DNA of 63,744 bases, the filler included, from Octopus bimaculoides (taxonomy: Eukaryota), in NCBI RefSeq assembly GCF_001194135.2. It is 11 parts of 10 records of this genome, joined end to end, with 100 filler letters (N's around TTAATTAATTAA, not from the genome) between each part and the next. Parts side by side here need not be neighbours in the genome. Positions count along the whole stretch, not along the records: positions 1 to 2,713 come from NC_068988.1; 10 more parts are not named here. One strand, 5' to 3'. Positions within the stretch are counted from its first letter, which is position 1, and each line of letters starts with the position of its first letter. Shown here piece by piece: positions 1 through 63,744 of the stretch. The translations under genes were made by a program, and so were the position numbers. Below the pieces are notes generated by a model, which saw only the letters and a program-made list of their open reading frames with translations, made no database searches and had not been told where the DNA came from.

Positions 1-235
1 TATATATATATATATATATATGTAAAATAACAATAATAGTAACGATGCGAAGGAAACAGGCCCAAATTATGGGCTAAGAGCTCTGCAGTCTTGGTTGCCA
101 AACTTAGCACGAATGGTGTCTCGATAAATAGACCGGCTGGTGGCTAACATTAAAATAAAAATCTCAATATTGGGTAAATGCGTCTAAAAATTGTATCAAA
201 TAATGGTATTAATAAGTCTATAGCCAAATGAGAAA

Positions 236-337
236 ACCTTTCGCCGCCCGAGCGCACCCCTGGATGCCTCGGGTATGTGCCATGCTTTGTTGTGGTGCTC
301 TTATAGTTATGGTATTGAAATTGTTTTACGTAGGATT
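236..337 (-). mobile_element. R4/Dong-clade LINE, extreme 3' remnant (last codons plus 3'UTR)
   Basis: Minus strand reads ATC CTA CGT AAA ACA ATT TCA ATA CCA TAA (ILRKTISIP*), then ataagagcaccacaacaaagcatggcacatacccgagg. This is homologous to the Dong 3' end at 47366-47596 and abuts taat repeats. Confidence 0.7.
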
Positions 338-454
338 ATTATTATAATTGTTGCTGTTATTGTTGTTGTTGTTTCAGTTTTCTTGTTCTTATTATTTCTA
401 ATTAGTAGAATAACTAGGTGGACGTTGAAGAGGAGAAGGAGGCGGACGTGGTGA

Positions 455-612
455 GGGAACAAAAGAAAGAAACAAATGAAAAGAGAAGGAATAAGAAAGA
501 AAGAAGAAAGAAGAACAGAGAAGAAATAGGAAAGAAAGAAAGAAAGAAAGAAAGAAAGAAATAAAGAAAGGAGGACAGAAAGAACGAAACAAAGAAAGAA
601 AGAAAGGAAAAT
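455..612. repeat. (GAAA)n / purine-rich microsatellite
   Basis: Degenerate aaag/gaaa runs; explains ORFs 398..592 and 414..632. Confidence 0.9.
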
Positions 613-1173
613 TTTAGGAAATGCAAAAACATCAGGAGAGCATTATTAAATAAAAAATGAAGTCTTCCAAAATTTCTGTTTCAGAGATCCGATATTGTGA
701 TTGAAATTATTAGAATGTCGTTCCATTCTCTCCTAGAAATAAAGCCATTACTGAGACTGGACAATAGCAAATGTATGTAAATAGTTTTCGAACTCCTCAC
801 ACAAGTCTTCTGCACTTCTTGGAGAAAATAGAATTTGCGTGGCGTCCCTAACACGTTTAACAAAGTATTGTCGCAAAGTCCCAGGACAAAAAGAGAGAAG
901 AAGTGAACGAATGCGGAAATGAGATAAAAAATAGGATGGCGGTAGAAATAATTGTCATAATGATAGAGATCGAAGACTTTCGTCCATTATTTCACCTCTA
1001 TCTCATGTTCACCTTTGGCAATGAAAAGACGCAAGAAGGATGTCGGAAGATAAGATGTCACATAAATTTAAAACACCAATGAAATTGAGATAACATATTC
1101 GACATCTTTTATGATGTAATATCTAAAATAGAATTGACGAAAAAGTACGATTATATATTATTATATAACTTAC

Positions 1174-2124
1174 CGATTTATTTAAACGAACTCCAATCCA
1201 CATCGTCCTGATCAAAAGCATCACGTTCAACAAAGCCACAAAGGTAAGGGAAGTGTATTCAAACAATATATATTGAAATGAACTTTTTATAATTATATAA
1301 GTAGCAACACAACATCCAACAATATTAAAGATTACGATAAATCCCGAAGACGACTGAAATGATTCATTTACTAAATTAAGTGTTTTACTCAGAGTATCAT
1401 GTGAGTTACATATTTCTGGGATCTCTTTATATTTCTTGAAGAAATACGAAGTATTAGATTGCTTTCCTTTAAGCCATCTCTCAGCCTCGCTCGCTACTTT
1501 GTTAAACTCATAGAGGAGTGTAGTCGCAATTGCCATATTGATATACCAATCAAGTAGCATGTACATATGTGATATACAATCAAATGCAATGAGAATTAAT
1601 GAAATAATTAAGTCAAGAGTTTTGCTGAAATCTAAATAATTTGTTGGGGGATACCAAACAGAGTACATGAAAAACGGGACAACGTAATAGAAAATATTAA
1701 CCATAATAGGCGGCAGCAATATAACTATAAAAAGTGATATTAATGAAAATACTAAGTTATTGTTATAGAATTTTTCATCAACTTCTTCAATTGTAAGTTC
1801 GGCGAATGCTTCGAGTATTTCTTTCACTTTAGATTTTCTGAAGAATTTGATCAGACAATAGAGTGAAATGATACACCGAAAAAATACTGCACAAATATAT
1901 ACATATATTTCATGAGTTTTGAATATATTCGCTGCTATTAGATCGTAAGTATATATAATGGGACTTGTAATCAGATATACCAAATACAGGATATAAAAGG
2001 CAGAGATACAGATAGTTTTACATTTGAGAGACTTCAGTGATATGTTCATAAGTGATATCTTAGACATATTAATTTTTCCATAAAATTGTAATATGTTATA
2101 GAATCGTGTTTCTTTTAGTTCCAT
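1174..2124 (-). CDS. Large coding exon (317 codons) of a putative gustatory-receptor-like (GRL, 7TM chemoreceptor/ion-channel superfamily) protein, TM1-TM6; 3' exon(s) not identified
   Basis: Stop-free 1-kb frame in very AT-rich DNA. First ATG at 2124 with an in-frame TAA upstream at 2155-2157. Six hydrophobic segments; LLYEFNKV after TM4; long loop ending HDTLSKTLNLVNESF before TM5; TM6 ending WIGVRLNKS; then the phase-0 donor TCG|GTAAGT (exon ends 1174). Confidence that it is a real coding exon is higher than confidence in the family. Confidence 0.75.
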
Positions 2125-2757
2125 ACGTTTTTGTAATAAAATATTTCTCACAAGTTACTTCTATATAAAGAGTTAAACTCGTTGACCTAAAACACAGAGG
2201 CCTTATTTCTGTTTAAGATATCTAATTCTTCAATTTTGCTTCTATAATAAGTTCAGTGTTGCAAAGTTCCGTGTGTTAAGAAAGAACAGGAATTAAAGAA
2301 GATATTGGATAAAGCTGTTATATAAAGTATCCCGTTTTGTTTGGATGTAGGGATTATTTCAAATCTGTTGCTATGGATTTAAGATATATATCAAATTAAA
2401 TATTGCTCGCTAAGCTTCTTAAAACATAAATCTCAGATCTTTTATATTCAATCAGCAATATATATATATATATATATATATATGAATTTATGTGTGATAT
2501 CACTCTGATGTTCATTTGATTTTCGCAAGTATATTGATTACAATATCGATATCATATTCTTCTCCATTAGTTTGCATTGTATGAAACGTTGGTTCCAAAT
2601 GGATGGGCATTGAGTAATTCTTTTATCTGTCACATATAAAAAGATTTGTCTTATATATAAGATTTCTCTTATATATGAAATTTCACTTCAAAATAAGTGT
2701 GTATGTGCATATANNNNNNNNNNNNNNNNNNNNNNNNNNNNNNNNNNNNNNNNNNNN

Positions 2758-2769
2758 TTAATTAATTAA
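2758..2769. other. Assembly linker TTAATTAATTAA inside N-gap (also 5513, 8914, 14229, 38663, 51131, 53971, 57448, 60317, 62181)
   Basis: Identical 12-mer with stops in all six frames, always embedded between N runs; an artefact, not biology. Confidence 0.95.
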
Positions 2770-2989
2770 NNNNNNNNNNNNNNNNNNNNNNNNNNNNNNN
2801 NNNNNNNNNNNNNATATATATATATATATACACACACACAGTGTCGTTATCCGCACCTCTCTCCCGCTCTCTTTCTCTCTCTTTCTCTCTCTGGTTTATC
2901 TTTATGCTTCAGTGTAACTTATGTCTTAAAAACTATAACAAAAAGCAGAAGAAAGACAAAAAAAGACAAAAAAAGGAAAAAAAAAAATA

Positions 2990-3012
2990 TGATGAAAATA
3001 ACAACGATGATG

Positions 3013-3064
<52 letters not shown>

Positions 3065-3221
3065 TAACAACAACAACAATGTCCAGTGACCTGTACAAAA
3101 ACTTCAAATAAATATACATATATAAAAAACACATTTAGCTTAACATTTAGAAGAAATATTAACGGCATAACGAACAGTAAGAGTAACATCGGCAATAATA
3201 ATAATAATTATGATAATTACG

Positions 3222-3267
<46 letters not shown>

Positions 3268-3740
3268 CAACAATAGCAACAGGAATAACAATGGCCTGAA
3301 TGATAAAAATAAAAGAAGTGGCGGGGAAAAAATGTCAAGAACAATAAAAAAAATAAAAACGAAAAATTCATCATCATCATCATCATGACAGTCATCGTCG
3401 TGTCAGCATCGTCGTCATCATCAGCATCACTGACATCAGAACCGTTATTATAATCGCCGTCAGCGCCATCACTATCGTTATCGCCGCCATCGTCATCATC
3501 GTCATCGTCGTCGTCGTCGTCGCGGCCGTCATCATCGTCGCCGTCATCATCGTCATCACTACTAACATCATAGCCATCATCATCATTATAACTGTCATCA
3601 TCATCATCATCATCAATATTGTCGTCGTCATCATCATCATCGTCATTATAATCATCACATCATCATCATCATCATCGCAATAATCGTCATCACGAAGTCA
3701 TCCTCGTAACCATCATCATCGTCATCATCATCATCACCAA
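2990..3740. repeat. (AAT)n then (CAT/CGT)n trinucleotide microsatellite complex
   Basis: Direct inspection; produces the poly-N/I/Y/M/T ORFs. Confidence 0.95.
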
Positions 3741-4103
3741 AACAATCATTATAAATGTGTGTGTGTGTTTATCTAAATTTTTGGACTAATGGGTATATTG
3801 TAATTAATGTGCTGAGTAAAGCACGCTCACAGTATAGGCTACCTGGTGTCATCCAATATTGGGGTATATTTTTCCATTGGATCTATTTCAGGAATTCTGC
3901 AGTGTTAGTTGAGATAATAAAAACTGAAGAAGGAAATGGATGATAGATCTGGTATTAATCTTTATTCGGTACGACGATTGATTCGAGCCCTCCTGGGACT
4001 GTCCTTTTATGGGTGGGATGTTTTGCATCTAATTGCGTTTGCATCGATCAGTGCAGTCTGGGTCACGTCAGGTACATGCATACATCACGTGGTGTCCCAC
4101 TAA

Positions 4104-4185
<82 letters not shown>

Positions 4186-4530
4186 ATATATGTATGCATA
4201 TATTTAAGGTGTATTCCGTTAGAAACGTACAAGAGTACAAAATAGAGCTCGTTCATCCTTAGAATTACCAGATAGATGGAAGTTTTAGCATCGAAGTCGA
4301 ATGTTTTGTAACTAACGGGGACAGCAACTGTATATCACCTGAAGAAATGCATCTGGATCACATTATACAGGCAAACCGATACATAATCAAATTCCTGCAT
4401 GCATGAAGATCTATGTTGTATGGAAACGTGTGTAGTGATTATAAAAAAAAAACTGTCTAACCCTACTCCTTCTTGTTGACCCTATTGTCCCTAGCTTATT
4501 CAATTATATATATATATATATATATATAAC

Positions 4531-4706
4531 AAGTGATTTTTTAAAATTCTCAAACGTAGGATAATGCCTGAACAGAATAAACTACCCCTATTTTGCAGAA
4601 AAAGTGTTGGCTGCCAACACTCTTTTCTGCAAAATAGGGGTAGCTTATCCTGTTCAGGCTATATTATTAGCATTATCCTGCGTTTGAGGATTAAAAAACA
4701 TCACTT
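4531..4706. mobile_element. ~176-bp foldback (palindromic) element, MITE-like
   Basis: Left arm aagtgattttttaaaattctcaaacgtaggataatgcctgaacagaataaactacccctattttgcagaaaaagtgttggc is the near reverse complement of the right arm; 1-nt centre (ggc-t-gcc); a few mismatches and one ~12-nt indel. Confidence 0.8.
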
Positions 4707-4780
4707 CTTTAACTTTCTAAGACAACTCAACGCTTCTAAAGCAAACTTCATTTGTTTGTTTACTTCCATCGTAATTTGAA

Positions 4781-4832
<52 letters not shown>

Positions 4833-7800
4833 TATTTAGGATGGGTTTTCGAAAATGGAGGCGTATAACTTTCTCCACGTGACCGGCTTGTAAAATTCTT
4901 AAGGCACTAGGATATTTTCCTACTTTCCTTAACATAAAACCAACGGTAGCCTTAATCTACAAATAAAGGAATTATACCCACTAATGTGGTGTTGAGCACT
5001 CATTTTCATCGTTCGACATTTAAGAATATAGATAGATAGATATGTATATAGATGTGCACATGCTTATATATATATATACGAGTATATATGTGTCCACATT
5101 TTTATGTATAATTTCTCCATCTGTTTTTCCCCTCCAATATAGTTCTATTTACGTTATTACAACTCATTATAACAGTAAGACGAATATTCTCTCGTAAACA
5201 CGCATATATAAAAATCACGCGCATAAACAAAATTATCGTAACGTATCACAGATCTCATTATCATAATATATCACACACATACCAAATAACACACATAAGC
5301 ATAATTTATTATAATGGATGAATATATATTACAAACCGTTAAGTGTACAATGTAACAAGCAGCATCAAGATTGAAACGTATAATAATTACATAGACATTT
5401 AATATACTTTAAATACTCCACAATTTATATATATGCGTTATATACATATATATATATATATATATATANNNNNNNNNNNNNNNNNNNNNNNNNNNNNNNN
5501 NNNNNNNNNNNNTTAATTAATTAANNNNNNNNNNNNNNNNNNNNNNNNNNNNNNNNNNNNNNNNNNNNATATACACACACACACACATCTATATACACAT
5601 ATATACATCTTTGAAGGTGAAATTAATAGTCTAAAAAAGTATATTAATTTATATGTAATTTGACACCATATATCTGTCACACCATATGAATGTTATACAC
5701 ACACACATATTAAAGAAGCGTCAGAAGTTCCCCATGGTCTCACAATCTACAGATAACATTACTTGTAGGTTCATTACAGTATTGTGAAAATGTTGAATTG
5801 ATATCAAAGTAAAATCTGACAGTTGGAGATTTATGTTTGTGTGTGTGTGTGCATCATTGAATGTGTGGGTGGAAGAAAAAGTAAGTTTTATGCACAACAT
5901 AAATATATATAAACTCTATACAACAAACTGCTTTACTGAGATATGTTTTCAATAAGAGAACATTATGATTTCAGATTCTAATGAATATTAAAAGTATTGA
6001 GAGAGAGAGAGAAAGAGAGCGAGAGAGAGATAGAGAGCGAGAGAGAGAGAGAGAGAGCGAGAGAGCTATTTGAAATATTTTCTAAATGTCAATTTAAAAA
6101 AGGGTAAGGAGTTAAAAATTTAGTAATAGTTAAATATTACACTTTTGAAGCGTGTGTAATAACAGATTTGACACAGACAAGATTTTTGTTTTGTAAAGTA
6201 GTAGTAGTGAGGGAAATGGAACATGATATCTAAGTTTTCTTCTTAGAACAGAGACAATATAATAGTAATACACATAATATCTGACGAGGCACTATGTTTC
6301 TCCACGTTAATTCTGTACAAAATGTTTCTGTAGTTAATAAAACAGCATTTAACAATGGAAATGTTTGGAAACAGATTATTTCAAAGAACCCACAGAAAAC
6401 ACCATGACAACTGCCACCATCATCCCATAACAGATTCGGATCAGGGTCAGGAGAAATCAATGCTTGCAGGTCTGTTTCCAATATATACAGGTTACCTGAA
6501 AGACAGTATCACTACTTCCATCCAGAGAAGAGCTATAAGAAGTCAATAACAAAATCCGTGACCACCGGACTGTTGACAATTGAAAGATATAGTTTAGTAT
6601 ACACAGTCATTGTCTGTATATATCTCCCTCTCCCACTACACTCGACGTATAGAAAACATCAACTGACCATTCTACAACTGCCCACGCGTTTTACTTCAAG
6701 AGTGCTATAACAATCGTGTGAACACACACCATGTTTGGGTAATATACGTATAAAGAAGAAATAGCCGTCTTCTGGTGGGAGGAGAAGAAAGAGTGAACGA
6801 AAGGCAGGAACAGAAATAAATAAGGCAAGCAGGACAAATAAGTGAGAGCCGATATTTAAATTTTGACGAGAAAGTCCAACACATCCGATGTTAAGTAAGA
6901 TCCCACACCAGCTGGAAGATGTGTAGAAAACTTGACGTCATAGCATGGAACTAGCGCTGGAAGAATGATTGACAACCGACAGATTGTCAGAGACGATTTG
7001 GAATGATGATGAGAGTAGAGGCTGGCCAAGTTATCTTGAGAACATCCATTATAATAAAGTCCAAAACATAGACTATCAATTAGAAATACTGTTTTCCTTA
7101 ATTTTATCTTTTTTAACGTTTATTTATTTATTCACAACTTTTCTTCCGCTTCATGAAAGAAGAAAAAAAATCAATGCAGAGGGGGGGAAACCCCAGCAGT
7201 TAATAGTATGGCCTGTTGATTTAACTAGCAATAAAGAAAAGCAGGGAATTTGTCCGAGGTTAGGAATGGGGAAGAGCGTTTAAGAAGTATTTCAACTCTA
7301 AAATAATTAGTGTTAGGGTTTGTGGAAATAAATGGCTTAAAGATATGTAGGTAAAACACAATCTAGTTGCATGATCTAGGTATGAAGAAGGCACACATAC
7401 AAACAGGCATATGTGCATGTGAAACATATACGTAAGGACATATATACAAAGAAAAACAAATGAAAAACAATGCCAAGCCTACGTAATCTCATCGCCCACG
7501 TAAATTTGGCACGTTGTAAGAAAAAATGTTTGAACTGCAGGAGAAAATACGTTAAAACTTACAATAAAGAAATTTATGAAAATATCGACAACAGACAATC
7601 GGGGAGTTAGTAAACTGCATTCTATGAATAGTAAATAAATAGATTCAGAGTTGAGTAGCGGAACACGCTCAGACATCAGTAGAAATAAATAACACGGGTC
7701 ATACAGGTAGGAAGGAAGCAAGCAAAACACTTGCAAAAAAACCCAGTTACCTCAACACGAAGAGTCGCTACTTCTTTACCTAAGATATTCAGAACGAATA

Positions 7801-7842
7801 GAACAGAAATCTCTGTCATCAGTATACACAACATACACCTAC

Positions 7843-7970
7843 CTGCACACAAGTGACCGAGGAATCTGTTTACACAACCGCCATCTTGGGTAGAGAGCTG
7901 GGAGAGTAGCAAATTCCGGAATCACGCACTGTGACAGGTTTTCGCGAAATTTGTTGATGGAAAGAGTGAG
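7843..7970 (-). promoter_or_regulatory. Candidate non-coding 5' exon / promoter-proximal segment with YY1-type motif and splice donor
   Basis: Minus strand AAGATGGCGG (forward CCGCCATCTT, 7878-7887) followed by GTGCAG|GTAGGT donor at 7842; unique, CpG-containing sequence. Inference only. Confidence 0.3.
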
Positions 7971-8824
7971 NNNNNNNNNNNNNNNNNNNNNNNNNNNNNN
8001 NNNNNNNNNNNNNNNNNNNNNNNNNNNNNNNNNNNNNNNNNNNNNNNNNNNNNNNNNNNNNNNNNNNNNNNNNNNNNNNNNNNNNNNNNNNNNNNNNNNN
8101 NNNNNNNNNNNNNNNNNNNNNNNNNNNNNNNNNNNNNNNNNNNNNNNNNNNNNNNNNNNNNNNNNNNNNNNNNNNNNNNNNNNNNNNNNNNNNNNNNNNN
8201 NNNNNNNNNNNNNNNNNNNNNNNNNNNNNNNNNNNNNNNNNNNNNNNNNNNNNNNNNNNNNNNNNNNNNNNNNNNNNNNNNNNNNNNNNNNNNNNNNNNN
8301 NNNNNNNNNNNNNNNNNNNNNNNNNNNNNNNNNNNNNNNNNNNNNNNNNNNNNNNNNNNNNNNNNNNNNNNNNNNNNNNNNNNNNNNNNNNNNNNNNNNN
8401 NNNNNNNNNNNNNNNNNNNNNNNNNNNNNNNNNNNNNNNNNNNNNNNNNNNNNNNNNNNNNNNNNNNNNNNNNTATATATATATATATATATATATATCT
8501 GAGTAAGCACATAAAGGTGAAAGAAGGTGGGAAAAAAATAGTACTCAAATACCAGAGGTAGAGTAATATGCTTTATTATTAAAGCTGCAAAGAGTAAGAC
8601 GGGAGATAAGGAATATTGTATGTATATGTATGTGAGCATGTGTGAGTGTATATAAAATTTAAAAGTTAATTTCGTCGTTTATAATTTTAGTGTGTTAACA
8701 CACATATATGTATGCATGTATGTACATATGTATGTGTGTATGTATGTGTGTATATATATGTATGGACATATATATAGAGAGAGAGAGACAGACAGATGTG
8801 TGTACGTACACACACACATATGTG

Positions 8825-8869
<45 letters not shown>

Positions 8870-9385
8870 NNNNNNNNNNNNNNNNNNNNNNNNNNNNNNN
8901 NNNNNNNNNNNNNTTAATTAATTAANNNNNNNNNNNNNNNNNNNNNNNNNNNNNNNNNNNNNNNNNNNNGGGGGGGGGGGAATTTACGATGCTTAAAATT
9001 TCCATCATGCGGTATTGTTGCGAAAAACAAAAGCAACAACAACAACAAAAAAAAACAAAACTAAATAATTACAAGTAAAGATGCTGCTTAATAAATAAAT
9101 AGATGGAATTGAAGAGAAAATACTTTTCATTGAAAATCGAGCCTCGGTCTTTGACAATATATTAGAGTAGGAAATCAAGACAAGATACCTTGCTGATAAT
9201 ATACGTAAAATATATATATATTACGGCATCATTAAATATTATGAAACAAAACTGAACGCGGAAGGTTGCTTTTAGTGGTTTTGTATATTAGACAACTTAC
9301 CGTTCCAAACACACATACATAAAGAGATGCTTTCATCGCTATGTACAATAAACTACTGTTTCTTTCTCTCTCTCATACATACATG

Positions 9386-9417
<32 letters not shown>

Positions 9418-9585
9418 CATATATATATNNNNNNNNNNNNNNNNNNNNNNNNNNNNNNNNNNNNNNNNNNNNNNNNNNNNNNNNNNNNNNNNNNNNNNNN
9501 NNNNNNNNNNNNNNNNNNNNNNNNNNNNNNNNNNNNNNNNTATATATATATATGTATGTATGTATGTATGTATATAGGTATGGTA

Positions 9586-9731
9586 GTGCAAACAGGAAAA
9601 ATAGAACTCGAAATATGGGTATATGAATACTTTTTATTAATATTTAGCGGAGTGACTCAAGGGCCGGGAGTTTCGTGTTTGGCACGAAACTCTCGGCTCA
9701 TGAATCACTCTGTTGCTTCTGCTAAATATTA
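9586..9731 (+). mobile_element. Hairpin-bearing non-autonomous element, copy 1
   Basis: 5' GTGCAAACAGGAAAAATAGAACTCGAAATATG followed by an imperfect palindrome 9638-9731 (loop tttgg); homologous copies at 10798 and 13337. Confidence 0.75.
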
Positions 9732-10797
9732 TATGTGTGTGCGTGCGTGTGTGTGTGTGTTTAGTTATAATAAAAAAAAACAATTTTAGATTAATCAGCA
9801 AGGTTACTCTATACTTTTGTGAAGTACGAATTTATTGTTATACAAAAAAGTTGCCGATAGTGACTTCGAAGTTTCGGTCATCTAAGCCATCATCTATATA
9901 TCTATCTATCGAATCAGAGAAAAGAACTTGGGCCAAGACGAAACCCATGTTCTTTTCTCTCATAATTAAGGTGTTCTCAATATTAAGTTACAGCTCTCCT
10001 CAGACTGCAAAGGACCCCGTGTGATAATGCCACGGTAGAAGTTTAATGTGGTTAACAATAAAAGGGCAGAAACCTAAACGGTGAAATTGTCGCGCACTGA
10101 AGACGTCTATTCCTACTTCACACTCACACACACACATGCATACAACACACACACCTATACATACAACACACACACACCTTACAGTTCCACAGGTGTTTCT
10201 ATGCAACAGTATTTTGTATACTGCAAAGCCTTTAATCATATATAAAATATATGCATTCTACATTATTAAATATTGAGTTCTTTTCTAGGGTAGGAGTCTT
10301 GCCGTTGCTTCAAGAACCACACACACACACACACATACATACACGGATGTCCGTGTGTATGTCTGCGAGTTTGTGTATAGACGTAAATATGTGTGTCTGT
10401 GTCTGTGAGAGAGTGTTTCCATGTATATCAAACAAGCTGTTCATAAGATTTGTGCAACGGTAATTTAAACATTTAAAAAACCCATCATAAAATACTGCTA
10501 ACTCTTATCTAAATATTTTCATACTTGTTCATAAAATTGACAGAAAATAAACTGCACAAATTTTGAAAAAAAATGCTAAAACAAAACAAGCTTACACACT
10601 CCCTCAGTGTCCATACAAGGAACACAATCATTCACTGTTTTTCTAGAGTTCAGAATTAAAAAAAAAAAAAAATAGTAACGGGTCTTTAGTACAAAACCAT
10701 GATTGATGCCCTGTCTGACCGGCGTTATCACTACTAGCATAACATAAATGGTAAATTTATTCTACCGACTTCTGGAAATGGAAGAAAGTGTAATAAT

Positions 10798-10909
10798 GTG
10801 CCAAAACACGAAACTCTCGGAAAGTTGAGTCACTCGGTTGCTTCTGCTAAATATTAACAAAACTATACATATACTAGTATTCCGAATTTCTATTTTTCCT
10901 GTTTGCACC
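10798..10909 (-). mobile_element. Hairpin-bearing non-autonomous element, copy 2 (one hairpin arm only)
   Basis: Reverse complement reads ggtgcaaacaggaaaaatagaaattcgg...taatatttagcagaagcaaccgagtgactcaa...gagtttcgtgttttggcac. Confidence 0.75.
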
Positions 10910-11067
10910 AACACACACACACACACACACACACATGTATATATATGGTTGTATATATATATATAAGGTTGCAAGACGCAACGATTTTAGAAAAAATAAA
11001 TGAGTGGAAATCGAACCGGTGTGTGTGTTAAATAATAAGGCACTAAAAGAGAATGACTCTCCCCAGA

Positions 11068-11155
<88 letters not shown>

Positions 11156-11608
11156 TAGTTATTAGTTATATATATACACATACATACATATATAGTTATT
11201 AGTGAGGGATTATCAATCCGGGCAAAATAGTTTATAAGCTGTTTGTTAGTACATCAAGCTAACAATGCAGCGATTGAGCAATCCTATCAAAAACAAACCG
11301 ATAATGATAACTGGAAACAGCTGCAAGTTAAAATTTACTACAATAAAGAAAAATATGTAACGACCATTATTTATTCCTTGTTTTATAAACACACAGACAC
11401 ACACAAATTCTAGTGGGTGACAAGTTCATAAAGAAGCTATGTTAGGTCATTTACAAAAAAATTCTCCAAGACCAAGTCTGAGAGTAATTTAAAAAGAAAA
11501 TTATATGTATAATCGTTAGTCCGACAAATTTATTATGAGCCATACGCGAAACAGTATATATTTTGTCGAACTAACGATTATGGATTAAATCTCTCTCTCT
11601 CTCTCTCT

Positions 11609-11649
<41 letters not shown>

Positions 11650-11833
11650 CGGTCAGTAGTTCATATATCCGAAAAAGAAGCAAGTTCTAAAACATTAGAA
11701 ACTCTCTTACTATACTATATACTATAATACTATACTATACATACATATTATATTTTATGTGTATATAAAACACCGATGCGATTTGATCACAAAATATTCT
11801 GGGACCCACGGAGAAGAAAAAAAATAAAATGAT

Positions 11834-11980
11834 AAGGGCGACAAGTGGCAGAAATGGTAAAGCGGTGGACAAAAGTGCTGTTGCTCTGCAGTATTTTATT
11901 ACAGTCCTAAGCATTCGGTGTTCGAATCTCACTAAGGCCTTTGTCTTCCCCTTTCCGGTAATCTAGAAAATAGAGTTAAC
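11834..11980 (+). mobile_element. tRNA-derived SINE fragment (family M)
   Basis: aagggcg...ggcagaaatggtaaagc head, gttcgaatc B-box, gcctttgtcttcccc body; diverged. Confidence 0.55.
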
Positions 11981-12954
11981 AATGAAATAATAATAATAAT
12001 AATTTTAGGCTTTTCTATATGTAAAGGTTAATAGCAGACAAAGACTGAATATTGCAAGTTATTCTTGTTGTTTGCCGTCGTTAGTTACGATCTAAAGCGT
12101 CCTTCCAGCTATGACCATCCCGTCTTTTATTTAGGTATCGTCTATCATGCACAACGATATACAATGTATTCTTACATAACTGACATTTTGTTTGTATTAT
12201 AGTTTGTTTTCGTTCTTTTAACGGAAATGGATGTTCTAAGGTAAATTTGGTTGCTATTTCTGACATGGTCAGGCTACCACGTAGAGTCCCTTCATGTCTC
12301 GTACCGCAAAGTGCTCTCTCTCCGCCGGTCTACAAAGACTGATTCTATTTATAGCTATTGCAGCTGTTGTTTAGCACCGGGTCAATCATACGTGACCATC
12401 CCCGTTTATATATACATATGTATGTATGTATGTATCTATGTGTGTGTGTGTTCTAAGAATATTGAGGACTGCATAATTTAATGTGTCCTTCGCGTAAATT
12501 TCTCTTCGTAATTTTTTTCTTTTTGGGAACTGGATCTCGAAGTACATAGAATGCTGTAAATAACAGCATGTAAATACTGCGTTGAGAAACAAACAAAACC
12601 TTTCTGGATAGAAAAAAGAAGTCGAAGGCTGCCTATGGGACACTAAAGACAAGACAACAGTTATGATTTGAGGTAGATTTCGCTACCATTTCTAGCAAGG
12701 TACGACTCCTTCGTCAGATCTATCTATAGTAGAAGTAGTAGTAGTATTAGTAGTAAGAAATTATGTAATAATAGATACATACGTTGCATAAGAGAGGATA
12801 TAAAACCAGTCCAACCTAAGCGCTGTTCCATAGATTCTGTAAATATTATTTTAACAAGAAACTTACCGAAGAGTCGAGAGAGAGAAAGAAAGAGAGAGAC
12901 TTTACAGCAGAAAGAAGGGCATAAACAAAGGGAAGTAACTCTTAAAAGATTATT

Positions 12955-24832: not shown

Positions 24833-25655
24833 ACACACACACATACAGACACACACACACACACACACACACAGACACACACACACACGCACACACACAC
24901 ACACACACACACGCACACACACACTCACACGCACACACACGCATATATATGCACAAACACACGGAAAGTTATGCTCGTAAAGGAAATGTTCGTGTGTGGA
25001 CAGTGATGAAGCAGATAAAACAAGAAGGCAGTTGCGAAAAAATATTCAGGGGAGTTGAGGCTTGTTACGTCACTTATTCAAAACGATACTACTACTGAAA
25101 ACGCAATGCAATCGATATGCGGATAAATATTTCGGGTGGATACTGGAACACTGTTTAATAACCAGACGGATGGGACGGTTAGATGCGTTGCTGTTATTGC
25201 TGCTGCTGCTGTTGCTGCTGTTGCTGGTATTTCTGTTTGCTGCTGTATGCTCGGATTGTTTGTTGTTACGATGTGTATGACTAAGTTTACAACGAAGAAA
25301 CAAAAAATTGTAACGCCCACCTAACGCGTTAATTTACGCAACATTCGGACAAATTATAACACATTTAAGAGCTTATACTATATATATATATCTATATACA
25401 TATATATATATATATATATATANNNNNNNNNNNNNNNNNNNNNNNNNNNNNNNNNNNNNNNNNNNNNNNNNNNNNNNNNNNNNNNNNNNNNNNNNNNNNN
25501 NNNNNNNNNNNNNNNNNNNNNNNNNNNNNNNNNNNNNNNNNNNNNNNNNNNNNNNNNNNNNNNNNNNNNNNNNNNNNNNNNNNNNNNNNNNNATTATATA
25601 TTATACATACATATATATGTGCATATATGTGTATGTGTCTGTGTATGTATATATG

Positions 25656-25983
25656 TGAAGGCGCATGGTTCAGTGGTTAGAGCGTCGAGCTTACGATCAT
25701 GAGGTTGTGAGTTCGAATGCCGCGCTACGTGTTACGTTCTTGAGCAAGACACTTTATTTCACGTTGCTCCAGTTCACACAACTGCAGAAATGAGATGCGA
25801 CGTCACAGGTACCAAGCTGTATCGGCCTTTGCCTTTTCCTTGAATAACACTGGTGGCGTGGAGAGGGGAGGCTTGTATGCATAGGCGACTGCTGGTCTTC
25901 CATAAACAACCTTGTCCGGACTTGTGCCTCGGAAGGTAACTTTCTAGGTGCAATCCCTTGGTCAGTCATGACCGAATGAGGTC
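25656..25983 (+). mobile_element. CORE-type tRNA SINE (family C), near full length
   Basis: A-box-like ggttcagtggttagagc, B-box gttcgaatgc, CORE-like ttcttgagcaagacacttta, 3' gtcatgaccgaatgaggtctc. Confidence 0.9.
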
Positions 25984-26019
25984 TCATATATATATATATA
26001 TATATATATTGGGAGAAAA

Positions 26020-26375
26020 TAAAGCAACAGGCGAAGACAGGTGGTGAAGAAAACAAATATATGCATTAGTATAACGCTCGGGAATTGAACATTTTTTTAA
26101 CGTTTCGAGCCTACGCTCTATCACAGAAAGGAACACAGAAAGAAACAAGGAGAGAAAAAATGCGTATATACATACATATACGTACATACCTACATATGCA
26201 TGTATAATATATACACACAGATATGGGTACAGGACATCAAAATAACGTTAAACACAATGAGAAACGAAAACATGGAAAACGAACTTTTTTCGAACAACGA
26301 AAAAACAACACACAGAGAAACGAGACATGCAACATAAAGAATGTTCCTCTTCATCAGTTGTCCCTGTTTCATCTA
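26020..26375 (-). mobile_element. Penelope-like terminal-repeat (pLTR-like) sequence with degenerate hammerhead motif at 26092-26130
   Basis: Minus ctgtgatagagcgtaggctcgaaacgtt...cccgagcgttatactaat...caccacctgtc matches 52800-52950; the second module (ctgatgaagagg...gtcctgtaccc) matches 53040-53215 and 60373-60560. Confidence 0.6.
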
Positions 26376-26384
26376 CTCCGCGTT

Positions 26385-26580
26385 TCGATGCGCAGGTGTG
26401 GCTGTGTGGTAAGTAGCTTGCTTTCCAATCACATGGCTTCGGTTTCAGTCCAACTGCGTGGAACCTTGGGCAAGTGTCTTCTATATCCTCGGGCTGACCA
26501 AAGCCTTTTAAGTGGATTTGGTAGGCGGAAGCTGAAAGGATCCCGTCGTGTATATATTTCTGTGTGTGTCTGTGTCTTTG
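26385..26580 (+). mobile_element. SINE family A, 5' half
   Basis: gcgcaggtgtggctgtgtggtaagtagcttgc...ggtttcagtcc...accttgggcaagtgtcttc. Confidence 0.85.
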
Positions 26581-26589
26581 TGTCTGAAA

Positions 26590-26790
26590 TGTATAAAGAG
26601 TAAAATAATCTGTGGGTTTATAGAAGTCTGTTTCGAGATGGTTATTGACTATTTTAATCAGGATGTCAAGAAAAGGGAGTTGTTTATTGCTGTGCTCCAT
26701 GGTGAATTGTGCGTTGCTATTAATATTGTTAACCATTATTGTGAAATCCAGGAGTTTGTCCATGCTATCTTTCCAAGGTATAAACCAACC
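26590..26790 (-). pseudogene. Penelope-like reverse transcriptase fragment (thumb region)
   Basis: FIPWKDSMDKLLDF...NNINSNAQFTMEHSNKQLPFLDILIKIVNNHLETDFYKPTD matches the PLE motif IxFTxE...LPFLD...YxKPTD. Confidence 0.8.
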
Positions 26791-27451
26791 TATATATATA
26801 TATATATATACATACATACATAAATAGATAAACGTATACACACATACATATACATATATATATATGATATCAAATTCCTCTTTATGAGAACGGGTGTTTG
26901 AAAAGAGTAATTGAGAGCATTCACAAACTAGTAAAAACGTCTTCCCTAAAAATTTAGTGACTTCCTGATAAAAGATGTTTTAAAAGATAGTCTAAAAAAA
27001 TTCACCTATACACTTCAAAACTGTATTACTTCTCCTAGACTTCCATATATATANNNNNNNNNNNNNNNNNNNNNNNNNNNNNNNNNNNNNNNNNNNNNNN
27101 NNNNNNNNNNNNNNNNNNNNNNNNNNNNNNNNNNNNNNNNNNNNNNNNNNNNNNNNNNNNNNNNNNNNNNNNNNNNNNNNNNNNNNNNNNNNNNNNNNNN
27201 NNNNNNNNNNNNNNNNNNNNNNNNNNNNNNNNNNNNNNNNNNNNNNNNNNNNNNNNNNNNNNNNNNNNNNNNNNNNNNNNNNNNNNNNNNNNNNNNNNNN
27301 NNNNNNNNNNNNNNNNNNNNNNNNNNNNNNNNNNNNNNNNNNNNNNNNNNNNNNNNNNNNNNNNNNNNNNNNNNNNNNNNNNNNNNNNNNNNNNNNNNNN
27401 NNNNNNNNNNNNNNNNNNNNNNNNNNNNNNNNNNNNNNNNNNNNNNNNNNN

Positions 27452-27712
27452 AGCCCGTTGTATATATGTATATATATATGTATGTGTGTATATGTTTGTG
27501 TGTCTGTGTTTGTGCCCCCAACATCGCTTGACAACCGATGCTGGTGTGTTTATGTCCCCGTAACTTAGCGGTTCGGCAAAACAGACCGATAGAATAAGTA
27601 CTAGGCTTCTAAAGAATACGTCCTGGGGTCGATTTGCTCGACTAAGGCGGTGCTCCAGCATGGCCACAGTCAAAAGACTGAAACAAGTAAAAGAGTAAAA
27701 GAGTAAAAGAAT
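27452..27712 (+). mobile_element. SINE family A, 3' half with (AGTAAAAG)n tail
   Basis: agcccgttgtata...aacatcgcttgacaaccgatg...gactgaaacaagtaaaagagtaaaagagtaaaaga. Confidence 0.9.
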
Positions 27713-29160
27713 ATATATATATGTATATATATACATATGTATATATATAGCATGATGCAAGAAATAGTTTCGTGTTCGATTTCAATTGCTTTCTAACTTT
27801 TGTTGGGAAAATGTATTCTATCGTAGCCAACAGTGGAACCATACACTGTGTATGAAAATGGGCTGTAGGGAACCGTTTTGAATTTGTTAGTGGTGTGGAC
27901 TGTAACCTCCAATTTAAAGGTAAAGCTCGGGAATAATTTATCATTTACAATAAGGTTACACGTGTCTGTGGTATACTTAGTCATATTGTATGGCTATTCA
28001 ATGAGTAGCTCGGTGAAAAACCGAAGGCACCAGAAGAAAGGAAGCATTCCACGGAAATTTATTCGTCCTTGTTTCAGTGTTCGTGTATGCTATGTTCTCT
28101 TCAAGCCCCTCTCGTCAAGTGTGCTATTTAGAATCTGTTTAGACTATAGATGCTAGACATCCTTTTACAATCTTCCGCTCTGCTAAATAAGGGAACAGAA
28201 AAATTTAAAAAATGATTGAACATTGCGAAATTGGCTTCAAGCGCGATATGCCGACCTAAAATCTTGTTTCAAGAACGTGAGTATAACGTAAAGCACAGGG
28301 CTACCAAGACCCCCTCCGGAACCTAAGGAACAACCTTATATCTGACAGCTTTCAGCGCAAAATCGGAGAGACGCAGACATGCATTAATGTGTTAAACTGT
28401 GCAGGTTCTTTGTAGCCGAAGAAGTAAACATATTTATTAGATAAAGGAACTACTCGAAATATTTGAATCGTTTACGCAAGGTATGTACCTTGATAAGTTT
28501 CTATTATTGTACTGGAAGACGCCTCAGCAGACATGCCATACAGCTTAACGCACTTTAGCCATTCTCTCATTAAATCACTCCCACCCACTAAGGATAGGTT
28601 TTTAGATGGCAACACAACAACAAATCACATTAAACTCTCAACGTTAACGACGTTCTGCATTTAGTATGTTATATGTCTTGAATAACACACTTAACCTGGT
28701 TATGCTTATTTAATTCTTCTTTTCTTTTTATACCCACTTCCTCTAGCGAGGCACTTCTAATCATTTGAGTTTCTCCATTGCATAACCTGATGTGTCGTGT
28801 TTTAAAATTTTATTTAAATTATTATTTATGCGATTATATAATTGTTAATTTGTTACATAATAGTAAGTCTCTAGCCACTAATTTGTGCCCCAACATCAAT
28901 AGCAACCGCTGTCATTTGTATTTACATTATGCTTTCTAAGTTCTACTAAGGTTATCACGTCTTTGCATACTTAGACGATTTTTAACATTTTGGCTACAAC
29001 AGACTTGAGTTTTTCAGGAGACCAACCGGCCTTAACTATGTTTTCTCTTAATTCTTTATATTTGTCGTTGATGTTTCACCCTACCACACGTCCTCCTGGC
29101 TTCATATACTCTTATACTTCTCTTTTTTGTCTATCGAACGGTTGATCATTATATTGCTGC

Positions 29161-29578
29161 TAGGAGTAGGAGTGGCTGTGTGGTAAGTAACTTACTAACG
29201 AACCACATGGTTCCGGGTTCAGTCCCACTGCGTGGCACCTTGGGAAAATGTCTTCTACTATAGCCTCAGGCCGATCAAAGTCTTGTGAGTGGATTTGGTA
29301 GACGGAAACTGAAAGAAGCCCGTCGTATATATGTATAGGCATATATGTATGTATATGTGTGTATATGTTTTTGTGTTTGTGTTTGCTCCCCCAACATCGT
29401 TTGACGACCGATGCTAGTGTGCTAATGTCACCGTAACTTAGCGGTTCGGCAAAACAGACCGATAGAATAAGTACTAGGCTTACAAAGAATAAGTCCTGAG
29501 GTCGATTTGCTCGACTAAAGGCGGTGCTCCAGCATGGCCACTGTCAAATGACTGAAACATGTAAAAGAGTAAAAGAGA
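29161..29578 (+). mobile_element. SINE family A, full length
   Basis: tRNA-like head (gggttcagtccc), CORE-like accttgggaaaatgtctt, internal TA/TG microsatellite, 3' tail gtaaaagagtaaaaga. Confidence 0.9.
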
Positions 29579-31789
29579 TATCTATCTCACCGACCATCGT
29601 CTCCGAATTTTTGGTTCTCTCTAATTTTTCACTCTACATTTTCTTGTTCCATATAATATTTCAACTATTCCCTACCCAACCTATTATGTCATTCCCGTTC
29701 TTACTTTTAAACTTTCTCTCTGTTACCTATTTTCTTACTCTGACTCCCTCTCCTTGTATTGTGACGTTCTTTGTAATTATATATTTTCAGTACATTCAAC
29801 CGACAGATGAATATTATTTTCTTCCAATATTTCCTTCCAGTATTTGTGTAGGCGACACTATAATTTAGATTAGTTTTATTTCATACATATTCGCTTACAC
29901 GAATTTATTTTATATATATGTAATGCACAATGAGAAACAACCGTAAATTATTGTTTGGATTCTTTTTTCTTTTATCTGTAATGTCAGAGTATGTGTTCTC
30001 CAGAGAGCTACCTATCTTTGAAGAAATACTATGAAGGATTACCACGAATTTTCCTCTTTCTTAGGAATATTCGAGAATAAGATTTTCGGATATATATACC
30101 AATTTTTGAAGAATTACGATACACTTTCGTTTTCCTGCTGTTATCAGTTCTCGTGCTTTCTGGTTAAATTATATTTATCCTCAATTCTCTGTAACTATTT
30201 TATGAACGCTTTCACGCCATTAACAATCGCCTGTCCATCTTTTAATTTACTACACTTTCAATAGCTCAAATAACATATGGTGCTTGCTAGATTCCGTCGT
30301 CTATAGTTTGATGTTGGATCTTATGTATTACATTCCGTCTGAGAACTAATATTTGTCTATGCAGCATACTCTTTTGACGTACAATTATGCAGTATATGCA
30401 CATAGGAAATACTTATATAATTTTCTGATCTGGTGATGTTCGTATTCTGAAAATAAGAAATAATACAATGTTAATAGTATAATAGTACATAGACGTTTAC
30501 TTTATTTAATGACCTGGTCAGAGTAGATTAGTCTAGCTTCACATGTTAAATATTTAACCGATTGATTAACAATAAGAGGTTATATATTGAATTACTACGT
30601 GTATTTGTAATTATTGGTGTAATGACCCTCCCAAGACACAACAAATTTCATAAATGAAGAAATCATGAATTACGGTGGAATAAATCTATATACAGTGGTT
30701 ATAAAAATGGAAGCGACGGAATGAGTGAAGAAAGAAGGAACCGCGGCGATAAATAGACATGAAGAATGCAAGAGTGAACAATTAAGTGGAGTCGGACGGA
30801 AAAAAGTAGGAGAATCGTGCAGTTTGCGTAGCACGGAACAAGGAAAGAGAGAGCCATTACTGACATTGATGGACATGAAGATATAGCGGACAGGAGATGT
30901 ATTATGGCTAAAGGAGGATTCAAAATGAGACATAATGGTTACATTTTGACCGTGTGTGAGTGTATATCACAGTTCCAAAGTTCATTCAACTGCTTAATCA
31001 TTTGATAAAGCGAAAGAGAATATAACAAGGGGTAACTGTATGTTGGGATTTTGTAAACTTGTGCTCCGTTGAGACGGTTCCAAATATTATTTCCGAAATT
31101 TCTTCAATGCCTTGATAGCTGAGTGCATAACGCTAATTTGTAATTTGGAAGTTCAAGTATAATTAGTATGGTGTCCATAACACTTCAGCTGTAGTTTGAC
31201 TAAGTTCAAATTGTTTCAATTTGGCCAATGAGATAAACCTTGTCCTTTATGATGTAACCTATATTAATAGAGATTTATTTATAAGGCCCTACCATCCCTA
31301 TCAACCCGAAGACCTTCAGTTTTGCTTGATCTATTCTTGCAGAGCGTTCAAATTAAAACATCTACTTAAAAGAAAAAAACATGTCATAATGCTTCGTTAT
31401 TCCTTTTGTATCAAACTCATACAGTATTGTGTGTAGTTCTTTGGAACCCTGCACTTTATTCTATAAATGATTCATATGTGATTTATGAAAGCAGATTTCT
31501 TTCCAAATGTACATACTGAAATTCAAATTAATTTTTTATATGATTCTTAGCATTCCCCAAACATTGCTTCGCATTTCGATGTTGGCATTTCATAAGTTAC
31601 TCTGCGATTATTCTGCAAAGTGAGTGAATTCAGCAAAGGCCTTATTTGTATAGTCTTATATAAAGTAGATTTAACTTATTGATTTTCGAAATGAGACTTA
31701 ATTCTATAGATATGTTCCTTTTTATTTTTAGTTGTTTTGGGGTAGCAAATTCTAGTAGTTGAGGTGTAGCAACCACGATCGCGAGATCG

Positions 31790-31990
31790 CGATTTCATGG
31801 CTCGTGGTTTCACTGTTGGAGAGCGTTAGGCGTTGTGTTCTTGAGCAAGATGTTTCATGTCATGTTTCTCTGCGATTACCTCAATATCTGACGTGTGGGT
31901 CAACTTGCAGCTGTTCAGGCAACGTTTGTTTGAAATAACGAGTGAGCTAATGTACTACGCAAACTTTTGATCACTTTCCCACCAAATCAT
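31790..31990 (+). mobile_element. Diverged CORE-type SINE
   Basis: gcgttgtgttcttgagcaagatgtttcat CORE-like box. Confidence 0.5.
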
Positions 31991-32102
31991 TGTGAAAAAA
32001 CATTACAAAACTTCTTTTTCGGATTATGAGAGACCATCATCATGATTTTCAGCTTGTAGACAATATTCCAGTCTACTAAAATGCATTTGCATGGAATATC
32101 GG

Positions 32103-32133
<31 letters not shown>

Positions 32134-32864
32134 NNNNNNNNNNGTTGTCTACAATGTTTCTTTTTAATGTAAAGGGGAAAAAAATGAAAGAAATCAAGAA
32201 AACTTACGGAATAGTCTACAACATTTTTCCATCAGATTTTTTTCATTTGAAAATACACGTTTTCGTCAAAGATATTTGCAGCATAAATATTATTGGTAGA
32301 AAGTGGAAAAATAAAAGAAATAAAACGAATCTTGGGCTAGTTTCATGAGTAATTTAGCACCTCACCACGGGGTCAACAGTAGACTGAGGAAATAATATTT
32401 TCTTAATAAAGCATAAAGTCTCAAGTTGATAAAATAGGCGGGAAAACGAATTGTTTTACAATCTCAGAAGCACTAGAAACATAAAAGGAGAGATTCCAGC
32501 AGTGAATTTCTAATCATGCTGAGGTCACAGTTTGCCGATAATTTATACCAGCACTCTGGCGGTCGCCAATGTAATCCATCACAGTGTGACAACACTTGTA
32601 GTCAAGCAAACCATTTAATCATTACTCATTATTCTTGTCTTTTGTCTCAAATCATAACTGTGATATCGCTAAACAATTCCATATTTTTACGTATGCAGTG
32701 TACCGCCTTGGGTATATACACAAACAAACACACACATACACACGCTCTTACACACACGCATACGCACACACATATCAATGTTTTATTGTATGTGAAGTTA
32801 TGTATATAAAACATATAACATTAAATTAAAGGATCGTGTAATGCCTACCGGCATTGCTTCTTGT

Positions 32865-33315
32865 TCTTTAGGTACGGGTTTCAAATTCTGCCCGAGGTCG
32901 AATTGGCCTTTCATACTTTTAGGTTCGTTAAGATAAGTACCTTTATACTATAGGCACAAGGCCTGAAATGTTGGGGTAGGGGACTAGTCGATTACATCGA
33001 CCACGGTATTTCACTGGTATTTATTTTACCGACCCTGAAATGATGAAAGGCAATGTCGACCTCTGCGGAATTTGAACTCAGAACGTAGTGACAGGCGAAA
33101 TAGTACTAAGCATTGTTTTCTACTGTAGGCACAAGGCCTGAAATGTTTGGGGAAGTGTCCAGTCGATTAGATCGACCCCCGTATGCAACTTGAACTTGAT
33201 TTATTGATTCCGAAAGGATGAAAGGCAAAGTCGACCTCGGCGGAATTTGAACTCAGAACGAAGCGACGGGCGAAATACCGCTAAGCGATTTCGTCCAGCG
33301 AGCTAACGATTCTTA
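32865..33315 (-). mobile_element. Cluster of family M SINEs (one plus-strand fragment, two tandem minus-strand copies)
   Basis: Minus copies: ctactgtaggcacaaggcctgaaatg...gtcgattagatcgacc...gaaaggatgaaaggcaaagtcgacctcggcggaatttgaactcagaacg. The central cctttcatcctttcggggtcgataaa box resembles the Meta/MESC SINE domain (from memory; needs checking). Confidence 0.85.
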
Positions 33316-34319
33316 AAAGTGCTGGCTTTGCCCCAAAATTATTTAAACCATTTTTGCAGCCTCAAGAACGAGTGCACTTTTGGCCTCGCTTTGTGTCACA
33401 TATCTCTGAAATATTTTCCAAAATATTAACTGCAACTACACGCTCATTGATAAATCTACAATAATGACCAAAATAATGTTGAATATGAAAGTATTTTTGA
33501 AATCATTTCAGTCTTGCCTCATGTGCTTCATGTTAACAGTTGTATATCTTTGCACGTTGCTGTTACTGACTTATGACTGTAGCTATAATTCATGCAATAA
33601 AAACCAGATTTTGCGTAATGCAAGGGTATAGGCAACATATTGCGAGTGAAAGGTGTCAATTTTCTCAATATGAAGAAAAGCATATAATTAAAACGTGTTT
33701 TTTATACGTTTCGCTAACTGCAATGAAACATTAACCGGAATCATATAACTTCGTCTATATAGTAATACGCACCATACAGTTTTAGATGAATTGACATTAG
33801 AGTTTGGCAAGTTATTTGAAAGAAAACTGCCATATACATTAAACGCATTATATAAACATATTTGTTTTCTTCCTTATATCATCTCAATGACCCGTATTCA
33901 GGTATAACTATCCGTCACATTTAGAAAATATTTTCATTAATAAAAAAACGTTTTTATTTTGTGGCAGGAATATTTCTTATATTTGTAATATTGGAAGGAT
34001 ATATAGTCGAGCCAATACATTCCTTGTACTTATATTACCGACACGTTCTGTTTATGTACTCAAAAGTTTCAACGGTGTAACTAAATCCTAAAATTATTAA
34101 GGTTGGCACGCTATCATTTCTTCCACTCCACCCTAATGTTAATGATAATGTCTTTACAACACGTTGTAATGCATTTAAAAATGTTGTGACATCTCCACGG
34201 TAGTTTTCACATTATCACTGTTTTTTTTTTAATGCAACAATTTACTGGTGCGAACTGAAAAAAAAGATCAATAGAAACATAGAAACATACACGATTCTAT
34301 ATGTTCTGATGCTACATTG

Positions 34320-34490
34320 GTGTCAGATTTTGGATCAAGATTAACAGTTTCGGGTGAGGGTTAAGTCGGTTATATCGACGTTAGTGTTCAAATGGCACTT
34401 ATTTAATCGGCCACAAAGTGGATCAAAGGCCGAGTCGGCATTCAGCCGAATTTGAACTCAGAACGTAAAGACTGCTAAGTATTTTGCCAA
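34320..34490 (-). mobile_element. SINE family M, diverged
   Basis: gccgaatttgaactcagaacgtaaagactgctaag. Confidence 0.7.
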
Positions 34491-34894
34491 GCATATATTA
34501 TGATGTAATATTAGAGTAAATTCATTGCGGAGAAAGCGCAAAGGTTGTAATAGTTGTAGAATCTGAACGTTGGTGAGATTCATAACTCTAAAACTATGCT
34601 TCAACGTCAGTACGATACTATTTGCAAGAAAAAAAAACCGGCTGCAGGTGGCAATTATAGTGGATAGGAACAGTGAGAATTATGCAGTGGACTAGAAGAT
34701 TAGTGTACGCTCTCGAAGATGTAGAAATATAAAAGGACTGAAATAAACGGGTGTGGATGGTGAGAATAACAATATAGCTTCAGAAAAGCATAGACTGTTG
34801 TAATAGCGATAATTTGCTAAGAAAATTAACTGTCGGTGACGTAGTTTCGTGATTTCGTGATGGAATCATTTGAATGGTCAGATTTTGGATGGAT

Positions 34895-35200
34895 ACATAC
34901 TGGGATTTGTCCGATATGAGGAAGAAGGTTCCAGTTGATCCAATCAAGGGAACAGGATGATCGTGGAAGTATCTTGCATGCAACTGAGCACTCTACAGAC
35001 ATACGTAGGTTTAACGTAGTTCTTAGGGATATTCAGCGTGAGACAAATTTCGACAAGGCCCTTTGAATTACAGGTACTGTTCATTATTCCGAGCTGAGGG
35101 GACTGGAACAATATGAAATAAAATTTCTTGCTCAAGGATACAACGCGCCACTAGGCATCGAATGCTCGGACTTACAATCTTAAGCCGAATATTCTAACCT
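34895..35200 (-). mobile_element. SINE family B, diverged
   Basis: ggttccagttgatccaatc...taacgtagttcttagggatattcagcgtga...aaatttcttgctcaagg. Confidence 0.75.
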
Positions 35201-35512
35201 CGTTATCACATGGATATTAACCAGAATATTCGTGTTAACTAGCAGCACTATCTCGTATTCGTAGGTAGTATACGAATTTAGTACACACTTGAGTTTTGTT
35301 AGAACCGAAATATTTGATGAGCTTTTTTTCTTTTAAAAAAAAGCATAGTTTTTAAATTTAGGCCCGTAGATCAGTTGGCGAAAGCTTCTAGTCTCCAGCC
35401 TGTTGTCGCAAGCTATTTTTAATCTATTGATTTTTCTGACTCAAGAAATTGAAGATCTGCAGGTAAATATGCAACCTTAATTTCTTTCGCTTAAAGTATT
35501 ACATATAAGATC

Positions 35513-35563
<51 letters not shown>

Positions 35564-36329
35564 TAGAGAACATGTTTCTGAAAAGAATTGTATTGTGGGA
35601 GAATCTAGAAAGTGTCCTCGAATGACATGAAAGAAATTCGCGGTTTCAGTTTGCTTTGATCATAGGGATGAAACTCTGTCCTGTTAGAATATATAAAGTT
35701 TTCAAGTCTGCATTGGAAGGTGCTCAAAGGAATTGTGTGAAATATTGATATTTACATATCTTAACGCAATAATGTTGCATACCATTAACTATACAGACTT
35801 TACGTACAAAATCTGAAGAAAGCAGACGATAATTTGCTTCAAATACTTACGCATATTTACAAATACCTCATGCCTAACGAAGACCTAGTATTATATTTTA
35901 AGGAAAACAAAAATATATATGCTCACAACTGGAAGTTGAACCATGTTGGAGGTAAACGCATTAGCAAGCTACATGAATACATGATTATTAAAATAGAATT
36001 AGAAAAGACATCCTTGTTGTGTATATCAACGATATTTTATCTTTATTATATTCTCATTTACTAAAATGCCACAGGTCTTCAATAAATCTTTTGTAAGTAG
36101 AAGTTCTCTACAGAGGCTAGCGATTCTGTTGCTGGGTCTGAAGGACGTCAAATAACTGGTAATGAAAGGCTAATTGTGTCCTTGCCTGTGTATTTCCAAA
36201 TCTAATTCGGTATGTAATTTCACTCTATCCACGTAATTATCTGTTTCATTTCCCCACTGTCTCCATGTGTGTGTATATGCGTGCGTGTATATATATATAT
36301 ATATATATATATAATTATGATGATAATAT

Positions 36330-36560
36330 TAGGGATAAAAATCCAAATTTACGGGTAAAAATTCAACTTAATTTAATTTATCAAAATTAAAATCAAATTA
36401 AGTTTCACAATATATAATATATAAATATATAATTTAGAGAAAAGAACCACAAAAGATGAAGGCTGGAGGGTATATCCGCCGACACGTTGTGTTAACAACA
36501 AACAAGATGAGGACAAATATCCGTCGAATATAAATAATGTAAATAATGAACTCCGGAATA
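36330..36560 (+). mobile_element. Penelope-like terminal repeat with decayed hammerhead
   Basis: gatgaaggctggagggtatatccgccgacacgttgtgttaacaacaaacaagatgaggacaaatatccgtc; same family as 46545-46632 and 47620-47700. Confidence 0.6.
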
Positions 36561-37129
36561 GATGTCATCTGTGTTGAAGTACTACAAGAGAGTGGTGAGT
36601 GCATGGAAGATCACTTGTTTAATATGTTAGAGAAAATTATTAAATTTATTATAAACACAAAGCCCACCACCACCACCACCATCACTAGATGTGTGCCCAT
36701 TTTTTATCCTAAACTTAATATATGAGCAGGGTGACAGGCAAATAGACAGTCTTCAACCCCCAAAACAATACATGGCAAGTTTTTCTTATAAAAATGGAAA
36801 ATATTTCATTAGAATCCTCTTTAACAGAATGACAAAATCAACCGAAAAAAGGCTTGAACGTGTCACTAGTTTTTGAGCTAGCAACCGCATTGTTGAAACC
36901 AGTTTTAGATAAACGTACGTCATTTAGCTTTATATTTTGCTCTTCGTCATTTTCAGAATCCTCTTAGAATTTTCCCCGAACGAAATTAAATACTTAAATA
37001 AAAAGCAGATTCTCAGTGGTTCCCTATCCATTCATATTAGACATAGTACTAAAACGAAGCTAAGATGCGTGGCTGTATGATAAATTGCCAATATTAAATG
37101 TCAAATGAGACGTGTACAAAACGGTGCAT

Positions 37130-37720
37130 AAAATGCGGCGTGATATGTAAGATACTATCAAATAACAAGAAAATATTTACTCTGGAGAATGGTTCGAAAT
37201 CGAAACACATCACATAATCTGCGATTCTCAGAGTATATTACCAAACTGATTAGAAGACCCGAGAAAACGTACTGCACTGGTACCTTCGACCTCTATAACA
37301 TTGAAGAAACATGATCCGTATCATGCGATATACCAGCAAGCAACACACAATTAGGCTGTACAATCATATTATACTTCTAATCACAACCTACGCATCGGAA
37401 AAGGGAGCTGTAAAATGTGAAGATACACGCAGACAAAAATATTTGAATTGTGGTATTTGTGGTTTATACCCAGGGTATCATTTCAAGACATGTTGGAAAT
37501 ACTTCCTCAAGGAAAAACTTTCACATGACATTCAACATTACCGAGATAATAAGTAGGAAGAGATACAATCGTTTGACTTCGTGATAAGACGGTTACACCC
37601 AACAAATTCGAAACACTTGTAGTCGTCCAAGACCTTACCCAAATCCAGGGTATATAGCAGACTTCATAGATCTGAAGCTCGAAACAGCGGAAGAGAAATC
37701 GTACGATGCAAGTAGGTGGC
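37130..37720 (+). pseudogene. Decayed RTE-like LINE, C-terminal part of ORF
   Basis: IRLYNHIILLITTYASEK..VKCEDTRR / IFELWYLW..RVSFQD / ITEIISRKR across frameshifts; typical of the RTE post-RT region. Confidence 0.6.
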
Positions 37721-37940
37721 GGCCCTCCAGATGTTGAGAGACCACTGTGCACTTAATATTCAAAACACATTCACATCCTCATACATATATACACCCCATA
37801 TATACACCCCGTATATACACCCCATATATAGACACGTGTAATAATCTTATTTCCAAACTGCATGGTTCTGAGTTCAACCTTCGGGCCAACTAAAGTCTTG
37901 TGAGAGGATTTGGTAGATGGAAAGTGAAAGAAACCCGTCC

Positions 37941-37995
<55 letters not shown>

Positions 37996-38039
37996 GTAGG
38001 AATTTTAGCCCAGCTGGAAACTCATCTCCTTCCTCCTTT

Positions 38040-38091
<52 letters not shown>

Positions 38092-38148
38092 GCAGCTGCT
38101 GTTGCTATTTGTGCTACCATTCCCACCACTGATAATAATAATAATAAT

Positions 38149-38275
38149 CGCGCACGTATGGTTGTGATGCATGTACCTGGTGTACCCTTATCGGACGGGT
38201 AGTCATGATGGGTAAACTACGCTTCGTATATTTTACCCCAGTGTCACTTTGATGGCATACACTGCTCTCTCACTC
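38149..38275 (+). mobile_element. TAA-array-nested non-coding element, 5'-truncated copy 1
   Basis: (aat)n|cgcgcacgtatggttgtgatgcatgtacctggtgtaccc...actgctctctcactc|(aat)n. Confidence 0.8.
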
Positions 38276-38311
<36 letters not shown>

Positions 38312-38312
38312 C

Positions 38313-38351
<39 letters not shown>

Positions 38352-38361
38352 GTAAGAATAA

Positions 38362-38426
<65 letters not shown>

Positions 38427-38431
<5 letters not shown>

Positions 38432-38566
38432 CCGGGGAAGTTTAACGAAATAACACCGGGGAAGTTTAACGAAATAACACCGGGGAAGTTTAAACAAATA
38501 ACACCGGGGAAGTTTAACGAAATAACACCGGGGAAGTTTAACGAAATAACACCGGGGAAGTTTAAC
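38427..38566. repeat. 24-bp minisatellite, ~6 copies
   Basis: Unit taacaccggggaagtttaacgaaa, directly continuing a (TAA)n array. Confidence 0.95.
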
Positions 38567-51240: not shown

Positions 51241-51420
51241 AGGCGCAGGCGTGGTTGTATGCATGCTTGAGAACCTTGCTTCCCAGTGGTCTTGGGTTCA
51301 GTCCCATTGCGCGGTACCTCAGGCAAGTGTCCTCTACTATTAACCCCGGGGTCCCCGGGACGGTCAAAGCCGCGTGAGTGGATTCTAGTAGATGGAAACT
51401 GAAAGAAGCCACTCGTGTGT
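51241..51420 (+). mobile_element. SINE family A, 5' half
   Basis: aggcgcaggcgtggttgtatg..gggttcagtccc..ggcaagtgtcct..gatggaaactgaaagaagcc. Confidence 0.8.
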
Positions 51421-51689
51421 GTGTGTTTATATATATAATTCCCCCCCCCCAAAAAAAAACGGAGAGAAAACAAGAAAAAACAACGTGAAGACGTGGTACA
51501 TGAAAAGTATTAATAAGACGCTCAGAGAAGGAAAGGAACGACAGGCTTCTTTCAGTTTCCTCCGTATAGATAGATAAGTATGTGTGTGTTATGTTTAACA
51601 AGAATCGTCGCTAAGCGTTTTTGTTTTTTTTTGCGGCTCGGTAACGAGTCTACCAGCTCGCCGCTTTAAAGTAAGCTCAATTTTTGGCA

Positions 51690-51862
51690 CAAGGCCAGCA
51701 AGTTTGGAGGAGAGAGTAAGTTGATTACATTGACTCCATGGCTCAACTAGTACTCATTTTATCGACCTCGAAAGAATTTGAACTCAGTCCGTCTTTTCGG
51801 ACGAAATACCGCTAAGTAATTTGCCCGGCGTGCTAATAATGGTTCTGCCAGCTCGCCGCCTT
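51690..51862 (-). mobile_element. SINE family M
   Basis: gacgaaataccgctaag..ttgcccggcgtgcta..ttctgccagctcgccgcc. Confidence 0.8.
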
Positions 51863-52840
51863 GTTCACTGTACATATTAAGATGTAGAATTTAAATGAAT
51901 TTTTACCTGGGCTGTTAAATTAATCCTGTTAGGGAGGTCGTGAAATGGATGCTCCCAGCTGTTGGGCAAATAGTGAAAAGGTAATATATATATATCTGCA
52001 TGTACATAAGTAAAAATGAAACGAAAATAAGCTAAATGAAATTACAGGGCGGGCCAACGGTATGTTTATGAACAGCAAAGATGGATAATGGTATATTCAA
52101 TAACATACGTGATAAATTTCTGATTTGCGGAAATTAATCTCTGCGTTTTGAGACGGTAGAAAATCGTTTTGGGGGCAATTGGTATCATCGGAAAATGAGG
52201 AGAAGATAATCTCAGAAATCAAGAGATTCGTGTTTGTTGATCCAAATATCTTCCACTAGCTGCTCTAAGTTCTTTCTTTTATCTCATTTCTGCTTCATTT
52301 ATGCAAAATTACTCGGGCCATACATTCCCCCACCCCCATTATATACCCGAGTGTCTAGATCTGTTGGATTTAAAATATAACAACTACTATACCGATGATG
52401 TCCATTGAGGTCGAAACATACATATCAATAGCCAGACAGTTTTGGAGGATCCTTGATTCTTGAGATCATCTTTTTTTTCTTATTTAGGGTTCGTACTGCC
52501 ACCAAGTGATTGTCCTGTCTTCTCTTCAGGTGACGTTATCAAGAATTTATCTTGTTTGACATGTGAATATACCCGTACCCTCACATCACACCACGCACAC
52601 ACTACAACTGACCAACTCCTTTCTCCCCTCCCCATTTTCACACACACATACGTCAAGATCACCAGCATTCTATCTCCCACACACACAGCCCCTCGTTCTT
52701 CGATCACCGTTCTTTCTCCCCCTTTTCTTAGCTCTCCTGTGAAAAAAATCTCTAACTTCCGGTCAGCCATTACTATGATTGACCGTTGACTGAACACTAT
52801 TCAATTTTTTTTCTCCGTGTTTTTCTCCTTGTCTCCGTAT

Positions 52841-52877
52841 TCTTTCTGTTGAAGAGCGTAGCTCGAAACGTTAAAGA
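52841..52877 (+). ncRNA. Minimal hammerhead-ribozyme-like motif with variant core CUGUUGA, within a pLTR-like repeat (~52800-52950)
   Basis: TCTTT-CTGTTGA-A-GAGC(gta)GCTC-GAAAC-GT-T-AAAGA: stem I 5 bp, stem II 4 bp, palindromic stem III. Confidence 0.6.
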
Positions 52878-53039
52878 CTTCCCGTATTCCCGAGCGTCAT
52901 ACTAATACATCCTTTTGTTGTTTACACCACCTGTCCTCGTCTGTTGTTCTTTATTTCGTACATTCTCCCATATATATATATAAAATAAAACAAATGATAT
53001 GTGAGCATATGCATATATGCATACAATATATGTACATAA

Positions 53040-53215
53040 CTGCATCTACCTGTATATATAGATGCATATCCGGGTACAGGACGTCAAAAAAACGTGGACA
53101 AAAATGAAACGGGAACATACAAAGTACAAAAAACGGACTTTGTTTACAGACAACAGAACGAATACATAGGAAAAGAGACAAGCCACAAATGGAACTTTTC
53201 CTTCATCAGCTGCCT
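53040..53215 (-). mobile_element. Penelope-associated terminal repeat module
   Basis: Minus gcagctgatgaagg...gacgtcctgtacccggatatgcat; homologues at 26190-26375 and 60373-60560. Confidence 0.55.
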
Positions 53216-53216
53216 C

Positions 53217-53575
53217 TTACTTTTATTCTTTTACTTGTTTCAGTCATTTGACTGTGGCCATGCTGAAGTACCGCCTTTAGTCAAGCAAATCTACCCCAGG
53301 ACTTATTCTTAGTAAGCTTAGTACTTATTCTATCGGTCTCTTTTGTCGAACCACTAGGTTACGGGGACGTAAACACACTAGCATCGGTTGACAACCGATG
53401 TTGGGACGGGGACACACACACACACACATATATTTACGACGGGTTTCTTTCAGTTTCCATATACCAAATCCACTTACAAGGCTTTGGTCAGCCCGAGGGT
53501 GTAGTAGAAGACACTTGCCCAAGGTTCCACGCAGTGGGACTGAACCCGGAACGATGTGGTAGGTAAGCAAGCTTG
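53217..53575 (-). mobile_element. SINE family A, full length
   Basis: All diagnostic blocks are present in reverse complement. Confidence 0.9.
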
Positions 53576-53609
53576 TTATATATATATATACATAGTAAGT
53601 TTTTAATAT

Positions 53610-53926
53610 ATATAGCTGGTAAATTAGGAGAGTGGCTGCATGACTTCCTGAATGGTAGAAGTCAGACAGTTGCAGCCAATGGAGAACTATCTAGGGAAAC
53701 ACAAATATTGAGCGGTGTTCCACAAGGAACTGTTCTGGGGCCACTACTGTTCATAGTGGCCCTTCTGGACATGCCCACGGTCACTCGGAGAGCCACTGTC
53801 ACTAGCTATGCTGATGACACAAAGATATCTCAGGCAATAAAGAATCCTGATGATATTGTAAGCCTGCAGAATGACCTAAATGCAATATATGAGTGTGCAG
53901 AGCAAAATAATATGCAGTTCAATGCA
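53610..53926 (+). pseudogene. CR1/L2-group LINE reverse transcriptase fragment
   Basis: GKLGEWLHDFLNGRSQTV..SGVPQGTVLGPLLFIV..SYADDTKI..LQNDLNAIY..NNMQFN; truncated by gap. Confidence 0.9.
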
Positions 53927-54184
53927 NNNNNNNNNNNNNNNNNNNNNNNNNNNNNNNNNNNNNNNNNNNNTTAATTAATTAANNNNNNNNNNNNNNNNNN
54001 NNNNNNNNNNNNNNNNNNNNNNNNNNTATGTACTTATAAATTCTTCGAATTTTTTTTATATATCATATAGATGAATGCATCTATGTATGTATTTTGTATA
54101 CCATGGAGAACTTCTTTAATAGGGACTGAATGAATATATACATTGACCTTTCAATTTGTTTTCTCTCGAAATTTTTGGAGCGGT

Positions 54185-54265
54185 GCAGCCACCCGATTAG
54201 ATCAACAACTGGTACTTAATTTATCGAGCCCGAAAGGACGAAAGGCAAAGGCGACCTCGGCGGAA
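54185..54265 (-). mobile_element. SINE family M, central fragment
   Basis: ctggtacttaatttatcgagcccgaaaggacgaaaggcaaaggcgacctcggcggaa. Confidence 0.75.
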
Positions 54266-55445
54266 GAAGAATATAAATTTCAAAAGTAAAATATCTTTTC
54301 TATATATTTTTATATATGGTATATTGCTGTCATACACATACAGACACACACACACAGTTTCATTTTATAAAGGAGTTCACACAGATGTTTAATGTAGTAT
54401 ATTTAAACATCTTAGCTTACCTGCGGAAAATTACCGACAGTCAAGGTTTTATTTAGTCTATATTTAGTAGGTAAAATGGCCACATAGTATAATGTATTGT
54501 CTTGTTGAGAGGTGTGATATGAGATTTGTTGTGCGGTTTACTAAGGCCCTGTTAAGATCAAATTTGTCTTCGGGAGAAAATAAATAACATAACAGCCCCG
54601 TACGGGATTGATCCATCTCTTCTTTCTTTCTTTCTGGAAGAAATCAACCGAGTCACACCTGAAGAGGGGATCAATTCCACAAACATTAAAGTCCCAAAGA
54701 CACGGGGTATGTCAGGACGGCGTCCGTATGAGAGAGGAAGAGGGAAAATAAGAGAAAAATTGAGGGAGAGAATCAAAGGAACTGACAGAGAGACAGACAG
54801 ACAGATAGTAAGAAGGGTGAGAAAGAAAGTTGTGAGTTGAGAAAATAAAGTTATTGTCTTTTACTTACTGGCTGAAGTGTAAGGCGACTTCATCATCATC
54901 ATCATCATCGTTAACAACAACAACAGTTTGGTAGACAGACGGAAAGAATGCCATGTCCCCTCATTAACGGTAATATAACTACAAGGAATCATATTTAATC
55001 CACACTTAATTATAAATGATAGAGAACTTTGCAGTAGCTCTTTGTGTCTAACTATATTTCTTGTTATGTAATAATCTCAATTAATTGATATAAACCCCAA
55101 ACTGACAGATAGGTTATATATATATATATATATATATGTCTGAATGTTATATCTAAGAGAAGTTGTTATATATGCAACATCTAACAAAAAAATGTGATAT
55201 TTAATGCGATAATCACGTGACGTCCTATGCCATTTATTTGTTTCGAAGTATTTGAAACCAACTCGGCCCATCCTTTAATTCAATATATAAACGTCATTGT
55301 ATTCTATCTCTTCGTCTCGGTACATACGTACGTATGGTGTGTATATGCATGTATGTAGGCATGCATGTATGGGTGCATAGGCATGTGTGTATTACGCTTA
55401 TATGTACATATTACGCTTGTATGTGCATCTGTATGTGAATGTATG

Positions 55446-55490
<45 letters not shown>

Positions 55491-55664
55491 GAATAAAAAA
55501 TAAAAGTAAAAGAATAAAAATATATGTAGATATGTATGCGTGTTTATATGTATATAATATATACTTATGTACACATTCACATTTATGTGTACATACGTAT
55601 ACATATACACACACGTACACATATCTACATACATATACATATATATGATAACTTAGATAACAGA

Positions 55665-57075
55665 TTAGCTTTGACCATTGTCGGCCCAGGCCATGACTAA
55701 CTCAATAGCACCACCTGGAAAAGACTTTTAGCTAATTATTTCGGGACACCATGGACCACTCAAGTTGTTGGCTAAGACGTATCCAGGTGTAGGTGGTTTA
55801 TCCGGTATTTCCTGGAGGAATTTTTCCAAGTACCGTTTGAAAGTTGTGATGTCTTTTTCTACTTTTGTTTCTCTCGTGATAACATTGAAAAGAGCAGGAC
55901 CATTTTCAGTGAAGAAATTGTGTCACAATGTTCTTATGTGATGTGATCTCGACCTTTGTAGGTGACGCATCGCACGGGGGCCTAGTCTTGAGTGAATTGT
56001 AAAAATAATACCGATTTCATTTGGCTAATATTTGTGGAATACTTTCCACATGCCGCAGATAATGTATCGCTCACGGCGGCGTTGCAGAGAATAGGGTTTC
56101 AGCTGTTTAGGTCGAGCCCAAAAATGAAGTCCCGTCATGCCATTTATTATTTTAAGGATTGATCGTTGTGGCGCTTCGATCTTCATAATGTCATGTTTTT
56201 TGTAGGGGGACCACAATGGGCAGCATTATTCGAGGTGGGACCTAGCGAATGTGGAGAAGAGAAGGATGATGGTTTCATTATTCCTAGGTTGAAAAGTTCT
56301 GAGGATCTATGAGCACATTCTGTGGGCATCACCAACATTTTTTGTTGATGTGCACACTCCAGCTAAGGTTGCTGTCGACAGTTACACCCAAGTCTCTGAG
56401 ATTACCCGATGGTTCGAGTAGGTCTCCTGACGGTAGTGTATATGATTGTTTGAGTGTGCCCTCTTTTCCATAAGCTCAATTTTTTTCTCCGTTCAGCTGC
56501 ACATTGTCTTTTTTGTGTGTGTGTGCCCACTGGGTTACTGCGCATAGGTCCGATTGAAGCATCATTCGGTCATATGCTCCCTTAATGACTTTCTGAAGCT
56601 TAGGGTCATCTGAAAATATTTTAATGATGCTATGTTCTAGACAATAAAAAGAAGTAGACAATAGACAATAAAAAGAAGTAGACCCACCACAGTACCCTGC
56701 GGGACTACGCTGGAGACTTTTGCTGGTCTTGAGTGGATATCATCAACCACAACATGGTGGATCCTGTTTGTTAGGAAATACTTAATCCATTGAAGTAGAT
56801 TTTCGCCGACTCCAGCGTTGGATAGTTTCCTTAACAATATATTGGGGTCGACTCTGTCAAAGGGCTTGCTGGAATCAAGGTATATGACATCAGCGTTGGA
56901 GCCCTCACTTAGTGCATTTGAGATGCCATCAAAGTGGTGGAGGAGCTGTGTTAGATAGTCCCTCTCACTACGAAAGCTATGCTGGCTGCAATTTAGATGA
57001 TTTTGTTCTAGGGAGGTTGTTATTCTTGATCTCAACACTCTCAAATAGTTTGATGACATGTGAGATGAGTTAGAT
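55665..57075 (-). pseudogene. Decayed CR1-group LINE (RT and C-terminal region)
   Basis: QHSFRS..LTQLLHHFD..DVIYLDSSKPFDRVD..LL.KL..PQGTVVGLLLF; IFSDDPKL..LQSDL; WSP..K.DI.KIE..QR..YSLQRRRERY.I. Confidence 0.9.
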
Positions 57076-57310
57076 TAGATGCTAGTTTACTGGGAGCGAT
57101 TTATATGTGAGTGTGTGTGTATAGGTATGTATATATATATAGTATAATTGTTTATATATATATATATATTACAGAGATGAGCTTGCATAGCAAGTGACCT
57201 GATCTGAGATCGTGTGCTGGAACGAAAACAATTGCAGCGTGGAAGGTGTTTATAAGCCATTTAAAATAACACACAAAAGCCGTCAGATTCACTTCAACAT
57301 TTAAATTTAA

Positions 57311-57361
57311 TTTGTCAAAATATTTTCGTCGCTTTGAGACCGCGACCTGTTCACTGACAAA
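57311..57361 (-). ncRNA. Hammerhead-shaped motif with strongly deviant core (GUGAACA)
   Basis: Minus: TTTGTCA-GTGAACA-G-GTCGC(9 nt)GCGAC-GAAA-ATAT-T-T-TGACAAA. Stem I is 7 bp, stem II 5 bp, and stem III the palindrome AATATT. Confidence 0.45.
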
Positions 57362-57403
57362 ATTCTGTGCTGCACAGAATTTTGTCAGTGAACAGGTCGC
57401 GGT
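57339..57403. repeat. Perfect 32-bp inverted repeat with 1-nt spacer, ending at a gap
   Basis: accgcgacctgttcactgacaaaattctgtgc-t-gcacagaattttgtcagtgaacaggtcgcggt. Confidence 0.9.
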
Positions 57404-57503
57404 NNNNNNNNNNNNNNNNNNNNNNNNNNNNNNNNNNNNNNNNNNNNTTAATTAATTAANNNNNNNNNNNNNNNNNNNNNNNNNNNNNNNNNNNNNNNNN
57501 NNN

Positions 57504-57762
57504 GTATGTTATATATATTTGTAAGTCCTGGTATTTTTGTTATGTATTTGTCTGAATATTTTTTTATTATACCTAAGGCACCTACTATGATAGGAATTGT
57601 TTCTGTTTTTAGACTCCACATTCGAGTTATCTCTATTTCCAGGTCTTTGTATTTTGAAAGTTTTTCCATTTCTTTTCGACAAACGTTGTCATCTGCTGGT
57701 ATTGATACATCAATTAGAAAGCATTTTATTTCTTCATGATCTTTGACAACTATATCTGGTCT
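57504..57762 (-). pseudogene. 5'-truncated R4/Dong LINE (REL endonuclease end), 5' junction in (TAA)n
   Basis: Minus: (taa)n|RPDIVVKDHEEIKCFLIDVSIPADDNVCRKEMEKLSKYKDLEIEITRMWSLKTETIPIIVGALG. Confidence 0.9.
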
Positions 57763-57769
57763 ATTATTA

Positions 57770-57830
<61 letters not shown>

Positions 57831-57988
57831 CATCATCATTATTATTTATAGTTTCCTTTCATTATAAGTTTATTTCAGCTGCTTTAGTACCGGACATCCT
57901 CCGGAGATCAAGAGTAGCTAGAGCACTTTTGTTTTGCTATACATGCTAAAATTATCACCACATTTATTCCATTTTAGATGGAAAGTGC

Positions 57989-58059
<71 letters not shown>

Positions 58060-58061
<2 letters not shown>

Positions 58062-58278
58062 GAAGGCAGTGAGCTTACAGAATCGTTAACATTGCTGGAC
58101 GAAATGCTTAGCAGTATTTCGCGTGTCGTAAAGTTCTGTGTTCAAATTTCACCGAGGTCGAATTTGTCGTTCATCCTTTCGGGGTCGATAAATTAAGTAC
58201 CAGTGAAACACTGGGGTCGATGTGATCGACTTATTCTCTCCTCAAAAAATGGCTGCACTTGTGGAAAAAATTGAACCA
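58060..58278 (+). mobile_element. SINE family M, near full length
   Basis: aaggcagtgagcttacagaatcgtta..gttcaaatttcaccgaggtcga..catcctttcggggtcgataaattaagtaccagtgaaacactggggtcga. Confidence 0.85.
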
Positions 58279-58294
58279 ATTATTATTATTATTA

Positions 58295-58351
<57 letters not shown>

Positions 58352-58564
58352 GGAAGCTTACAGCTTATTTTGTTGGGTATGATGTCCTTAAGACACGAGA
58401 TTGCGATTTGGCCGCTTTTTATTGCTGTTAGGTTGTTGTCTGTCGCGTCGTTGCGTTGAGCAGTCGTTTACAAGATTTTCTATGCCCACACTCACAGGAA
58501 ATGTTCCATTAACTTTCGCCATTACACCTACATTTGAAGAAGGAAAAAACAATTTTCAACAAAG

Positions 58565-58632
<68 letters not shown>

Positions 58633-59850
58633 CAGGGGTTGGACAAAATAAAGGAAACACCTTAAAATTTCAAACAAATTTATTTTAATATGGGGTAGGA
58701 CAGCTTTGGCAGTAATTACAGCTTGAATTCTTTGAGGTATGGATTCGTACAAAGTCTGAATTGTTTCCAAAGGAATTTTTGTCCATTCTTCAGCTAAAAC
58801 ATTCTCCAGTTCTTGTAGTGATGATGGTGGAGGATATCAACTCCTTACTTGTTTTTCTAAAATACACCATAAATATTCAATAATATTGAGATCTGGGGTC
58901 TGAGGTGGCCAGATAGGATGTTCAACTTCACTAGAATGCTACTCGTGCCATTCAGTAACAACTTTAGCTGTGTGAATTGGTGCATTATCATCCTGAAAGA
59001 TTGCGTTTTTCTCCGGAAACAATTCCGTAACCATAGGATGAATTTGATCAGATAAAATGCTTAAATAGTCCTGACTATTAATTCTGCCATGAAGGGAAAC
59101 CATTGCCCGGCGTATTTCCAAGATACAGCCAATCAGATCATCACAGATCCTCCTCCATGTTTGACAGTTAGATGAAGGCAGTCTGGGTCAAATGCTTGTT
59201 TTGGCTGTCTCCACCCGTATATCCGGCCGGTGGTCGGAAATAAGGTACAAGGTGACTCGTCCGAGAAGATAACATTCTCCACTGCTCTAGGGACCAATTC
59301 TCTAGGTTTTTACTCTACTCTAAACGCTTTGCAATATTTGTTTTTGAAAGTAGTGGTTTTTTGATTGCAGCCCTCCCGTGAAATCCGGCTTTATGCAGCT
59401 CCTGGTGAACAGTTTTTTTGGAAACTGGGTTCTCGAGGTGGTCATTAAGCTCTTCAGTAATTTTGGGAGCTGTACTTTTGTGATCCTTTCTAACAATTCG
59501 CGTAAAAGTGCGACGGCACCTATCTGAAAGTTTTGGTTTTCTTTGGGAGTTTTTTTCGATGAGGAGGTTTTTCCTTCTTTCTCGAAGGCTGTCATTACTT
59601 TTGAGAAAGTACTTCTTGATACACCAAACATTTCGGCTGTTTTCGTTATGCTAGTGCCTGCCATACGAGCACCCACAATTTGACCACTTTGAAAGTCCGA
59701 TAGGTCTGTCATTTTAATGAATTTTAATTACGTTTTTCTGATGATATCTGAAAAGAAACAGCAATTTTAGCAAAACATATTAAGCAACAATAATAATAAA
59801 TCAAAAAACATAAAAATAAACAAAGTTTTGACGGTTTTATAGATATTTCA
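58633..59850 (-). mobile_element. Tc1-family (DDE-type) DNA transposon; decayed transposase 59712->58685; one TIR retained
   Basis: MTDLSDFQSGQIVGARMAG.SITKTAEMFGVSRST.SKV; FQDDNAPIHTAK; PDLNIIE; PTPY*. TIR caggggttggacaaaata..gaaacacc preceded by TA at the end of a (TATC)n array. Confidence 0.92.
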
Positions 59851-59854
59851 ATGC

Positions 59855-60272
59855 ACCATTCTCCGAGCCTTCCGGCGACTCTCGTCCGACCCCTCCACTT
59901 CGCACATATTCCCTAACTGACCCCTCCCCTCCTTCAAATAAGCCCACAACCTACGAGACCTCTTGGTCGACACCTTCTTCCATAACCCAACCTTCCAACC
60001 CAGCTCGTTCCCCTGCTCCCGCCCACGCTACCGCACTTGCCCTTACCTCTCCAACACCACCCTCTTCCGACTCGGAAATGACACGCCGGTCTCGCGCCAT
60101 TTCCGCTCTACCGGTCACTCGTTGCAACACCTGTCCGTGTTCGGATTGAGCTTGCATAGGGTCCATCCGGACTCCCGTTTGCACCGTGAACAGGGATTAA
60201 TCTTCTCTCTTCGCTCCTTTGCGCCACATAGGCTCAACTCTCCTCCCCTCACCTCACTCCCTCTCACACCTA
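59855..60272 (+). pseudogene. Penelope-like element C-terminus (GIY-YIG region, core deleted)
   Basis: ILRAFRRLSSDPSTSHIFP..PLP.F...NLRDLLV..FPCSRPRYRTCPY..PVSRHF...HSLQHLSVFGL..R..REQ.LIF.L...P..LN. Confidence 0.85.
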
Positions 60273-60372
60273 NNNNNNNNNNNNNNNNNNNNNNNNNNNN
60301 NNNNNNNNNNNNNNNNTTAATTAATTAANNNNNNNNNNNNNNNNNNNNNNNNNNNNNNNNNNNNNNNNNNNN

Positions 60373-60560
60373 TTCGAAGACTCATATTGTCGTTCAATGC
60401 TCGAAATGAGGAGTAGATAGAGCAGCTGACAACTGATGAAGGGTCGTTTTTTGTGTTACTTGTCCTATTTTCCATTTGCTTCTCACGTTTATGTATTCAA
60501 CTCTTTTTTTAGTATTTCACGTTGTTTACGGTTTGTGACGTCCTGTACCCACATATGAAT
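60373..60560 (+). mobile_element. Penelope-associated terminal repeat module
   Basis: ctcgaaatgaggagtagatagagcagctgacaactgatgaaggg...gacgtcctgtacccacatatgaat, lying just downstream of the PLE ORF across a gap. Confidence 0.6.
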
Positions 60561-60562
60561 AC

Positions 60563-60600
<38 letters not shown>

Positions 60601-60648
60601 GTGTACATATACATATATATATGCATATATATATTATTTATATTATAC

Positions 60649-60682
<34 letters not shown>

Positions 60683-60704
60683 ATATAGACATACATACAA
60701 ATAC

Positions 60705-60776
<72 letters not shown>

Positions 60777-60930
60777 GTTTATATTTATATAAAGGGCATT
60801 ATTACAGAAAAATTACAGAAAAAAAAAAATATATATATATTGTTATATATAAACATATACATAAATATATACATATACATACACGCAAACAGACATACAT
60901 ACATATTCAAATACATACATACATTTTGGA
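60560..60930. repeat. (TG)n/(TA)n microsatellite complex (representative of dozens in the window)
   Basis: Direct inspection; source of the YI/CV/HT-repeat ORFs. Confidence 0.95.
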
Positions 60931-62082
60931 GTGCACCCATCGAAACATATGTAGAAGACTTCAAGATATAATTGGGCTAACCACATCCCGAGCGTTCGTC
61001 TCTTTATTCAGTTTTCCTATTTTCTACTAAATACGACTTACTATGCCGGATTTAAATCCTGGGACACGTAAGAAACATTTCACCAACCTTGTTTTCCTTT
61101 AAATTGTAAACTAGATATATATTAAAAGGATGTGTTATAATACTATTCCACAGCCATACCATATATATATATATATATATATATGCACGCACACACACAC
61201 ACACACANNNNNNNNNNNNNNNNNNNNNNNNNNNNNNNNNNNNNNNNNNNNNNNNNNNNNNNNNNNNNNNNNNNNNNNNNNNNNNNNNNNNNNNNNNNNN
61301 NNNNNNNNNNNNNNNNNNNNNNNNNNNNNNNNNNNNNNNNNNNNNNNNNNNNNNNNNNNNNNNNNNNNNNNNNNNNNNNNNNNNNNNNNNNNNNNNNNNN
61401 NNNNNNNNNNNNNNNNNNNNNNNNNNNNNNNNNNNNNNNNNNNNNNNNNNNNNNNNNNNNNNNNNNNNNNNNNNNNNNNNNNNNNNNNNAGACTGTAAAA
61501 GGGCAACACAAATGAAAAAATACTAAATAAAAAAACGATTAACCTACGTACCATGGTTTCACCTGTTAAAATTTACATAAGTAAATAATATCTTCAGGAT
61601 CATCAGCGTAGTCAGTCGATTTATAAAATATAATTTCCAGAACTAGACACAAGACGTCCACCCGAAAGGGAGTTCTACAAATTACATTAAGTGTATCCTT
61701 TCAAATGTCTTCAATCTGGCGCGCTAAGTCCGGAAATAACTCTGCAGTTAATAAATTTTTGCAGCTAATTTACCGGTTTGAGAACATCATTATTTAAAAT
61801 TTATTAATAAGGGTATCAAATGAACTAGACTTAGCATTTAAGCATATTCCTGGTTGCAGTCAGTTTTCCGTGTTCGAGGATTTCTCCATAGGTCAAAGGC
61901 CACCTCTTTTGCTACATAAAAAATGCATGCAATTACTTCCGGATATATATCTATAGCAAGATAACTGTGCATCCCATGTAAAGAGTTCTCATACAGCAAA
62001 ACAAAGAAGCACTTTTTACAGTCACACTAAATTCTAATTCTATGAAGTACTTAGTTTCGAGGTTAGTAATATATACATACAT

Positions 62083-62113
<31 letters not shown>

Positions 62114-62646
62114 AATTCATAAGAATGGTACAAGGTNNNNNNNNNNNNNNNNNNNNNNNNNNNNNNNNNNNNNNNNNNNNTTAATTAATTAANNNNNNNN
62201 NNNNNNNNNNNNNNNNNNNNNNNNNNNNNNNNNNNNGTGTGTGTGTGTGATTATATTTACTTCTGTCGCCAAGGATTCTATCTTTTGTATTACTGTGTTA
62301 TATTATCACATTAGCTCTAATTTACTCTTTTTAGCATCATTACAAGGGAGAATGTGAGACCAGAAAAGATTCCAAAGTGTCTCTGTTCCCACATCTTATC
62401 TTGTAAACGCGTTTCTTCATCCACTCACGTATAATGTGATCCTGTTCTGTATTGAACTGTCTCCTCGCATGACTGCTTGTCCCGAAAAAAAATTTCCATG
62501 TCTCACCATAATAACGCGTTCACTTTCCAGTATGACTGATTGAGGAGAAAGAGAGAGAGAAGGAAGAGGAGACATAATGAGAGCAAGGTGGAGATTGAAA
62601 CCAAATAATATAAAAATAATTCTTTCTCACACACAAAAACAAAATA

Positions 62647-62677
<31 letters not shown>

Positions 62678-63005
62678 CAAATGAACAAACGAAGGGAATA
62701 TAATATGCAATACATAAAAGTTAATATAATAGCAATCGTAGAAGTTAGTTTAGCTTCTAATTATTTATTTTTGAAAAAAATTTTATTGGCTTCGCTTTCA
62801 TTGAATGTTTAAAGCTAATGACTATTAAAAAAGAAATGGTACTTTGAAAGCGGCATCGGATAACTCAAAGTTAACAACAAACGCAAAACTGTCTCTGCAA
62901 TGGTGTTGCACACACTTCCATGAAAACATACATATACACACATACATATGTAGATACATGTGCCTACATATATACATACACAGACAAACAAACGCACATG
63001 TAAAC

Positions 63006-63062
<57 letters not shown>

Positions 63063-63201
63063 NNNNNNNNNNNNNNNNNNNNNNNNNNNNNNNNNNNNNN
63101 NNNNNNNNNNNNNNNNNNNNNNNNNNNNNNNNNNNNNNNNNNNNNNNNNNNNNNNNNNNNNNNNNNNNNNNNNNNNNNNNNNNNNNNNNNNNNNNNNNNN
63201 N

Positions 63202-63246
<45 letters not shown>

Positions 63247-63371
63247 GTATATTTTTGTATCTATATATGTACATACTCTCCGGTCATCCTTCTGTGCGTC
63301 TAGTTATATATGTTTGTGTATATGCATGTATGTATATCCCTATGTATCTATCTGTGAATTTATGCCTCCAT

Positions 63372-63412
<41 letters not shown>

Positions 63413-63744
63413 GTAATTCATCATACTCGTCTTTTTGTACACACCAAATATGTCTACATATATATATATACAAATTTTAATAACGAAATCCATATCAATC
63501 TATTCCTGTTACACCGAAACCTGGTCTTCAAGCTAAAATTTATTTCAACATAAATTATTTCAATATTAGCCTTCCATAGTAAAATTTCTACTTCGAAATT
63601 TATCTTGCGTGTGCATCATTTCATGCCTATTACATAAACTTTTACATTAGGGTGTATCATGCACAGAATAAACGACGCTATTATAATACGGGTATATTTT
63701 CAGGGATATTATTATACATAGGGGGAGGAAGGGCTCTCTCTCTT

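Follow-up and report, generated by a model that had tools for sequence, protein, structure and literature searches.

A probable gustatory-receptor-like first coding exon in Octopus bimaculoides and the tandem cassettes of its relatives

What does the long open reading frame near the start of this stretch of the Octopus bimaculoides genome encode? The window, which is the whole stretch, has 63,744 nucleotides; we analyzed its 2713-nt piece from NC_068988.1, and all coordinates are window positions. Work on cephalopod chemosensation has centered on the chemotactile receptors derived from nicotinic acetylcholine receptors (nAChR), and ionotropic receptors and GPCRs are also discussed. An earlier note made a different suggestion: that the frame belongs to a gustatory-receptor-like (GRL), 7TM ion-channel gene. 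Profile homology, profile-profile alignment with hhalign, and the predicted fold all support that reading. We conclude that the frame is very probably the first coding exon, large and variable, of an octopus GRL gene, in the same superfamily (7TMIC) as the GRs and ORs (gustatory and odorant receptors) of insects. We place it there because of four independent tests: the reach of a profile built from its relatives, a profile built from GRLs only, hhalign, and AlphaFold models. GRLs were previously known in molluscs, while their octopus branch seems to be little described.

The exon and its predicted topology

The minus strand is free of stops from 2151 to 1123, or 342 codons if counted from a GTG, as in our ORF listing. 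For comparison, the longest stop-free run (343 codons) far exceeds those of 2000 shuffles of the analyzed piece, which had a mean of 84 and a maximum of 199. In an alignment, all of the paralogs start at the ATG at 2124..2122 (MELKETRF), so although the earlier note was right that the frame at 1174-2160 is real, and right about its donor end, its upper bound was about 36 nt too far. Counted from that ATG, the exon is intact and has 317 codons (Table 1). The bases immediately 5' of the ATG are conserved.

The note had also proposed that a phase-0 donor follows the sixth transmembrane helix. Indeed, the final codon, TCG (Ser317) at 1176..1174, is followed directly by GTAAGT, and the junction AAATCG/GTAAGTTATATAAT is the same in three intact O. 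vulgaris paralogs. A fourth O. vulgaris copy, which has an in-frame stop inside it, reads AAATCG/GTAAGTAATATAAT at this junction, so that AAATCG/GTAAGT is preserved in all four. A cassette from O. sinensis that is spliced in RefSeq isoforms has its donor at the same position (RLNRS/GTAAGT).

Table 1. Features of the analyzed DNA. Residues are those of the exon's product, and the limits of the TM segments are approximate.
Feature	Residues	Window positions	Strand	Basis or remarks
Upstream flank, duplicated along with the exon		2125..2702	-	81-84% nt identity to O. vulgaris flanks
Probable large variable first coding exon, S0 + TM1-TM6		1174..2124	-	ORF, paralog alignment, GRL profile, AlphaFold/Foldseek
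TM1	37-58	1951..2016	-	hydropathy, charge; AlphaFold 35-64
Lesser variable stretch	61-80	1885-1944	-	
TM2	73-93	1846..1908	-	hydropathy, charge; AlphaFold 70-95
TM3	123-152	1669..1758	-	hydropathy, charge; AlphaFold 128-152
Most variable stretch (TM3 outer end, predicted extracellular loop, TM4 outer end)	141-180	1585..1704	-	
TM4	169-192	1549..1620	-	hydropathy, charge; AlphaFold 168-220
Long cytoplasmic TM4-TM5 loop (predicted)	193-257	1354..1548	-	family-invariant columns; 8 K+R
TM5	258-279	1288..1353	-	hydropathy, charge; AlphaFold 234-279
Lesser variable stretch	281-300	1225-1284	-	
TM6, then VRLNKS	289-311	1192..1260	-	hydropathy, charge; AlphaFold 287-316
Phase-0 donor GTAAGT		1168..1173	-	sequence; O. 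vulgaris/O. sinensis conservation
Start of the intron 3' of the exon		1..1167	-	(AAAG)n microsatellite; without a TM7-type exon

Hydropathy recovers the six hydrophobic segments that the note had counted, and the AlphaFold helices agree with them and add an N-terminal helix at residues 7-26. In the model, the cytoplasmic extension of the TM4 helix goes to about residue 220. Lysines and arginines number 22 in the N-terminus and alternate loops, as compared to 3 in the other three loops, and this bias predicts an intracellular N-terminus, which is the inverted topology that the note had suggested checking for. The charge of the TM4-TM5 loop is consistent with a cytoplasmic location. That loop carries the most conserved motifs of the family (DWY, YEFNKV, and EICNSHDTLSKTLNLVNESF, which are invariant columns of the alignment). 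The motifs that the note had quoted are all present: LLYEFNKV at residues 202-209, HxxLxxxLxxVNxxF as SHDTLSKTLNLVNESF at residues 241-256, and GxRLN in the GVRLNKS that ends the exon. When the octopus family is aligned, all three fall on columns that are invariant or nearly so. The window exon encodes six helices, and in the paralogs a seventh is encoded by shared exons.

Homology and predicted fold

The exon's product has no exact counterpart in the protein collection. Its nearest proteins, with 35-40% identity to the exon, are octopus ones without exception: LOC118764608 and LOC118764607 of O. sinensis, and LOC106880719 of O. bimaculoides; more broadly, octopus paralogs align to it at 35-52% identity. 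The relatives in RefSeq are named "uncharacterized protein LOC...", much as the note had guessed, and one O. bimaculoides protein (A0A0L8FL56) is already a "Gustatory receptor" in UniProt. All of the relatives that we found to be nearer than the distant GRLs are from octopus or from public contigs.

A Pfam scan of the exon itself gave no match even at E <= 10, and a PDB sequence search gave no match with either the exon or the family profile. We treat the gathering score of Pfam 7tm_7 (PF08395) as an aid to detection rather than as a defining property, and the window exon comes without the exons for TM7. Among the paralogs, P0007 clears the 7tm_7 cut-off (30.3 bits vs. 26.6), P0004 scores 25.1 bits, and P0001, P0005, and P0006 have no 7tm_7 match. 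When we compared the octopus family profile to 1.84 billion representative proteins, there were just 31 matches at E <= 0.001. Where a distant match has a named source, it is Lottia, Haliotis, Littorina, Sepia, or octopus. We scanned 10 of the matches, and 8 clear the 7tm_7 cut-off. The link to 7tm_7 proteins that the note had expected is significant at the level of profiles, although the exon has no direct match.

Does this link depend on TM7? Once the TM7 exons are taken off, the distant GRLs score just 22-28 bits (E of about 0.1-7 at the scale of the whole library). Against a profile built from GRLs only, the window exon reaches 40.6 bits (E = 2e-11 among 2002 sequences), as compared to 9.6 bits for the top-scoring one of 2000 shuffles and -10.4 for the reversed exon. 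Using hhalign, the alignment of the family's first exons, without TM7, matches molluscan GRLs with 96-97% probability (E = 1.5e-9 at 96.4%), and the window sequence by itself matches them with 92.6% probability (E = 4.5e-7). The part that aligns is the TM4-TM5 loop plus TM5-TM6.

The molluscan GRLs (Lottia gigantea V4C6X0 and V4AUT3, the Haliotis "gustatory receptor for sugar taste 64a-like," and A0A0L8FL56) have the number of helices and the topology that are predicted for the octopus family. They also have phase-0 introns near the 3' end, as the octopus paralogs do, and share a C-terminal block (RLT...G......F.I......L...G...TY..V..Q) with the paralogs' shared exons. On the other hand, they are very divergent, with just 13-18% identity to the octopus family in a multiple alignment. 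Also, the window exon and most of the octopus paralogs miss the 7tm_7 cut-off, and the octopus TM7 motif ends in T instead of F.

AlphaFold's model of the window exon has a pLDDT of 82.4 and a pTM of 0.82, and its best 9 matches in the PDB by Foldseek are all insect ORs or Orco, with TM-scores of 0.47-0.65. For a full-length paralog (pLDDT 80.4, although its TM7 part is low, at 34-60), the best 16 PDB matches are all insect ORs or GRs, with query-normalised TM-scores of up to 0.60, and the next match is at 0.11. Foldseek gives both models modest E-values (full-length paralog, 3e-4; window exon, 5e-3). The insect structures (Orco 6c70, MhOR5 7lic, AgamOR28 8v3d, BmGr9 8vc2, DmGr43a 8jm9, and DmGr64a 8ze0) are the only fold in the PDB with comparable scores. 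They share with the octopus models an N-terminal S0 helix and a long TM4 and TM5 that reach into the cytoplasm. The sequence identities are about 11-14%, and the TM-scores, at 0.35-0.65, are far from those of near-identical structures.

Cassette arrays in octopus genomes

The analyzed piece contains a single cassette, but this cassette does not stand alone: it appears to be one of many near-duplicate alternative first exons in tandem arrays. In O. sinensis, exons of roughly 955 nt lie in same-strand tandem arrays, and at two loci (L001 and L003) the large exons are followed by small constant 3' exons. At L001, the cassettes are at 1457, 6109 (partial), 10001, 16398, 27567, and 42321, all on one strand, and three small shared exons lie 3' of them, at about 46.7-49.6 kb; every junction is in phase 0. 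LOC118764606 likewise has one large exon and three small ones. Isoforms X1-X4 of LOC118764607 and LOC118764608, as modeled in RefSeq, have nearly identical C-termini.

The first two of the constant exons (23 and 30 codons) encode the stretch that links TM6 to TM7, and the third (18 codons) supplies the last part of TM7, which contains TYILVVIQT. The last of the three phase-0 C-terminal introns sits right before the exon that starts MIGSFITY. The note had expected late exons that carry TM7, and here they are, in annotated paralogs. The TM7 motif of GRs and GRLs is (T/S)Yhhhhh(Q/K/E)(F/L/M) (PMC7746228), and TYILVVIQT fits it at 3 of 4 positions, the last being T rather than F, L, or M. Canonical octopus GRLs have TYVIVVLQT, and those of Lottia and Haliotis have TY.....QF.

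In positions 1-1173 of the window, we found no TM7-type exon, either by tblastn with the C-termini of the paralogs or with an HMM of the GRL C-terminal exons (at most 0.4 bits). We considered the minus-strand ORFs at 681-863 and 748-876, one of which ends in "TFAIVQSQ," as hidden TM7 exons and rejected them, as they are not hydrophobic and have no HMM score.

The closest copies of the window cassette are in O. vulgaris. Besides four partial cassettes, locus L002 has at least five of full length, one of which is interrupted by an in-frame stop. Three of the full-length cassettes are in units of the window type, of 1.9-2.2 kb, on one strand and with 78-79% nucleotide identity. Several O. vulgaris copies of the whole unit seen here are 78-82% identical to it at the nucleotide level; 530-1173 was duplicated along with the exon, as was the upstream flank. 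That flank has TATATAG at 2167-2161 (-) and is a candidate for a cassette-specific promoter or 5' UTR. An Rfam scan of the analyzed piece gave no match. In the 68 kb of O. vulgaris DNA around the closest copies, we did not find the constant TM7 exons. To see if O. sinensis L001 and O. vulgaris L002 are orthologous or adjacent, we compared them by megablast, which found just scattered repeats of 77-90% identity, so these are different regions. The current annotation of O. vulgaris breaks these cassettes into fragments or fuses them into chimeras.

The layout is reminiscent of Drosophila Gr39a, Gr28b, and Gr23a (PMC2204066), in which several large alternative 5' exons form a tandem series on the same strand, each encoding the greater part of a receptor. 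As in the O. sinensis arrays, three small constant exons come after the large ones at Gr39a-type loci. The gain, loss, and pseudogenisation of exons that are described for Gr39a (PMC2204066) are seen in the octopus arrays as well. The octopus arrays look larger than the fly loci: O. sinensis has 6 or more cassettes within 60 kb, and O. vulgaris has 9 or more within 68 kb if partial cassettes are included. The comparison of the fly layout with the mollusc arrays does not imply a common origin, and octopus splicing is known from RefSeq isoform models alone.

Compared to the three closest O. vulgaris copies, the product of the window exon is just 0.13-0.38 identical in the most variable stretch (residues 141-180), 0.33 identical at residues 61-80, and 0.48 identical at residues 281-300. 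All other 20-residue blocks are 0.63-0.90 identical, and the cytoplasmic parts are 0.77-0.90 identical. It is mainly the predicted extracellular halves that have diverged. By analogy with insect OR and GR structures, the variable stretches may line a putative ligand pocket.

Could the exon be something else? It is extremely unlikely that it is part of a GPCR, a transporter domain, or a transposon's membrane protein and resembles GRLs only in its composition. It is true that the exon has no direct match in Pfam or the PDB, and it is AT-rich and hydrophobic, so its composition could inflate weak similarities; but the shuffled and reversed controls stay far below the real exon, and the paralogs have the GRL TM7 motif and 3' phase-0 introns. 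Furthermore, Foldseek ranks GPCRs and ABC transporters far below the insect structures, at TM-scores of about 0.1-0.27 (about 0.13-0.17 for GPCR structures), and unrelated folds score 0.11-0.27. Only insect OR, Orco, and GR structures match the predicted models, and the N-in charge bias is not that of a GPCR, which would have an extracellular N-terminus. We reject this alternative on the fold and the shuffle controls. A stand-alone six-helix protein is very improbable too. It would be unspliced and would end 16 codons into the "intron" (...RLNKSVSYIIIYNRTFSSILF*), because the frame is open until the stop at 1123. For the paralogs P0002, P0006, and P0008, ORF-based annotation of short contigs in public data does list such products, but these calls were made mechanically. 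Among the paralogs, the read-through tails vary in length and are only partly similar (VSYTTYLYNS*, VSHVVIYNRIFL*), whereas the GTAAGT donor is conserved, and RefSeq isoforms splice at exactly that position. Judging from the insect OR and GR channels (PMC7746228), such a protein, having no TM7, would be missing the helix that lines the pore and some of the interface between subunits. We reject it on the conservation of the donor.

A subtler alternative is that the window cassette is a GRL first exon by descent and is now decaying: a recent duplicate that has fallen out of use (a pseudo-exon) and happens to be still free of stops. The dN/dS against the closest O. vulgaris copies is 0.77-0.91, and the nucleotide identity of the exon (0.81) is the same as that of its flanks (0.77-0.84), which is compatible with weak constraint. 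Also, the arrays do contain dead copies, such as the interrupted and truncated ones at L002, and among annotated proteins the close relatives of the window cassette are just two faulty O. vulgaris models. Nevertheless, in neutral simulations at the observed divergence, the frame stayed open in just 4 of 20,000 runs, with a mean of 8.4 stops. All of the indels in the exon are multiples of three, so none shifts the frame, while the flanks have 22-260 gap positions. The start codon and the donor are intact and conserved, every residue that is invariant in the family is retained, and the clustering of substitutions in the predicted extracellular halves would not be expected under neutrality. On balance we think decay is unlikely.

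What the cassettes may do

If the exon is a working GRL cassette, as we think, then it would encode TM1-TM6, preceded by a cytoplasmic N-terminus and a short S0 helix, up to the phase-0 donor. Judging from the paralogs in O. sinensis, it would be spliced to three small constant exons. Each cassette would then yield a subunit with its own pocket in the extracellular half and a common TM7. Insect GRs and ORs are tetrameric ligand-gated cation channels, and by analogy the octopus subunits may assemble in the same way. Our analysis shows that the exon is intact, and it shows its homology, fold, and topology signal, the conservation of its donor, how the arrays are organized in two other octopus genomes, and where the copies have diverged. 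We infer the splicing and expression of the window cassette, its channel activity, and a chemosensory role.

It may help to compare the GRLs to the octopus chemotactile receptors, which are also candidate chemoreceptors of the ionotropic type and also expanded in the lineage. The chemotactile receptors have positively selected sites (reviewed in PMC11526382), and the octopus GRL family shows localised fast divergence. However, the chemotactile receptors are pentameric Cys-loop proteins whose fold and origin are unrelated to those of the 7TMIC GRLs, and their expression in suckers and their ligands have been demonstrated.

In the literature that we searched, we found no description of GRL arrays in octopus. 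For now, the practical value of our results is for annotation. Octopus genomes contain fast-evolving GRL cassettes, most of which are missed by Pfam 7tm_7, so a dedicated family profile and manual gene models are needed. If the cassettes are expressed in the suckers or the olfactory organ, then they would be candidate channels for taste or smell, and they would be a second example, outside of insects, of receptor diversity from alternative first exons.

A broader possibility, which we raise tentatively and lean somewhat against, is that standard domain models miss a big GRL channel clade in octopuses, one that is lineage-specific and for the most part unannotated. These GRLs would be encoded by long arrays of alternative first exons, with dozens of cassettes sharing a few sets of constant TM7 exons, and it would be chiefly in the extracellular pocket that they diverge fast. 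If so, then octopuses would have a second expanded repertoire of ionotropic chemoreceptors beside the nAChR-derived chemotactile receptors, and its source would be the choice of cassette rather than the duplication of whole genes.

The window exon as a probable gustatory-receptor-like first exon

The window is 69% A+T, and its minus strand is free of stops from 2151 to 1123. The open run of 343 codons is much longer than chance would give: when the window was shuffled 2000 times, the longest run averaged 84 codons and reached at most 199. The ATG at 2124 lines up with residue 1 in all of the paralogs, and the 39 bases 5' of it are conserved in the O. vulgaris copies, so we place the coding exon at 2124..1174 (317 codons). 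The long ORF and the phase-0 GTAAGT donor described in the earlier note are both there, but its upper bound of 2160 moves to 2124. The six hydrophobic segments that it listed, and the motifs LLYEFNKV, SHDTLSKTLNLVNESF, and GVRLNKS, are all present and coincide with invariant columns of the family alignment.

The window exon has no direct match in Pfam and none among PDB sequences. Protein searches with it found relatives in octopus or on unnamed public contigs only: O. sinensis LOC118764608 isoform X1 (P0001, 40% identity), isoforms of O. sinensis LOC118764607 (P0005, P0007, P0012), O. bimaculoides LOC106880719 (P0004), and mechanical ORF calls on short public contigs. RefSeq names these relatives “uncharacterized,” as had been guessed. 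Among the RefSeq relatives, the first ~318 residues are only 40-60% identical and the C-terminal residues are near-identical (…EVVAKILVFLNRLTTESHGIDVGGCFVITPSSTLTMIGSFITYILVVIQTK[SP]L). A family profile built from seven members, searched against 1.84 billion representative proteins, gave only 31 matches at E <= 0.001. The distant matches include O. sinensis LOC118764606, a Sepia protein, and a Littorina protein (as named by their sources); an O. bimaculoides protein listed in UniProt as “Gustatory receptor”; Haliotis proteins called “gustatory receptor for sugar taste 64a-like” and “61a-like” by NCBI; and two Lottia “Gustatory receptor” entries. The proposed check against Pfam 7tm_7 (PF08395) failed for the window exon itself but succeeded for 8 of the 10 distant matches scanned and for P0007 (30.3 bits, cut-off 26.6, within its first-exon part); P0004 scored 25.1 bits against the same cut-off.

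Because the shared TM7 exons, which are absent from the window, could supply much of the profile signal, we retested homology without them. An HMM of exon 1 only matched distant gustatory-receptor-like proteins (GRLs) co-linearly but weakly (22-28 bits, E of about 0.1-7 at whole-library scale), and hhalign matched the exon-1 family alignment to molluscan GRLs at 96.4% probability (E = 1.5e-9), from the end of TM4 through the long loop and TM5 to TM6. With a profile of 7tm_7-positive GRLs from which members of the cassette family were left out, the window exon scored 40.6 bits, versus 9.6 for the best of 2000 composition-matched shuffles and -10.4 for the reversed sequence. The single window sequence also aligned with these GRLs in hhalign (92.6% probability, E = 4.5e-7).

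Structure prediction points the same way. AlphaFold2, given a 29-sequence alignment, returned a confident model of full-length P0004 (pLDDT 80.4, pTM 0.76), with low confidence in the TM7 part. Its best 16 Foldseek matches in the PDB were all insect OR/GR (probability 0.97-1.00, query-normalised TM-score 0.35-0.60), with matches to AgamOR28, ApOR5-Orco, MhOR5, AaegOR10, DmGr64a, BmGr9, and Gr43a; the next match had a probability of only 0.18 and a TM-score of 0.11. The window exon alone (pLDDT 82.4, pTM 0.82) had insect OR/Orco as its best nine matches (TM-score 0.47-0.65), versus about 0.14-0.27 for ABC-transporter and GPCR chains. The earlier suggestion to compare folds led to insect OR, Orco, and GR structures. 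The model of the window exon has a helix at its N-terminus, and its TM4 and TM5 are long and extend into the cytoplasm, as they do in insect OR/GR structures. The N-terminus, the TM2-3 and TM4-5 loops, and the tail after TM6 hold 22 lysines and arginines, as compared to 3 in the other three loops, so the N-terminus is predicted to lie inside the cell. This agrees with the inverted topology that had been proposed, and an intracellular N-terminus is characteristic of GRLs (PMC7746228). Given the GRL-only profile, hhalign, Foldseek, and the charge bias, we consider it very likely that the window exon is the first exon of a GRL, as the earlier note had read it.

Cassette arrays and shared TM7 exons

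The O. sinensis locus of P0001 (L001, 59.6 kb) contains ~955-nt cassettes on one strand, with three small exons 3' of the array. Each small exon has an AG acceptor, the first two have a GTAAAT donor, and every junction is phase 0. The P0001 cassette ends in RLNRS followed by GTAAGT, at the same position as the window donor. The more canonical LOC118764606, which is 7tm_7-positive and lies on the same chromosome at a distance of about 250 kb, has the same layout of one large and three small exons, plus a second cassette, so alternative first exons are not confined to the divergent clade. This second cassette (43% identity, apparently unannotated) sits between the annotated first exon and the three small exons.

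The TM7 motif of the shared exon, TYILVVIQT, has 3 of 4 motif positions, and there is good alignment between the octopus C-terminal block and the GRLs of Lottia and Haliotis. A TM7 motif and 3' introns are listed characteristics of animal GRLs (PMC7746228). Late exons with TM7 and phase-0 introns had been expected; they are found in the O. sinensis paralogs but not in window 1-1173, by sequence search or HMM. Cassettes lie 5-15 kb apart, so this is expected for a 2.7-kb window. The 68 kb of the O. vulgaris locus (L002) contained no TM7-type exon either. The window exon is probably spliced to shared TM7 exons.

Some variants of these exons deserve mention. The first shared exon of L001 has an internal AG (…CAGTTTCAG, then G) that could be an alternative acceptor. 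The shorter first shared exon in LOC118764607 isoforms X2/X4 and in P0004 would drop “VHSITxSIHYMQFQ.” Since this segment aligns with “IHDIVEDLYAMNFK” in the canonical octopus GRLs, the short forms could be real variants or artefacts of gene prediction. Also, P0049 (O. bimaculoides LOC106880487) and P0023 are of a third, distinct type with its own C-terminal exon variant (…GSIITYSIVAYQTRS), so there are at least three GRL lineages in octopus.

L002 contains three window-type units of 1.9-2.2 kb on one strand, at 78-79% nucleotide identity, and shorter pieces that match at 69-84%. Each unit comprises the exon and parts of both flanks, within 530-2713 of the window; besides the exon, ~0.6 kb of flank upstream of it and 0.64 kb or more of intron were copied, at 78-79% identity. 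Two L002 sites also match window 1-216, at 83-84%, and the duplicated unit may therefore extend beyond the window. All three units carry an intact cassette (939-951 nt, with 66% amino-acid identity). One in-frame stop interrupts a fourth copy, which is more distant (47% identity), and several others are truncated, which points to birth-and-death turnover within the array.

Two annotated O. vulgaris proteins are faulty models of these cassettes. CAI9727304.1 (P0003), encoded by L002, is a chimera: 150 unrelated N-terminal residues, presumably transposon-like, run into the middle part of one cassette and from there into the 5' flank and N-terminus of the one that follows. CAI9727303.1 (P0029) is a fragment, with 79 residues of the cassette at 63234.

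Features of the window and of octopus cassette loci (L001, O. sinensis CM016866.1; L002, O. vulgaris OX597821.1:107184675-107253054; L003, O. sinensis CM016866.1:83050339-83098122, reversed)
Feature	Position	Strand	Detail
Last codon TCG	window 1176-1174	minus	from sequence
Phase-0 donor GTAAGT	window 1173-1168	minus	directly after last codon
(TA)n repeat	window 1-20		left edge
(AAAG)n array	window 462-606		~36 copies, inside intron
(AT)13 repeat	window 2458-2483		upstream of exon
18-bp unit x2.7	window 2641-2688		
Cassette starts	L001 1457, 6109 (partial), 10001, 16398, 27567, 42321	one strand	
Further cassette start	L001 59371		beyond constant exons
Small exon 1	L001 about 46673-46741		VHSITQSIHYMQFQGVDQEVVAK
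Small exon 2	L001, ends 47741		ILVFLNRLTTESHGIDVGGCFVITPSSTLT
Small exon 3	L001, ends 49589		MIGSFITYILVVIQTKPL, then stop
Second LOC118764606 cassette	L003 23267-24277		
Duplicated units	L002 29478-31658, 43988-46050, 62702-64520 and others		match window 530-2702 and 1-216
Dead or partial cassettes	L002 19978-20931, about 39538-39967, 46449-47054, about 58077-58819, 67607-67717		one with in-frame stop, four truncated

Constraint and divergence

Compared with its three closest copies, the window exon has a dS of 0.24-0.27 and a dN/dS of 0.77-0.91, and nucleotide identity is no higher in the exon (0.81) than in the flanks (0.77-0.84). On its face, this looks near-neutral. Length differences in the exon are all multiples of three; the flanks carry 22-260 gap positions. 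When we simulated neutral evolution with the observed substitution spectrum, the frame stayed open in 4 of 20000 runs, with a mean of 8.4 stops. Amino-acid divergence is sharply localised. Identity is low at residues 141-180 (0.13-0.38), 61-80 (0.33), and 281-300 (0.48), all in predicted extracellular halves. The N-terminus, the TM2-3 loop, and most of the long TM4-5 loop, which are predicted to be cytoplasmic, retain identities of 0.77-0.90, and the remaining blocks range from 0.63 to 0.90. In insect ORs and GRs, the ligand pocket lies in the extracellular half of the helix bundle, so by analogy the pattern would suit a constrained scaffold whose ligand contacts are under diversifying or relaxed selection.

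A proposed channel

GRLs have been recorded across the protostomes, molluscs among them (Robertson 2015, as cited in PMC7746228 and PMC5850775), flies are known to have GR loci with alternative first exons (PMC2204066), and an O. bimaculoides GRL is already named in databases. What appears to be little documented is how divergent the octopus clade is (most members score below the Pfam cut-off), how large its cassette arrays are, and how poorly it is annotated; we found no paper on these in the searchable literature, of which coverage was partial.

We propose that transcription of the window cassette starts from its own upstream region, which is duplicated together with the exon. This region has TATATAG 37-43 nt 5' of the ATG and is a candidate promoter. 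Splicing at 1174 would then join the exon to the constant exons and give a seven-helix subunit, with the pocket formed by the variable part and TM7 provided by the constant part. In ORCO, the subunit interface and the channel gate contain residues of the TM7 motif (PMC7746228). Non-chemosensory roles for the octopus cassettes are possible: Drosophila GR28b(D) is thermosensitive (PMC11526382), and a cnidarian GRL reportedly has a role in body patterning (Saina et al. 2015, as cited in PMC5850775). By analogy with the insect receptors, the subunits that we propose would assemble into ligand-gated cation channels, and we think there is about an even chance that these channels are chemosensory.
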